Shown one piece after another: positions 1-64,000 of a stretch of 64,000 nt of DNA. Within the stretch, counting starts at the first letter, position 1; every line of letters begins with the position of its first letter. Source of the DNA: an uncultured bacterium (GTDB taxonomy: Bacteria; Acidobacteriota; Thermoanaerobaculia; Multivoradales; JAHZIX01); assembly GCA_965368975.1 (NCBI GenBank), contig CBDUPA010000004.1, positions 256,001-320,000 of the forward strand, read 5' to 3'. The notes under the pieces are model-generated. The model saw nothing but the letters and a program-made list of their open reading frames with translations. It made no database searches and was not told the origin of the DNA. The position numbers and the translations under genes are program-made.

Positions 1-1619
1 CGGACCGCGGGGCGCGGTCGGGCGACCACCTCGACTGGATTCAGCTCCCACAGATCTCCTGAGTAGTTGACCAGCACGTCCGGGTCCCAGTAGCTCAGAT
101 GGCGCGAGATGCCGTCGGTCAGGGGGAGGCCGGCTTCTTGGTAGCCGTTGCTGGCCGCGACCAGGCGCGTGAGACGGAAGTGGTAGCGCGGTACCGGGTT
201 GGCGCGCGTGCCGTCGTTACCGGCAGCGCGGGTCTCGGAGGTGTGGACGGCCAGGAGCGAGCCGTCGCTCAGCGGCAGCGGGTCGCGGTAGAAGCCGGAG
301 TGGTTGGTGGACGGAACCTCGCCGTCGTCGACATAGTCGCCAGTGTCTGGGTGCGTGAGGTAGGTGAGGGTCACCGCGTCCGGGTTGCGTGACGGTGGTG
401 CGTCGAGGTGGACGACCATGCCCGCGGCGTGGGTCTCGAACTCCGGCGCGTCGACCGCGACGTAGCGCCCAGGCTGCGTCGGATCCTCGCGCAGTTGCAG
501 CAGGTTCTCGACCGAGTTCGGATTGACGCGGCCGGAGATGCTGTCGATGAATTCTTCGAGGTTGGGGTCGTCGTTGAGGCTGCGGTTGAAGTAGAAGTGC
601 AGCTCGTGACGCCCGAGATGGTTGAGCACTTCCAGGCCGCTGCCGTCCTGACGCATCTGCCAGGGGAAGAAGTGATTGAAGCGGTGACCTTCGAGGTTGG
701 TACCCGCCAGCAGGTCGTCGCGACTGGCCCGTGGCTCCGGGAACACCTCGACGCGGTTCGTCGTGCGCGCCGCACCAGCGCCCTCATCGGCGAAGTCGAA
801 AGTGCCGTAGACGTCACCGTCGAGGGCGTCGGCATCGGCTTGCTGGTCGCGCTGCAGGTGATCCCAACGCGTGAACAGCACGCGGCCGAAGCTGTCGACG
901 ATCGGCGTGAAGTCGCCCGAGGGCGCGTGGTCGAGCAGGTACAAGTCCCCACTGCGCGGATCCAGGCTCCACAGTCCGGTATTGGTCGGCGTCGTTTCGT
1001 ATTCGTCGAGCTGGGGGTAGAGATGGGGCTCACCGTCTCGCGGGCGGTCGCTGATGAACAAGATGCGGTCGTCGCTAGCGTAGACGGGTTGCACATTGTT
1101 GTAATCCGCGGGCTGCCGAGGTACGCGCGTGATCCGTGCCGTCTCGCCTTGTCCCAGGCCACTGACCTCGTAGAGTTGCCAGCGGAAGTCCTCGTAGACG
1201 AATTGCTCCGCCGGGGCACCGATCACCATGCTGAACACGGCTTTGGTGCCGTTCCAGTGCACGGCTGGATCCCGCACCGCGATCGCATCTTCTCCCTGGA
1301 AGACGGGGCCCGGGTTTACTGCGGCGACTCCGAAGCCAGCCTCGGCTGTCAGGTTCCGCAGCGTGCCATCGGGGTAGAGGAGCATCAGGTCGCCACCGCG
1401 GCCGGCGGTCTCCATTTCGGCCAGGTGGTTGGCGAAGACGGAGCCAATGGTGGCAAAGTCGGCCGGGATCGGCACCTGGGTGACGAAGAGAATCGGGTTG
1501 GGGAGTGGTGGAGCCTGCTGGGCTCGCACCTGCAGCTCTCGACCCTGCAGCGCGGTCAGCGCGAGAGAGCAAAACAGGGCGGCCGCGGGCAGCGTGCGGG
1601 GACGGCGGGTCTTGGACAT
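1..1619 (-). CDS. Secreted beta-propeller-like protein resembling hydrazine synthase alpha-subunit-like (TolB-like) proteins; runs off the left edge (partial)
   Basis: Not in the ORF track; I saw no stop in the part I translated and the frame appears to run off the edge. ATG at 1619 with GGAGG SD upstream. Manual translation MSKTRRPRTLPAAALFCSLALTALQG (signal peptide)...PILFVTQVP...AVRDPAVHWNGTKAVFSM...NNVQPVYASDDRILFISDRP...SGDFTPIVDSFGRVLFTRWDHLQRD. The + strand ORF 408..1676 is its shadow. Confidence 0.75.
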   Translation of the reverse strand, partial: MSKTRRPRTLPAAALFCSLALTALQGRELQVRAQQAPPLPNPILFVTQVPIPADFATIGSVFANHLAEMETAGRGGDLMLLYPDGTLRNLTAEAGFGVAAVNPGPVFQGEDAIAVRDPAVHWNGTKAVFSMVIGAPAEQFVYEDFRWQLYEVSGLGQGETARITRVPRQPADYNNVQPVYASDDRILFISDRPRDGEPHLYPQLDEYETTPTNTGLWSLDPRSGDLYLLDHAPSGDFTPIVDSFGRVLFTRWDHLQRDQQADADALDGDVYGTFDFADEGAGAARTTNRVEVFPEPRASRDDLLAGTNLEGHRFNHFFPWQMRQDGSGLEVLNHLGRHELHFYFNRSLNDDPNLEEFIDSISGRVNPNSVENLLQLREDPTQPGRYVAVDAPEFETHAAGMVVHLDAPPSRNPDAVTLTYLTHPDTGDYVDDGEVPSTNHSGFYRDPLPLSDGSLLAVHTSETRAAGNDGTRANPVPRYHFRLTRLVAASNGYQEAGLPLTDGISRHLSYWDPDVLVNYSGDLWELNPVEVVARPRPAV

Positions 1620-1687
1620 GAGGTACCTCCGTCAAAGATATTACTCTTTCCGCATGCAATGGCAAGTGTATGTTGATCTGTGTGCCG

Positions 1688-2299
1688 CTACTCGCTCTCA
1701 GTGGCCTCGAGTCCCAGGCGCTGCAGGAGATTCTGCAAGATACGCGCCGTCAGGCCCCAGATCTGGCGCGAGCCGACGTGGTAGACGCGCATCACCTGCT
1801 CCTTACCGTCGATCGATACCAGGCGATCCTCGATCAGCTGCGGGTTGGCCAGGGCGTAGAGCGGTACGCGGAAGATCTCGGCGATCTCGCCCGGGTTCAT
1901 ACTGGTTTCGAACTGTGCCGGCAGGGCGCCGACGCACGGCACGACGCGGAAGCCGGTGGTGCTGTCGAGCTCGTCGAGTTGCCCCAGCTTGAGCACCTTG
2001 CCGCGATCGATACCGACTTCCTCGTGGGCTTCGCGCAGGGCGGTGTCCCAGAGTTCTTCGTTCGCCTTGGTGTTGCCACCGGGGAAGGCGATCTGGCTAC
2101 GGTGTGTCGGCAGATCGTCGGCACGACGGGTCAGCAGTGTCCACAGCTGGCCACCTTCGACGTACAACGGTACTAGCACGGCCGCGGAGCGTTTCTCGGA
2201 AGGGCCGAGGCGCTTGGGGGCGGGATTGGCGAGATGCTGCCGGATCTCCGGCAGCCAACTGTTGGCGATCTTGGCGGCGATGTTGTCCGACTCCGTCAT
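1688..2299 (-). CDS. Nudix hydrolase, CoA pyrophosphatase (NudL/PCD1-like)
   Basis: AAVLVPL...LLTRRADDLPTHRSQIAFPGG followed by Nudix box TALREAHEEVG; C-terminal IWGLTA. Confidence 0.9.
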   Translation of the reverse strand: MTESDNIAAKIANSWLPEIRQHLANPAPKRLGPSEKRSAAVLVPLYVEGGQLWTLLTRRADDLPTHRSQIAFPGGNTKANEELWDTALREAHEEVGIDRGKVLKLGQLDELDSTTGFRVVPCVGALPAQFETSMNPGEIAEIFRVPLYALANPQLIEDRLVSIDGKEQVMRVYHVGSRQIWGLTARILQNLLQRLGLEATESE

Positions 2300-2332
2300 G
2301 GGTCCTTGGCCCTCCTTGTGCGACCTAGGTTG

Positions 2333-3991
2333 TCACATCTCGAGGGTTGCTTCTAAGACCGGGCCACCCAGGCGCGAGAAGCTGGCGCTCCCCAGGACGT
2401 GTGGCTCGACGCGCAGGGTGCAGACGCCGGGGGGACGGCGGATCTCGACGCTCAGCTCGCAGGTCTCTCCGGCATCGAGCGGGCGTGGCAGCGGGATCCA
2501 CGGCTGGCCAGCGAGCAGGTCGATGGTGCCCTCTGCGCGGGGGGCGTCCTCGCAGGGGCGTAGCAGTTGGACCTGGAGCGCTACGCCGCCGGGACCGTCC
2601 AGGCCGGCGAGCCACCTTGTAGTGCCGGTGTTGGCCAGGTGGAACTGCAGCGTGCGCCGATTGCCGGCGGGCCAGGGGGTTTGCCAGGTGACATCGAGCG
2701 TGCCGGGCAGCTCGGAGGCCGTGCGCGTCGTGACCGTGACGGTGTTCTCCCACGGCTCGGCGTCCGGAGACGATGCGGCTGGCGGCTCCAAGTCCTTCCA
2801 CTCGCGACAGGCTTCGATCACGGCCTCGGCGGCGGCGGCTGGATGGTGATGCTGCTCGACGTGGGCGCGCGCTGCTGCGCCCATCCGCAGCAGCTCCTCC
2901 GGCGCCGCCAGTAGCTGTCGCAGCTGCTCGGCCAGCGCCTCGACCTCGCCGTCGCCGAGCGGGACCTTGATCACACAGGCGTCTGGCAATTCATGGAACT
3001 GACCGTAGTCCGACACCACCGCCGGCCGGCCGACGGCGAGCACCCGCAGCAGGGAAGCTGAGGTCTCACCGGCCGTCGGATAGCGCAGGTTGAGTGCCAG
3101 GTCGGTGGCGGCGATGGCGGCCTCGAAGTCGTCGAAGTTGACGAAGCCGGTGATGTGGACGCGCTCGGCGACACCCGCGGCGGCGGCGGCTTCTTGCAGC
3201 TGGCAGGCGGCGCTCACCTGGCCGACGATCAACAGGTGGGCATCTTCGAGTCCCGGCTGCGCCAGGGCTTCGACCACGCGCTCGGTGCGCTTGATGGGGG
3301 TCTGGAAGCCGAAGGAGCCAAGGACGGCGGTGTGATCGGGGATGCCGAAGCGACGGCGCAACTCACGCCCCTCGTGGGCGTCGGCGGCGGGAGGTAGAGG
3401 GATGCCCATGGGCACCACGCGTACGCGCACGTCCGGGTGGAATTCGAGGATCTGTGCTGCTGCCCAGCGGTTGTGGACGAGCACGCCGCGCTGCGCACGC
3501 AGCAGGCTGCGGTGTGCCGGCAGCGAGAAGAGAGCCGCCTCGCTCGGCTCGCCCCAGCGGCGAGCGCGGGCGATCGGCCCCCCAACCCAGCCGTGATCTT
3601 GCAGGAGTCGTTGCTGGTAGGGACGGTAGTCGCCGCCGCGCAAGGTCTGTTCGCACAGCAGGTGGTGCAGCACCAGGTCGTGCAGGGTGACCACGCCTGG
3701 GTAGCGGCGTGCCAGACGTTCGATGTCATCGTGGTAGGGATTGTTGCCCAAATGGTAGACGGGCAGGCGGCCTGACGCGGCCTCTTCTGCCGGTGCTGCT
3801 TGGGCCAATGCCGCTTCGGCCGCTACCGGCTGCCAGCGCGTCTCGACCTCGTCGGCGACCGGCTGCCCGGGCACGCGCAAGACGCGCAGGTCGGTGCGCT
3901 GATCCAATTCGGGTAGCAGGTCGATCGAATAGTCGGCGATACCCGAACGCACCGGTGGCAGAGGGGATAGATAGTCGAGGGCGATACTCAT
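2333..3991 (-). CDS. Glycosyltransferase family 4 with C-terminal Ig-like domain
   Basis: SPLPPVRSGIADYS, YHLGNNPYH, VTLHD, LRYPTAGETSASLLR GT-B motifs; C-terminal beta-rich LANTG..W...LPRPLDAGE domain. Confidence 0.85.
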   Translation of the reverse strand: MSIALDYLSPLPPVRSGIADYSIDLLPELDQRTDLRVLRVPGQPVADEVETRWQPVAAEAALAQAAPAEEAASGRLPVYHLGNNPYHDDIERLARRYPGVVTLHDLVLHHLLCEQTLRGGDYRPYQQRLLQDHGWVGGPIARARRWGEPSEAALFSLPAHRSLLRAQRGVLVHNRWAAAQILEFHPDVRVRVVPMGIPLPPAADAHEGRELRRRFGIPDHTAVLGSFGFQTPIKRTERVVEALAQPGLEDAHLLIVGQVSAACQLQEAAAAAGVAERVHITGFVNFDDFEAAIAATDLALNLRYPTAGETSASLLRVLAVGRPAVVSDYGQFHELPDACVIKVPLGDGEVEALAEQLRQLLAAPEELLRMGAAARAHVEQHHHPAAAAEAVIEACREWKDLEPPAASSPDAEPWENTVTVTTRTASELPGTLDVTWQTPWPAGNRRTLQFHLANTGTTRWLAGLDGPGGVALQVQLLRPCEDAPRAEGTIDLLAGQPWIPLPRPLDAGETCELSVEIRRPPGVCTLRVEPHVLGSASFSRLGGPVLEATLEM

Positions 3992-4083
3992 GGCGCGGCG
4001 AGCTTATCGCGGTAGGCCCACGCCTGCGGGGCGCAACGCGTCTCATCCTTGACGTGGCTCGTCGAAGCCGCTAGCTTGAGGCC

Positions 4084-5136
4084 ATGAATGCAAGGTTTTC
4101 TGGCCGCTCCGGCTCCGGCTTTTCCGGAGTCTCTCGCACTGTTACATCGGTCCTGGTCGTGGCCGGCTTCACGCTTCTCTTCGTCGCTGGCTGTGCGGGG
4201 CCGCCGCCGGAGCCGGTCGCCGAGTTGCGGCTGGAAGAAGCCGAGTGGCGCTTGCCCTATCCGGAATGGCGTACCTTGACCTTCGTCTGGACGCCGCGCC
4301 AGGAACTGCCCGCGCCGTCGGTCTGGTGTTTCGTTCATCTCAAGAACGAAGCTGGTGAGGTGGTCCGCACTTTCGATCACGAGGTGCGTGGGGACTGGCA
4401 GCTTGGTGAGGAGCTGCGCTACGAGCTGACGCTCTTCCAGTCCATCCTGGCGCCGGGGCTGGCGCCAGGCGCCTACCGGGTCGAGCTGGGGTTGTACGAT
4501 CCAGCCAGCGGGGACCGCTGGCCGCTGCAGATCGAGGGCCACGGCGTCGAGCCGCTGGACCGTCAGGCGTACCAGGTCGCGGTGCTCGACGTGCCACAAG
4601 CGACACCCGACGCACCGCGGCTGACCTTCTCGACCGGCTGGACCTCACCGGCCCCGGGCACCGATCGGCAGATCCTGGCGCGTCGCTGGTTGAGCGGTGA
4701 AGGGCAACTGACGGTCGGCGATCTGGACGTTCCGGGCAGCCTGTGGATGCGCCTGCGCGTGCCGGAACCCGATACGGCTGGGACGATTCGGGTGCTCGAT
4801 GACGGTGCTGGTGATCAACCCCGACTGGAGCTGACCAGCACTTGCACCGGTCGGGTTCATACCCTGGATGTTCCAGGAGTGCACCAACTGGTACTACCGG
4901 TCTACGCCACGGCTCCACGGACGGTACGGAGCGCTGCCGATGACGACGGCGTCGAGGCCAGCTTCGGCATCGGCAGGAGTGTCGGTGGTCTCGGTGCCGG
5001 CGGATCGGCCATTGCCGGTGCGGCGACCTCGTGTGAGTTGCAGTTCTGGGCCAACTACGTCATCGAGCTGGAGCCGGGAAGGCCGCCTCGCTCCGTGGCG
5101 CTCGAAGCTCTGTCTTGGACCGCCGCCCAGCTTTGA
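4084..5136 (+). CDS. Putative lipoprotein with Ig-like beta-sandwich domains
   Basis: Hydrophobic stretch ending in lipobox FVAGC; FVHL...DH...W..GE...PGAYRVELGLYD motif; divergent from the GT4 gene. Confidence 0.65.
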   Translation: MNARFSGRSGSGFSGVSRTVTSVLVVAGFTLLFVAGCAGPPPEPVAELRLEEAEWRLPYPEWRTLTFVWTPRQELPAPSVWCFVHLKNEAGEVVRTFDHEVRGDWQLGEELRYELTLFQSILAPGLAPGAYRVELGLYDPASGDRWPLQIEGHGVEPLDRQAYQVAVLDVPQATPDAPRLTFSTGWTSPAPGTDRQILARRWLSGEGQLTVGDLDVPGSLWMRLRVPEPDTAGTIRVLDDGAGDQPRLELTSTCTGRVHTLDVPGVHQLVLPVYATAPRTVRSAADDDGVEASFGIGRSVGGLGAGGSAIAGAATSCELQFWANYVIELEPGRPPRSVALEALSWTAAQL

Positions 5137-5150
5137 CGAGAGCCGAGACC

Positions 5151-6035
5151 GTGAACCGAGACGAGGGAACGGAGAGACCCAAGAGTCACTTCCGCTTCCT
5201 CTTGTCTCTGCTCGCGGTGGCCGGCGGCGCCACGGCCTACATTCGGGGACCCCTGCAGCGCCGTAAGCTGTTCTTGCCCGAGCGTTATCCGGCGGGCGAC
5301 TGGGCACCGCGCAAACAGGGGCTGCCGGCCGAAGATCAGTGGTTCGACAGCGGAGACGGGGTACGTCTACATGGCTGGTGGCTGCCCCGTTCCGGGGCGG
5401 CTGTGACCGTGCTCTATTGTCACGGGCACAGCGGATGTCTGGGCCGACGTCTGGATGTCCTGCGGACGCTCTACGACCTCCCTGCCCAGGTCTTCGCCTT
5501 CGACTACCGTGGCTACGGTCGCAGTACCGGCAAGCCGAGTGCCGTGGGGTTGCGGCTCGACGCGCGTGCCGCCGCCGCCCACCTGCACCGCGAGTTGGGA
5601 CAAGACCCCGGGCGCACCGTGCTCTTCGGTCACTCTCTGGGTGCCGCGCTGGCGCTCGAAGCGGCGCTCGCCATGCAGGGCGAGCGCCCGGTGGCCGGTC
5701 TGATTCTCGAGAGCGCCTTCACTTCGGTGCACGAAGTCACGCGTCAGCGCTATCCGTTCCTGCCGCTGCACCTGCTGACCAAGGATCCGTATCGCAACAT
5801 CGAGCAGGTGGCGCAGGTACGCTGTCCGCAGCTCTTCGTCCACGGCACTGCAGATCACGTGATGCCGCCGCGGCACAGTGAGCGCTTGTGGCAGGCCGCT
5901 CGCGGTTCCAAGGAGTTGTATCTGGTCGAAGGGGCTGGGCACAACGACCTGCACGAGGTTGGCGGGACGGCCTACGCCAGGCGCCTGGGTGCGTTTATTT
6001 CGAGCTGTGTCGAGACTGCGGGCTCGCGTCGGTAG
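5151..6035 (+). CDS. Alpha/beta hydrolase (ABHD13/BEM46-like)
   Basis: HGWW, YCHG, FDYRGYGRS, nucleophile GHSLG, HGTAD, GAGHND. GTG start at 5151 chosen; uncertain. Confidence 0.88.
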   Translation: MNRDEGTERPKSHFRFLLSLLAVAGGATAYIRGPLQRRKLFLPERYPAGDWAPRKQGLPAEDQWFDSGDGVRLHGWWLPRSGAAVTVLYCHGHSGCLGRRLDVLRTLYDLPAQVFAFDYRGYGRSTGKPSAVGLRLDARAAAAHLHRELGQDPGRTVLFGHSLGAALALEAALAMQGERPVAGLILESAFTSVHEVTRQRYPFLPLHLLTKDPYRNIEQVAQVRCPQLFVHGTADHVMPPRHSERLWQAARGSKELYLVEGAGHNDLHEVGGTAYARRLGAFISSCVETAGSRR

Positions 6036-6074
6036 ACGGCGCTCGCGTCATGGCGCCTGCTTCACTGGCCTGCG

Positions 6075-7331
6075 TCATGTGTCGTTTGGGATGCGTAGGT
6101 CCGCCGGCAGCCGGGCTGAGCACAGCAGGTCGCTGAAGCTACTCCAGCGCGTCTCGAGAGCCGGGCCGCTGGCCTCGACGTGCCGACGCACCAAACTCTC
6201 ACCCAGGTTGTAGTTGACGATGTAGCAGCGGTAGCGGTCGATGAACTGCAGGCGGTGAGCCGCGCGCTCGGGAGGCGTCAGCGCGTAGACGGTCAGCCAG
6301 TCGATGGTCTCATCCGTGCTCAACTCGCCGTCGAGATACCGTCTCGCTGCCTCGTGGCCAGCGTAGCTGAGGCCGTTGAGTAGGCCGAGGACTTCGTAAT
6401 ACTCCGGCATGCGTCGAGGGTCGAGCCCGACCAGCGGCCAGATCTCTTCGGCTTCGAAGGACATGCGTTCGTCACCGGGCCACAACAACTGGATGCCGTA
6501 GTTGGCGATGCCCTCGGCGATCAAGGATTGCGGGCTGAGGAGTGGATAGATGCACAGCTCGGTCCAGCCGCGTCGGCGCACCAGTTCCCGTTCCTGCAGG
6601 GCGCTGTGCACATGATGTCCCGGATAGCCTTCGTGACTGGCCAGGTCGAGAATACGGTCGACGTACATCGCCAGGTCGGTGTTGACCTCGATCGAGCTGC
6701 GGAAGCCTCCGTGGTACCAGTTGTAGGCACTCCACGGTCGGCCGCTGACGAAACTGACGTCGAAGTCCTCGTCCTCCGGTAGTTGCAGGTGCTGCTTTGT
6801 TCGGGAGCGGCAGTGTTCGAGGGCGGCCTCGAACACTGCCGGCAGGTGGTCGGCGGGAATGGTGAACTCGGCGCGGAAGCTCTCCAACCGTTCGGCCAGG
6901 TCTCCGACGCCGGGCAAGCTACGGTCCAGGCGCTGCTGCAGGTCGAGGAAGCGTTGCTCTGGCTCGCGCTCGACGGTGACCCCATAGAACAAGCGCGTCT
7001 CTTCGTCGAAGGTGAGACGTGTACCAGTCAGCTGGTCGGCGCGAGCCGCTAGGGCTCGTAGCTGCTGGCGCAGGAAGCTGGTGCGCTGGGCACGAGCTCC
7101 GGCATCGGTGTCGCAGGTGGTCGCAGCGCGGGAGGCGGGTTCTTGCTCCGACAGCTGCTGGCGAAGCTCGCTGACGCCACTGCGGATCTTTGCCAGCGAC
7201 CGAGCTTCGTCGCGTGCCTGCTGCCGCCAGGCGCTCGGCCCGTAGTAGGCATCCACGTAGTCTGGGTCGTGTTCTCCCAGAGCGAGTACCAGCTGCACGT
7301 ACTCGCGAGCAATGTCACCGAGCTTGTCCAT
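6075..7331 (-). CDS. Uncharacterised zincin-like protein (DUF885-related)
   Basis: HEGYPGHH motif followed by IAEGIANY; start uncertain (ORF track extends to 7412). Confidence 0.7.
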   Translation of the reverse strand: MDKLGDIAREYVQLVLALGEHDPDYVDAYYGPSAWRQQARDEARSLAKIRSGVSELRQQLSEQEPASRAATTCDTDAGARAQRTSFLRQQLRALAARADQLTGTRLTFDEETRLFYGVTVEREPEQRFLDLQQRLDRSLPGVGDLAERLESFRAEFTIPADHLPAVFEAALEHCRSRTKQHLQLPEDEDFDVSFVSGRPWSAYNWYHGGFRSSIEVNTDLAMYVDRILDLASHEGYPGHHVHSALQERELVRRRGWTELCIYPLLSPQSLIAEGIANYGIQLLWPGDERMSFEAEEIWPLVGLDPRRMPEYYEVLGLLNGLSYAGHEAARRYLDGELSTDETIDWLTVYALTPPERAAHRLQFIDRYRCYIVNYNLGESLVRRHVEASGPALETRWSSFSDLLCSARLPADLRIPNDT

Positions 7332-7573
7332 GAGCGGCAGCCTATCAGTTGTCGCGGCCCATCTTCGTAGCTCTTTCGGGGTCGGATCCGGTGTGGACTG
7401 GACAAGCGGCACCGCAGGTGGCGTAAACTAGTCGACAGCTCTAGCGCTCAAAGCAGGCGCATTCGAGCGAGCCCCGGCGGGCCCGCGAGGTGGGGTGGTG
7501 AGTGTGGAATCGCCGGTTTCGAGAATCAGGGCTTCGCCACTTCGTGCGCTGCCCTCGACAAAGGAGGTTGGTC

Positions 7574-8101
7574 ATAGCCAGGAGAGATCCCGGGCCGCGG
7601 GTCAACAATCGGATCCGCAAGAGTCCCATACGACTGATTGACGAAGATGGCACCCAGTTGGGTGTCGTGCCCCTGGATGACGCCCGGACCCGTGCGCGGG
7701 ACAAGGGTCTGGACTTGGTGGAGGTCGGTGCAGCCGCGGATCCACCGGTGGTCCGGATCATGGATTGGGGCAAGACAAAGTTCGAGCGTGAGAAGCGCGC
7801 CCGTGAGTCCCGCAAGAAGGCGCAGACGATCGAGATCAAGGAAGTCAAGTTCCGGCCGACCATTGATGACCATGATTTCGGCATCAAGGTCAAGCGCGCT
7901 TGCCGTTTCCTGTCCGAGGGCAAGAAGGTCAAGATCACGGTCTTCTTCCGTCTGCGCCAGCTGCGCCGTCCGGAACTCGGGCGCAAGATTCTCGACCACG
8001 TCACCGAGCAGGTCGAAGAAGTCGCCGATATCGAGACGCGTTCCGGCCTGGAAGGTCGTCAGATGGTGATGATTCTGGCGCCCAAGAATATGGCGAAGTA
8101 G
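7574..8101 (+). CDS. infC: Translation initiation factor IF-3 with non-canonical ATA start
   Basis: RVNNRI...IRLIDEDGTQLG...LDLVEV...PPVVRIMDWGK...KEVKFRPTIDDHD. AGGAGG at 7562-7567 lies 6 nt before an in-frame ATA at 7574. Confidence 0.95.
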   Translation: MARRDPGPRVNNRIRKSPIRLIDEDGTQLGVVPLDDARTRARDKGLDLVEVGAAADPPVVRIMDWGKTKFEREKRARESRKKAQTIEIKEVKFRPTIDDHDFGIKVKRACRFLSEGKKVKITVFFRLRQLRRPELGRKILDHVTEQVEEVADIETRSGLEGRQMVMILAPKNMAK

Positions 8102-8110
8102 GGGCAGGCG

Positions 8111-8137
8111 TCGAGGTCCGCGCCCGCGCGACCTCGA
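8111..8137. terminator. GC-rich hairpin between convergent infC and greA
   Basis: TCGAGGTC (8111-8118) pairs with GACCTCGA (8130-8137); no U-tract. Confidence 0.45.
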
Positions 8138-8168
8138 GGACCCACCCGCGGCTTCGAGCGTTCACCTG

Positions 8169-10250
8169 TCAGTCGTAGCGCTCGATCTCCCTGATTGTGT
8201 AGGCAGTGCCGGCGACCTCTACTGCGTCGCCGGCACTCTTACCTAGCAGGGCTGAGGCCAGCTCGGACTCGTAGGAGATGATGTCTTCTTCGGGCTTGCT
8301 CTCCCACGGTCCGAGGATGGTCATTACTCGTGCCGTGCCGCTATCTGCCTGCAGATGCACGCGAGTCCCGATGCGCACGTCCTGCAGATCCAATCCAGCC
8401 GGCTGGATTGGCTGAACTCTGGATAGGTCGGAGTTGAGCGCGGCCAGGCGGGAGGACAGGTACTCATGGCGCTGTCGTGCCGACTTGTACTCGAAGTTCT
8501 CTCGCAGGTCGCCCATGGCGCGGGCTTCTTCGATCGCCTTGCGATTGGCAGGGAGTTCGACGCTCTTGAGGTGATTGAACTCCTCGCGCTTGGCCTCGAT
8601 CGAAGCCGGCAGGGCATAGAGCCCCATCTCTTCGTCCTTCCTTTGCAGCGCCGCGAATCGTAGGTGTAGGGCGTTGCGCAGTGCGTCGCGCTGGTAGTCC
8701 TCGAGCGCTGGTGCGCGCTCGATGGCACGGTCTGCCGCCTCTGCCTGTTCTTCGCTGAGGTGGGACAGCAGGCGCGGCACCGAGCCGCCGGACTCGACCA
8801 AGGGAACCAGGCGAGCGGCACGGAAGGACGCGAAGACTTCGTCCTGCATCGCGTGTAGCGTCTGCTGCAGCAGCTGCAGCGCATTGCGCTGGCGCAGCTG
8901 TTCGTCCTCGCCCGCGCGCTCGGCCAGCCACACGAAGGCACCCGGCTGGTTGCGGGGCTTGGCGAGCAGTTGGTCGACGAAGCGGTAGACGGTGTCGGGA
9001 TCTTGCCGATAGAGCGCCTCGTAGAGGACGTTGAGCGCTCGCGGATCGTTTTCTTTGGTCAGTAGCTCGGCGAAGATGGCGGCCCAGTCGTCGCGCTTCT
9101 CGTGCACCATCGTGTAGGCGCGCTCGCGCAACAGGCGGTCCTGGATGCCGGCGCAGGTCGCCACGACGGTGTCGCCTTGCAACAGGTTCTCAGCACTCCA
9201 GGCAGCGTCCTCGGGTGCGCCGCCGCTACGCTCGAGGGCGAACCAGACTTCGAACGCCAAGCTCGGATCCTGCTGCGAGTTGGCGCCGAGACGCAGCAAG
9301 GCGCCGCGCATTTTCTCGCGCAGCTTGGGAGCCCGGTCGCCCTCGCGCCGAAGCAGGTCCAGCTGGCGTCGCGAATCGGAGCGCTGGAAGGTCTGCCAGG
9401 CAGCGTCTTCGGCGTCTTCACTGGAGGCTGCCCAGCTGTAGGTCTGGCGTCCCTTGCTGTGGGTGACCACCTGCGGATGCTTGCGCGCCGCTGTCCACCA
9501 GCTCGCCCATTTCGCGTCCGGCACGACGCCGGACACGTCGGCGCGGATGTCGCCGGCGCTCATCGGTTCACCGTTGCTTTCGAGCACCAGACGTAGCATT
9601 TCCGGCGGATCCTCGGTCGCCAGCTTGCGCATGCCCTCGGGGTCTTCTAGCTTGCGCCGCAGTACGTGCTCGGGTGGCAGTGGCTTGAGCAGCTTGGCCG
9701 CGGCACGGAAGCCGACCGCCAGGGCCTTGTGCTTCTCGAAGTCGATGCGGAAAGCCTCCAGGTCGAGGTTGACCTCGATTACTTTGCCGACACCCTTGCC
9801 CTGCATCCACACGACCAAGCCGATGTCGAAGTCGATCAGTGTTCGGATTCGCTCTACCTTGTCCCAGGTCTTCTTGGTGTCTTGTGGCGCTTTGTGCAGG
9901 CCGAGTTTCTCGGCGAGCCCGTCGAAGCTCGGTCGGTCTTCATAGATGCGCCGGAGGGTGGCGACGATCATGGGGTGCAGCTTCTCGGCCTTGGGATGTA
10001 GCAGGGGGCCGGCTTTGTGCAGCATCTCCAGGCGCTCGGGCCACATCTCCTGTTCGCGCAGCTGATCGTCGAGCAACTCCAGCAGCGAGCGTGCACGGCT
10101 GTCTTCTCCGTTGCCGACCAGGGCACGGGCGACGCCGATGAAATAGTCGAGGTGTTCCGGCTCGTCGCCGATGCGGTTCAGCCACTCGTCTTCGATGGCT
10201 TGAAAGTCGCCCTTCTCCAGATTCTTCTTCGTCGTGCGGTCGATACTCAT
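8169..10250 (-). CDS. greA: GreA/GreB-family elongation factor with large N-terminal helical extension
   Basis: C-terminal Gre domain (AIEEARAMGDLRENFEYKSAR, VRIGTRV, ILGPWES, ISYESELASALLGK). Start MSIDR at 10250 chosen. Confidence 0.85.
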   Translation of the reverse strand: MSIDRTTKKNLEKGDFQAIEDEWLNRIGDEPEHLDYFIGVARALVGNGEDSRARSLLELLDDQLREQEMWPERLEMLHKAGPLLHPKAEKLHPMIVATLRRIYEDRPSFDGLAEKLGLHKAPQDTKKTWDKVERIRTLIDFDIGLVVWMQGKGVGKVIEVNLDLEAFRIDFEKHKALAVGFRAAAKLLKPLPPEHVLRRKLEDPEGMRKLATEDPPEMLRLVLESNGEPMSAGDIRADVSGVVPDAKWASWWTAARKHPQVVTHSKGRQTYSWAASSEDAEDAAWQTFQRSDSRRQLDLLRREGDRAPKLREKMRGALLRLGANSQQDPSLAFEVWFALERSGGAPEDAAWSAENLLQGDTVVATCAGIQDRLLRERAYTMVHEKRDDWAAIFAELLTKENDPRALNVLYEALYRQDPDTVYRFVDQLLAKPRNQPGAFVWLAERAGEDEQLRQRNALQLLQQTLHAMQDEVFASFRAARLVPLVESGGSVPRLLSHLSEEQAEAADRAIERAPALEDYQRDALRNALHLRFAALQRKDEEMGLYALPASIEAKREEFNHLKSVELPANRKAIEEARAMGDLRENFEYKSARQRHEYLSSRLAALNSDLSRVQPIQPAGLDLQDVRIGTRVHLQADSGTARVMTILGPWESKPEEDIISYESELASALLGKSAGDAVEVAGTAYTIREIERYD

Positions 10251-10369
10251 GGGTCGTACGATAGCAAAGTCCGAGGCGCTCGGTGCATCCTGTGGCGATC
10301 GTCGTTGGTGCCGGGGCGACGCCATACTGGCAAGTGCAGCCACGGCTGGTACACTGACGACGAACTGTG

Positions 10370-11131
10370 ATGGATGCCAAGCAGCAGCTACCGCAGCATC
10401 TGCGGGAGGCCGACGCCGAAACCTTACTGGCGCTGGTGCGTGCGCACCTGCCCGATCTCGACGCCCGGGATGCGCGCGCCGTCCTGCGCAATCCCTTCGC
10501 CGGCGTCGAGGTCATCGAGCTGCTGCTCGGTCGTCAGCGACTGACGGCGGCCTACGAGGTCCGACAAGCGCTTGTGCGTCATCCCGCGACGCCGCAGGCC
10601 GCGTCGCTGCGCTTGGCGCCGGGTCTGTTCTGGCGTGACCTGTTGGAGGTCAGCTTGGATTATCGGCTGGCCCCGGTGCTCCGTCGCACGGCGGAGCGCT
10701 ATCTGGTGGAGCGCCTGCCGGCGTTGACGCTGGGTGAGAAGATCTCGCTCGCTCGCCGAGCTGGTACGCGAGTCTTGACGCAGCTGCGCGCCGAACCCAA
10801 TTTGCGGGTGCTGACCGCTCTGCTCGAGAACCCGCGGTCGACCGAGGGGACGATTCTGCCCCTGGTCAGCCGTGCCGGCACACCGCCCGAAGTCCTGACG
10901 CGCATCGCCGAAGATCGTCGTTGGGGTGTGCGCTACTCGGTGCGACTGGCCTTGGCCCGCAACTCCAATACTCCCGCTTCCGTATCGTTGAAACTGCTGC
11001 GTGGCTTCAAGCGCGGTGACCTCCAAGGACTATCGAAGGATCTCCGCGTGGCGATGCCGGTCCGCCAACGGGCAAGAGAGTTGCTCCAAGGACGTCAGAA
11101 GGCTTCGCTTCGGGGGGACAGAGTGCTATAA
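10370..11131 (+). CDS. Hypothetical helical-repeat (HEAT/LRV-like) protein
   Basis: Repeated LRNP / VRQALVRHPATP / LLENPR / VRLALARNSNTP motifs; homologous to the C-terminus of 12180..13211. Confidence 0.7.
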   Translation: MDAKQQLPQHLREADAETLLALVRAHLPDLDARDARAVLRNPFAGVEVIELLLGRQRLTAAYEVRQALVRHPATPQAASLRLAPGLFWRDLLEVSLDYRLAPVLRRTAERYLVERLPALTLGEKISLARRAGTRVLTQLRAEPNLRVLTALLENPRSTEGTILPLVSRAGTPPEVLTRIAEDRRWGVRYSVRLALARNSNTPASVSLKLLRGFKRGDLQGLSKDLRVAMPVRQRARELLQGRQKASLRGDRVL

Positions 11132-11166
11132 ATGCAGCTGAAGCGACGCGCCGACAATCAAACTAG

Positions 11167-12183
11167 ATGAGCACCGCGAAACGCAACGAAGCCAAGACGC
11201 CTCCGTGGGGTGGTGATCCCGCCTCCAGCAGTCTGTCCTTTGGCACCTGGCTGCGCCAGCAGCGCGAGGTGAGAGAGATCGGTCTGCGCGAAATCGCCGA
11301 CAGCACCAAGATCAGCTTGCGCTACTTGGAGGCCTTCGAGCAGGATCGCTACGACCTGCTGCCCGCCCGCGTCTTCTCGCGCGGTTTCCTGCGTCAGTAT
11401 GCCGGCTACGTCGGCCTCGACCCGGAGGAAGTGGTCAACAACTTCATCTGGGCTCAGAAGGCTCTGGAGCCGGAAGGCGAAGAGGAACTTCCCGAGATGG
11501 CTCCCGACGAGTCTCGGGAATCGCCGCCGTGGCTGATGATCGTCGTGATCTTGTTGCTGCTCGCGGCGCTGGTCGTGGCGCTGATCTACTGGCGCTCGGG
11601 TGATGACGACGAAGCCGGTGCTCGCGAACCTTTTCTGCCGCCCACCTCCGGGGCTGTGAGTTCTCCGGCGCCTGCGGTCAGCACGCCGGCCGGTGTTCAG
11701 ACCGGGACGCAGACGGTGGCCGGCCAGGACGGAGAGGGTGCGTCGACCGAAAGTCCTGGAGATGGCGCGTCGACAGACGGCACCGTAGACGCGGAGAGTG
11801 TCACCCTCGCCGACGTGACCGCGGCAGGTGGTGAAACCGAGGTGCCACCGGCGCAAACTGTGCGCCGCGCCGCCGAGGCTTCTACGGCTCCGCTGCGCGT
11901 TACCCTCGAATTCGAACAAGACTGCTGGGTCGAGATCTCGCTCGACAACGGCCGACGCCGGATCTCGCAGACCTACCAGGCGACCCAGGCCGAGTTGTTG
12001 GAAGCCCGGCGCGTCGTGCTGCTGCGCAAGTTGGGCAACGCCGGAGGCGTTCGTGTTCACGTCAATGGCTACCCGATGCCACTGGAAGCGGCTCCGGGGC
12101 AGGTGCTGAGCAACGTTCGGATCGACCTCGAAACCGTTCGGCGCCTGGAATCCAGTCTCTCGAATCCGGGAGCAGGGGCGTGA
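11167..12183 (+). CDS. RodZ-like protein (N-terminal HTH, one TM helix, C-terminal DUF4115-like domain)
   Basis: FGTWLRQQRE...IADSTKISLRYLEAFE...LP...FSRGFLRQYAGYVGLD; TM helix; CWVEI...LGNAGGVRVHVNG. Confidence 0.85.
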   Translation: MSTAKRNEAKTPPWGGDPASSSLSFGTWLRQQREVREIGLREIADSTKISLRYLEAFEQDRYDLLPARVFSRGFLRQYAGYVGLDPEEVVNNFIWAQKALEPEGEEELPEMAPDESRESPPWLMIVVILLLLAALVVALIYWRSGDDDEAGAREPFLPPTSGAVSSPAPAVSTPAGVQTGTQTVAGQDGEGASTESPGDGASTDGTVDAESVTLADVTAAGGETEVPPAQTVRRAAEASTAPLRVTLEFEQDCWVEISLDNGRRRISQTYQATQAELLEARRVVLLRKLGNAGGVRVHVNGYPMPLEAAPGQVLSNVRIDLETVRRLESSLSNPGAGA

Positions 12184-13211
12184 TCCAGAGCCAGAATCCC
12201 CTAGTACAGCAGGTGCTCTCCGGGGCCAATCGGCAGTTGACGGTGATGGCCGCGCAAGGTCTGGTGCCGATTCCGCCGAACGAGCTGATTCCACTGCAAG
12301 TCATGCTGGCACAGGGGGGGGATCCTGAGGTCTCGCAAGCGGCGACTCAGGCCTTGCAAGACTTGGATCCTCGCTTGGCAGCTCAGTATCTGGGCAGCGA
12401 GGCCCCGCCGTCGGTACTGACCTACTTCGCGCTCGAGATCGAAGCCGCACCGGCGCTCGAGGCCATCCTGCGGCGTCGCGACATACCGAGACAGCTGCTA
12501 GTCGCGATCGCCCCCAACCTGACGGCAGAGCTGCAAGAGGTACTGCTTCTGCGGCAGGACGCGATCCGTGAGAAGCCAGCCATTCTCGATGCCTTGGAGC
12601 GCAACCCGCAGCTGAGCAGCTTTGCACGCCGCCGGATCGGTGAGTATCGTGAGCATCTCGTGCGCACCCCGGAAGCCTCTCCGGCAGTGCCCCAGCCGGC
12701 CGCCGAAAGGGATGCCGAGGTTGACGAAGCCGCAAGCGTCGCCGAGGCTGCGGTTGCAGAAAGCTCTAAAGGAGAAGAGCCCGACATCAGCGATCCGGCG
12801 AACCTGACAGACGTCCAGATCCGTTCGCTGCCCTTGCCGTTGCGCATGAAGTTGAGCCGCGAGGCCAACACGCGCACGCTGCGCTCCATCCTGATTCGCG
12901 ATACCAATTCGACGGTTGCTCTGTCGACCCTGGAGAATAATAATTTCTCGGAACCGGAGATTGAGGGCGTCGCCAGTAATCGCAACATGAAAGAAGATGT
13001 CCTGCAGGCCATATTGCGCAATCGTCAGTGGATGAGCAAGTACGCGATCATGGCTGCGGTCACCCGCAATCCGAAGGCGCCGATCAACCAGACGCTACGT
13101 CTGGTGCCGCGGCTGTCCATGCGCGATCTGAGAGATTTGCGCAAGGATCGCAATGCCGCTGATGCGGTGCGCAAGATGGCCGATCGTCTCTACAAGGCCA
13201 AGATGCGCTAG
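12180..13211 (+). CDS. Conserved hypothetical helical-repeat protein
   Basis: GTGA overlap with the previous stop; C-terminal LIRDTN...LENNN...W..KY....AVTRNPKAP...DLRDLRKDRN module. Confidence 0.75.
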   Translation: MIQSQNPLVQQVLSGANRQLTVMAAQGLVPIPPNELIPLQVMLAQGGDPEVSQAATQALQDLDPRLAAQYLGSEAPPSVLTYFALEIEAAPALEAILRRRDIPRQLLVAIAPNLTAELQEVLLLRQDAIREKPAILDALERNPQLSSFARRRIGEYREHLVRTPEASPAVPQPAAERDAEVDEAASVAEAAVAESSKGEEPDISDPANLTDVQIRSLPLPLRMKLSREANTRTLRSILIRDTNSTVALSTLENNNFSEPEIEGVASNRNMKEDVLQAILRNRQWMSKYAIMAAVTRNPKAPINQTLRLVPRLSMRDLRDLRKDRNAADAVRKMADRLYKAKMR

Positions 13212-13332
13212 TCGCCTTCGTCCAGGTGGGTTGGCGGGGCGAGTGTGAGAAGTTCGGGGGCGAGCTGTTATCTGCTGTGGCTATGATGCGTTAGACTAGC
13301 CAAATGGACCTTCCTTCTACCCGAATCGAGAG

Positions 13333-13977
13333 ATGAAAACGAGTTTTTACGACGTTCTCGGCGTGGCGCAGAATGCTACGACCGAGCAGATCCGGAGCCG
13401 CTTCCTGGAAATGGCGAGGCGTATGCACCCGGACCGATTCCCGGCGCAGGAGAAGGCGCAGGCAGAGACAGAGTTCCAAAAAGTCACGGAGGCCTTCAAC
13501 GTCCTCACCGATCCCGACCGCCGGCGCGAGCACGATGTACTCCTGGCGCGTCCAGCGAGCACCGGTCCAGACCCGAAGCAGGCGGCACGCGTCTACATGC
13601 AACGCGGGGTCAAGGAATACAGGGATGGCAACTTTTCGGCTGCGGCCGAGAACTTCCTTCGAGCCACCAAGGAGTCACCGCAAGAAGCCAAGCCTTGGTA
13701 CCATCTGGCCTTGGCTTGCAGCAAGCAGGAACAGTTCCTCGAGCGCGGTCTGCAGGCGGTTCGTAGAGCTTGTGAACTTGATCAGATGAATGTGACTTAC
13801 TATAAGCTTGCTGGTGTGTTGTTCCAGCGCGCCGGGCAAGCCGAAGAAGCGACCCGATACTATAATGCAGCCTTGAAATGGGGCGATGACGATCCATCGA
13901 TACGCGAGGCGCTGCAGCAGCTGAGTGGAGGCGCGCGCAAGGGTGGGCTGGCACGCCTGTTCGGAAGGGATACCTGA
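13333..13977 (+). CDS. J-domain (DnaJ) plus TPR protein
   Basis: FYDVLGV...HPDRF...FQKVTEAFNVLTDPDRRREHD followed by TPR-like helices. Confidence 0.88.
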   Translation: MKTSFYDVLGVAQNATTEQIRSRFLEMARRMHPDRFPAQEKAQAETEFQKVTEAFNVLTDPDRRREHDVLLARPASTGPDPKQAARVYMQRGVKEYRDGNFSAAAENFLRATKESPQEAKPWYHLALACSKQEQFLERGLQAVRRACELDQMNVTYYKLAGVLFQRAGQAEEATRYYNAALKWGDDDPSIREALQQLSGGARKGGLARLFGRDT

Positions 13978-14843
13978 TGCTGCGGATCAAGGCTTGCGGG
14001 CTGTCCGACGTAGGGATGGCGCGGAGCCACAATGAAGATTGCTTCGGCATCGATCCGGAGAACCTCCTGTTCGTCGTTGCCGACGGCATGGGCGGGCATA
14101 GCCATGGCGAAGTCGCTTCGCGCATTGCGGTGGATTCCGTGCAGGAGTTCATCGAACGGACCTCTCCGCGCAATCGCCGCCGCCGCTCCGCGGAAGGTCG
14201 CCGCCGGATGGCTACGGTGGACATGGAAACCACCCACTCTGAGCTGACCGAGGAAGACACCACTGACATCGATCTCGATGACGCCTATCCCGGTCAGACG
14301 CTCGAGAAGGCTATCCACAGCGCCCACGATCGCGTTCTCGGTGCCATTCGCGAGGATGGTTCCCTCTACGGCATGGGCACGACCTTGGTCGGTATCCTGG
14401 TTCGCCACGGTGTCGCCGCGATTGCCCACGTCGGTGATAGCCGCGCCTATCGCATCCGCGACGGCGAGATGCGGTTGATCACGCAGGACCACACCTGGGT
14501 CAACGAACAGGTCGTGGCTGGTTTCCTGTCCGAGGAACAGGCGCGGGTGCACCCACTCAAGAACGTCATCACGCGTGCCCTGGGTGGCGAGAGCGAAGTG
14601 CAGGTCGATGTCGATCAGGTCAATCTGGTTCCTGGTGACCTCTACATGCTGTGCTCTGACGGCTTGACGACCATGCTCACGGACAACGAGATTCACCAGC
14701 TGGTCGAGCAAGAGAACAGCCTCGAGGACGTGTGCCGTGCCTTGGTCCAGGAGGCCAACGATCGCGGCGGCGTCGACAACATCACGGTGCTGCTGTTCGA
14801 GGTCGAGGAACTGCTCGACGACGAAGTGACCCAGGAAGCCTGA
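13977..14843 (+). CDS. PP2C-family Ser/Thr protein phosphatase (Stp1/PrpC)
   Basis: RSHNED, VADGMGGH, GMGTT, HVGDSRAY, LCSDGL, GGVDNIT; TGATG coupling to the J-domain gene. Confidence 0.95.
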   Translation: MLRIKACGLSDVGMARSHNEDCFGIDPENLLFVVADGMGGHSHGEVASRIAVDSVQEFIERTSPRNRRRRSAEGRRRMATVDMETTHSELTEEDTTDIDLDDAYPGQTLEKAIHSAHDRVLGAIREDGSLYGMGTTLVGILVRHGVAAIAHVGDSRAYRIRDGEMRLITQDHTWVNEQVVAGFLSEEQARVHPLKNVITRALGGESEVQVDVDQVNLVPGDLYMLCSDGLTTMLTDNEIHQLVEQENSLEDVCRALVQEANDRGGVDNITVLLFEVEELLDDEVTQEA

Positions 14844-14876
14844 GCTCCCCGGGTCGGCTTCCGCCCGCCGGTGAGA

Positions 14877-15974
14877 CTAGCTCGGGTCGCCGAAGGTATA
14901 CCCTTCGCGTGCTTTGACCTTCAACTCGTCGTTCACCGTCCGTACCTCGACCTTCTGGTAGCCCGCGTCCCCCTGCGGATGCTCGGAGCGATAGGTCAGC
15001 AGGTAGTAGCCGTTGGTGGTCTCGGAAACCCGGCGTAGCGGCTTGATGAAGTTGTTGAAGTTGAACAGGTAGTCGCCGCCGGTGTCGAGGGCGAGCACGT
15101 TCATGGCATCCTGCATCGTGTGATCGACGCCGGGTGGAGCCAGGTCGATGGCGTAGACAGCGACGTTGTTGTCGTTGAGGGCCTGCACCATCGGTGGATA
15201 GTAGCGAGTGTCCGGGCGGTACTGACCGAAGCTCGACACCTGGCCGAAGCCGAGGGTGAAGAGGAGTAGGTTCTTGCGTCCTTGGACGCTGCCCGAGGCC
15301 TCGGAAAGGATCTGCAGAGCTTCGTAGATGGTGGGTGTCGCGTCCCGCAGTTCACGGCCTTGGGGCAGGTTACGGGCTAGGGAGAGCGGGGCATCTTCGT
15401 CGATGCGCGATGGCCAGTTACTCGGGTCCTTGCCCTGCATGGCGCGATCGATGGCGGCGGTCAAGGCGGTGCGATCCTGGGTGAAGTCCTGGTGTAGCTT
15501 GAGCTTGTAGTTGTAGCTGACTACCGCCACATAGTCACCGGGGAGGAGTTCTTGTTCCACCCACTGCTTGCTCTTCTGGGCCGCGTTCATCTGCTGTGTG
15601 AGGATGCCGGGGGCTTCGCCGGCGCGGCTCCGCTGATCGTCGAAGAAGAGGATGAACAGGCGATCCTGGGGAACCTCGTTGAAGTTGATACCCTGGCAAC
15701 GGAGTTCGTCGGCCGAGGACACGAGGGCGCGGTTGCTGTAGAAGGTGACGCTCTCGAGTTGCACAGGCTTGCCGTCTTCCTCGATCACGAAGTCCTCTTT
15801 GGTCAGACCCAGAATGACGTTGCCGTCCCTGTCGTTGACCAGGACGTCGAGCGCGACCTCGCTGACCTGTAACTGCTCGCCGAACCGAGATGTGGGTTCC
15901 TGGGCCGAGGCGAGGTGAGGCAGGGCAAAGACGGTCAACAGAGGAACGAGGAGGGGGATGAGGCTACGAGACAT
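14877..15974 (-). CDS. Secreted VWA-domain protein (acidobacterial VWFA-related type)
   Basis: Signal peptide; VALDVLVNDRDG...GLTKEDFVIEEDGKPV, GRKNLLLFTLG, LALDTGG, YYLLTY, VKAREGY. Confidence 0.85.
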   Translation of the reverse strand: MSRSLIPLLVPLLTVFALPHLASAQEPTSRFGEQLQVSEVALDVLVNDRDGNVILGLTKEDFVIEEDGKPVQLESVTFYSNRALVSSADELRCQGINFNEVPQDRLFILFFDDQRSRAGEAPGILTQQMNAAQKSKQWVEQELLPGDYVAVVSYNYKLKLHQDFTQDRTALTAAIDRAMQGKDPSNWPSRIDEDAPLSLARNLPQGRELRDATPTIYEALQILSEASGSVQGRKNLLLFTLGFGQVSSFGQYRPDTRYYPPMVQALNDNNVAVYAIDLAPPGVDHTMQDAMNVLALDTGGDYLFNFNNFIKPLRRVSETTNGYYLLTYRSEHPQGDAGYQKVEVRTVNDELKVKAREGYTFGDPS

Positions 15975-16169
15975 GGGATTCTCCTTTCCTACCGAAGTTC
16001 ACAGACACCTGAAGTAGAAGCAAGGGGTATGCCAGAGGTCACAGGAGCCCGCGGCCGGGGGCCCTGGCCATGGAAGTGGTGCTGTGGCCGTGGCGTGCCC
16101 GTCCTGCGACGGCGACGCCAGTGTCCTCTTCGAGATGGGCCGCCATCCTCGCGGACGAGCGATCGAGCG

Positions 16170-18362
16170 TTAGGGGTAGGCGGCGTAGAAGCCGCCCCTG
16201 GCGGCGATGTCGAGCAAGGCCTGGCTGGGGAGGAAACGATCACCACAGGCGGTGCTCAGGCGTTCCATCTGACGCGCCAGTTCACCGCAGCCGAGCTGGT
16301 CGACCCAGCGGCACAGGCCGCCACGGAAGGCCGGGAAGCCGGCGCCCAGGATGAGGGCGAGATCGATGTCTGCAGCCTGTGACACGACGCCTTCCTGCAA
16401 GCAGCGCGCCGCCTCGTTGACCATGGGCATGACCATGCGGTCGACGAGCTGCTGGCGGTCGCTGCTCTCGCCGCGCTCGTCTCGATCTCCTCGGCCGCCG
16501 CCAGGCAGTCCCAAGAGGCTGTAGACCTCGGTGTCGATGCCGCAGCGCTGGCCATTCTCGTACCGGTAGAAGCCGAGTTGCGCCTTGGAGCCCAGGCGGC
16601 CGGCGTCGATCAGGGCTGCTTGCCAGTCCGCCCTGGGCATCGGCAGGCGAGAGCCGAAGGTGTCGGCCAGGATGGCGGCGACCTCGATGGCGATGTCGAT
16701 GCCGATCTCGTCGAGCAGCGCGAACGGGCCGACCGGCATTCCCCAGTCGACCATGAGGGCGTCGAGTTCGTCCAGGGTGCGCCCCTCGGCCAGCAGCCAC
16801 AGGGCTTCGAGCAGGTAGAAGGTCAGCAGGCGGTTGACCAGGAAGCCGGGGCTGTCCCGTACCAGGATCGGCGTCTTGCCCAACCCTTCAACGAAGGCCG
16901 AGACCGTAGCCAAGGTGGTTTCGTTGGTGTGGCTGCCGGCGATGACCTCGACCAGTGGCATGCGCGCGACCGGGTTGAAAAAGTGCAAGCCGACGACGCG
17001 CTCGGGGTGCAGCTGCTGTACCGCTAGGCCCTCGGCGAGGTGGTCGATCGACAGAGACGACGTGTTGCTGGCCAGCACGGTGGTCTCGGGCACGCGCTGG
17101 GCGAGCTGCGCCAGGACCTGCTGTTTCTCGTTCAGGCTCTCGACGATGGCCTCGACCACCAGTTGGGTGTGACGAAACCCACTCCAGTCCAGGCACGGCT
17201 GGATGCGACCGAGGATGGTGCGGCTCTGCTCGGCGCTCAGACGGCGCCGCTGCTGCTTGTTGTACAAGCGTTGGCCGGCACGCCGTAGTCCTCGAGCCAG
17301 CGCCCGTGGGTCCTGGTCGTGCAGGCGTACCGGGATGCCTCCCTTCTCGGCTGCCAGCAAGGCGATCGCCCCACCCATGACGCCGGCACCCACGACGCCA
17401 AGTCGCTCAACCGAGACACCGGTTGCCGCGGCGGGCTGCCCTTGCCTCGCTTCCGCCCGGCGCCGGCGCCGGGATACCTGGGTCAGCTGGTAGACGTGGA
17501 TCTGGTTCTGCGTCACCGAGTCGGTCAGCAGTTCGGCGGCCGCGCGCACCTCGGCGTCGAAACCGGCGTCCGCACCCTTCTCGATTCCCACCTGCACGAC
17601 TTCGATGGCGCGCAGGGGGGCGGCGTAGGAGCGGTGTGTCTTGCCCAGCGTCTTCTTGCGTGCCTGGTCGAAGACGATGCGGCGACTGAGCGGGTTCTTC
17701 TCCAGTAGCAGCTCGCGCAGCTGGTGCTCTTCGCGCACCGGACCTTCCCCGTGCTGCAGCCGGGTGCCGAAGTCGCGGGCGTGGTGCAGGAAGGAGGCGT
17801 CTGGCACTACGGCGTCTGCCAGGCCTAGCTGCAGTGCTTTGGTCGAGGTCAGGCCGCGACCCGTCAGGATGACATCGAGGGCGTCGCGGATGCCGATGCG
17901 GCGCGGTAGGCGCACGCAGCCGCCCCAGGCTGGCACCAGCCCCAGGCGCACCTCGGGTAGGCCGATCCGCAAGTCGTTGCTATCGCTCAGCAGGCGTGCG
18001 CTGCACGCCAGTGCCAGTTCCGTACCGCCGCCCATACAGGTACTACGAATGGCGGCCAGGGTCGGGAACGGTAGGTCTTCCCAGGCCTGGAACAGGCGCT
18101 GTCCGGCGCGGGCACCGGCGGCACCTTGCTCCGGCTCGGTGACAGCTCGCAACAGGGCAATATCGGTACCGTGGCAGAAGGAGCCGGGCTTGGCCGAGAG
18201 CAGGACCAAGCAGCGGATGTCGGTGCGCCCGGCCAGCTCGTCGAGCAACGCGTCGAACTGCTCGAGGGCTGGCCGGTCGAACAGGTTGACGCTGTGCCCT
18301 GGATGATCGAAGACCAGGGTGGCCAGGCCATCATCACCCGTGTGCAGCCGAAAGATGTTCAC
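16170..18362 (-). CDS. fadJ: Fatty acid oxidation multifunctional enzyme (enoyl-CoA hydratase / 3-hydroxyacyl-CoA dehydrogenase), FadJ/FadB type
   Basis: GGGTELALAC, GLPEVRLG, GAGVMG, VEAIVE, ASNTSSL, GLHFFNPV, PGFLVNR. Confidence 0.9.
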   Translation of the reverse strand: MNIFRLHTGDDGLATLVFDHPGHSVNLFDRPALEQFDALLDELAGRTDIRCLVLLSAKPGSFCHGTDIALLRAVTEPEQGAAGARAGQRLFQAWEDLPFPTLAAIRSTCMGGGTELALACSARLLSDSNDLRIGLPEVRLGLVPAWGGCVRLPRRIGIRDALDVILTGRGLTSTKALQLGLADAVVPDASFLHHARDFGTRLQHGEGPVREEHQLRELLLEKNPLSRRIVFDQARKKTLGKTHRSYAAPLRAIEVVQVGIEKGADAGFDAEVRAAAELLTDSVTQNQIHVYQLTQVSRRRRRAEARQGQPAAATGVSVERLGVVGAGVMGGAIALLAAEKGGIPVRLHDQDPRALARGLRRAGQRLYNKQQRRRLSAEQSRTILGRIQPCLDWSGFRHTQLVVEAIVESLNEKQQVLAQLAQRVPETTVLASNTSSLSIDHLAEGLAVQQLHPERVVGLHFFNPVARMPLVEVIAGSHTNETTLATVSAFVEGLGKTPILVRDSPGFLVNRLLTFYLLEALWLLAEGRTLDELDALMVDWGMPVGPFALLDEIGIDIAIEVAAILADTFGSRLPMPRADWQAALIDAGRLGSKAQLGFYRYENGQRCGIDTEVYSLLGLPGGGRGDRDERGESSDRQQLVDRMVMPMVNEAARCLQEGVVSQAADIDLALILGAGFPAFRGGLCRWVDQLGCGELARQMERLSTACGDRFLPSQALLDIAARGGFYAAYP

Positions 18363-18381
18363 CGCGAGGCCGCGTCGAGCG

Positions 18382-20166
18382 TCAGCCGCCAGCGCGCTCG
18401 TAGAGGGCGTCGATCTGCTCGGCGAAGTTCTTGGCGACGATCCGCCGCTTGACCTTCATGGTCGGTGTCAGTTCGCCACTCTCGATCGTCCACTCCCCGG
18501 GCAGTAGATCCCACGCTTTCACCTGTTCGTAGCGCGCCAGCTGGTCGTTGACCGCCTCGACTTCGTGACGGAAGAGCTTCTGTACTTCACCGTGGGTGAT
18601 GAGCTCTTGGTGCGACGTCGCCTGCACGCCCTGCTTGACAGCCCAGGGTTCGAGCGCTTCGAAGTCGGGCACGATGAGAGCGGAGAGGAACTTGCGCTTG
18701 TCGCCGATCACCATGACTTGGTTGATGAAGGTGCTGGCCTTGAGCGCGTTCTCAATCGGTGCCGGCGCCACGTTCTTGCCGTAGGCGTTGACGATGATTT
18801 CCTTCTTGCGGTCGGTGATGGTCAAGATGCCCTGTTCGTCGATCTCACCGATATCGCCGGTGTGGAACCACCCGTCGTCGTCGATCGCCTCGGCGGTGGC
18901 CTCGGGCAGGTTGTGGTAGCCCTGCATGATGTTCGGGCCCTTGGCCAAGATCTCGCCGTCCTCCGCGATGCGCAGCTCGACGCCCGGGATGGCGGCGCCG
19001 ACGCTGCCGAGTTTCAGGCGGCCCTGGCGGTTGACGCTCAGCACCGGCGACGTCTCAGACAGGCCGTAGCCCTCGTAGATGCGCACGCCGGCGCCCCAGA
19101 AGAATTCGGCGACCTCGCGCGCCAGCGGGGCGCCGCCGGAAATGGCGAACTGGAAGCGGCCACCCAGGCGTTCGCGGATCTTACTGAACACGAGCTTGTC
19201 GGCCAGAGCGAGCTTGAAGCCGAGCAGCCCCGGAGGAGCGGTGCCACGCAGTCGGTACTCGAGCGCCTGACGGCCGACGCCGACCGCCCAGTGGAAGATC
19301 TTCTGGCGCAGCGCCGGCGCCTGCGCGATGTTCTCGTGGATGCGCGCCAGCACTTTCTCGTAGACGCGCGGCACGGAGACGAAGACGTGTGGCTTCACCT
19401 CCTGCAGGTTTTGAGCTACCGCGTTGACGGACTCGGCGTAGGCGATGACACAGCCCTTGAGGAAGTAGATGTAGTCGACCGTGCGCTCGAAGGAGTGCGA
19501 CAGGGGCAGGAAGGACAGGCTGACGAAGTCGTCCTCGAACGCGATGACGTCCATCGAGTTGGTGACGTTGGAGGCGATGTTGGTGTGGCTGAGCCTGACG
19601 CCCTTCGGATTGCCGGTGGTACCACTGGTGTAGATGAAGGTCGCCAGGTCGTCGCCCGTGACGGCGCGCGCACGCGCCTCGAGGTCGGCCGCATCGTAGC
19701 CTTCACCAGCGGCCTGCAGTGCCGCCAGCGTTTGGATCTCGGCGTCGCCGCCCGTGTCGCCAATCAAGATCAGCTGCTCGACGTGCGGCATGTCGCCCTT
19801 CTCGGCGGCCAGACCGTGGTAGCGCTCGAGGTCCTGGGCAAAGACCAACTTGGCGCCGCTGTCGCGGGCGATGTAGGCGGCCTGGTCCGGTGTCAGGGTT
19901 GGGTAGATGGGGACCAGCACGGCGCCGATGCAGAGAGTGGCGAAGTCGATGGTCGGCCAGTGCGGACCGTTCTCCGCCATCAGGGCAACGCGGTCACCCT
20001 GCTCGATGCCGGCATCGAGCAAAGCCTTGCTCAGCCGCCGCACCCCGTCGGCGAACTCCTGGGTCGAGATCGACTGATAGGTGCCGTCGACCTTGTGCTG
20101 CAGCAGCACGGGGCGGTCGCGTTCGGCGACGACGAGGAACAGTTCGGCCAGAGTCTTGATCGGCAT
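18382..20166 (-). CDS. fadD: Long-chain fatty acid-CoA ligase
   Basis: IYTSGTTGNPKG, FLPLSHSFER, YEGYGLSET, WFHTGDIG, ITDRKKE. Start MPIKTL at 20166 after a GAGGGGAG SD. Confidence 0.93.
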   Translation of the reverse strand: MPIKTLAELFLVVAERDRPVLLQHKVDGTYQSISTQEFADGVRRLSKALLDAGIEQGDRVALMAENGPHWPTIDFATLCIGAVLVPIYPTLTPDQAAYIARDSGAKLVFAQDLERYHGLAAEKGDMPHVEQLILIGDTGGDAEIQTLAALQAAGEGYDAADLEARARAVTGDDLATFIYTSGTTGNPKGVRLSHTNIASNVTNSMDVIAFEDDFVSLSFLPLSHSFERTVDYIYFLKGCVIAYAESVNAVAQNLQEVKPHVFVSVPRVYEKVLARIHENIAQAPALRQKIFHWAVGVGRQALEYRLRGTAPPGLLGFKLALADKLVFSKIRERLGGRFQFAISGGAPLAREVAEFFWGAGVRIYEGYGLSETSPVLSVNRQGRLKLGSVGAAIPGVELRIAEDGEILAKGPNIMQGYHNLPEATAEAIDDDGWFHTGDIGEIDEQGILTITDRKKEIIVNAYGKNVAPAPIENALKASTFINQVMVIGDKRKFLSALIVPDFEALEPWAVKQGVQATSHQELITHGEVQKLFRHEVEAVNDQLARYEQVKAWDLLPGEWTIESGELTPTMKVKRRIVAKNFAEQIDALYERAGG

Positions 20167-20378
20167 CACTCGAGGTCTCCCCTCATTCATTGCGGCCCGG
20201 TCTCTCTGCGCCGCTCCCTGAAACGGCTCTGGGCCGCTGCAGTCGGGGCACAACTTGGGATCGGGCGCGGGTGCAGGTCGGAGACTGATTGTACTGCAAT
20301 CGGGGTGTTTGCCAACTCCTTCCACTCCGCTCAGGCGAGTGTCGGAATAGCTTGATGCATGGTTCGGCGGCGGGGGGC

Positions 20379-20407
20379 TTGACGAGGCTCGGGTGAAGGG
20401 GTATCCT
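20379..20407 (+). promoter_or_regulatory. Sigma70-type promoter for tRNA-Pro
   Basis: TTGACG (20379-20384), 17 bp spacer, TATCCT (20402-20407). Confidence 0.7.
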
Positions 20408-20455
20408 CCCGGCTCTCACGAAGAAGGACTTTGACGATGTCCTTCAGCCACTCAT

Positions 20456-20532
<77 letters not shown>

Positions 20533-20663
20533 TCCTTCCTTCTCGACATACCCGCGGAAACAGTCTAGAGGCTCAGAGCCAGAGGGAGACCACCTGTTCC
20601 CTCTTTCTTCCGAGGCAGTTTCTGCCGAGGCAGCTGCATGTGGCTGCCTTCTTGATCCGAGGA

Positions 20664-21188
20664 TCAGAGGAAATACAGCGTCTCGTCGACCTTCGGTGTC
20701 TTCCGTCGGTGCGCCAGCGCTCGCTTCTTCAGCTGGAACAGCTCACTCAGAGCGTCAGCATCGTCTTCTGGTGGCTCGCCCAATTCGGCTTCCAGCGCAT
20801 CCGGGTCGTCGCCGCGTTCCAGGCGCTGCATCATGTCTTGCATGCGGTCGCTCAGCTGCAAGCCCGAGAGTTCGCTGAAGCGACGCAGGAAGTGCCCCAT
20901 CTGCCGCGGATCTTCGGCAGTATCGCCGTCCTCTTCTTGCCCTTCCATCTCGTGCATCAGCTGCTCCATGGCGGCTTCCATGCGCGGATCTTCTAGCGCG
21001 TCGAGAGGATTCGGTGCACCAGCGTCATCCTTGCCGGCGTGCTCGAGCGTCGCGAAGCGCGAGGGTTTGCGCTCGAGTTCGGGGCGCTGACAGCGGGGGC
21101 AGCTCGGTCGCGTCTCGGTATCGACTCGGTTGGAGAAGAAGCTGTAGACGGTGTGGCAGTCGCGGCAGTAGAACTCGTAAATGGGCAT
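20664..21188 (-). CDS. FmdB-family zinc-ribbon protein with C-terminal helical extension
   Basis: MPIYEFYCRDC...CPRC...LERKPSRF. Confidence 0.88.
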   Translation of the reverse strand: MPIYEFYCRDCHTVYSFFSNRVDTETRPSCPRCQRPELERKPSRFATLEHAGKDDAGAPNPLDALEDPRMEAAMEQLMHEMEGQEEDGDTAEDPRQMGHFLRRFSELSGLQLSDRMQDMMQRLERGDDPDALEAELGEPPEDDADALSELFQLKKRALAHRRKTPKVDETLYFL

Positions 21189-21194
21189 CGGTGA

Positions 21195-22274
21195 TCAGGG
21201 CGAGGCCGCCTGGACCTGGCCTTGCAGAAAGGCCTCCAACTTGCGGCAGAAGGCCACGGGCTCTTCGGCGTGTGGCAGGAGTGCGCTGCCCTCGAAGACT
21301 TCTAGGTCGGCCTGCGGTAGGTGCTTGAGCCAACGGTCGGCGCGGTGGACCGCCGGGCTGCCGGCATGCCGGCCCCAGGCCAGCCACACGGGTAGGTCGA
21401 AGTCTTCCAGGACGCCCTTCAGTGGCAATTGGAGTGCGCCGGTCAGATAGGCACCGAGCACTGCCTGCGAGCCAGGCTCGTGGCTGGAACGGTAGTGGTG
21501 CTCGACCAGCGCCGCGTCCACCCGGTCGGGGGCGCCATAGACTTCCTGGCGCAGGTACGTGCGCAGTTGATTACGGCTGGTGAACAGGTTGAGTGCCGCT
21601 GTGCCGAGTATTGGCACGCGCAGCAGGGCGTAGAGCAGCACGTCCTTGAAGTCGCGTCCTCTCCCCGATCCCGAGCGTCCCAGGCCCTTGTGCCCCGTGC
21701 CTCTGGCGTCGAGGCCGCGCGGGCACACCAGTCCAAGGGCACGCACCAGACGAGGTGCTTCGGCCGCTGCGTGCAGGGCATAGGCGGCGCTCAAGCCCGA
21801 TGCGACGATGACGGTCGGCTCGGCCAGCACGTTGCGCACGAAGTCGAGCACCACATCTGCGTAGAAGGCTCCATCGAGACGTCCGCTGCTGTGTGGGTTC
21901 GCCTGCTGCTTCGCGGGGCGGCTCGACGGGCGTGGCGACCGGCCCCAGCCAGGCAGGTCGAGGGCGTAGACGCGGTGGTGGGCGGCCAGAATCTCGCTCG
22001 CCCGGCGCCACTCGTTGTTGTCGAAGCCGGGGCCGAACGAATGCAGCAGCAGCAAGGGTGGGCCTTCGCCGAGTTGTTGAAAGGTCAACTCACCGTGCGG
22101 TCCGGAGTAGCTGTGGGCTCGCCCCCAGGTGCTGGGTTCCAGGCGCCCGGCCTTGCGTTGCACCCAGGCATTGGCCAGCGCCGGCAGACCGACGGCGGCG
22201 GCTCCGATCAGCAAGCCGCGAGTCAAGCCCTTGCGTTGACGGCTGCGCTGGATCTGTTCCGGTGTTTGCGCCAT
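21195..22274 (-). CDS. Alpha/beta fold hydrolase
   Basis: GEGPPLLLLH, VYALDLPGWGRS, C-terminal LPHAEEP; nucleophile elbow atypical (ASGLS). Start MAQTP at 22274. Confidence 0.82.
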   Translation of the reverse strand: MAQTPEQIQRSRQRKGLTRGLLIGAAAVGLPALANAWVQRKAGRLEPSTWGRAHSYSGPHGELTFQQLGEGPPLLLLHSFGPGFDNNEWRRASEILAAHHRVYALDLPGWGRSPRPSSRPAKQQANPHSSGRLDGAFYADVVLDFVRNVLAEPTVIVASGLSAAYALHAAAEAPRLVRALGLVCPRGLDARGTGHKGLGRSGSGRGRDFKDVLLYALLRVPILGTAALNLFTSRNQLRTYLRQEVYGAPDRVDAALVEHHYRSSHEPGSQAVLGAYLTGALQLPLKGVLEDFDLPVWLAWGRHAGSPAVHRADRWLKHLPQADLEVFEGSALLPHAEEPVAFCRKLEAFLQGQVQAASP

Positions 22275-22382
22275 GACTCCTGCAAGATTATCACGCGTCG
22301 GCGGCCGTTCCCGAGTTCTGCGTGGCGGGGCCTGTACAATGGAACCGCGGGCGGTCCACGATGCCGTCCCCTGGAGACAATC

Positions 22383-22937
22383 ATGGCTGTAGTACCCATT
22401 GTCCGCCTCGGACACCCTCAGCTACGCACCCCCGCGGAGGCTCTGGAACCAGATCACCTGGCTACGCCCGAGGTGCAAGCGTTCATCGACGACATGATCG
22501 ACACCATGCGCGAGGCCGGTGGTGTCGGCCTGGCGGCTCCGCAAGTGGCGCGGGGTTGGCAGATTTTCATCTATGAACTGCCCTCGGAGGATCCCGAGGT
22601 CGAGATTCCACTCACCGTGGTGGTCAACCCGATGGTCGAGTCGGCGGTGCGCGAGCTGGAAGAAGACTGGGAAGGCTGCCTGTCGATCCCGGATCTTCGC
22701 GGCTTGGTGCCGCGGCATGCCGAAGTGCGCGTGCGTGCACTGGATCGCCACGGCGAACCGCTCGACTACGTCGCCTATGACTTCGAGGCTCGCGTGATTC
22801 AGCACGAATTCGACCACCTCAACGGCGTCATTTTTCTCGACCGCATGCGGGACTTCCGCTCGCTCGCCTTCATGGACGAGTGGCGCGAGTTTCTGGCAGC
22901 CGAGGACAGCGATGCCCTCGACGAAGCGGTCGAGTAG
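22383..22937 (+). CDS. def: Peptide deformylase
   Basis: GVGLAAPQ, EGCLS, QHEFDHLNG; ATG at 22383 after GGAG. Confidence 0.96.
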   Translation: MAVVPIVRLGHPQLRTPAEALEPDHLATPEVQAFIDDMIDTMREAGGVGLAAPQVARGWQIFIYELPSEDPEVEIPLTVVVNPMVESAVRELEEDWEGCLSIPDLRGLVPRHAEVRVRALDRHGEPLDYVAYDFEARVIQHEFDHLNGVIFLDRMRDFRSLAFMDEWREFLAAEDSDALDEAVE

Positions 22938-22967
22938 AGGCGTCGAGCGAGGCCGGCGAGTCGAAGT

Positions 22968-23444
22968 TTGAGTCGCGAATACCGGATCCTCTGGGCGGGC
23001 CGTCACCAGCGCGACGCTTGGGAAACGCTGTGCGCCGACTACCGCAAGCGCTTGCGTCGCTGGGTGAGCGTCGAGGACCAGCCGGTCAAGGTGCGGGCCC
23101 GCGGCGATGATGCGTCGCGCCAGCGGGCCGAGGGCGCGGCACTGCTGGCGGCGACGCCGCAACCTGCTTGGGGTATTGCTCTCGACGCGCGCGGCGAGTC
23201 CATGAGTTCGGTCCAGTTGGCCCGCCACTTGCGTCGCCTGAAGCGGGAATGGCCCCACCCCCTGGTGTTCTATCTGGGGTCTGATCTGGGTCTCGATGAG
23301 GCGGTCTTGGAGGGCAGCCGGCAGGTCCTTTCTTTCGGTCCGATGACCTTGCGGCACGAGCTGGCGCGCCTCGTTCTGTACGAACAGTTGTACCGAGCGC
23401 TTTCCATCGACGCGGGAATCAAATACCATCGCGGCCAATCTTGA
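22968..23444 (+). CDS. rlmH: 23S rRNA pseudouridine-1915 N3-methyltransferase
   Basis: IALDARGESMSS, FYLGSDLG, LSFGPMTLRHELARLVLYEQLYRA, KYHR; TTG start. Confidence 0.92.
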   Translation: MSREYRILWAGRHQRDAWETLCADYRKRLRRWVSVEDQPVKVRARGDDASRQRAEGAALLAATPQPAWGIALDARGESMSSVQLARHLRRLKREWPHPLVFYLGSDLGLDEAVLEGSRQVLSFGPMTLRHELARLVLYEQLYRALSIDAGIKYHRGQS

Positions 23445-23507
23445 TGCGCCCGCCCGCCCCCGCGTGACTCATCGGGCGCTCCACGAGACACCAGAAAGGA
23501 GCCTTCC

Positions 23508-23906
23508 ATGGCCGACTTGCCCTATCCCCAGGCCAACAAGGAGCTGACCCAGGCCGAAGTCAGCAGCCTCTACCAGGTGCTGCAAGAGCGCCGGGCGAGC
23601 ATCATGGACCAGTATCGCCAGGACGTTCGGGCCGGCCAAGATAGCCTCGAGGAAGGTACCGAGGATCTGGTAGACAAGGCGAACATGGCCTATAACCGCG
23701 AGCTTCTCTTTTCCCTTTCCGACAACGAGCGAGAGCAGTTGCAATTGGTCGACGATGCGTTGGACCGCCTGGAGAAAGGGGATTACGGGCTCTGCCAGCA
23801 TTCCGACGAGCCGATCCCGACGCGCCGGCTGGAAGCCGTGCCGTGGGCGCGCTACCGGGCCGAGTTCCAGGAGTTGGCGGAAAAAGGCTTGCTGAAGGAC
23901 GACTGA
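23508..23906 (+). CDS. DksA/TraR-family RNA polymerase-binding protein with degenerate zinc finger
   Basis: Coiled-coil tip DLVDKA; ALDRLEKGDYGLCQHSDEPIPTRRLEAVPWARYRAEFQ; AGGAG SD. Confidence 0.88.
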   Translation: MADLPYPQANKELTQAEVSSLYQVLQERRASIMDQYRQDVRAGQDSLEEGTEDLVDKANMAYNRELLFSLSDNEREQLQLVDDALDRLEKGDYGLCQHSDEPIPTRRLEAVPWARYRAEFQELAEKGLLKDD

Positions 23907-23933
23907 GCCGTCCTTCCGGCATAGCACCATCCC

Positions 23934-25382
23934 GTGGCCGACGCCGCAGCACCGCTGATCCGCACGCTCTCCAAGGAGAGCTTGCAGCCGGTGTACCTGG
24001 TACATGGCGACCTGGTACTGGCCCGGCCTGCGGCCCAACGTCTGGCAAACGCGGTCGCGCAGCTCGTCGCGGCAGACGCGGGGCAAGTCGAGGAGCATCG
24101 ACGGCCGGCACGCCTCGGCTCCCTGCTCGCCGACCTGCGCACGTACTCGCTCTTCGGTGGTGCGAAGGTGCTGCTGGTGGTCGGCAGTGCCGCCTTGGCG
24201 GACAAAGCCGGTGCCGCGCTGCTGATCGATGAAGCGGCCGAGGTCTTGCCTCTGGCGGATGTGGACGGTGATCGCGAGCTGAACAGCCGGGAGCGCCTGG
24301 CGGCGTCACGCCTGGTGCAGGCACTGCACCTGTTCGACCTCGATCCGCAAGCCCACGACGCTCCTACCCTACTTGCCGAGCTGCCGGACTGGGCCCTGCA
24401 GGGGGCCAAGAGCGGTAAGGGCGGCAAGAAGAAGGGGCGCACCAAGAAGCAGATCGGTGCGCTGCGGGAAGATCTTGCCGCTTTGCTCGAAGCTGCACGC
24501 CGAGCCGACCTCACGGGCTTTGCCGAGGGCGAGGTCGCCGAACTGGCGGACATCGTGCGCCAGGGACTGCCCGAGGGCCATTGCCTGGTGCTGGCCGAAG
24601 CCACCGCCGCCAAGGACCACCCGGTGGTCCAGTTGCTGCGCGAGCGCAAGGCGGTGATTGAGGTCGGGGAAGTTGCGAGTGGCAAACAGGGCTGGAGCGG
24701 TCTCGATCCGATCGCCGAAGAGCTGGGTCGTGAGACGGGTGTCGCCATCGCCCGCGACGCGCTACAGGAGCTGGCGCGGCGTACCCTGCGCGAAACTGGG
24801 TGGGGCTCCAACAAGACCATCGAGGCCGACTCCACGGCCCGTCTCGCTGGTGAATACCGTAAGCTCGCCAGTCTGGTCCCCGGCGGGCGTATCGACCGTG
24901 CCTTGGTCGAGGCCAACGTGCTCGACCGCGGTCAAGAGGACAGCTGGGAGATCCTCGACGCCATCGGTGCTGGTCGCGCTCAGGATGCCGTCGTGCGCCT
25001 GCGCCGCATGCTGCACAGCGCTCAGGACCCGATGGCGGCCCGTCTATCCTTCTTCGCCCTGCTGTGCGGCTTCTGCCGCCACCTGACTGCTGTGCGCGGC
25101 ATGATGCGCCTCAAGCGAGTGAGCGCCGGGGAGCGCAACTACAACCGCTTCAAGACCCAAGTCGCGCCGCAGCTGCAAGCCGCGCTTCCGGCCGGGGACA
25201 ATCCGATCACTCGCTTGCACCCCTTCCGACTGCACAAGGCCTACTTGGCGGCCTGCCGCCTGCCCGAACCGCTGGTCGCCGAGTTGCCCTGGCAGGTGTT
25301 GCAGACCGAGTTGCTGCTCAAGGGTGAGAGCACCGATGCCGACGGTGCGCTAGCGTCCCTGGTGACACGCCTGGCGGCCTGA
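23934..25382 (+). CDS. DNA polymerase III delta subunit (HolA)-like protein, unusually long
   Basis: PVYLVHGD, LRTYSLFGGAKVLLV, IARDALQEL, EYRKL, WEILDAI, HPFRL and TELLLKG match HolA architecture. Confidence 0.65.
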   Translation: MADAAAPLIRTLSKESLQPVYLVHGDLVLARPAAQRLANAVAQLVAADAGQVEEHRRPARLGSLLADLRTYSLFGGAKVLLVVGSAALADKAGAALLIDEAAEVLPLADVDGDRELNSRERLAASRLVQALHLFDLDPQAHDAPTLLAELPDWALQGAKSGKGGKKKGRTKKQIGALREDLAALLEAARRADLTGFAEGEVAELADIVRQGLPEGHCLVLAEATAAKDHPVVQLLRERKAVIEVGEVASGKQGWSGLDPIAEELGRETGVAIARDALQELARRTLRETGWGSNKTIEADSTARLAGEYRKLASLVPGGRIDRALVEANVLDRGQEDSWEILDAIGAGRAQDAVVRLRRMLHSAQDPMAARLSFFALLCGFCRHLTAVRGMMRLKRVSAGERNYNRFKTQVAPQLQAALPAGDNPITRLHPFRLHKAYLAACRLPEPLVAELPWQVLQTELLLKGESTDADGALASLVTRLAA

Positions 25383-25503
25383 TCGTTTCCAGGGCTGTGC
25401 GCCCAACCCAGATTCCCGAAGCTGCTCTGCGTTCCCATTGGGTTGACGCTGCAGCGCACGCCGTCCTACGACCATCCACGCTACGTGAGAGGAGTCCTGG
25501 TCC

Positions 25504-27954
25504 ATGCCCACATCCCTTCCCAAAATCCGCAAAGCCGCTGTGCTCGGTTCTGGCGTCATGGGCTCCGGCATCGCCGCCCATCTGGCCAACGCCGGCATTT
25601 CAGTGCTGATGCTCGACATCCTGCCGCGCGATCTGGACCCCAATGTTCAGGATCCCAGTGTCGGGGACAAGAGGCAGCGCAACGCCATCGCGCTGGGTGC
25701 GCTCAAGGGCCTGGCCAAGTCCAAGCCGCCGCTACTCTACAGCCAGCGCGGTGCGCAGCTGATCGAGGCCGGCAACCTGGAAGACGACTTCGACCGTCTC
25801 GCCGAGTGTGACTGGATCGTCGAGGTAGTGGTCGAGCGGCTCGATATCAAGCAGGCGCTGTTCGAGCGGCTGGACAAGGTGCGCCGGGCGGACGCGATCG
25901 TCTCGTCCAACACGTCCGGGTTGTCGGTCGAAGCGATGAGTGCGGGGCGCTCCGAGGGTTTCCGCCAGCACTTCCTGGTCACCCACTTCTTCAACCCGGT
26001 GCGCTACATGCGCTTGCTCGAACTGGTGCCGGGCGAAGACACGCTGCCCGAGGTGCTCGACGCGATGGCCGACTTCGGCCGCTTCCGCCTCGGCAAGGGC
26101 ATCGTCTACGGCAAGGATACGCCGAACTTCGTCGCCAACCGCCTGGGCATCTACGGCACCGCCGCGGCCTTCCGGACGATGATCGACCTCGACGTGCAGG
26201 CCGACGAACTCGACGCCATCGCCGGCCAGCCGATGGCGCGACCGAAGAGTGCCTTCCTGGACACCACCGACGTCGTTGGCCTCGACACCATGCTGCACGT
26301 CATGCGCACCTCGCGCGAGGCGGTGCAGGCGGCGGTCGACGTGGGCGAGCCCTTGGCGGGCGAAGAGATGTCTCTGTACGAGGTACCGACTTTCGTCCAG
26401 GCGATGGCCGATGCTGGAGCGCTGGGCCGAAAAAGCGGCGCCGGCTTCTACCGCCTGGACCGCTCCGGCGGCCAGAAGACCAAGTTGGTGCTCGACTGGA
26501 AGAGCGGTGACTACCGGCCGGTCGTGAAGCCCGACTGGCCGTCGCTGAAGGCGTCCAAGAAGCTGCACGACCCAGCCGAGCGCCTGAGAGCGACGGTGGA
26601 AGCGGAGGACCGAGGCGGCGAGATCGCCTGGCGGCTGCTGCGCGACACGCTGGTCTACAGCTCGTACCGCCTGGGTGAGATCGCCGACACGATCGCCGAC
26701 ATCGACCGCGGCATGCGCTGGGGCTACAGTTGGGACCTCGGTCCCTTCGAGGCCTGGGATGCGGTGGGCGTCGCGACCGCAGTCGAGCGCATGCGCGGTG
26801 AGGGCGTCGAACCGGCGGCCTGGGTCGTCGAGATGCTCGACGCCGGACATGCCAGCTTCTACCGCCAGAGTGAGAGTGGTGGCCGCGAGTATTACGACCC
26901 GCGCGACGGCGTCTACCACGCCGAGGCACGACCGGACACCTTCCTCGCGTTGTTGCAGTGCAAGCGCCACGACGGTGCCGTCGTCTGGCACAACGGCGGT
27001 GCCTCGCTCGTCGACCTGGGCGATGGCGTGGCGTGCCTCGAGTTCCACTCGCGCCACCAGCCGCGCCTCAACCCGATCGACGATGAGATCGTCGAAGGGC
27101 TGCTGCGGGCTCCGGCCATCGCTGACCAGGACTTCGATGCTCTGGTTCTGCACCACGAGGCCGAGAACTTCTGCGTCGGTGCCAACCTCTTCGCCGTCCT
27201 GCAACTGGCGCGCGAGGGAAAGTGGCAGGAGCTGGAGAAGGCGATCGCCACCTTCCAGCAGGCCACCGTCGGGCTACGGCGGGCACCAGTGCCGGTGGTC
27301 GTGGCGCCCTTCGGGCAGACTTTCGGTGGTGGTGCCGAGATCACGCTCGGTGGCGACCTGGTGTGCGCCCACGCGGAGACCTACATGGGCCTGGTCGAGA
27401 TTGGCGTCGGCGTGGTGCCCGGTGGCGGCGGTCACCTCTTCCTGCTCGACCGCCTGCTCGACGAGCACACCGACCCGATCTCCGAGAACCTGCATCCGCT
27501 ACGCCGTGCCTTCGAGCTGATCGCCAAGGCGACCGTCGCTGCTTCTGGCGTGGAAGCGCGCGAACTCGGTTTCCTGCGGCGCGGCGATCACGTCGAACTC
27601 AACCGCGACCGTCAACTCTGGACCGCCAAGCGCATGGCGCGCACCGCCGCCGACCTCGGCTACCGTCCACCGCTGCCGCGCACCTTCCAGCTGCCGGGCA
27701 AGAAGGGGGCCGCAACCCTGCGCATGATGCTGCACAACATGCGCATCACGGGCTGGATCAGCGAGTACGACGAACACATCGCCGGTCGCATCGCCGGCAT
27801 CCTGTGCGGCGGCGACACCACCATCGCCCACCCGGTCAGCGAGCAGCAGATCCTCGACCTGGAACGCGAAGTCTTCCTTTCGCTGTGCGGCGAAGAGCGC
27901 ACCCAGGCGCGCATGGAACACATGCTGAAGACCGGCAAGCCACTCCGTAATTAG
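25504..27954 (+). CDS. fadN: 3-hydroxyacyl-CoA dehydrogenase / enoyl-CoA hydratase, FadN type
   Basis: [54 protein letters not shown]-terminal TGKPLRN. Confidence 0.92.
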
Positions 27955-27980
27955 TGCGAGCGGAACCAAGGAGAAACACC

Positions 27981-29144
27981 ATGAGAGAAGCTGTCATCGT
28001 CTCCTGTGCCCGCACCGCGGTGGGCAAGGCCAAGAAGGGTAGTTTGAAGGACACCACTCCGGTGGCCATGGGAGCTGCCGTCCTCAAAGCGCTGCTCGAG
28101 CGCACACCCGGACTCGATCCCGCACGCGTCGACGACGTCAACCTCGGTTGCGCGACGCCGGAAGGTGAGCAGGGTATGAATCTGGCGCGGCTGGCCGCGC
28201 TCGACGCTGGCTTACCGGTCGATGTCGCGGCGACGACCAGCAATCGCTTCTGCTCGTCGGGCTCACAGACCATCGCCTGGGCTGCCGACAGCATCCGTAG
28301 TGGCAATGCTGATGTCGTCTTCGCCGGTGGCGTCGAGTCGATGTCGATGCTGCCGATGGGTGGTTACACCATGATTGCCGATCCGGACCTGATGGACGGT
28401 ATGCCCGCTGCCTACGATGCCATGGGTGCGACTGCCGAGGCGGTGGCGCGGCGCTACGACGTTTCGCGTGAAGACCAGGACGCGTTCGCCCTGCGCTCGC
28501 ACCAGCGTGCGGTGGCGGCGATCGAGAGCGGGTCCTTCCGCGACGAGATCGTGCCGCTGCCGGTGCGCACCCTCAACGGTGGGGGCTGGAAGGAGCACGT
28601 CTTCGACACGGACGAGGGACCACGCGGGGACACCTCACTGGAGGTGCTGGCCAAGCTGCGTCCGGCCTTCTCGCCGCGCGGCACGGTAACCGCGGGCAAC
28701 GCGTCGCAGATGAGCGACGGTGCCGCTGCTGTCGCCATCATGGGGGATGATGTGGCGCGCGAGCTGAGGCTCGAACCGCTGGCCACGGTACGTCACTGGG
28801 CGGTGGCGGGCGTCGATCCGGAGGTCATGGGTATTGGCCCGATCAAGGCGGTGCCCAAGCTGCTGCAGCGTGCCGGCCTGAGCCTGGATGACATCGACCT
28901 GATCGAACTCAACGAGGCGTTCGCCAGCCAGTCGCTCGCCTGCATGCGCGAGTTGGGGCTCGATGCGGAGATGGTGAACGTCAACGGTGGCGCCATCTCG
29001 TGCGGCCATCCACTGGGCGCCACCGGGGCCATCCTGACCTGCAAGCTGCTCGGCGAACTACGCCGCCGCGACGCACGGCGCGGTATCGTCACCATGTGCG
29101 TCGGCGGCGGAATGGGTTTCGCCTATCTGCTGGAACGGCCTTAG
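27981..29144 (+). CDS. fadA: Acetyl-CoA acyltransferase (thiolase)
   Basis: [49 protein letters not shown]; AAGGAG SD. Confidence 0.95.
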
Positions 29145-29158
29145 GGCGGCGGCGGCCT

Positions 29159-31588
29159 TCACTCTGTCCGTAGCGCCGTCACGGGGTCGACCCGAGCGGC
29201 GCGGCGGGCCGGTACCAGGCAGGCGAGCGTTGCGACGGTGGTCAGCGTGATCGCGATCAGGGCGAAGATGCCCGGATCCCAGGGCTCGACCTGGTAGAGC
29301 AGGGCGGCGATCATCCGCGAGAGGCCGAGAGCCACGGGAATGCCCACGAGGAGGCCGAGAGCCAGTTGCTTCAGGCCCTGGGTGAGGACCATGCGCACCA
29401 CGTCGGCGCCGCGTGCGCCGAGAGCCATGCGCACGCCCAGCTCCTGGGTCCGTCGACGCACCGAGAAGGCCATCACGCCATAGAGACCCACCGCGGCCAG
29501 CAGCAGTGCGGCGGCGCCGAAGGCCGTGAACAACGAGCCGAAGACGTTGTAGAACCAGCCGCTGGCCAGGATCGCTGCGGCCAGTGATCTGAGGCCGGAT
29601 ACAGGCATGGTGGCGTCGAGCTCGCTGACTTGCTGGCGTACCATGGATGCCAGCTCCGAAGGTGGTGGCCCGGCACTCCGCAGCAGGATCGTGAAGCGCA
29701 GGTCGGGATTCTGTACTGCTGGCATGTACATGCCTTCGGGGAAGTCCTTGGTTTCCAAGCCGCCCATCATCAGATCCGGCACGACTCCGACGATGGTGCG
29801 CCAGGGATACTCGCCGGTGCTAGTGCCGGTGCCGATGCGCAGGCGCTCACCGAGCGGACTGCGGTCTTCGAAGTGCTTGCGGACGAAGCTCTGGTTGACC
29901 ACGACGACCGGTTGACTGTCCGCCGTGTCTGACGGTCGAAACACCCGGCCGGCGATGGGCTGTACACCGAGAACCTGGAAGAAATCGCCGGCGATGACGG
30001 CGCGGCGGGCAGTGGGGTGGTCGTGATCGTTGGCGTACGTCTTGCCCTCGAAGCCGAAGTAGTAGCGGCTGGTGCCCTGGGCGGGCGCGGCGGAGGTCAG
30101 AGCCGCCGCTGCGACGCCGGGTTGATGGCGCAGGCGTTCCAGCAGCTCCTCCTGCAGGCGGTTCCGGTCGGCGTCCTCGGCGTAGTCGCCGGCTTCCGGC
30201 GTCACGTCACCGATCAGCACCTCCTCGGTGTCGAAGACAAAATCGAGCTGCTGTAGCTGCACGACACTTTTGATCATCAGGCCGGCGGCTACCAGCAAGG
30301 CGCAAGAAAGGGCAATCTCGGCAATCACCAGGCCGCGGCTGAGTCTGCCCATACGCAGGCTCGATGAACCCCGGCCCTCGTCCTTGAGCGCAGCATTGGC
30401 GTCGGTACTTGCTGCTTGCAGTGCTGGCGCCAGGCCGGCGGCCAAGCAGGAGACGAGTGCCAATCCGAGGGCGAAGAGCAGCACTGTGGGGTCGAGGCGA
30501 ATGTCGATCCAGAACGGCGGGTCGGTGTCGATGATCGCTCTGCTGAAGGCAGTGATGCCGATGTGCGCGATGAGCAGGCCGAGGGCGCCACCGGCGATCG
30601 CCAGCAGGAGCGTCTCGGTCAGCAATTGACCTACGACGCGTCCCTTCGAAGCGCCCAGCGCTGAGCGCAGGGCCACTTCCTTGGTGCGCGCGGCGGTGCG
30701 GCTGAGCAGCAGGTTGGCGACGTTGGCACAGGCGACCAACAAGACCAACATGACCGCACCGAGCATGACGTAGAGCAAGCGTGGCGTCTCGCCGCCGATG
30801 AACTCCTCGACGTAGCTCTTGACCACTACGCCGACGCCTTCGTTGGTATCCGGGTACTGCTGTGCCAGGCGGCTGGCGATGGCGTTCATCTCTGCGCGTG
30901 CCTGAGCCGTCGAGACCCCGTCGCGCAAGCGACCAACGACCTCCAGCGTGCGGCCCTCACCACGCTGCAGGTCACTCAGATCGATCTGTAGCGGCCGCCA
31001 AACCTCCTGGAAAATCGGGAACTTGAACTTGGGCGGCATGATGCCGATCACGGTGACGTCCTGGCCGCTGAGGCGTACCTTGCGGCCGACGATGCCGTCG
31101 TCGCCAGCGAAGCGGTTCTGCCACAGGTCGAAGCCGAGCAGTGCCACCGGCTCGGCGTCCAGTTCGGCATCTTCGGCCGTCAAGTCGCGTCCCAGCTGCG
31201 GCTGAATGCCGAGCATGCGAAAGGTCTCGACATCGACACTCGCACCGCTCAGGCGTTCGGGCAGGTCCTCGGGACCGCTGAGGTTGTAGGACTCCATGTC
31301 GAACCCGATCAGCTGTTCGAACGACGTCTGCTGCGCCTGCCAGTCGAGGTAGTCGTGCTGCGGGACTTCGATGCTGACCGCGTTCTGCGTCTCGTTGCTG
31401 CGCTCCAGGTGTAACAGCTCGTGCGCGTCCGGGAACGGCAGGCCGCGCAGCAGGGCGCCCTGGACGATGCTGAACATGATGGTCGGCAGGCCGATGCCCA
31501 GGCCGAGGGCGAGGATGGCCATGAGGGACAGGCCGGGCTGCTTGCGCAGCATGCGCAGGCCATAGCGGACGTCGGTGAGGTAGCTCAT
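29159..31588 (-). CDS. Duplicated MacB/FtsX-type ABC permease (acidobacterial ADOP type)
   Basis: DVRYGLRMLRKQPG, LVACANVANLLL...R.KEVALRSALGA, VGLYGVMAFSV.RRTQELGVRMALGA, PARRAARVDP; no adjacent ATPase. Confidence 0.92.
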   Translation of the reverse strand: MSYLTDVRYGLRMLRKQPGLSLMAILALGLGIGLPTIMFSIVQGALLRGLPFPDAHELLHLERSNETQNAVSIEVPQHDYLDWQAQQTSFEQLIGFDMESYNLSGPEDLPERLSGASVDVETFRMLGIQPQLGRDLTAEDAELDAEPVALLGFDLWQNRFAGDDGIVGRKVRLSGQDVTVIGIMPPKFKFPIFQEVWRPLQIDLSDLQRGEGRTLEVVGRLRDGVSTAQARAEMNAIASRLAQQYPDTNEGVGVVVKSYVEEFIGGETPRLLYVMLGAVMLVLLVACANVANLLLSRTAARTKEVALRSALGASKGRVVGQLLTETLLLAIAGGALGLLIAHIGITAFSRAIIDTDPPFWIDIRLDPTVLLFALGLALVSCLAAGLAPALQAASTDANAALKDEGRGSSSLRMGRLSRGLVIAEIALSCALLVAAGLMIKSVVQLQQLDFVFDTEEVLIGDVTPEAGDYAEDADRNRLQEELLERLRHQPGVAAAALTSAAPAQGTSRYYFGFEGKTYANDHDHPTARRAVIAGDFFQVLGVQPIAGRVFRPSDTADSQPVVVVNQSFVRKHFEDRSPLGERLRIGTGTSTGEYPWRTIVGVVPDLMMGGLETKDFPEGMYMPAVQNPDLRFTILLRSAGPPPSELASMVRQQVSELDATMPVSGLRSLAAAILASGWFYNVFGSLFTAFGAAALLLAAVGLYGVMAFSVRRRTQELGVRMALGARGADVVRMVLTQGLKQLALGLLVGIPVALGLSRMIAALLYQVEPWDPGIFALIAITLTTVATLACLVPARRAARVDPVTALRTE

Positions 31589-31714
31589 GAGGATTCATCT
31601 CCACGGGTCGTGATCAGATCTTCACTACCTAGGACGTCGCTCAGCTGTCAGATGTTCCACTTCCGGGGCAGAGTCATCATCAGACGGCGCAAGGGGGTTC
31701 CTCGCGGGAGTCCC

Positions 31715-33166
31715 TTAGAACTGGAAGCCGATCGAGGCCAACCAGCCCCGGAAGTCACCGCGCTGCAAGGGGCGGTTGGTCGCTTCGTTCTCTTCCCAGT
31801 TGAGCTTCAACACCCACTGGTGGCTGGGTCGGAAGCTGAGGCCGAACGTCGTGCGACGTTCTTCGTTGCGTTCGAAGCTACCGTCCAGGGGGCCCTCGAC
31901 CTCGGCCTTGTCGAACTGGGCGACGAGGTCGAGGGAGGCGTCGGGGAAGAGCCGACCGAAGGAGCTGTCGCGGCGCCAGGCACCGGGGGTGACGTCCAGG
32001 ACGACACGGCCGTAGTAGCCGTCCAGGACCGCCGGTGGTCCCACCAGCCGCTCGCCTTCGAGGTAGTTGTACTCGGCGGCGATTTCCAGGCGGGGGAACC
32101 GCACGACGATGTCTCCGGCCCAGCCGTCCAGGGATAGCCGCCCGGCGTCGTCATACTTGCCCGAGTAGCCGGACAGTCCCAGCTCGAGGCCGTTGCCACG
32201 ATTCCAGGCGAACCGGCCCACGACCGCCTTGTTGTTGTTGTTGTCTTCGCCGAAGGACTGGCGACCGGCCCTCGAACCCATGGCGGTGATGCCGTCACCC
32301 AGTCCCGCTACTGTGTACAGCTGGTACTGGAAGCCCCACAGGTCGCCGAGGAACGTCTCGCCGGTCAGACCGATGCCGTTGTCGGTCCAGTCGGCCGGGG
32401 CCACGACGTGGGATACCAGCGGACGAGTGATGACGTCGCGGGCGGGGCTATAGTGGTTGAGGTTGTAGTTGCCGAACGGCACCAGCAGCACACCGGCACG
32501 CAGGTTGAAGAGCGGCGTGATCTCGTAGGCGGCGTACGCCTGCTCTAGCAGCACTTCGCCGCCGCGGCCGCCACCCACGGTGGCCGCCCGCTCGAATTCG
32601 ATCTCGGCGAAGAAACCGAGCCGGGGATGCGGCCGGCCACTGAGCACCAGCTCGAAGGCTTCGGCGTCGAACGCAGAGTTCTGGGCCTGACCGTCGATGT
32701 AGTTCAACGTGCCATAGACCGTCACCTGCGTCCGTCGCTGTTCGGCGTCGGAGAAATAGCTGAGCGAGGCTTCGGCCGACTGGACCGAGGTCGCCAGCGC
32801 TTCCTGCTCGGATCGTAGCGCCTCGCCCTGTGCCTCCAGGTGCGCCAGTGTCTCCTGCATTGCCTGTTGCTGCTCCGGGACTGCGGTGGCCTCCGGCTGT
32901 GCTCGGACCAGTGTCTCGATCAGGGCGCGCAGCTCCTGGACATCCCGGCTCAGCTGATCGAGTCCGGCCTCTAGACGTTCGATGCGCTGCTCCGTGGTCG
33001 CGGTTTGTCGCGGAGCGGGCACATCCGGAGCTGCTACCTCCTGAGCTGGCAACTCCTGAGCGAGAAGCCCCGCCGTGCCACATAGCAGCGCGAGGAGCAC
33101 AGCCGGGATCGCGCCCGTCGTACGGGGTTTCCAGGTTCTCTGTGTTGCTGATCGTTGAGGTCTCAC
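31715..33166 (-). CDS. Putative outer-membrane beta-barrel porin with N-terminal coiled coil
   Basis: Signal peptide, coiled coil, then amphipathic strands (FFAEIEFE, LEQAY, LRAGVLLVPFG) and terminal aromatic beta-signal IGFQF; GTGA overlap with the kinase stop. Confidence 0.75.
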   Translation of the reverse strand: MRPQRSATQRTWKPRTTGAIPAVLLALLCGTAGLLAQELPAQEVAAPDVPAPRQTATTEQRIERLEAGLDQLSRDVQELRALIETLVRAQPEATAVPEQQQAMQETLAHLEAQGEALRSEQEALATSVQSAEASLSYFSDAEQRRTQVTVYGTLNYIDGQAQNSAFDAEAFELVLSGRPHPRLGFFAEIEFERAATVGGGRGGEVLLEQAYAAYEITPLFNLRAGVLLVPFGNYNLNHYSPARDVITRPLVSHVVAPADWTDNGIGLTGETFLGDLWGFQYQLYTVAGLGDGITAMGSRAGRQSFGEDNNNNKAVVGRFAWNRGNGLELGLSGYSGKYDDAGRLSLDGWAGDIVVRFPRLEIAAEYNYLEGERLVGPPAVLDGYYGRVVLDVTPGAWRRDSSFGRLFPDASLDLVAQFDKAEVEGPLDGSFERNEERRTTFGLSFRPSHQWVLKLNWEENEATNRPLQRGDFRGWLASIGFQF

Positions 33167-35106
33167 AGGCGCACCTCCACCTGGACCGCGTTGCTCTCGC
33201 GGCCGCTGTCGTCTCGAACGGTGACCGTGTAGAGCCCGAGCGGCGCTTCCTTGCCGACGAACAGTGTTCCCGTGAGGCTGCCGTCTGGGCGCAGGCGGAC
33301 GCCGCGCAGGCTGAGAAAGCGTGTCTCCCGGTGACCGCGGCGAAAGACCGCGCTGGGGCTGGCTTCATTGGGGTTGGCGTCGAAGCCGGTCGCCGACAGC
33401 ACCACTGCGGTGCTCTGTCCCCGGCGTACAGCGGCGGGGGTCACTTGGAGCAGGGTCAGGGCGGGTCTTGGTTCGGCGGTCTCAGCCGGCGCCAGTACTG
33501 CTGGGGACTGTACTGCTGGGGGCTGTACTGTTGGGGACTGTGAAGTAGAGGACGGTGACGCAGATGACGGGGATGCCGGCGGCTGTGATGCTGTCCGCGG
33601 CGCTTGCTCGAGTGCAGGCGCGGCGTCGACATCGCCCGAGGGCTGGGTCCCGGGCCCCGATGTGGAGTCCGCCAGCGCAGTCGGTGGCGGCGCAGCAGCG
33701 GTAGCCGGCTCGACCTCCCCCTGCTGCCGGGTTGCCTCGTCTGTGGCTGGTTCCGGCTGCGCGATGGCCGAGATCGGTGGCTGTGTCTCGGTGCGGGTGG
33801 GGAGATTCGGTTCTGGTGAGGGCGGTTCTTGCCTGGGCGGTTCTTGCCTGGGGGGGCGCTCAGTAGAGGCGCCTCCGGAAGGTTCACGCGTGCTGGCTTC
33901 CGCGGTCTGGCTTTGGATTTGGGGCTGTTCGCCGGCATCGGCGAGTTGGCTGTCGGTATCGCTGCTGTTCGTGTTGTTGACTGGCGTGGTCCTGACTGGC
34001 GTGCTGTTGACTGGCGTGCTGCTGACTGGCGTGGTCCTGACTGGCGTGTCTCGGATGGGGTCGCCGAGATCAGCTTCCTCCTCTACGGTCGGATGCGGCT
34101 CGGTGTGGGAGCCACTCCAGCCCCAGTAGCCGACACCCAGCACCGTCAGCAGCAGCACCAGTGCGGCAAGAATCCCGGGCAGGCGTGTCCGCTTCGGCGG
34201 TGGAGCCAAGATCGTTGCGGGGGCAGGTTCCGCTTCGAGCGTTTCCTCAGGCACGTTCAGGACGCGCGTGGGCGTTGCCGTCAAACTCGGATCGGAGCCG
34301 ATCGTCACCGTCTCGAGCGCCTGCATCAGCTCCTGCAAGTTCGTGGGGCGCAGATTCGGGTCCTTGTACAGGCAGGCGTCGATCGCCTGGCACAGCGCCT
34401 CGGGCAAGTCCGGGCACAGGGCCTGGAGCGGTTCCGGTTGCACGGTCAGGACGCGGTGGAGGCAGCTGTGCATCGAGTCGGCGGAGAAGGGATTGTGGCC
34501 GCTGAGGGTCCAGTACGCCACCAGTCCGACCGCGTAGCAGTCCGCCTGCGGTGAGTACGCGCACTCTTGCAGCACCTCGGGTGCAATGAACTCCGGTGTC
34601 CCCAGAATCATGCCCGTGGCCGTCAGTTTCGAACTCTCTAGCCGCGCGATGCCGAAGTCCATCAGCTTGCAGCTGCCGTCAGGCAGGATCTGCAGGTTCG
34701 AAGGCTTGATATCGCGGTGCAAGACGCCGCGAGCATGCGCGTGTTCGACGGCATGGCACAGGCCCAGCAGGACACTCAGCTTCTGCCTCGGCGTCCGCTC
34801 CGCGCGCAGCCACTCGTCCAGCCGCTCGCCTTCCAGGTATTCCATCGCCAGGTACGGCTGCTCCTCGAAGGAGCCGTACTCGTACACCTGCACGATGTTG
34901 GGGTGCGACAGTCGGCCGGCGGCCATGGCTTCATTGTGGAAGCGGGCGCGCGTCTCGTCGTCGCCAGCCGTGGTCATCACTTTGATGGCGACACGGCGAC
35001 CGATGTGTGGGTCTTCGCCCAGGTAGACACGGCCCATGGCCCCCTGGCCCAGGAACTCCACTACCTGAAACTTTCCGATAGACGCCGGTAATGCTGTTCC
35101 GTTCAT
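33163..35106 (-). CDS. Hanks-type transmembrane Ser/Thr protein kinase with Pro/Thr-rich linker and C-terminal Ig-like domain
   Basis: GQGAMGRV, VAIK, HRDIKPSN, DFG, GTPEFIAPE; one TM helix; C-terminal VTPAAVRRG...GLYTVTV...SNAVQVEV. Confidence 0.93.
   Translation of the reverse strand: MNGTALPASIGKFQVVEFLGQGAMGRVYLGEDPHIGRRVAIKVMTTAGDDETRARFHNEAMAAGRLSHPNIVQVYEYGSFEEQPYLAMEYLEGERLDEWLRAERTPRQKLSVLLGLCHAVEHAHARGVLHRDIKPSNLQILPDGSCKLMDFGIARLESSKLTATGMILGTPEFIAPEVLQECAYSPQADCYAVGLVAYWTLSGHNPFSADSMHSCLHRVLTVQPEPLQALCPDLPEALCQAIDACLYKDPNLRPTNLQELMQALETVTIGSDPSLTATPTRVLNVPEETLEAEPAPATILAPPPKRTRLPGILAALVLLLTVLGVGYWGWSGSHTEPHPTVEEEADLGDPIRDTPVRTTPVSSTPVNSTPVRTTPVNNTNSSDTDSQLADAGEQPQIQSQTAEASTREPSGGASTERPPRQEPPRQEPPSPEPNLPTRTETQPPISAIAQPEPATDEATRQQGEVEPATAAAPPPTALADSTSGPGTQPSGDVDAAPALEQAPRTASQPPASPSSASPSSTSQSPTVQPPAVQSPAVLAPAETAEPRPALTLLQVTPAAVRRGQSTAVVLSATGFDANPNEASPSAVFRRGHRETRFLSLRGVRLRPDGSLTGTLFVGKEAPLGLYTVTVRDDSGRESNAVQVEVRL
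33495..33540. repeat. 15-bp coding tandem repeat, about 3 copies (SPTVQ/PPAVQ/SPAVL)
   Basis: gtactgctggggact-like unit repeated three times. Confidence 0.75.
33821..33850. repeat. 15-bp coding tandem repeat, 2 copies (RQEPP)
   Basis: ggcggttcttgcctg twice. Confidence 0.75.
33971..34048. repeat. 15-bp coding tandem repeat, 5 copies (TPVxx)
   Basis: Core tgactggcgtg at 33978, 33993, 34008, 34023 and 34038. Confidence 0.9.
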
Positions 35107-35304
35107 CTTTGGGCAAGTCCAACCCTATATCGATAGCGTTCTCGGCACAGTAGCAGGGGGGGCCGGAAGCTGTCTACTTCGTGCACGAGGATTTGCGTGT
35201 CGGTGGATCTCGGCTCTGCTATCCTGGATGTGGATGCATGTGCTCTTTTCGACAAGCCGGTCTTCTTGAACGTGTCGGACTCCGGACAGCAAAGGAGGTA
35301 CGAC

Positions 35305-36336
35305 ATGAACGTCCACACTCTGCGTCGCATCCTGAGTCTCGCCGTGCTCGCCTTGCTGGCGACACCGGCACTGCTGGCACAGCCTTGGGGAGCCTGGATC
35401 ATTCTCGATCCCAGCAACCCTGGCTACATCGAAGTGCCGCATCACGCACAGCTGCACCCCAACAGCCAGTTCACGCTCGAGGCCTGGGTTGCCGTGGCCA
35501 ACCAGAGCGGTTGCTTCAGCTTCGTGGGCAAGAACTGGCGCACTACTTGGTGGGTCGGCATGTGCAACAACAGGCTGCGCTCGTTCCTCAAAGGAGAAAC
35601 GACGGTGCGCGATGCTGGTGACCTGGACAACCAGTGGAATCACATCGCGGTGACCTACGACGGCGCTCACCGGCGCCACTACATCAATGGCGAGCTGGTC
35701 GGTATCTGGGCCGAGAGTGGTTCCTTGCCGGGTGGTTTCGCGCCGTTGCGCATCGGCAGTGACGTCGAGTGGCCGTTCACTCCGAAAGGGGTTCTCGACG
35801 AGGTTCGCTTGTGGAACGTCGCGCGCAGCACGCAGGAGATCCGGGACGCGCTCAACGAGCGCATGACCACGCCGATGCCTGGTCTGGTCGCCGTCTGGGC
35901 GATGAACGGAGCCCAGGACGAGGTCGGGATCCACGACGGCATTCTGCAGGGCACGACGCCCTTCCTCACCTTCCCGGTGGCCCCAGGCTGTGTCGGTAAC
36001 TCGACCAACCTGTGCCTCTATGGTCGCTTCAACGTTCGCGTCGAGTTCCGGCGTCCCAACGGCGTCGAGGGTATCGGTACGGTTGTGCCCTTCTTCTCGC
36101 CGCGTTCCGGTTTGTTCTGGTTCTTCAACCCGGACAACTGGGAGATGCTGGTCAAGATGGTCAACGGCTGCGGCAACAACGGTCGCTGGTGGGTCTTCTT
36201 CGCCGCCACCACGAACGTCTTCTACCGGCTAGAGGTTCTGGACGTTCCGCACGGCGTGCAGAAGATCTACTTCAACTATCAGGGGGTGCCGTCACCCGCA
36301 GTGACGGACACTCAGGCCTTCGCGACCTGCCCGTAG
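35305..36336 (+). CDS. Secreted LamG-like jellyroll protein with Cys-bracketed C-terminal domain
   Basis: AGGAGG SD; signal peptide; FTLEAWV, WNHIAVTYDG, YING, LRIG, GVLDEVRLWNVARS; then LCLYGRF...FWFFNPDNWEMLVK...WWVF...AFATCP. Confidence 0.88.
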   Translation: MNVHTLRRILSLAVLALLATPALLAQPWGAWIILDPSNPGYIEVPHHAQLHPNSQFTLEAWVAVANQSGCFSFVGKNWRTTWWVGMCNNRLRSFLKGETTVRDAGDLDNQWNHIAVTYDGAHRRHYINGELVGIWAESGSLPGGFAPLRIGSDVEWPFTPKGVLDEVRLWNVARSTQEIRDALNERMTTPMPGLVAVWAMNGAQDEVGIHDGILQGTTPFLTFPVAPGCVGNSTNLCLYGRFNVRVEFRRPNGVEGIGTVVPFFSPRSGLFWFFNPDNWEMLVKMVNGCGNNGRWWVFFAATTNVFYRLEVLDVPHGVQKIYFNYQGVPSPAVTDTQAFATCP

Positions 36337-36451
36337 GCTGCTCGTGCTCGTAAGTACCGCTTGCCAGTGCGCCCCTCGCCTCGAGAGAATCGCAGCATCG
36401 TGTTCGGGCCGGCGTCTCCGTGTCGGCTGATCAGTGTAGGCTGACTTCATC

Positions 36452-37291
36452 ATGAGCCAAGCTGCCACCAAGACGCCGTCTCGCCGCGACACAGACCATC
36501 TCTTCCACGCCGTCCTCGACGCCTGCGCCCGTGCTGGCGACATCGAGCGGCGTCACTTTCGCTCCGCTAGCCTGCAGGTCGATCGCAAAGCCGACGACTC
36601 ACCGGTCACCCAGGCCGACCGCCAAGCTGAAGCCGCCATCCGTGAGGTGCTCGCCGCGGCGACGCCGGAACTTGGACTGCTCGGCGAGGAATTTGGCCAG
36701 GAAGGTGACGTGCGCGACTGCTGGATCATCGATCCGCTCGACGGTACGAAGAATTTCGTTGCTGGCTTGCCCTATTTTGCGGTGCTGATCGGCCTGCGAT
36801 TGGATGGCGACCTGGTGCTCGGTGCCGTCCATGCTCCCGCGCTCGGGGAGCAAGGCGAGACCTGGTGGGCGATCCGTGGTCAGGGTGCCTGGGCCGGTGC
36901 CGGCACGGACGTCGAGAGCGTCCGCGAGCGCAGGTTACAGGTCAGCTCGACGTCCAGTCTGGAGCAGGCCTTCGTCAGCTTCGGTGGTCTCAAGTGGTTC
37001 CGTAAGCGCGGGCTCTGGGACAACGCCACTGAGCTGATCGATCAGACGTATCGGTCGCGGGGCTTCGGCGATTGGTGGGGCCACATGCTGGTCGCCGAAG
37101 GTTGCTGCGACGCCATGGTCGAGGCCGAAGTGGCTCTGCACGACATCGCCGCCGTCAAGGTGGTGGTCGAAGAGGCCGGTGGTGGATTCCGCGCGCGCGG
37201 CGGAGCTGCACTGGAGGCTGGGTTCTGTACCGGTGTCGTGAGTAGCACGGCGGCGCTGCTCGATCCGGTGTGCCGCGTCATGGGCTACTAG
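36452..37291 (+). CDS. Inositol monophosphatase family protein (histidinol-phosphatase HisN-like)
   Basis: KADDSPVTQAD, GEEFG, WIIDPLDGTKNF, RGFGD, DIAAVKVVVEEAGG. Confidence 0.88.
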   Translation: MSQAATKTPSRRDTDHLFHAVLDACARAGDIERRHFRSASLQVDRKADDSPVTQADRQAEAAIREVLAAATPELGLLGEEFGQEGDVRDCWIIDPLDGTKNFVAGLPYFAVLIGLRLDGDLVLGAVHAPALGEQGETWWAIRGQGAWAGAGTDVESVRERRLQVSSTSSLEQAFVSFGGLKWFRKRGLWDNATELIDQTYRSRGFGDWWGHMLVAEGCCDAMVEAEVALHDIAAVKVVVEEAGGGFRARGGAALEAGFCTGVVSSTAALLDPVCRVMGY

Positions 37292-37299
37292 AACGCTGG

Positions 37300-37328
37300 T
37301 TGACCCCTTTCCACCTCCCGGCTACACT
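37300..37328 (+). promoter_or_regulatory. Sigma70-type promoter upstream of ribBA
   Basis: TTGACC (37300-37305), 17 bp spacer, TACACT (37323-37328). Confidence 0.65.
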
Positions 37329-37527
37329 GGTTTCGCCGGAATCCGCCCGGTATTTCAGGACCTGAATTCACGTTCTCGAACCTCCCTGGAACCGCCGTCC
37401 AGGACGACACTCGCAGCACCAAGCGCCAGGCCGGTACGCCTGTCCCACCAGCTCGACCTCCCTGAGATCGGGCTCACCGATCGGACTGCGTGTACAAGGA
37501 ACCCCAAGCCATGAGTACCCCCATCCA

Positions 37528-38760
37528 ATGAGCACCTTGAGCCAGGAGCGGCGCGACGCCAATTTCGCGTCCATCCAAGAAGCCATCGAGGAGTATCGCC
37601 AGGGCAAGATGGTGATCATCGTCGATGACGAGGATCGCGAGAACGAAGGTGATCTGGCGATCGCGGCCGAGAAGGTGACGCCGGAAGCGATCAACTTCAT
37701 GGCCAAGCACGGGCGCGGCTTGATCTGCCTGTCGATGACCGAGGATCGCTGCGACGAGCTCGATCTGCCATTGATGGTGAAGCAGAACACCTCGACCTAC
37801 GAAACGGCCTTCACCGTCTCGATCGAAGCGCGTGGCAAGGTCTCTACCGGCATCTCGGCCGCTGATCGCGCGGCGACGGTGCTGACCGCGATCAATCCTC
37901 AGACCGAGCCGACCGACCTGCTGCGCCCCGGCCACATGTTCCCGTTGCGCGCGCGTACCGGCGGTGTCCTCAAGCGAGCGGGGCAGACCGAGGCGTCTGT
38001 CGATATGGCGATACTGGCAGGGCTGCATCCGTCAGGCGTGATCTGCGAGATCATGAACGACGACGGCACCATGGCACGGGTTCCCGAGCTGATGAAGTTC
38101 GCCGAAGAGCACGGCTTGAAGGTGATCACCGTGCGCGATCTGATCGCCTACCGTCTGCACAACGAGACGCTGGTTCGTCAGGTAGCTGCTCCGAGGATGC
38201 CTACCATCTACGGCGACTTCCGAATTCACGCCTACCGTGCCGAGGTCACCGGTGAAGAGCACGTGGCCATGGTGATGGGGGAGATCAAGCCCGACGAGCC
38301 AACGCTTGTACGCGTTCACAGCCAGTGTCTGACGGGCGACATGTTCGGTTCCGAGCGCTGCGACTGCGGCGTGCAGCTGCGTCTGGCGTTGGAGCGCATC
38401 GCGGAGGAAGGGCGAGGTGTGCTGCTGTACCTGCTGCAGGAAGGTCGCGGCATCGGCTTGGTCAACAAGCTGCGTGCCTACGAGCTGCAGGATCAAGGGC
38501 ACGATACCGTCGAGGCCAATGAGCGCCTCGGTTTCCGTCCGGATCAGCGCAACTACGGCATCGGTGCCCAGATTCTGCGTGACCTGGGGGTCTGCAAGAT
38601 GCGCTTGATGACCAACAACCCGAGCAAGTATGTCGGTGTCGATGGGTACGGTCTCGAGATCGTCGAGCGGGTGCCACTGGAGGTACCGCCAACCGACAAC
38701 AGCCGCGACTACCTGCGCACCAAGCGCGACAAGCTGGGCCATCTCCTGAAACTGGTATGA
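37528..38760 (+). CDS. ribBA: Bifunctional DHBP synthase / GTP cyclohydrolase II
   Basis: [58 protein letters not shown]. Confidence 0.97.
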
Positions 38761-39659
38761 GGCACCTGGGACTCCTGACTTTTTTCCTCGGCGTCCTCGC
38801 GGCAATGCTCTCGACGGCCGGCCTGCCAGCACAAGAGCGACCAGCACAAGAACTCGCTGAGGGCATTACCGCACTCCAACGCGGCGATGCCGCCTGGGAG
38901 CGCCGTGCCGAAGGTCTGGCAGACGGTTACGCTGCCGCGGCTGCGATCACCGAGGCCATCGAGGCCTACGAGGAAGCCGTTGCAGGCGCGCCCAGCGATC
39001 TCGAAGCGCACTGGAAGCTGATGCGCGCCATCTACTTCAAAGGCGAGTTCGTGGTCCGGGGCAAGGACGAGAAGCAGAAGATCTTCGCCCGCGCCGTCGA
39101 GGTGTTCCAGGCCGCAGTGGTGCTGGTCGAAGCGCAGGCCGCAGAGGACGACCTGGAGGAAGCCAGGCCGGTAGACCTGGCCAAGGCGCTACGCGGCGTC
39201 GACCACGGACTCGAGGTCTTCTTCTGGGGGGCTGTCAACTGGGGGTTGTGGGGGGACAATTTCGGCGCTCTGGCAGCGGTGCGCCAAGGCGTCGCGGGAC
39301 GCCTTCGTGACTACTCTCAGGCGGTCGTCGAACTAGATCCGAGCTATGACGACGCCGGTCCGTTGCGCTTGTTGGGACGGCTCCACGCGCTGGCACCCAA
39401 GGTGCCGTTCTTCACCGGTTGGATCGATCGCGATCAGGCCATCGAGCACCTGGAAGAGGCGATGCGCTTGGTGCCGGAGCACCCGTACAACCGGTTGTTC
39501 CTAGCTGAGGCGTTGCTGGAGTTTCGGCCTAGGCGCAAGCAGGAAGGCCTGGGCATGCTGCGGGCCTTGATCGCCGCGCCGGTGCCGTCAGGGCGCGAGG
39601 TGGAGAAGGCGCGGGCGGAGGAGCTGGCGCGGCAGTTGCTGCAAGCGCACGGCAGCTAG
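38757..39659 (+). CDS. Secreted TPR-like helical protein
   Basis: Signal peptide; helical repeats; [20 protein letters not shown] motif; ATGA coupling to ribBA. Confidence 0.7.
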
Positions 39660-39690
39660 TTGGCCGGCTTCCGCGCTGGTGGGCTCCAGG

Positions 39691-40524
39691 CTAGAGAGCC
39701 TCGGCCACCGGCAACGCCGGATCGAGCAACCAAATGCCCAGCAACATCACCGGCGCTCCGTAGAGCAGGGCGTCCAGGCGGTCGTAGAAGCCGCCGTGTC
39801 CCGGTAGCAAGGTGCCCGAGTCCTTGACCCGCGCGCCGCGCTTGAACATCGACTCGACCAGGTCACCCAGCTGCCCGGCGATGGCCGTGACCGAGGCGAT
39901 GATCAACAGCTTCGGTTCGAGCGTGTCGAGGTGCCAGAAGCTCCACATCACCGTCACGATCCAGCCGGTCACCAGGTGGGCGGCGGCGCCTTCCCAGCTC
40001 TTGTTGGGGCTGGTGACGGGGGCCATCTTGTGTTTGCCGAAGCGGCGACCGACGTAGAACGCGGCGGCGTCGCCCAGCCAGACGATGGCGAGCAGCAGGA
40101 TGACGATCATGGGCCCCAGCTCGCGCAGTTGCACGACGCTCGCAACCGGCAGCGCGAAGTAGACCGCGCCGAAGCTCAGGGCACCCACCAGACTCAGGGA
40201 TTCGCTCATCTCGGCTTGCCGGAAGAGCGCTGCGAAGGCGGTGACCATGGAGAGCACCAGGAGGCCCGCGAACACACCCTCGTGCAATTCGAGGGGCGTC
40301 AGCTCCGGCAGCGGCATGCACAGCGGGTAGGCGAGTAGCGGAATGAGAACCGGTACGAACCACACCGGAACCTTTGGACTCCAGTGCCGGGCGATGCGGC
40401 CGTACTCGACGGCGGCAGCCGCCATGGCCAGCGCGATCAGGGCAAAGAAGGCGGATCTGGGGAGCCAGAAGATTCCGGCGACGACCAGGATGCTGCCAAA
40501 GATGCCAGTCAGCAGGCGCGCCAT
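39691..40524 (-). CDS. cdsA: Phosphatidate cytidylyltransferase
   Basis: WLGDAAAFYVGR.FGKHK...SPNKSWEG, GDLVESMFKR..VKDSG.LLPGHGG.YDRLD. Confidence 0.95.
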   Translation of the reverse strand: MARLLTGIFGSILVVAGIFWLPRSAFFALIALAMAAAAVEYGRIARHWSPKVPVWFVPVLIPLLAYPLCMPLPELTPLELHEGVFAGLLVLSMVTAFAALFRQAEMSESLSLVGALSFGAVYFALPVASVVQLRELGPMIVILLLAIVWLGDAAAFYVGRRFGKHKMAPVTSPNKSWEGAAAHLVTGWIVTVMWSFWHLDTLEPKLLIIASVTAIAGQLGDLVESMFKRGARVKDSGTLLPGHGGFYDRLDALLYGAPVMLLGIWLLDPALPVAEAL

Positions 40525-40589
40525 GACTCAGTTCAGCCGTGCAAGGCCGGCTGGAAAAGCAGGCGTGGGTGAGGTTCGCGTCAGTTGGT

Positions 40590-41465
40590 TCATACGGAGC
40601 TGCCGGAGGGTATCACACCGTCGCACTCCTCTTGAGTGGGGCCCCAGGCATCGGGGTCGTAGACCTCGAGCGGCGTGCAGGATGCTGGATAGCTGACTTC
40701 GTAGAGCACCAGGCCGTGAGCCGGTGCGTTCGGTCCGGCCTCCCGACGCGGCCGACCCGTGAGGAGCTGGGCGAAGGCCTCGGGCGTGCGCTCGCCGCTC
40801 GCCACTTGCAGTAGCGTGCCGACGAGGCCGCGCACCATGCCTCGCAGGAAGCCTTGACCCCGGATGCGCAGTTCCAGCAGTGCCGGATCGTCGCTGTCCT
40901 GGTGCCACTCGGCGCTGTCGAGCCGGCGCACAGGGCAGTCGTGATTGCCGCCGATGCGCGCGAAGGCGGTGAAGTCGTGACGGCCGGGGAGGATGGCGCT
41001 GACGCGGCGGAGCACGTCGAGGTCGAGATCGCGGCCGGCGGTGAAGCCGGTGGCGGAGACAGTCGTGAAGGCCTCGAGCGGCGAGAGGAGGCGGCGCTGG
41101 GCCAGACGGTAGCGGTATTCCTTGGAGATGGCGGAGCGCTGAGCGTGGAAGTCGCTGGGCATGCGGGCGGCGGCGAGGACGCGGATGTCGGCGGGGAGAT
41201 GGTGGTCGAGACCGTGGACCAGGGCTGGCAGCGGCAGCGGTGGCGTCGCGTCCGGCAAGCGGAAGTGGACGACCTGGGCGCGTGCGTGGACGCCGGCGTC
41301 AGTGCGGCCGGAGCCGATGGTGCGCGGGCGGGCGTCGATGCCGTGTGTCGCGAGCTGTGTCAGCAGTGCTTGCTCCAGCACCTGCTGCACGCTCAGCGCG
41401 TTGTTCTGAAACTGCCAGCCGGCGTAGGCGGTGCCGAGGTAGGAGACGGTGAGGCGGTAGGTCAT
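40590..41465 (-). CDS. truA: tRNA pseudouridine 38-40 synthase
   Basis: YLGTAYAGWQ, GSGRTDAGVHA, GRHDFTAF, GFLRGMVR, APAHGL; ATG at 41465 overlaps the upstream TGA. Confidence 0.95.
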   Translation of the reverse strand: MTYRLTVSYLGTAYAGWQFQNNALSVQQVLEQALLTQLATHGIDARPRTIGSGRTDAGVHARAQVVHFRLPDATPPLPLPALVHGLDHHLPADIRVLAAARMPSDFHAQRSAISKEYRYRLAQRRLLSPLEAFTTVSATGFTAGRDLDLDVLRRVSAILPGRHDFTAFARIGGNHDCPVRRLDSAEWHQDSDDPALLELRIRGQGFLRGMVRGLVGTLLQVASGERTPEAFAQLLTGRPRREAGPNAPAHGLVLYEVSYPASCTPLEVYDPDAWGPTQEECDGVIPSGSSV

Positions 41466-42844
41466 GAGTTTTTTCCCGGGTATGAGCGCCCCGCCTCGGC
41501 TGCGCGCCAGGTGGGAAAGCGCAGCAAGAGCACCGCGAACGGGAGCCAGATCGCCAGGTAGATCCAGGGCCACAGCTCGATGCCGGCGTTCTGCAGCACG
41601 GGTAGCTGAGGCAGGTAGGACAACGGTAGCAAGAAAGACAGCGCGAGCCAGGCCTGCTGGCGGCACAGCGCCGCCCACGGGAGCACCCACAGCAGGTACC
41701 AGGGGTAGACGGTGGCCGAGCACAGCAGCAGGCCGCCGAAAAGCCAGCCGGTGGCGGCTACGGGATCGTCGAACCAAGGAGGCTTGCGCCGCAACGGCCA
41801 GGGGGTCAGGGTGCGCAGCAACAACAGGCCCATGACCCCGGCGAGCAGCAACTTGGCGAGCAGTTGCGGATAGTTGAAGGGGTAGAGGCGATTCCAGGCG
41901 TTGTGGTGGCCGGTGAGCTGTTTCATGCCGTCGAGCGTTGCCTCGACAGCAGCCGGTATGTGTAGGGCGTCGAGCAAGCGCCACAGGGGCTCGAACAGTG
42001 GACCGTTGAATTCCCAGGAGACGCCGTAGATCAGCAAGCCGGGGGGCACGCCGCCGACGCTGAGAAGCAACGGCAGCAGGCCGGCGGTGAGCGCCAGCAC
42101 GGCGGCGGCCAGGAACCACCGTGACCGCCCGCTCTGCCGGCTCCACATCGGAATCAGCGGTGCCGGAGCCAGCTTGGCGAGCACGCCGGCTGCCGCCGCG
42201 ATACCGGCGAGCCCCACGAGTCGCACTCTGCGGCCGAGGCGCGCGTCCCGACTCGCTTGCAGCAGAGCCACGGTGGCAGCGACCGCGAAGACGCCGAGCG
42301 CGTCGACGTGGCCCATACCGGAGACTTCCAAACTGACGAGGGGGTTCCACGCGTACCACCGGATACGGTTCAGCGGCAAGCCACGTCGCCGTGCGATGTA
42401 CACTAAGAGCATGCAGGTGCCGAGGTCGCACAGCGTCAACAGCACCCTGAGCACCCACAGCTCTGCCTCGGAATCCGCACGACCTGCAGTGGAGAATCCC
42501 TCCGCGGAGGCCGCAACGGTGAACATGGCCATGGCCAGCGGTGGGTAGACTGTCGGGACGTGCTGGTGGTGCAGGCGCTGCCACAAGGCGTCCAGTGATG
42601 GATCCTGCCGCAGCGGCGCCAGAGCCGGATCTTCCGGCGCCAGCAGGTACGGGTTGTAGCCCTCGACCACCAACCGTCCGTCCCACAAGTAGCGCAGAAT
42701 GTCGTTGGAGAGCAGCGTCGGGTCCAGGCTCAGGGCCAGCAGACGCAGCACTGCCGCGACGCCGAGCAAGAGGAAGAGCCGCGAACGCAATGCAGTGGAT
42801 GATGCCCGAGGCGAATCTGGAACTGGGGGCTGTGGTGCTGGCAC
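41462..42844 (-). CDS. GT-C fold membrane glycosyltransferase (GT87/DUF2029-like)
   Basis: LSNDILRYLWDG...NPY, TVYPPLA, YAWNPL, GHVD, WEFNG, TVYPWY; multiple TM helices. Start uncertain (GTG 42844 or TTG 42790). Confidence 0.82.
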   Translation of the reverse strand: MPAPQPPVPDSPRASSTALRSRLFLLLGVAAVLRLLALSLDPTLLSNDILRYLWDGRLVVEGYNPYLLAPEDPALAPLRQDPSLDALWQRLHHQHVPTVYPPLAMAMFTVAASAEGFSTAGRADSEAELWVLRVLLTLCDLGTCMLLVYIARRRGLPLNRIRWYAWNPLVSLEVSGMGHVDALGVFAVAATVALLQASRDARLGRRVRLVGLAGIAAAAGVLAKLAPAPLIPMWSRQSGRSRWFLAAAVLALTAGLLPLLLSVGGVPPGLLIYGVSWEFNGPLFEPLWRLLDALHIPAAVEATLDGMKQLTGHHNAWNRLYPFNYPQLLAKLLLAGVMGLLLLRTLTPWPLRRKPPWFDDPVAATGWLFGGLLLCSATVYPWYLLWVLPWAALCRQQAWLALSFLLPLSYLPQLPVLQNAGIELWPWIYLAIWLPFAVLLLRFPTWRAAEAGRSYPGKNS

Positions 42845-44313
42845 TGTATTACTTGGTGCTCGGCGTGCTGTCGCTCTACGGCGTGCACCGGTCCTACCTG
42901 GTGTGGCTGTATCTGCGGCATCGGCACCGCCGGGTCGAGCTGCCACCGCAGCCCGCCGAGTGGCCGAAAGTGACGGTGCAGCTGCCACTTTACAACGAGA
43001 TGTACGTCGCAGAGCGCCTGATCGATGCCGTCTGTGCGCTGCAATATCCGACAGACCGGTTGCAGATCCAGGTGCTCGACGATTCGACCGACGAGACCCG
43101 TGACATCGTCGCGGCATGCGTCGCCCGGCATCGGCAGTGTGGCGTCGACATCGAGCATCTGCACCGTCGGGATCGCGAGGGCTACAAAGCGGGAGCGCTG
43201 GAGGCTGGCCTGGACACAGCCAGCGGTGAGCTGATCGCGGTGTTCGACGCCGACTTCGTGCCGACGTCCGACTTCCTGCAAGTCACGGTGCCGTACTTCC
43301 AGGACGCCGAGATCGGTATGGTACAGGCACGCTGGGAGCACCTGAATCGGGAATCGGGTCTGCTGACCCGCGTTCAGGCGATCTTTCTCGACGGCCACTT
43401 CCTCATCGAGCACACGGCGCGCAATCGTGAGGGTTGTTTCTTCAACTTCAACGGTACCGCTGGGATCTGGCGTCGCCGAGCGATCGAAGAGGCCGGCGGC
43501 TGGCAGCATGACACGCTGACCGAAGACCTCGACTTGAGCTACCGCGCGCAGCTGGCGGGCTGGCGCTTCCTGTACTTGCCAGATCTTGCGGTGCCGTCGG
43601 AGCTTCCCGCGGACATCCGGGGCTTCAAGAGTCAGCAGCACCGCTGGGCCAAAGGCTCGGTGCAGACCGGTCGCAAGTTGGTCTGGCGGGTGCTGCGTGC
43701 GTCGCTGCCTTGGCGCGTCAAATCCGAGGCGTTGGTGCACCTGACCAACAACGGTGCTTATCTGCTGATGTTGTTGCTGTCTTTGTTGGTGTTTCCGGCC
43801 ATGTACCTGCGCCGGGGACAGTCGCTGGACGTGCTGCTGTGGATCGATCTGCCACTCTTCGTCGCCGCGACGGGTTCGGTTCTTCTCTTCTACATGGTCA
43901 GCCAGATGGCGCGCGGAGACGGCTGGGCTCGGCGACTGTGGCAGCTGCCGTCGCTGATGGGAATCGGGATCGGCCTGTCCGTGAACAACTCGCGAGCCGT
44001 GGTCGGCGGCTTGTTCCAGCGCGGCGGAGTGTTCCATCGCACGCCCAAGTATCGCTTGCAGGACGGTAGCAGCGGCGCTGCATCGGGAGTTGTGCCCAAG
44101 GCGCCGGTGCAGTACCGAGCTCGGCGCAACGTGTCGGAGTGGGTCGAAGGGTTGCTCGCGCTCTATCTCACCGCCTGCTGCGTCGCGGCTATCTACTATC
44201 AGATGTGGTTCTCGTTGCCGTTCCTCTTTCTCTTCTGGCAGGGCTACTGCTACATGTTCGCGCTCTCTCTGCGAGGTGCGAGGCCGGTGTTGCCCGCCCG
44301 AGTACCAGCTTAG
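42799..44313 (+). CDS. Processive GT2 membrane glycosyltransferase (cellulose/mannan synthase-like)
   Basis: VQLPLYNE, LDDSTD, KAGAL, FDADF, TEDLD, QQHRW (QxxRW); start among ATGs at 42790/42799/42802. Confidence 0.92.
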   Translation: MMPEANLELGAVVLALYYLVLGVLSLYGVHRSYLVWLYLRHRHRRVELPPQPAEWPKVTVQLPLYNEMYVAERLIDAVCALQYPTDRLQIQVLDDSTDETRDIVAACVARHRQCGVDIEHLHRRDREGYKAGALEAGLDTASGELIAVFDADFVPTSDFLQVTVPYFQDAEIGMVQARWEHLNRESGLLTRVQAIFLDGHFLIEHTARNREGCFFNFNGTAGIWRRRAIEEAGGWQHDTLTEDLDLSYRAQLAGWRFLYLPDLAVPSELPADIRGFKSQQHRWAKGSVQTGRKLVWRVLRASLPWRVKSEALVHLTNNGAYLLMLLLSLLVFPAMYLRRGQSLDVLLWIDLPLFVAATGSVLLFYMVSQMARGDGWARRLWQLPSLMGIGIGLSVNNSRAVVGGLFQRGGVFHRTPKYRLQDGSSGAASGVVPKAPVQYRARRNVSEWVEGLLALYLTACCVAAIYYQMWFSLPFLFLFWQGYCYMFALSLRGARPVLPARVPA

Positions 44314-44444
44314 TCCCCGCCAGTCCGCTTACAAGAAAGCCAGCCGTGCACAAGAAAGCCGCCCGAGACCAGGTGGGCGGCGATGAGGAGAGGAGAATCG
44401 ACCTTCGGAGGGCGTCGGTCAGAAGGTCGGGTCGGAGGATTACG

Positions 44445-45521
44445 TTAGAAGGTGGGTAACTGTCCAGTGACTCGTTGGGTCTGGGGCTGCGCCCCGGTGT
44501 TGCGTACGAACTGGGTGACCGCGCCAGCGATCTCGTCTTGCTCGTAGACGCACAGATCCTCGGTCATGTCGGTGCTGAAGAGTGTCGCGCGGCGTTCGCC
44601 TGCGCCGAACCAGGTGCCGCCGGATTGCCAGCTGTAGTCGGTACAGCCGCCTTCGACGCTGAACGGTTGAAAGAACGAGGTCTTGCACTGTCCCGCCTGG
44701 AAGCCGACGCGGTTGCCGGCGAAGGCTAGGTTCAGTTCACGGCGCGCCGTCTCAGTCGCCTGTCCGCGCTCGAAGATGAAGCGACCATCCGAGTTACGGG
44801 CGTCGCGGATCACCAGGCCATCGCGGAAGATGAAGGCATCGTCGACAAAACCGCCGTCGCCGCAGTCGGTGTCTTCCTGCAGTGTGTTGTGCACCACGTA
44901 GAGGAACTGGTCATCCGCGCGCTGGATCACTGGTGGCGTTATGGGTGGGGCGAACAAGCCGCGGACGAAATTCCACGCGGTGTGAGTGATGTCGAGTACT
45001 TCGTCGCTGCACCGAGTGCCAAAATTGTCGGTGACGTTAGCGTTTCCGAGCACCATGTGGTTGCTGCGGTTACCCTTGAGTCCGAACCAGCTGAAGGTGC
45101 CCCACTGTCCGATCTCGTCAGACGGCAGATCAATACCCGGGGCGATACTCGCGAAGACGTCGCAGGCTCCTTCCAAGGTCGCCACGCGAGTCGCCGCGAG
45201 TTCTTGGTGGAGGAAGGCCAGCCCACCGGGGCCGAGATCGTGACGGAATATCGTCAGGGTGCCGTCCGGAGCTGTGTTGAAGAGGACCACCAAGCCGTCT
45301 CGGAACACCGCGGCCAGGGCTTCGCCGGTGCCTTCAGGGTAGGCACGTACCTCGTGTAGACGTAGCAGCAGCCGCTCGCCTTGCGGCGCAGCATCGGCGA
45401 CCGTTGGAGTCACGGCAGGCGTTGGCGCGAGAGACGTGGCGCGAGCGTCGCTGGTAGGCGTGAGCAGGAGGGTGGTAGTCAGCAGGGCGGTCAGTGACGA
45501 CAGCAGGCGACGGGTAGACAT
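44445..45521 (-). CDS. Secreted hypothetical protein with two internal repeats (paralog A)
   Basis: GAGGA SD; signal peptide; FRDGLV...C...WFG...R...C module twice; clearly similar to 45674..46771. Confidence 0.8.
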   Translation of the reverse strand: MSTRRLLSSLTALLTTTLLLTPTSDARATSLAPTPAVTPTVADAAPQGERLLLRLHEVRAYPEGTGEALAAVFRDGLVVLFNTAPDGTLTIFRHDLGPGGLAFLHQELAATRVATLEGACDVFASIAPGIDLPSDEIGQWGTFSWFGLKGNRSNHMVLGNANVTDNFGTRCSDEVLDITHTAWNFVRGLFAPPITPPVIQRADDQFLYVVHNTLQEDTDCGDGGFVDDAFIFRDGLVIRDARNSDGRFIFERGQATETARRELNLAFAGNRVGFQAGQCKTSFFQPFSVEGGCTDYSWQSGGTWFGAGERRATLFSTDMTEDLCVYEQDEIAGAVTQFVRNTGAQPQTQRVTGQLPTF

Positions 45522-45599
45522 GGGCATTGTCCTCAAGCGTTTCAGGGGTTATGCAATGGGCATCTGTCATGCAGAGCCTGTTTACTGAGCTTTTGGACT

Positions 45600-45628
45600 A
45601 TGTTATTTGGCCATAATGACGGTGTCAA
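45600..45628 (-). promoter_or_regulatory. Sigma70-type promoter of paralog A
   Basis: Minus strand TTGACA, 17 bp, TAACAT. Confidence 0.7.
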
Positions 45629-45673
45629 GTCTACGTTGGACAATGTGCAGAGACAGCATGCGGAGAAGGGACC

Positions 45674-46771
45674 TCAGCGGTCGGGCAAGTAGCCGGTGAC
45701 GTGGTGCGTACGGTCCTGGGCGCCGGTGTTGCGCAGGAGTTGCGTGACGGCACCGGCGATCTCTTTCTGTTCGAAGGTGCAGCGTCGCACGGACGCTTGT
45801 GACCCGTAGAGGGTCGAGCGCCGATTCTTGGCGCCGTACCAGGTGGCGCCGGACTGCCAGGTGTAGTCGCCGCAACCGCCGCTGACGGTGAAAGGTTGGA
45901 AGAACCAGACCTTGCACTCGCCACCCTGGAACCCCACCCGGTTGGTTGTCAGCGCCGTGTTGAGTTCGCGCAAGGCGGTACCGGTCGCCTGGCCGCGCAT
46001 CAGGCCGTAGCCGCCGCTGTAGGCCTGCGCGTTGCGGATCACCAGACCATCACGGAAGACGAGGTAGTCGTCGATGAAGCCATCGTCGCCACAGACGGGA
46101 TCTTCCTGGAAGCTGTTCTGCACCAAGTAGAGCACTTCGTCGTCGGCTCGGTTCAGCTGGGGGGGCGTGACCGGCGGATCGAGGGGACGTTGAATCAGGC
46201 CCGAGACTCTCAGGCTCAGCGACGTCAGGTCGTCGCTGCAGATGTTGCCGAAGTTGTCGGCGACATCGCTATAGCCGAAGCGCAAGTGGTTGCTGCGGCT
46301 CCGGTTGCCGAACCAGCTGAGGACACCGCTGCGGCCGGTGGCACCGTGGGGCAGGTCGAAGGCGGGGGCCAGCGTCCAGGGCAGGTCACAGTCGGCCAGC
46401 TGCATGCCGATCTGAACCCGGCGCAGCTCGCGGTGCAGGTCGGCGAGGTCTGTGGGCCGTGCATGGGCCCGGAAGACGCTGAGCTTGCCGCTCGGCGTCG
46501 TGTTGAAGAGCACGGTCAGGCCGTCGCGGAAGACGAACGCGAGCACTTCGCCGACGCCGTTCGGGTAGGTGACGGTTTCGTGGACGCGCAGCAGGAAGCC
46601 TTCGGCTGGATCCGGCTGCTTGTCCTCGTCAGGGTCACCGAAGTCCTTTGCGCCAGCGCCGGAAAGGTCGTCTTGCCAGCTCTGGGCCGTGGCGGGAGCC
46701 ACGCCGGTGGCCAGCAGGACCGCGAGCAGCAACAGGCTGGAGACGAAGATGTTCGGGCGGTGCGTGAGCAT
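45674..46771 (-). CDS. Secreted hypothetical protein with two internal repeats (paralog B)
   Basis: GAGAGG SD before ATG 46771 (alternative 46843); signal peptide; same duplicated FRDGL/WFG-WYG/Cys module. Confidence 0.8.
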   Translation of the reverse strand: MLTHRPNIFVSSLLLLAVLLATGVAPATAQSWQDDLSGAGAKDFGDPDEDKQPDPAEGFLLRVHETVTYPNGVGEVLAFVFRDGLTVLFNTTPSGKLSVFRAHARPTDLADLHRELRRVQIGMQLADCDLPWTLAPAFDLPHGATGRSGVLSWFGNRSRSNHLRFGYSDVADNFGNICSDDLTSLSLRVSGLIQRPLDPPVTPPQLNRADDEVLYLVQNSFQEDPVCGDDGFIDDYLVFRDGLVIRNAQAYSGGYGLMRGQATGTALRELNTALTTNRVGFQGGECKVWFFQPFTVSGGCGDYTWQSGATWYGAKNRRSTLYGSQASVRRCTFEQKEIAGAVTQLLRNTGAQDRTHHVTGYLPDR

Positions 46772-46872
46772 GCGGTGGAGCCTCTCTGCTGGTGAGTCCG
46801 CGGAGTGAGTCGTGGTCGTCGAGGAGCGATGGTCCTGTGACATGGAGCCTGGTGGCTCGAAATTCAGTGTTT

Positions 46873-46901
46873 ATGCTATTAGGGCATGGGCGATGTGTCA
46901 A
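46873..46901 (-). promoter_or_regulatory. Sigma70-type promoter of paralog B
   Basis: Minus strand TTGACA, 17 bp, TAGCAT. Confidence 0.7.
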
Positions 46902-46954
46902 GCGCTCGTGGTCGATACAATCCGCGGCAGGAAGGGCCATTTCGAGGAGGATCT

Positions 46955-49507
46955 GTGACCCGAGGCTTCATCTATCAGTCCGGCTACCGCATCGAATACA
47001 TCCAGGGTGCCAAGCGGCCCATTGTCCAGCTCTTCGGCCGTCTGGAGAGCGGTGAGACGTTCCTGGTGCGCGACGATCGCGACGTGCCCACCTTCTACGT
47101 GCGGTGCCAGGACGAGGAACGGGCACGCCGTCTGGGTGCGTCGCCGCTGGCCGCCACCGAGCTGCGCACTCTGGGCGACGGCGACGAGGCGCTCCGTGTC
47201 GAGGTGCCGGTGCCACCGGAAACACCGCCACTGCGCGACCGCTTGCATGGCATGGGAATTCCGACCTGGGAGGCCGACGTGCGCTTCGCCATGCGTCATC
47301 TCATGCAGCGGGGTCTGCGCGGCAGCGCCGAGATCCACGGCGAGGCGCGGCCGGGGCCGTTCGCCGCCGAAGGCGGTGCGCAATTGTTGTTCGTCAATCC
47401 CGACCTGCGCCCCGCCGAGTGGGCGCCCGAGCCGCGTGTGTTGTCTCTCGACATCGAGACCGACCCAGCGCACCGACGTCTGCTCTCGATCGCACTCTAT
47501 GGTTGCGGCGCCGAAGAAGTTTTACTGTTGACACCGCCCGATCAAGGCTTCCGCGACACCGTAGCCTGCCCCGAGGGAGCCATTGCCTGCCGCGACGCGC
47601 GTGAACTGCTGCAATGTTTCGCCCGGCGGGTACGCGAACTCGACCCGGACGTCCTTACCGGCTGGAGTGTCGTCGACTTCGACCTCACTGTGCTCGCCGA
47701 TGCCGCGCAGCACCTGGGGGTGCCGCTGGAACTGGGACGCGCCCCTGGTGCTCTGCAGGTGCGTCCCGGCCGCTCGCGCTTCGAGCCGTCGCAGGTACGC
47801 CTGCCGGGCCGCGTCGTGCTGGATGGTCCGGCCCTGCTCCGCGGTGCCTTCATCCGCATGGAGCGTTACTCACTCGACTTCGTGGCGCGCGAGGTGCTGG
47901 GAGAAGGGAAAGTCTTCGGAGGACAACACGGCAGCAGTCAAGGGGGTGGCCGCCAGCACGTCGACGAGATTCTGCGCACCTTCGAGCACGACCGGGAACG
48001 CTTCGTCGCCTACAACCTCACCGATGCTCGCCTGGTGATCGACATTCTCGAGCGTCTCGGTCTGGTGCGCTTGGCCGTCCAGCGTAGCCTGCTGACCGGC
48101 ATGCCCATGGACCGAGTCTCCAGCTCCGTCGCTGCCTTCGATTTCCTGTACATGACGGCTCTACATCGTCGCGGATGGGTGGCACCTTCGGTGCAAGCGC
48201 CGTTGCCAGTGCACTCCGGTGCGCAGGAATCACCCTGGACTTCGTCGGACGCCGACCCGTCGGAGCAGGAGGCTGACGAGGACTTCGCCGCTATAGATTC
48301 CGCGACCGTGCCCCCGGTACCGACGACGACCACCGTCACCACCGGTGGTTACGTGCTCGAACCTGAGCCGGGTCTCTACCGCTACGTCCTGGTGCTCGAC
48401 TTCCAGAGCCTGTATCCGAGCCTGATCCGTACCTTCCAGATCGATCCCGCGGGTTTCCTGGCGGCTCCGAGTGAACAGGACGATCCTATCGTCGCCCCCA
48501 ACGGTGCCGCCTTCCGCCGTGGCGAAGGCATCCTGCCTGCCCTGCTCGACGACCTGATGCCGCGCCGCCAGGCTGCCAAGCAGGCCGGGGACAAGGTCGC
48601 CAGCCAGGCGATCAAGATCTTGATGAACTCGTTCTACGGGGTCCTCGGTACTTCCTCCTGCCGCTTCCACAATCCCGCCATCGCCAACGCCATCACGAGC
48701 TTCGGCCGCGAGCTGCTGCTGTGGTCCAAGGCGCGGATCGAGGGCTACGGCTACCGTGTACTCTATGGCGATACCGACAGTCTCTTCGTCGCCACCGGTG
48801 TCGAGGAGCCGGACGAGGCGAAGGGAGCCCGCGAAGCTCGCGCCCTCGGTGCCGACATCGCCGCCCGTCTGACCGCCGACTTGGCCGAGCACATCCAGGT
48901 GACTTGGGGTGTGGAGAGCCGGTTGCAGATGGAGTTCGAGCACCTCTACCTGCGCCTGCTGCTGCCCTCCATGCGCGGGTCCAGCGCTGGCGCCCGCAAG
49001 CGCTATGCTGGACTGGTGCAGGACGACGCCTCTGAGATCGGCGAGCCACAGGTCGTGTTCACCGGTATGGAAGTCGTGCGTCGCGACTGGACGGACCTGG
49101 CGCGCGGGGTGCAACGCCAACTCTACGAGCGCCTGTTCCATGATCGCCCCGTGGACGACTACCTGGCCCGTGTGGTCGAGGAGCTGCGGGCCGGCGAGCA
49201 CGACGCCGAGCTGATCTACCGCAAGTCGTTGCGTAAGGATCTGAGCGAGTACGCTGCCTCCAGCCCGCAGGTCGTCGCCGCCCGCAAGCTGCGTCGTAAG
49301 CCGGGTCGTCGCATCGCCTACGTCATCACCAAGCGTGGCCCTGAACCCGTCGACGAGCAGGGGCCGAAGCTGGATATTCCTGGTGACCTCGACCACGAGC
49401 ACTACGTCGAGAAGCAGATTCGGCCTGTCGCCGAGCCGGTGCTCGAACAGTTGGGGCTGGACTTCGCCAAGGTCATCGGCGACGATCGGCAGCTGGAACT
49501 CTTCTAG
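46955..49507 (+). CDS. polB: DNA polymerase II (family B)
   Basis: Exo DIETD and YNLTD; pol DFQSLYPS, KILMNSFYG, YGDTDS, KRYAG; C-terminal clamp-binding QLELF; GAGGAGG SD before GTG. Confidence 0.95.
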   Translation: MTRGFIYQSGYRIEYIQGAKRPIVQLFGRLESGETFLVRDDRDVPTFYVRCQDEERARRLGASPLAATELRTLGDGDEALRVEVPVPPETPPLRDRLHGMGIPTWEADVRFAMRHLMQRGLRGSAEIHGEARPGPFAAEGGAQLLFVNPDLRPAEWAPEPRVLSLDIETDPAHRRLLSIALYGCGAEEVLLLTPPDQGFRDTVACPEGAIACRDARELLQCFARRVRELDPDVLTGWSVVDFDLTVLADAAQHLGVPLELGRAPGALQVRPGRSRFEPSQVRLPGRVVLDGPALLRGAFIRMERYSLDFVAREVLGEGKVFGGQHGSSQGGGRQHVDEILRTFEHDRERFVAYNLTDARLVIDILERLGLVRLAVQRSLLTGMPMDRVSSSVAAFDFLYMTALHRRGWVAPSVQAPLPVHSGAQESPWTSSDADPSEQEADEDFAAIDSATVPPVPTTTTVTTGGYVLEPEPGLYRYVLVLDFQSLYPSLIRTFQIDPAGFLAAPSEQDDPIVAPNGAAFRRGEGILPALLDDLMPRRQAAKQAGDKVASQAIKILMNSFYGVLGTSSCRFHNPAIANAITSFGRELLLWSKARIEGYGYRVLYGDTDSLFVATGVEEPDEAKGAREARALGADIAARLTADLAEHIQVTWGVESRLQMEFEHLYLRLLLPSMRGSSAGARKRYAGLVQDDASEIGEPQVVFTGMEVVRRDWTDLARGVQRQLYERLFHDRPVDDYLARVVEELRAGEHDAELIYRKSLRKDLSEYAASSPQVVAARKLRRKPGRRIAYVITKRGPEPVDEQGPKLDIPGDLDHEHYVEKQIRPVAEPVLEQLGLDFAKVIGDDRQLELF

Positions 49508-49537
49508 CTGCCCGCCCATAGCGCCCGACCCAGAGAT

Positions 49538-50401
49538 ATGCCCGGCACCCTCTACCTCGTCGCCACGCCGATCGGCAACCCCGCCGACCTGAGCCCGCGT
49601 GCTCGCTCGATTCTCGACAGCGTCCACGTGATCGCCGCTGAGGACACCCGCATCGCGCGCACGCTCTTCCAACGCACCGGCCTCTCTGCAGCGGGCCAGG
49701 GGCGGGGTGAGCGTTCCTTGTTGAGCTACCACGATCACAACGAAGAAGGCCGCACGCCGCAGCTGCTAGAGCGCTTGGAGAACGGCGACGATATTGCCCT
49801 GATTTCGGATGCCGGCACCCCGCTGGTCAGTGACCCAGGCTTCACCCTGCTACGCGCCGCTTTGGATGCCGGGATCTCTGTCGTTCCCATCCCCGGTCCC
49901 TGCGCTGCCGTCACCGCACTCTCCGTCGCTGGCTTGCCGCCGGACCGCTTTGCTGTCCTCGGCTTCCCACCGCGCAAGGGCGGCAATCGTCGAGCCTGGT
50001 TCGACGAGCTGAAGCAGCTGCCTCTCACGCTCGTCTTCTACGAGTCCCCGCACCGTATCGTGGGAACCTTGGAAGATGCGCTACAGGTCCTCGGCGACCG
50101 GCCAGCCGCGCTCGCGCGCAGTCTGACCAAGGATGACGAGGAGGTTCTGCGTGGCTCGTTGAGCGAGTTGATCGCGCGGTTGCGGCAGCGATTGGAGACG
50201 CAGGAGCGTATCTACGGTGAACTCACCGTCGTGGTGTCTGGCGGTGAGAAGGTGCCGGCCTCGCAGGAGGCGGTGGATCGGGCGATCCGGCGCTTGTTGG
50301 CAGAAGGGCTGAGCGTCAAGCAAGTGCGCGACGTCGTCGCGGACCTGTACGAGTTACCGCGGCGCGAGGTGTATCAGCGAGTGTTGGAACTGCGGGACTG
50401 A
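49538..50401 (+). CDS. rsmI: 16S rRNA C1402 2'-O-methyltransferase
   Basis: LYLVATPIGN, AAEDTR, ISDAGTPLVSDPG, PIPGPCA, FYESPHR. Confidence 0.95.
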   Translation: MPGTLYLVATPIGNPADLSPRARSILDSVHVIAAEDTRIARTLFQRTGLSAAGQGRGERSLLSYHDHNEEGRTPQLLERLENGDDIALISDAGTPLVSDPGFTLLRAALDAGISVVPIPGPCAAVTALSVAGLPPDRFAVLGFPPRKGGNRRAWFDELKQLPLTLVFYESPHRIVGTLEDALQVLGDRPAALARSLTKDDEEVLRGSLSELIARLRQRLETQERIYGELTVVVSGGEKVPASQEAVDRAIRRLLAEGLSVKQVRDVVADLYELPRREVYQRVLELRD

Positions 50402-50531
50402 ACCGCGACGGCTGCTGGGTCTTCGAACCCGTTTGACAGGATGCTGATCCAGTTGCGGGAAGAGGTCGGTCGGGACTGCTGAATCCTCTGTCTGTGCTGT
50501 GAAAGGTCGACAACTGGCAAGGGAGATGGCT

Positions 50532-50562
50532 CGCGGCCTACGCCGACGAAGCGTAGGCCGCG
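50532..50562 (-). terminator. Perfect 12-bp hairpin downstream of the peptide genes
   Basis: CGCGGCCTACGC (50532-50543), 7-nt loop, GCGTAGGCCGCG (50551-50562); no clear U-tract. Confidence 0.6.
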
Positions 50563-50586
50563 CATCCCCGTAGGGAGGGCGAACTG

Positions 50587-50766
50587 TCAGTAGACTGTGC
50601 AGGTCAGGCACAGAGAAATGTTGGTTCTCGGACAGCCTTGGCTGGTTGTGCAGGCTTCGGTGACGATGCCTCCACGGGCGACCTCGAGTTCGGTCGCATC
50701 GAAGTTCTGCAGAGCCGTGATAGTGGTCTTCTTCAGCTGCAGCCTACGGGTGATTCTCTTCTTCAT
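50587..50766 (-). CDS. Lanthipeptide-type RiPP precursor 1 (59 aa)
   Basis: GAGGAG SD; MKKRITRRLQLKKTTITALQNFDATELEVARGG-IVTEACTTSQGCPRTNISLCLTCTVY; core has 4 Cys and 8 Ser/Thr. It is the C-terminal part of track ORF 50587..50970. Confidence 0.85.
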   Translation of the reverse strand: MKKRITRRLQLKKTTITALQNFDATELEVARGGIVTEACTTSQGCPRTNISLCLTCTVY

Positions 50767-50875
50767 CGGTGTCTCCTCTCTGGTTCGGATGGGCTGAACT
50801 TCAACTCGGGGATCTACCGAGTGATCGCTCGGTGTGTAGGAGCGGCAAATGTCTGTTGAATATTTCTGGGGGAAG

Positions 50876-51043
50876 CTACTGAGCGTGGCACAGGATCTCG
50901 CCAATGGAGTTCCCGGTGCCACACTCCATGCCGGCGCAGTTGGTGACAGAGCAGTTGTTCGTGAAGGCACCGCCGCGGGCTAGTTGGAGCATTTTGAGGG
51001 TGTCTTTCTTCAGTTGTAGCTTGGTAAACGCTCTCTTCTTCAT
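50876..51043 (-). CDS. Lanthipeptide-type RiPP precursor 2 (55 aa; absent from the ORF track)
   Basis: GAGGAGGAG SD; manual translation MKKRAFTKLQLKKDTLKMLQLARGG-AFTNNCSVTNCAGMECGTGNSIGEILCHAQ then TAG; core has 4 Cys and 5 Ser/Thr. Confidence 0.85.
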   Translation of the reverse strand: MKKRAFTKLQLKKDTLKMLQLARGGAFTNNCSVTNCAGMECGTGNSIGEILCHAQ

Positions 51044-51148
51044 CAGGGCTCCTCCTCAGGATGGATGAGTTTTCAGTAGAGAATGCAGCATCGCTCAAGG
51101 ATATATCGATGCCTTGGTTTAATGCCGCAATGGCGATGAGAAGGCAGT

Positions 51149-52195
51149 TTAGCATGTAGGAGTGCTTTTCCGCACTCGGCAGACGAAGAAGCCCTCCATT
51201 GCCGCTCCTGGCAGGAGTCGCAGTGCCCGTCGTAGGCGTGGATCGAAGATCTGGCCGTCCCAGCTGCTCAGGCCGCTAGCGACTGAATCCGGTGACGTAG
51301 CCGCGACATCGACCGGCACCTCCTCGACGTCCGCTTCAGGACGATGACGCAGTAGCCGATCCACCGGAGCTTCGTTCTCCTCCGGCGCGAAGGTGCACGT
51401 CGAATACACGAGCACCCCACCTGGCTTCAGCAGGTCGAACGCGACGGTGAGCATCTTGCTCTGGAGACGCGCATTCTTGGTAATGCGGGGAAGGGACCAG
51501 AAGCGCAGGCCCTGCGGATGCCCCAGATCGATGTGGCCTTCGCCGCTGCACTGGGCGTCGAGCAGAATTCGATCGAAGCCCAATGCCGGTAGTTCTGCGG
51601 GATCGAGGTACTTGTCGAGGTATTGCCCCGGATGCTCGGTGATGGTGGCGCAAGTGACGTTGAGCAGTTCTAAGACCTCACGCAATTTTTGTGCGCGTGG
51701 TTTGATGGCATCGTTGGCCCAGATCTGGCAGTCGTTCTCGACGATGGCTGCCAGATGCGCCGTCTTGCCACCGGGAGCGGCACAGACGTCCAGGATAGTG
51801 TCGCCGGGTACGGGTGCGAGTGCGAGTGCAGGGACAAGGCTGGAGGCGACCTGCAGGTAAATCTCGCCCTGTTCGAAGAGGCTGGATCCCGACAGTGCCC
51901 GCTTGTCGCCGTGCAACTGATAGGCATCTGGGCACCAAGGAATGGGCGTGAGTTCGACATCGTTCTGTCGAGCCAAGTGCTGCAGGTCGTCGACGATCTC
52001 TGCCGTGGGTCGAGCCGCCAGCCGGTTGATGCGCACACTGCGCCCCGGTGGTTTGGACAGGCGTGCCTCGCTCTCGCCTTGTGGCAAGCCGAGGATCTGG
52101 CTCAGGCGGTCGAGAAACAGGCGGCGAGGATCACTGGCTTTGGTGCCGCGTGTAGGTCGGCGAGACCTGCTGCGAGAGGAACGGGATGAAGCCAT
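51149..52195 (-). CDS. RsmB/NOP-family RNA m5C methyltransferase (RsmF-like)
   Basis: LDVCAAPGGKT, ILLDAQCSGEG, LVYSTCT..PEENE, EGFF. Confidence 0.92.
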   Translation of the reverse strand: MASSRSSRSRSRRPTRGTKASDPRRLFLDRLSQILGLPQGESEARLSKPPGRSVRINRLAARPTAEIVDDLQHLARQNDVELTPIPWCPDAYQLHGDKRALSGSSLFEQGEIYLQVASSLVPALALAPVPGDTILDVCAAPGGKTAHLAAIVENDCQIWANDAIKPRAQKLREVLELLNVTCATITEHPGQYLDKYLDPAELPALGFDRILLDAQCSGEGHIDLGHPQGLRFWSLPRITKNARLQSKMLTVAFDLLKPGGVLVYSTCTFAPEENEAPVDRLLRHRPEADVEEVPVDVAATSPDSVASGLSSWDGQIFDPRLRRALRLLPGAAMEGFFVCRVRKSTPTC

Positions 52196-52233
52196 GACGG
52201 GGTCATCTTAAACCGCCACCATGGGACTGAGCC

Positions 52234-52716
52234 CTACTCGAAGAAGTTCTGATACTCCTCCAGGAGCCCGTGCACCTTCTGTGCACTGGCTAGTTGTCCA
52301 CTCTCTTGCAGTGAGCTCACGGCCGGCATATACGCTCCCAGGTACTTGTGCAGTTCGTTGTGTCCGGCACCGGTCATCGTGCAGCCCGCGATCAAGGCGT
52401 CGATATCTTCGCGCAGTGCAGCACCAAGGGCGGCCAACTCTTCCGGCGAAGCTTCTTCTTCCTCGAGGCCTTCGAACCTACCTGCCATGGTCGAGAACAT
52501 GGATCGGGTGTGGTCGTCCATGAGCCACTTCTCCTCGCCGTTGAGGGATAGGGCTAGCGGTGCAGCATCGGAGCTCGAAGGCGCTGCGTGGTCTTCGTGA
52601 CTCTCGTGGTCTTCGTGACTCTCGTGATGGGCGTCCGTGGCCTCATGGTGGCCGCCGCAGCCCACGATCAAGATGATGAGAGCTAGGCTGAGGCTGAGTA
52701 GCAAGGTTGCTTTCAT
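52234..52716 (-). CDS. His-rich lipoprotein, putative metal-binding helical bundle
   Basis: Lipobox IVGC; HHEATDAHHESHEDHESHEDH; LNGEEKW; CTMTGAGHNELHKYL; HGLLEEY. Confidence 0.75.
   Translation of the reverse strand: MKATLLLSLSLALIILIVGCGGHHEATDAHHESHEDHESHEDHAAPSSSDAAPLALSLNGEEKWLMDDHTRSMFSTMAGRFEGLEEEEASPEELAALGAALREDIDALIAGCTMTGAGHNELHKYLGAYMPAVSSLQESGQLASAQKVHGLLEEYQNFFE
52587..52625. repeat. 18-bp coding tandem repeat, 2 copies (ESHEDH)
   Basis: gtggtcttcgtgactctc twice. Confidence 0.75.
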
Positions 52717-52786
52717 GAAGGTCTCCACTGGCTTGCGCGGATGTAGGTTCTCGTCGTTATGAGTGATCTGGCTGCATACGCTTCCG

Positions 52787-53095
52787 CTACCGCTCTGTCG
52801 GTGGCGTGTCCACGACGGTGTTCGCAAGGATCCCATGTGCCGTGACATCGACGGGCCGGTGCGTTACCTCGATCGAGGCGGGATACTTTCCGAGGAAGTT
52901 TCCGCCCTTCAGATCCTGCCGCGGCCGGATAGGGCGGGGCCAAAAACCGCCGCCACAATTTGGGCAGACATTCTTCAAAGCTCCCTCGACGCAAGACCTG
53001 CAGAAGGTGCACTCGAAGGAACAGATTCTGGCTTCTGTAGATTCGGGAGGCAAGGGGGTGTTGCAGTTTTCGCACGTCGGTCGAAGTTCAAGCAC
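52787..53095 (-). CDS. DUF1272-family Cys-rich protein
   Basis: MLELRPTCENC...ARICSFECTFCRSC...CPNCGGG..PRPIRP. Confidence 0.9.
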   Translation of the reverse strand: MLELRPTCENCNTPLPPESTEARICSFECTFCRSCVEGALKNVCPNCGGGFWPRPIRPRQDLKGGNFLGKYPASIEVTHRPVDVTAHGILANTVVDTPPTER

Positions 53096-53289
53096 TGGAA
53101 TTCCTCAAAGCTGGATTAGGGACGTTGGGATCTTGCTTGCGAATCCGGCTGACGAACTTGCTTCTAGGTCCGTCCTGCCAGAGACGCATCGCTCTACGAA
53201 GACGCCAGCCAGAGTTCTGACCTTGCTGGCTGCTCAGGTCCATCTTAGACCGCAGGGCTCCGTGCTGGGTGATGCGGTAGAGTTGAGGC

Positions 53290-54072
53290 ATGGACGAACA
53301 GATCCGGGACCTGACGGTGGCCGAAGAGCCCTGCGTCTACCTCTCGGGTCAGCGAGCCCGGCTGCACTACCGCTACATCGAGGGCTGCCATGCCGAGACC
53401 TACCAGGAGATGTTGGAGCGGGGTTGGCGGCGTTTCGGACGGGGCTTTTTCCGGCCGGAGTGCCAGGCTTGCGCCGAGTGTCGCAGCCTGCGAGTGTGCG
53501 TCGAGGACTTCCAGCCAGATCGCTCCATGCGCCGCACGGCTCGCCGCAATCGAGACCTGCGGGTACAGCTGGCGCGGCCCGGAGTGACGCCGGAGCACCT
53601 CGACCTCTATCACCGCTACCACGCGGACATGAGCGAGCGGAAGCAGTGGCCGCGTTCGCGCTCGGGACCGCTGGACTACTTTCACACCTTCGTCGAGGGC
53701 TACGAGGAGTTTGGCTACGAGCTGCGGTTCCGTCTGCAGGACGAGTTGCTCGGCGTGGCGCTGGTCGATCTGCTGCCGCAGGCGCTGTCCGCGGTCTACT
53801 GCTACTACGCGCCGGAGCAGCGGCAGCGTGGCCTCGGTGTCTTCTCGGTGTTGCAGCAGGTGGCCCTGGCGCGGCAGCTACAAAGGCCTCGGGTCTACCT
53901 GGGTTTTCTGGTGGAAGGCAACGCCAGCATGCGGTACAAGGCGCGCTACCGTCCGTATGAGTTGCTGAGCGGCCGGCCGTCCTTCGACGAGGCCCCCACG
54001 TGGGCGCTACCCGTCGAGATGTGCGACGTTCCGGCGCCGGCCGCGCAATCCTCATCGGCGGAGACTTCATGA
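53290..54072 (+). CDS. Bacterial ATE1-like aminoacyl-tRNA-protein transferase (Bpt / putative arginyltransferase)
   Basis: PCVYL, GWRRFG..FFRPECQACAEC..LR, LYHRYH, LSAVYCYY.P...RGLG.FSVL, YLGF.V....M.YK..YRP. Confidence 0.92.
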   Translation: MDEQIRDLTVAEEPCVYLSGQRARLHYRYIEGCHAETYQEMLERGWRRFGRGFFRPECQACAECRSLRVCVEDFQPDRSMRRTARRNRDLRVQLARPGVTPEHLDLYHRYHADMSERKQWPRSRSGPLDYFHTFVEGYEEFGYELRFRLQDELLGVALVDLLPQALSAVYCYYAPEQRQRGLGVFSVLQQVALARQLQRPRVYLGFLVEGNASMRYKARYRPYELLSGRPSFDEAPTWALPVEMCDVPAPAAQSSSAETS

Positions 54073-55742
54073 CGCACAGTCCAAGCTCTTCTTCTCAGCG
54101 TTCCACACCCTCCACACCTGCCGCCCCTGGCGCCTCGGCGCGGCACCGGCGCTGGCTCGGTGGCGTGATCGTGGTGTTCTGGCTGCTCGTCATGGGCTGG
54201 TGGCTGTCCGGTCAGCTCGGCCGCACGGCTTCGCTGCCGGCCGGGGGTATCGCCGCGCCCTCGGACAGCTGGTACGGGCTCTACCTGGGAGACGTGACGC
54301 CGGACCAACTGGCTACGGCCGAGCGGCAGCAGATCGGTCGCTTGCATGTGGTGCAGGAGCCGGAGGAGCGCAGCGGAGAGGGAGGCCGGCCCGAAGAGGG
54401 CCAGCGCACCGAACTGACCGCTGAGCTGGCGTTGACCCTGTTCGGCGAAGCGACGCAGCTGCAGCTCGACGGGCAGCTGTGGCGGGCGCTCGATGGTGAA
54501 CCGGTGGAGTTGCGCTTTGCCTTGACCTCGCGCGGGCAGAGCACGAACGCCCGCGCCCGCGTGGCTGAAGGGCGGCTGCGGGGCACGGTGGAGACGGGTG
54601 GGGAAGAGACGCCGCTCGACTTTCCGGTCGACGGAGACCTGCTGCTGGCCGGCGGTTTTGGTGCGTCGCTGCAGTTGCCGGTGCCGGCCGTCGGCGAGGA
54701 GGTGCGGCTCGACAGCTTCGATCCGATGACGCTCGGTCGCGGCGAGGCAAGGCTGCGGGCGTTGCGTGTCGAGATGGTCGAGATCGATGATGAGCAGGTC
54801 GAGGCGACTGTGGTCGAGGTCACGACAGCAGGTCTCAGCTCGACCGCCTGGGTCTCGGCGAACGGTGACGTGCTGCGCGCGACGACTCCGCTCGGACTGA
54901 CGCTGGAGCGCATCGCCGCACCAGTGGAAGGTGATGTCGAGATCGCCAGCGGACCGGACGGCTCCCTCCTAGAGCTGACCGCGATCCGACCGACGGGGCC
55001 ACCTGAGGGGCAACGTGTCGAGCGCGGGATGCGGCATCTGAAGCTGCGTCTACGCGGGGCTGCCGAGGCGTTGGCGGCGATTCCCGGAGATCGAGTGCAG
55101 CGCCGCGCGGCGGACGGGCGGGAAGGCGTTGTCCTCGACATAACAGTTCCCAACATACCCGTGTCGTCGCCACCCAACGGCGAAAGCACGGCCGCCGCGG
55201 TGGATCCGGAGCCCGCCTGGCTGGCCGCCGCGCCTTTTGTGCAGAGCGACCATCCACGCATCCGTGAGCAGGCCGCGCGCATTCTCGCCGACGCCGGCGT
55301 CAGCGACGCCGATCCGTGGACGCGGGCGCGGGCCCTCGCCGACTGGGTCTATGCAGCGCTCGACAAGCGAGCTGTGCTCAGCGTGCCGTCGGCGCTCGAC
55401 GTGCTGGCCACGCGCGAGGGCGACTGCAACGAGCACACAGTGCTCTACACCGCGCTAGCGCGGGCGTCCGGCATTCCGTCGCGCATCGCGATTGGTCTCG
55501 TCTGGAGCGACGAGGCGCCTGGGCTAGAAGGAGAGGGTGGCTTCTACTACCACGCCTGGCCCGAAGTTCTGACCGCCGACGGCTGGCTGTGGCTCGATCC
55601 GACGCTCGGTCAGCCGCTGGCCGACGCGACCCACGTCAAGCTGCTCAACGGTGGCATCGAGACCTGGACCCGCCTGCTCCCTCACCTCGGGCGCTTGCAG
55701 ATCGACGTTCTGGAGGCAGAACTTCCGGAGACCACGCCATGA
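54069..55742 (+). CDS. Membrane-anchored transglutaminase-like domain protein
   Basis: N-terminal TM helix; catalytic triad motifs GDCNEH, YHAWPEV, WLDPT; ATGA coupling. Confidence 0.9.
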   Translation: MTHSPSSSSQRSTPSTPAAPGASARHRRWLGGVIVVFWLLVMGWWLSGQLGRTASLPAGGIAAPSDSWYGLYLGDVTPDQLATAERQQIGRLHVVQEPEERSGEGGRPEEGQRTELTAELALTLFGEATQLQLDGQLWRALDGEPVELRFALTSRGQSTNARARVAEGRLRGTVETGGEETPLDFPVDGDLLLAGGFGASLQLPVPAVGEEVRLDSFDPMTLGRGEARLRALRVEMVEIDDEQVEATVVEVTTAGLSSTAWVSANGDVLRATTPLGLTLERIAAPVEGDVEIASGPDGSLLELTAIRPTGPPEGQRVERGMRHLKLRLRGAAEALAAIPGDRVQRRAADGREGVVLDITVPNIPVSSPPNGESTAAAVDPEPAWLAAAPFVQSDHPRIREQAARILADAGVSDADPWTRARALADWVYAALDKRAVLSVPSALDVLATREGDCNEHTVLYTALARASGIPSRIAIGLVWSDEAPGLEGEGGFYYHAWPEVLTADGWLWLDPTLGQPLADATHVKLLNGGIETWTRLLPHLGRLQIDVLEAELPETTP

Positions 55743-56464
55743 TCCACCTGCAGAGTCTGACCAAGCGCTTCGGTGCCAAGACGGCTGTCGACAATCTCGA
55801 CCTGCGCATCGACGAGGGCGAGTTCTTCTGCTTCCTCGGTCCGAACGGTGCCGGTAAGACCACCACCATCAAGATGCTCACCGGGCTCATTCACCCGACT
55901 GAGGGGCGCGCGGTGGTCGGCGGTTTTGACGTGCGTGAGCATCCCGTCGAGGCCAAGCGCCTGCTCGGCTACATCCCGGATCACCCCTTTCTCTACGACA
56001 AGCTCACCGGTCGCGAGCTGATGCGCTTCGTCGCCGGTCTCTACCAACTCGACGCCGCGCGCGCTGAGCAGCGCACCGAGGAACTGCTGGAGCAGTTCGA
56101 GATCCGTCACGTCGGTGATCAGTTGGTCGAGGACTACAGCCACGGCATGCGCCAGAAGCTCAGTTTCGCTTCCACCTTCCTGCACGAGCCAAGGGCGGTG
56201 ATCGTCGACGAGCCATGGGTCGGCCTCGACCCGAAGAACATCCACAGCGTCAAGGCCTACCTGCGCGAGCAGGCGCGCCACGGGCTGACGATCTTCATGT
56301 CGACGCACACGCTGAGCATTGCCGAAGAGGTCGCGGACCGCGTTGGCATCATCCACGGAGGCCGCTTGCGCCACGTCGGTACGGTCGACGAGATCAAAGC
56401 GCTGGCCGAGCACCCCGGCTCGCTGGAGGAGATCTTCCTGCGCCTGACGGAGGACGCCGCCTGA
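55739..56464 (+). CDS. ABC transporter ATP-binding protein
   Basis: GPNGAGKTT, signature YSHGMRQK, VIVDEP, STH; ATGA coupling. Confidence 0.95.
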   Translation: MIHLQSLTKRFGAKTAVDNLDLRIDEGEFFCFLGPNGAGKTTTIKMLTGLIHPTEGRAVVGGFDVREHPVEAKRLLGYIPDHPFLYDKLTGRELMRFVAGLYQLDAARAEQRTEELLEQFEIRHVGDQLVEDYSHGMRQKLSFASTFLHEPRAVIVDEPWVGLDPKNIHSVKAYLREQARHGLTIFMSTHTLSIAEEVADRVGIIHGGRLRHVGTVDEIKALAEHPGSLEEIFLRLTEDAA

Positions 56465-58194
56465 TGCGGCGACGCTGGGGCGGTCCACTGGCCGCCTTGT
56501 TCTGGGCCAAGCTGCGGCAGTCGCGCCATGCCATCGCGTCCGTGCGCCGGGAGTCGCGGCTCAAGGTGGCGCTGGTGTCGGTGTCGACGTTGCTGCTGTG
56601 GAGCGGTGGCTTCTGGCTCAGCCGCCGTGGTCTGCGCTGGCTGGACGGTATCGGCGGTGAGATTCTCGGTCTCGGCCGCGCCGACATCCCGCTCGATGAA
56701 CTGGTGCTGGCGCGGCTGCTGTCGCTGGCGGCGCTGGCGTTGCTCGTCTTGCTGGTGTTCTCGAACATCCTGGTCGCCTACGCCACCTTCTACCGCTCGC
56801 GCGAGGTGGCTTACCTGATCCATGCGCCGCTCGGTTGGCGCACGATCTTCCTTGGCCGTTTCGCCGAGTGCGTCAGTCTCAGTTCCTGGGCCTCCGCCTT
56901 CCTGGGTTCGCCGCTCCTGCTCGCCTATGGCTTGCACGTTGACGCGCCCGTCGGCTTCTACCTTGCCCTGCTCCTGGTCTACGTTCCCTTCGTCACCCTG
57001 CCGGCGGCAGCCGGGACTGCCGTCACGTTGATACTGGTACGTTGGCTGCCACGGTTGCGCGAGCGCGCAGCGCTTCTGCTCGCCGTCGCCGTACTGGCGC
57101 TCGGTGGCCTCTACGTGCTTTTCCGCACGCGACTGCAGCTGCCCGATTTCACCGGTGTTGCGACGTTGCCGGCCATCCTCGATCTCATGGGCAGCGGTCA
57201 GAGCGCCTTCCTGCCCAGTCAGTGGGCGGTCGACGCCGTGCTCGCGGCGGCGGCCGGAGACTGGATGACGCTGGCGGGGCGCTGGCTGTTGCTGGTCGCC
57301 AACGCCGCCTTCGTCGTCTTCCTGGTGGCCGAGCTTGCCGCGCGCTGGTTCCATCCCGGCTGGTCCGGTCTGATCGGCATGGATCGTCAACGTCTCAAGC
57401 CGCTGGGCAAGGGGCCCCTGGCCTGGTTCGAACGCGCTCTGTCGCCCCTGCCCGAGCCGCTGCGCTCGCTGCTGGTCAAGGACATCAAGCTCTTCTGGCG
57501 CGACCCGGCGCAGTGGACGCAATTCGTTCTCTTCTTCGGCGTCCTGATTCTCTACGCCGCCAACCTGCGCAGCACGTCGCCCGCGCTCGACCCTGAGCTG
57601 TGGCAGAGCCTGATCACCCTGCTCAACCTGGTCGTCTCGATGCTCATCCTGGCGACGCTCACGACACGCTTCATCTTCCCGCTGATCAGCCTCGAAGGTC
57701 GCCGCTTCTGGATCCTCGGCTTGGCACCGTTGACCCTGCGGCAGGTGGTGCGCCAGAAGCTGCTCTTGAGCGTCGGCCTGACCTCGACCTTCACCGTCGC
57801 CCTGATTACGCTTACCAGCCTGCGCCTCGGTCTCGACGCCGGCGCCATGTGGCTCAGCCTCTACGGCATCGGCGCCGCCAACCTGGCGCTCTCCGGGCTG
57901 GCCGTGGGCCTTGGAGCGCTCTATCCGAACTTCCGCGAGGACAACCCCTCGCGCATCGTCTCCGGTCTCGGCGGCACCCTCACGTTCATCCTCAGCATGG
58001 TCTTCGTTGTGCTCATGGGCAGCGTGTTGACGGTCTTGCTGCAGTGGCCCTTCCTGAGTCGCGTCGGCGGTTGGACGTGGCCCTACGAGCAGGTGCTGGC
58101 GATCGGTGTCGTGGTCGTCGCGGTGCTCTCCGGCGTCACGTGCCTGCTGCCCCTGCGCCTCGGCCTGCGACACTTGCAGCGCGCCGACTTCTGA
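56464..58194 (+). CDS. ABC-2-type multi-pass exporter permease
   Basis: Many TM helices; KDIKLFWRDP, RFIFPLISLEG..FW...AP, YPNFREDNP; TGATG coupling. Confidence 0.88.
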   Translation: MRRRWGGPLAALFWAKLRQSRHAIASVRRESRLKVALVSVSTLLLWSGGFWLSRRGLRWLDGIGGEILGLGRADIPLDELVLARLLSLAALALLVLLVFSNILVAYATFYRSREVAYLIHAPLGWRTIFLGRFAECVSLSSWASAFLGSPLLLAYGLHVDAPVGFYLALLLVYVPFVTLPAAAGTAVTLILVRWLPRLRERAALLLAVAVLALGGLYVLFRTRLQLPDFTGVATLPAILDLMGSGQSAFLPSQWAVDAVLAAAAGDWMTLAGRWLLLVANAAFVVFLVAELAARWFHPGWSGLIGMDRQRLKPLGKGPLAWFERALSPLPEPLRSLLVKDIKLFWRDPAQWTQFVLFFGVLILYAANLRSTSPALDPELWQSLITLLNLVVSMLILATLTTRFIFPLISLEGRRFWILGLAPLTLRQVVRQKLLLSVGLTSTFTVALITLTSLRLGLDAGAMWLSLYGIGAANLALSGLAVGLGALYPNFREDNPSRIVSGLGGTLTFILSMVFVVLMGSVLTVLLQWPFLSRVGGWTWPYEQVLAIGVVVVAVLSGVTCLLPLRLGLRHLQRADF

Positions 58195-58207
58195 GCCGGT
58201 CCCGCGA

Positions 58208-58279
58208 GGACACGAACCCAGGAACATGTTTGCGGGACGCGAACCCAGGAACATGTTTGCGGGACGCGAACCCAGGAAC
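58208..58279. repeat. 27-bp intergenic tandem repeat, about 2.7 copies
   Basis: ggac(a/g)cgaacccaggaacatgtttgcg at 58208 and 58235, partial copy at 58262. Confidence 0.9.
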
Positions 58280-58363
58280 TCAGGGGATTGTGTCGCGCTG
58301 AGTCGGCGCGTATCCTTCGGGATGACAGTACATGACTTCCGTGTCTCGCTCCTGGAGGAACCC

Positions 58364-60553
58364 ATGCTCAATCTCAGCCTTTCCCCAGCCCTCGGCTCGT
58401 CCGGGCTCGATAGCTCCGTCGACGGCGGACCCGTCATCGCCGTGCTGGTCATGATCCTGGCGCTCGCCCTCGGTCTCGGCGCCGGTCGTGTCGCCAGTGC
58501 CAGCACTTCCGAGGTGTCGCCTTCGCCCGCCCACGTGGCCGATGCCGAGGTACAAGCCGCCATCGACGCGCTCGTTGAGCAGCACGGTGATGCCGAAGCC
58601 GAGCGCATCCGCCGCGGTGTCGCCCAGGTGCGCGATTTCTGGCGCCTGGGTGAGGATGGTGATGCCGATGCCTTCCGCGCCTTCGTCGAGGCCGAGTTCG
58701 TGCCCCAAGGCGAGCAGCTGGACGAGGTCTTCGAGCGCTTCGAGTTCGCCCTTGAACGGATCGACGGCTACTTCAACTCGATGGGCCGCGACCTCAGCCT
58801 GCAAGCCGATCTCGACCGCGGGCCTCTGCTGTCGCTCGACCATCGCCTGGCCGCCTACAACCCAGGTGCTCACGTGCTCGATGACATGTTCCAGAACCAG
58901 ATGGCCTTCATCGCGCTGCTCAATTTCCCGCTCAGCAGCCTCGACCAGCGCCTCGAAGAGGGCATGGAGTGGTCGCGTCGCCAGTGGGCCGAGGCACGCC
59001 TGGCGCAGTACTTCTCGAGCCGCGTACCGGCGTCGGTGAGCCAGCGCATCAGCCAGACCATGTCGGACGCCGATTCCTACATCAACGCCTATAACATCTA
59101 CATGCACAACCTGCTCACGGACGACGGCAGGCGTCCCTTTCCCGAAGGGCTGCGGTTGATCAGCCATTGGGGGCTGCGTGACGAGCTGAAGGCGCGCTAC
59201 GCCGACCCGCAGGGTCTGGAGAAGCAGCGCCTCATCAAGACCGTCTTCGACCGCATTGTGCGCCAGGAGATCCCCGCCGCCGTGGTCGACAATCCGAGTC
59301 TGGACTGGAATCCGGTGACCAACGACGTACGGGTTTCGGCGTTGCAGTCCGAGGATCGGCTAGATGCCAAGGTGTCTACGGCGCGCGAGCCGGACACGCG
59401 CTACCAGCACTGGCTGGGTATCTTCCAGGCCGTCCGCCTGGCTGATCCCTACTACCCCGGTGACATGACCTTCATCGATCGTCGTTTCGAACGCGGTCGT
59501 GAGATCCCTGAGGCAGAGGTCCAGGAGCTGTTCGAGACGCTGCTGGCTGCGCCGGTGGGTAAGCAGGTTGCCGAGCTGGTCTCCCAGCGCCTCGGCCGAC
59601 CGCTCGAACCCTTCGACATTTGGTACACCGGCTTCAAGCCCGGTGGTGGTTACCCTGAAGAGCAGCTCGACGAGGTCACGGAAGCGCGCTACCCGAGTGT
59701 CGACGCCTACGCCAAAGACATGCCGCGCCTGCTGCAGGATCTTGGTTTCACCGAAGAGAAGGCTCAGTTCCTGGCCGAGAACATCGTCGTCCAGCGCTCG
59801 CGCGGTGCCGGGCACGCGCTCGGCGCGGCTCGCCGCGACGACAAGGCGTACCTGCGCACCCGCGTTGCCGGTGAAGGCATGAACTACAAGGGCTTCAACA
59901 TCGCGGTGCACGAGATGGGGCACACCGTCGAGCAAGTCTTCTCGATCACTACGATCGACCACACCCTGCTCGAAGGCGTCCCCAACACCGCCTTCACCGA
60001 AGCGCTGGCCTTCGTCTTCCAGGATCGCGATCTCGAGCTGCTCGGCCTCACCGAACCGGACGCCTCCGCTGAGCACTTTGCCGCGCTCGACAACTTCTGG
60101 AACAGCCGCGAGATCATGGGCGTCGCCCTGGTGGACATGGCCGCCTGGAACTGGCTCTACGAGCACCCGGAAGCCACGGCCAGCGAGTTCCGCGACGCCG
60201 TCCTGACCATCGCGCGCGACATCTGGAACCGCTACTACGCGGACATCTTCGGCAGCCGCGACGAGACCCTGCTGGCGGTCTACTCGCACATGGTCGACGG
60301 CGCCATGTACACCCCCGACTACCCCCTCGGTCATGTCATCGCCTTCCAGATCGAGAGCTACTTCCGCGGCTCTGACAAGCCGCTCGGCGTCGAGTACGAG
60401 CGCCTGTGCAAACTCGGTCAGATCACTCCGGATGCCTGGCTGCGCCAAGGGCTCGGCGCCCCGCTCTCCGTGCAGCCCCTGCTCGACGCCAGCGCCGAGG
60501 CGGTCGAGGCTCTGAGTGGTTCGGGTGAGGTGACCGCCGCGGCAGGAAACTGA
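58364..60553 (+). CDS. Exported gluzincin-like metallopeptidase (M2/M3/M32-like), uncharacterised
   Basis: GGAGG SD; hydrophobic N-terminal segment; HEMGH followed by AFTEALA; YTPDYPLG. Confidence 0.7.
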   Translation: MLNLSLSPALGSSGLDSSVDGGPVIAVLVMILALALGLGAGRVASASTSEVSPSPAHVADAEVQAAIDALVEQHGDAEAERIRRGVAQVRDFWRLGEDGDADAFRAFVEAEFVPQGEQLDEVFERFEFALERIDGYFNSMGRDLSLQADLDRGPLLSLDHRLAAYNPGAHVLDDMFQNQMAFIALLNFPLSSLDQRLEEGMEWSRRQWAEARLAQYFSSRVPASVSQRISQTMSDADSYINAYNIYMHNLLTDDGRRPFPEGLRLISHWGLRDELKARYADPQGLEKQRLIKTVFDRIVRQEIPAAVVDNPSLDWNPVTNDVRVSALQSEDRLDAKVSTAREPDTRYQHWLGIFQAVRLADPYYPGDMTFIDRRFERGREIPEAEVQELFETLLAAPVGKQVAELVSQRLGRPLEPFDIWYTGFKPGGGYPEEQLDEVTEARYPSVDAYAKDMPRLLQDLGFTEEKAQFLAENIVVQRSRGAGHALGAARRDDKAYLRTRVAGEGMNYKGFNIAVHEMGHTVEQVFSITTIDHTLLEGVPNTAFTEALAFVFQDRDLELLGLTEPDASAEHFAALDNFWNSREIMGVALVDMAAWNWLYEHPEATASEFRDAVLTIARDIWNRYYADIFGSRDETLLAVYSHMVDGAMYTPDYPLGHVIAFQIESYFRGSDKPLGVEYERLCKLGQITPDAWLRQGLGAPLSVQPLLDASAEAVEALSGSGEVTAAAGN

Positions 60554-60554
60554 C

Positions 60555-61607
60555 GTGGTGTCCACGGGAACCGCCGGTGGCGTCTGGGTCGATCCAGACG
60601 CCCTGGCGGCTGTCATGCACCGTGCGCTCACCGCGCGCGACCTGAGCGAAGAGCATGCCGGCTTCGTCGTCGATGGTCTCGTCGAGGCGTCCAAGCGGGG
60701 TGTCGATACCCATGGCGTGCGTCTGTTCAGGACCTACCTCAACGAACTCGACGGTGGCCGAGCCAAGGCCCATCCGCAGTTCCAGTGGCACGAAGCCGGC
60801 ACCGCAGCCCGCGTCCTCGACGCCGGTGCCGCACTCGGCATGGTCGCCGGTCGCAGTGCCGCCGCCGAAGCCGTGAATCTGGCCAAGCAGCACGGTGTCG
60901 GCGTCGTCGTGGTGCGCAACTCCAACCACTTCGGTCCCGCCTCCTGCTACACCCTGGAGATGGCGCGCCACCGTGTCCTCGGCCTCGCCTGCACCAACAG
61001 TGATGCCCTCGTTGCGCCCTTCGGTGGATGCAGCCCTCTCGTCGGCACCAATCCCATCAGCATGACGGTCGAAGCCGATGAAGACGACCTCTTCTGTGCC
61101 GACTTCGCCACCAGCCAGGTCTCCTACTCCAAGGTCAAGCACTATCGCGCCCACGGTCGAGACCTGGAAGCCGGTTGGGCCGTCAACGCCGAGGGTGTCG
61201 ACGTGGCCAGGTCGGAGGATCGGGATGTGGCAGCGCTACAGCCCTTGGGTGGTTACAAGGGAGAGTGTCTCGGGCTGATGGTCGAGATCCTGTGCCCCCT
61301 GCTCGCCGGCGAACCCTACGACCACGAGCTGAGTCACCTTTACGGCGAACCCTACGATGAACCACGCCGCGTCGCCCACTTCTTCCTCGGTCTGCACCTG
61401 CCGCTGTTTACGGATGAGCAGGTGTTCCGTGCTCGCCTGCGGCAAATGCTGCAACGCGTGCGCGCCGAGTCGGGGGAGCGGGGAGACGTGATGGTGCCGG
61501 GCGATCCGGAGACCCGCTACGCGGCACAGCGTCGAGAGAAGGGTATTCCCTTGACGGACGAAGAGGCGTCGTGGTTCCGGGGGCTGCCTGGAGGCGAGAG
61601 CCTGTAA
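60555..61607 (+). CDS. Ldh_2-family oxidoreductase (malate/L-sulfolactate/ureidoglycolate dehydrogenase-like)
   Basis: RGVDTHGV, RNSNHFG, GTNPIS, DFATS, PLGGYKG, VPGDPE. Confidence 0.92.
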   Translation: MVSTGTAGGVWVDPDALAAVMHRALTARDLSEEHAGFVVDGLVEASKRGVDTHGVRLFRTYLNELDGGRAKAHPQFQWHEAGTAARVLDAGAALGMVAGRSAAAEAVNLAKQHGVGVVVVRNSNHFGPASCYTLEMARHRVLGLACTNSDALVAPFGGCSPLVGTNPISMTVEADEDDLFCADFATSQVSYSKVKHYRAHGRDLEAGWAVNAEGVDVARSEDRDVAALQPLGGYKGECLGLMVEILCPLLAGEPYDHELSHLYGEPYDEPRRVAHFFLGLHLPLFTDEQVFRARLRQMLQRVRAESGERGDVMVPGDPETRYAAQRREKGIPLTDEEASWFRGLPGGESL

Positions 61608-61619
61608 GGTGGGCGCCGC

Positions 61620-64000
61620 TCAGGGTTGCCGCAGAGTCTGCGCTGGGTCAAGATCGACTGCGCCACGTGTCACTCGATAGATGGTGAGCAGCGCCAGTAC
61701 GCCTAGCAAGAGGGGGACTGCAATGAGCTGCCAGCTCTTGAGATCGGGAGCCAGCGGGGTCGTCCCCTGCAGATAGGAGTCGAGCAGCAGCGCGAGGCCG
61801 ACCCCGACCAGGAGCGCAGCGGCGATCCCGCGCCCGCTCTGCCAGAGTGCTTGCCGCAGCAAGTCTCCCGGCTGCGCACCCAAGGCCAAACGCACGGCAT
61901 GATCAAAGTGGCGCCGCTGTGCCGCCGCGGCCGTGACCGTGACCACGCTGAACAGTGCCAGGCACAAGCCCACGGCGGCGAAGAGGGACGAGAGTCCTGC
62001 CAGCAGCCGCTGCCGCTGGAGGCCGGTGTCGAGATAGTGCTGCAGGGGCACGGCGTCGGACAGCAGGAGGTAGGGATTGAGCGCGCGCACTCGCCGCCGC
62101 ACCTCGTCAGCCAGGACGCTGGGCGGCACGCGGGTCCGGGCCACCAGGGTCATGCGTAGATGTGGTAGTGCCGAGAACGGCAGGTACGCTTCCGCGATCG
62201 CCGGTGCGGTGGGGCCTCCAGGGCGGGTATCGGCGACGATCCCGATGACACGCTTCGGCGCTTTGTCGGCCCAGTTGAACTGGACCTGGCTGCCGACTAG
62301 CTGGCTGCCCGGTTTCAGGTCCAGGCCCAGCTGCCGTACCGCGGTTTCGTTGAGCAGGACGACCTCTGTGGCTGTCACGTGGCCATCGCTACCGGCGGGT
62401 GAGGTTCGCACTTCGAAGCCTCGACCTTGTAGTAGGTGGATCTCCAAGGTCGAGAGATACCCGGGACTGATGCCACGCAAGGCGATACGGTCGCTGGAGT
62501 GCTCGTCGGGCGCTTTTTCCCCGACCCTGGAGCCTTTCACTTGGAAGAGTGCGCCGGTCAAAGGGAGATGGCTGACCACTGCGGCGTGCAGGATGCGAGC
62601 ATCTTGCTCGAGCTGAGCCGGCAGGGCGTCGAGAAACTGGAGGCGCTGAGCCTCCGTGAGCTGGCGTCTCGGTAGCTCCATCTGGAGCGTCAAGACCGCG
62701 TCGGGTTCGAAGCCGAGTGGCGTCGAGGCCAGTCTTGCGAAGTGGCTCACAAGGAGGACGGCACCGAGGCAAAGCGCGGTTCCCAGGGCGACCTCGACGA
62801 CCATGATGCCCGTATAGATCCCTCGCAGCGCGGGTGGCAAGCCGTCCCGTGCTCCGGGACGAAGGAGCGTGGTGCGACGCAGCGGAGACAGGCGGCCGTA
62901 GGGAAGCAGGTGGAGCAAGAAAGTCGCGAGCAGGGTCAGGCCCAAGACGAAGGCGAACGTCGCCCCCCGTGGTCGCAGTTGCACCAGCCAGGCCACCTGC
63001 GCCGGAAGAAAGCGGGGCAAGATGTCCAGCGCAAGGCTTGCCAGCCACCAGCCCAAGAGTGCACTCGCGAGGAGCCAGGGAAGGTTCTCGACCACCAGCT
63101 GCCGTAGCAGACGGCCACGTCCGGCACCGAAGGCCGCTCGTAGCGCCAACTCCTGACGTCGCCGTTCCAGGTCCACCGTCAGCAAGCCTGCGACGTTGAC
63201 ACAGGCAAGCAGCAAGACCAGGGCGCTGGCAGCGAGCAACCACAGCAGCGCCGGTCGCACCGGCGCGACTGTCAAGTCATGCAAAGAGGCCGCGCGGCCC
63301 CGCCACGCTTCGTTGTCAGCCGGATGTTCCCGTGCCAGGGCCTCACTCACTGCCGCCAGTTCCGCCATCGCTTGCTGCTCATTTACAGCTGGCCGTAGAC
63401 GTCCCAGCACGCGTAGCATGCGATTGCCGCGCAGGAACCAGGGTAAGTTCAGCGGTAGGACGGCGATCACATCGACTCGCTGTTCGCTGACAGGGGTACC
63501 GAGGGAGAAGGAAGCGGGTAAGACCCCCACCACGGTGATCGCTTCCCCATCCAGCGTCAAGCTCTTTCCGACCGCTTCCGGCTCCCCTCCCAGCTGTCGT
63601 TGCCAGAAGCTGTAGCTCACCACTGCAGCGGGTGGCGCACCGCTCTTGTGATCGGGTGAGCCCAACAGTCGGCCCATTGAGGCTTTGATGTCGAGAACCT
63701 CGAAGAAGTCATCCGTCACCAGGAGTCCTGAAAGCTTCAGGGGTTCTCGGGTACTTTGCCAGGTAGGCTGCCACATGAAGGTAGCGGTTAGCTGCTCGAA
63801 GCTGCGCAGGCGTTGCTGCCAGTCCTGAAAGTTGGGCAGCGAGGCAACACGTCCTTCGCCAGTCGCGGTAGGTTCTTGCTCCCACAACAGCATCAACAGG
63901 CCAGCGTTGGGATAGGGGAGAGATCCCTCGAGTGTCGACTGGACCAGGGTGCCGATGGTCGTCGCGAAGCCAAGTCCCAGCGCCAAGGAGAGCACCAAGC
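61620..64000 (-). CDS. Duplicated MacB/FtsX-type ABC permease (ADOP type); start lies beyond the right edge
   Basis: LLLACVNVAGLL...RRQELALRAAFGA, LGFEPD.VL, VRLALGAQP, LDPAQTLR. Confidence 0.88.
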   Translation of the reverse strand, partial: LVLSLALGLGFATTIGTLVQSTLEGSLPYPNAGLLMLLWEQEPTATGEGRVASLPNFQDWQQRLRSFEQLTATFMWQPTWQSTREPLKLSGLLVTDDFFEVLDIKASMGRLLGSPDHKSGAPPAAVVSYSFWQRQLGGEPEAVGKSLTLDGEAITVVGVLPASFSLGTPVSEQRVDVIAVLPLNLPWFLRGNRMLRVLGRLRPAVNEQQAMAELAAVSEALAREHPADNEAWRGRAASLHDLTVAPVRPALLWLLAASALVLLLACVNVAGLLTVDLERRRQELALRAAFGAGRGRLLRQLVVENLPWLLASALLGWWLASLALDILPRFLPAQVAWLVQLRPRGATFAFVLGLTLLATFLLHLLPYGRLSPLRRTTLLRPGARDGLPPALRGIYTGIMVVEVALGTALCLGAVLLVSHFARLASTPLGFEPDAVLTLQMELPRRQLTEAQRLQFLDALPAQLEQDARILHAAVVSHLPLTGALFQVKGSRVGEKAPDEHSSDRIALRGISPGYLSTLEIHLLQGRGFEVRTSPAGSDGHVTATEVVLLNETAVRQLGLDLKPGSQLVGSQVQFNWADKAPKRVIGIVADTRPGGPTAPAIAEAYLPFSALPHLRMTLVARTRVPPSVLADEVRRRVRALNPYLLLSDAVPLQHYLDTGLQRQRLLAGLSSLFAAVGLCLALFSVVTVTAAAAQRRHFDHAVRLALGAQPGDLLRQALWQSGRGIAAALLVGVGLALLLDSYLQGTTPLAPDLKSWQLIAVPLLLGVLALLTIYRVTRGAVDLDPAQTLRQP

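Follow-up and report, generated by a model that had tools for sequence, protein, structure and literature searches.

Tandem genes pepA and pepB as probable members of a dispersed family of class I lanthipeptide precursors

Introduction

Two small genes, here called pepA and pepB, lie in tandem on the minus strand between two rRNA methyltransferase genes, and each appears to encode a leader followed by a core rich in Cys, Ser and Thr. The locus raises the question of what kind of peptides these are and which enzymes could modify them. The original prediction, made from the window (the whole stretch of 64,000 nt that was analysed, C4:256001-320000), took the pair for a stand-alone precursor cassette that is modified in trans by a distant enzyme, likened it to the dispersed prochlorosin precursors, and proposed a candidate new RiPP family. 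These proposals were followed up in the assembly, which comprises 7.13 Mb in 59 contigs, with 65.4% G+C and 99.3% completeness.

The pepA/pepB locus

The gene pepA (50876-51043, minus strand) was identified as an open reading frame with its translation and encodes a precursor of 55 aa. The open reading frame of pepB (50587-50766, minus strand) encodes a precursor of 59 aa and is nested in a longer 127-aa call that starts at an upstream GTG. The pepA leader takes up residues 1-25 (nt 50969-51043) and its core residues 26-55 (nt 50879-50968; 4 Cys, 5 Ser/Thr), whilst the pepB leader covers residues 1-33 (nt 50668-50766) and its core residues 34-59 (nt 50590-50667; 4 Cys, 8 Ser/Thr), all on the minus strand. 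ARGG closes both leaders, and the motif LxLxKx5L fits both, with L9, L11, K13 and L19. Shine-Dalgarno sites were read from the sequence on the minus strand, each 5 nt 5' of the ATG: GAGGAGGAG at 51049-51057 for pepA and GAGAGGAGA at 50772-50780 for pepB. The first 13 bases, GATGAAGAAGAGA, are common to both genes. When the two peptides were compared by BLASTP (single comparison), 18/43 positions were identical (E 3e-8) in an alignment confined to the leader and the first core residues; the cores are unrelated. The GC3 of the two genes (0.72-0.77) is above their overall GC (0.55-0.56), as expected of coding frames in this genome.

A G+C-rich hairpin (50522-50569, minus strand) follows the pair on its 3' side, in the gap separating pepB from convergent rsmI, and has a perfect inner stem of 13 bp (50532-50562). 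Its folding energy is -39.8 kcal/mol (z -4.15), and 0/200 shuffles folded as well. The hairpin carries no U-tract and a consensus terminator scan returned 0 sites; it is likely to be a terminator of the kind that lacks a U-tract. A consensus promoter scan also returned 0 sites, and an Rfam search of 50300-51400 gave two chance-level matches only (E 0.22 and 0.37), far under the gathering scores.

As genomic context, an RsmB/F-family rRNA methyltransferase gene lies upstream (51149-52195, minus strand; Pfam Methyltr_RsmB-F, 150.7 bits), separated from pepA by a 105-nt gap, and an rsmI-like methyltransferase gene (49538-50401, plus strand; Pfam TP_methylase and RsmI_C) is convergent with the pair. 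The locus had thus been described correctly: the tandem minus-strand genes with their Shine-Dalgarno sites, alike ARGG leaders and differing 4-Cys cores were all recovered, as were the two rRNA-methylase neighbors, and the hairpin claimed as 12 bp is real, with one further base pair in its inner stem. The reported lack of LanB, LanC, rSAM and C39 genes in the window extends to the whole of the 363-kb contig C4, on which no Lant_dehydr_N, LANC_like, Peptidase_C39 or SPASM match was found.

In metagenomes, two 151-nt contigs from soil cover 50822-51107 at >=99%, and a marine data set gave short unrelated pieces only over the locus; both are uninformative on expression or conservation.

Leader type and conservation of the pair

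Against the NCBIfam model NF038153 (lant_leader_L1a, "class I lanthipeptide"), pepB scored 22.5 bits (E 9.4e-5), over the cut-off of 22, and pepA scored 11.7 bits, below it. The suggested scoring against class I lanthipeptide HMMs was therefore positive for pepB and negative for pepA. A leader HMM built from this genome's own family members did recover pepA, which also matches the family profile A2 (E 4.8e-15), pepA itself being a row of A2. At E<=10, Pfam returned no family for either peptide and NCBIfam nothing besides NF038153.

The available text of Walker et al., 2020 (PMC7268733) describes the LxLxKx5L motif with a Gly-Gly site as the leader of Bacteroidetes-type class I LanA peptides, and what had been said beforehand about LxLxKx5L, GG leaders and C39 matches that text. 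Judged by sequence, the leader type of pepA and pepB is already known and curated and is not a new leader family. The proposal of a candidate new RiPP family was therefore dropped, because the leader belongs to the curated NF038153 and relatives encode the same leader directly beside LanB and LanC (see below).

Among 5.8 billion proteins, a search by shared 5-residue words (lengths 32-104 aa; pepB query only) found no pepB homolog other than its own copy, and five genomes of the same family gave no leader match; these searches thus yielded no orthologs from which conservation of the pair, or purifying selection on it, could be judged. The best matches to the RsmB/F-like protein in those five genomes are probably paralogs, because they are only 37-39% identical and lie in frames of 489-613 aa, so that synteny with the same-family genomes is not readable from them. 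Such isolation would suit a reading of pepA and pepB as remnants of a precursor expansion that are decaying or silent and yield no product, and in another member of the family described below (C11:198921) the core is only 4 residues long by our crude cleavage-site rule. We nevertheless hold this to be highly improbable, as both genes have an intact ATG, a strong Shine-Dalgarno site, a complete GG leader and a full-length core, with a hairpin behind the pair, and their GC3 is raised over their overall GC as in other coding frames here.

A genome-wide precursor family

The original prediction had proposed a six-frame search with a leader expression, and this was productive: 50 small ORFs were found in the genome, compared with 0 in the reversed control and 0/0/0 in three shuffled ones. 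NF038153 gave 45 matches in the same genome (E<=10), of which 16 exceeded its cut-off. The pattern MKK..KLxLxRETLxxL...GG, with a Cys/Ser/Thr-rich tail after it, describes nearly all of these matches. The leader HMM, built from the ORFs found with the expression, brought the family to 55 members (E<1e-3) at 37 loci, as 24 singles, 9 pairs, 3 triples and 1 quadruple. Two of these loci touch contig ends (C16:153-615 and C14:193893-194192).

A Shine-Dalgarno-like site lies within 20 nt upstream in 54/55 members, the start is ATG in 53/55, and mean GC3 is 0.75 against an overall GC of 0.59 for the same genes. Leaders have a mean pairwise identity of 0.456 (0.207 when shuffled), whilst cores, at 0.217 against 0.200 when shuffled, are unrelated. 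No upstream motif is shared: in a crude test with exact words, no 8-mer occurred in >=6 of the 55 upstream regions.

The motif is followed by GG in 41/55 members and by GA, AG or AA in most of the others. With the cores delimited by the same crude cleavage-site rule, Cys accounts for 0.1% of the residues in leaders and 11.4% of those in cores, and in 53/55 cores Cys is present and is not outnumbered by it over Ser/Thr, the latter being equally or more frequent; 8/55 have only 0-1 Cys, and the Cys count is odd in 27/55. These counts bear on the reading that the peptides are not lanthipeptides, and are instead double-glycine-leader, disulfide-bonded bacteriocin-like toxins or signals that C39 exporters merely cut and export. 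The frequent GG, the even Cys number (4) of the pepA and pepB cores and the three intact C39 exporters of this genome, which are unlinked to other cargo, would suit such peptides, as would the isolation of most loci: at 33/37, the 30 kb to either side on the same contig contain no match to LanB, LanC or C39. The odd Cys counts and the prevalence of Ser/Thr over Cys speak against it, and together with the evidence from relatives and from modelling given below they make it quite unlikely.

We also searched for recurrent neighbors, comparing all ORFs >=120 aa within +/-6 kb of the 37 loci by all-against-all BLASTP. Two kinds of neighbor alone recurred, Ser/Thr kinase fusions at 8 loci and ABC ATPases at 6 (a background count was made for the kinases). 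The genome has about 90 kinase-domain matches, by which the 0.46 Mb examined around the loci should contain about 6, so we do not read the kinases as enriched, and a dedicated hidden maturase among the recurrent neighbors was rejected.

Modifying and export enzymes in the genome

The sole full-length LanB of the genome has 1159 aa and is encoded on contig C13 (Lant_dehydr_N 558 bits, Lant_dehydr_C 223 bits). The gene order there is lanB, precursor, precursor, lanC, lanC; both precursors have the family leader, and these two leaders rank among the three nearest to pepA (0.60) and to pepB (0.57). At two loci, C1:561 kb and C13:186 kb, a lone LanC gene lies about 200-260 nt after a precursor. The WCxG and CHG motifs, which we take to be the zinc ligands of LanCs, are kept in 3/4 stand-alone LanCs and are both lost in the LanC at C13:186 kb. 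The genome thus has what characterizes a class I system, a full-length LanB and LanC enzymes with zinc motifs. Adjacency to LanB and LanC, as a feature of LanA genes, is lacking for pepA and pepB but is seen for their paralogs on C13 and for homologs in the related genomes G007 and G010. The LanB lies on another contig than the pair, and no physical or regulatory link between the two was seen.

Three peptidase-containing exporters (PCATs) were found, each with C39, ABC_membrane and ABC_tran domains and a (D/E)CG motif, and each beside a HlyD-family gene. None of them adjoins a family member. ARGG leaders and C39-ABC exporters occur in the same genome, as for GG peptides with a PCAT, and cleavage is predicted on that basis.

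Further candidate enzymes are encoded elsewhere in the genome. Contig C12 has a split LanB with its own short precursor, the leader of which ("SLNLELETV") is related, and with no LanC beside it; four tandem genes have Lant_dehydr_N only. A LanM on C18 starts 296 nt from the contig end, C1 has a HopA1-LanC fusion with an APH kinase (class V-like), a RamC_N-kinase-LanC protein (class III-like) has its own precursor with a different leader, and a kinase-LanC fusion is also present. On their contigs, no family member lies beside any of these. The original prediction was to be given up if the genome encoded no such enzyme; the proposed search for synthetases found class I, II, III/IV-like and V-like sets. 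Of the 6 SPASM matches, none lies on C4 or closer than 25 kb to a family member, so that adjacency to an rSAM-SPASM protein is lacking. The genome's one YcaO, 7.2 kb away from a member on C27, is not adjacent either.

The pair could accordingly be a RiPP cassette that is modified by an enzyme other than the full-length LanB, namely the split LanB, the LanM, the HopA1-LanC/APH set or a kinase-LanC fusion. All of these are present, and the split LanB could also read family leaders, since the leader of its own precursor is of a related L-x-L-x-x-E-T-V type. An adjacency of LanM to a precursor is likewise conceivable, because LanM and the two terminal precursor loci named above lie near contig ends in a draft assembly. 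However, on their contigs the LanM, the class V-like set and the kinase-LanC fusions have no family member beside them, a different leader is found on the precursor that accompanies the class III-like enzyme, and the split-type LanB cluster has no adjoining LanC. With the distribution of the leader among related genomes, described next, we regard modification by one of these enzymes as unlikely.

Co-occurrence of the leader with LanB in related genomes

Among 31 genomes of the order, a count that includes this genome (G000), the leader was found at E<=0.01 in six: G000, G007, G010, G011, G020 and G030. It occurred in 6/16 genomes with any Lant_dehydr_N match and in 0/15 without. At Lant_dehydr_N scores >350 bits, a threshold picked post hoc after the data had been seen, the figures were 6/7 and 0/24; G009 has a strong LanB and no leader match at E<=0.01. 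As these kin are not independent, the co-occurrence is to be read as an association and not as a test. Genomes with LanM-sized LANC_like ORFs and no strong LanB (G001, G002, G005, G015 and G029) gave no leader match, and neither did those with weaker LanB-like matches only, which argues against the alternative enzymes. The confinement of the leader to genomes with a LanB-like gene, and its position beside LanB/LanC in G000, G007 and G010, argue in the same way against disulfide-bonded peptides.

The LanBs of five relatives were aligned and are 46-54% identical to that of this genome. In G007 and G010 the LanB orthologs adjoin LanC and 1 to 6 precursors with the same leader, and the cores of these precursors open like that of pepB ("ITLRCTTTETC" compared with "IVTEACTTSQGC").

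A profile of 13 precursors, with rows from G000, G007 and G010 only, matched 53 sequences in G000, 36 in G011, 31 in G030, 7 in G007 and 3 in G020. All 7 matches in G007 fall within two classical clusters. In G011 the 36 matches are spread over many contigs, some of them beside lone LanCs (C35 and C115). The only strong LanB of G011 lies on a contig devoid of LanC, and no precursor of the family was found within about 4 kb of it.

Across a sample of the phylum, NF038153 matches (E<=0.001) were found in 7/201 genomes including G000; this tally includes the unpublished genome G172, on which no other figure rests. The precursor expansion is rare and lineage-restricted, since only 6/200 other genomes of the phylum match NF038153, with 1-2 matches each.

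Modelling of LanB with pepB

Three runs were made to model pepB (alignment of 13) in complex with residues 1-850 of LanB (alignment of 6). The score was 0.68, compared with 0.01 for the best of 3 controls. In the benchmark for that mark, 58/80 solved complexes and 2/110 mismatched pairs reached it, counts that hold only roughly here because our own alignments were used. The runs agreed in >=39% of contacts, with a partner pLDDT of >=43; the fold of pepB itself is uncertain in the model (pLDDT 44-46). Confident contacts join pepB residues 8-9 and 11-22, which correspond to the LxLxKx5L stretch, with LanB residues 244-268 and 290-316.

The model supports the view that the pepB leader motif would bind the N-terminal leader-binding region of LanB, and such predicted docking of the leader on a dehydratase also weighs against disulfide-bonded peptides. 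Over its glutamylation and elimination domains, the LanB of this genome can be aligned with NisB and MibB, 4wd9 being among the matches. The model may pass by likeness, because the NisB-NisA leader complex has been solved (4wd9). As in that complex, the model places a short leader segment alongside a strand and helices in the N-terminal portion of the dehydratase. The present case differs from it in that the leader motif is LxLxKx5L instead of FNLD, the LanB has low identity to NisB (88.5 bits), and the binding is modelled.

A proposed route of modification in trans

Taking these lines together, we think it rather probable that pepA and pepB are class I LanA genes with an LxLxKx5L/double-glycine leader, a type originally noticed in Bacteroidetes, that they are two of about 55 paralogs at 37 loci, and that their products are modified in trans. 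Because the precursors are scattered and most are remote from modifying enzymes, the approximately 55 probably share one distant dehydratase. Modification of a stand-alone cassette by a distant enzyme, as originally predicted, is thus the best-supported reading of the pair as part of a 55-member dispersed family.

In the route that we propose, the leader motif (residues about 8-22) would dock on the N-terminal region of the C13 LanB, and the enzyme, drawing on glutamyl-tRNA as LanBs do, would then glutamylate Ser/Thr residues of the core and eliminate to Dha/Dhb. One of the three LanCs with zinc motifs, two of which lie beside LanB and one beside another precursor, may add the four core Cys to form thioether rings. 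Finally, one of the three unlinked C39-peptidase ABC exporters with a HlyD partner would cut after ARGG and export the product.

Comparison with known lanthipeptide systems

The known class I lanthipeptides of Gram-negative bacteria (pinensins, Ped15.1/15.2, thalassomonasins and viridisins) have the same LxLxKx5L-type GG leader and a Cys/Ser/Thr-rich core, together with separate LanB and LanC enzymes and C39 exporters. In the available text of PMC7268733 and PMC9680876, such systems have 1-3 or a few precursors in a LanB/LanC operon. Here, in contrast, there are about 55 copies, 33/37 of their loci are far from LanB, LanC and C39, and the host belongs neither to the Bacteroidota nor to the Gammaproteobacteria. 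It is the genome-wide dispersal of the precursors that is unusual, and not the leader type.

Tens of scattered precursors that are served by one enzyme and cleaved at GG have been described for the prochlorosins/SyncA with ProcM/SyncM, a class II system of marine picocyanobacteria (PMC11251773, PMC10783134 and PMC9872173, as far as their available text goes). By the same portions of these sources, natural combinatorial lanthipeptide libraries, in which one enzyme acts on tens of unrelated cores, have so far been class II ProcM/SyncM systems of picocyanobacteria. The comparison with prochlorosins made in the original prediction fits, because the pair belongs to a dispersed family of 55 members with conserved leaders and unrelated cores, and many scattered precursors of that kind are common to both systems.

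The prochlorosin system differs in its fused LanM with a Cys-Cys-Cys zinc site and in its leaders of the Nif11 family. Here the leader is of class I and is linked to a separate LanB and to several LanCs, of which some are paired with single precursors; the presence of LanM does not track the leader in relatives. Neither a Nif11/NHLP leader nor dependence on LanM, which would mark a prochlorosin-type system, was found, as only NF038153 was matched and no member lies beside LanM. By analogy, conserved leaders, unrelated cores, tandem duplicates with diverged cores (as in pepA/pepB) and unlinked enzymes would match the prochlorosin logic, carried out with class I enzymes.

No description of a dispersed class I precursor library was found in the literature searched; supplements, Caetano et al. 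(2020) and Bothwell et al. (2021) lay outside its scope, and earlier notice is possible. None is described in the available portions of PMC7268733, PMC12328550, PMC9680876, PMC10352776, PMC11251773 and PMC13500794.

It is perhaps an even call whether a class I counterpart to the prochlorosin system has arisen in this lineage, in which a single LanB reads one leader on 30-55 hypervariable, scattered precursors and several LanCs cyclize them, some in modules of a precursor with its own LanC. The same layout is seen in three genomes of one order, those with 53, 36 and 31 profile matches. If this is true, separate LanB and LanC enzymes would also be broadly substrate-tolerant, the leader and its LanB would provide a new pair for peptide engineering, and the question would arise of how several LanCs divide 55 substrates among themselves. 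For genome mining, cluster-based tools that search around LanB/LanC alone would report 2-4 of the 55 precursors.

Dispersed precursors in related genomes

The dispersed arrangement of the precursors, which carry the LxLxKx5L leader, recurs in two related genomes of the same order, G011 and G030. The precursor profile gave 36 matches on many contigs in G011 and 31 matches in G030. The G011 LanB (C66:135689-139066) had no family precursor within ~4 kb, and no LanC was found anywhere on its contig.

Partial and divergent LanB and LanC genes in the source genome

Besides the full-length LanB, the source genome, G000, encodes a split LanB at C12:116745-121004 (local coordinates L100:4745-9004), in which a Lant_dehydr_C protein of 367 aa is followed by a Lant_dehydr_N protein of 921 aa. 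Upstream is a short ORF ending in MNKSKKPVSLNLELETVES and then a Cys-rich tail; its leader lacks GG and is kin to the family leader. No LanC was found beside this split LanB. At C9:118538-128818 (L101:6538-16818) are four tandem ORFs of 811, 861, 905, and 867 aa, each with Lant_dehydr_N as its sole match and all without the elimination domain. They adjoin an ATP-grasp/CoA-ligase ORF and glycolysis genes, and we take them to be similar to peptide aminoacyl-tRNA ligase (PEARL) sets. A lone LanC-like gene lies behind a family precursor at C13:186394-187704 (L098:6395-7705). It has lost WCxG and CHG, both Cys-containing zinc motifs, and its paired precursor has a single Cys.

Other lanthipeptide enzyme classes

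A LanM of 1166 aa (DUF4135 and LANC_like) is encoded at C18:296-3796 (L111); as its start is 296 nt from the contig end, its precursors may sit on a different contig. On C22 (L113:3208-6133), the gene for a 901-aa RamC_N-kinase-LanC enzyme is preceded by a 29-aa ORF that starts MNTVLALQDL and has CC at its end. This is a class III-type precursor, with a leader unlike that of the family. A 760-aa HopA1-domain/LanC fusion and an adjoining 376-aa APH-family kinase (C1:735538-738955; L112:5538-8955) together resemble class V lanthipeptide enzymes in their domain content, although a nearby search turned up no precursor.

Neighboring genes and further observations

One precursor is abutted by a SEFIR/TIR-kinase-FGE-sulfatase fusion (C12:220578-223097), and two CHAT-TPR ORFs (C11:199423-205259) lie between two precursor groups. 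These neighbors are signaling or defense-like, and no enrichment of them near precursors was evident.

Within the window, the translation of an 873-aa plus-strand ORF (46886-49507) contains a YGDTDS motif, and it looks like a putative family-B DNA polymerase. Two 151-nt contigs from a soil metagenome run (X1) were at least 99% identical to the region of the precursor gene pepA (window 50822-51107). This metagenome may be the source sample, or may carry a near-identical strain.
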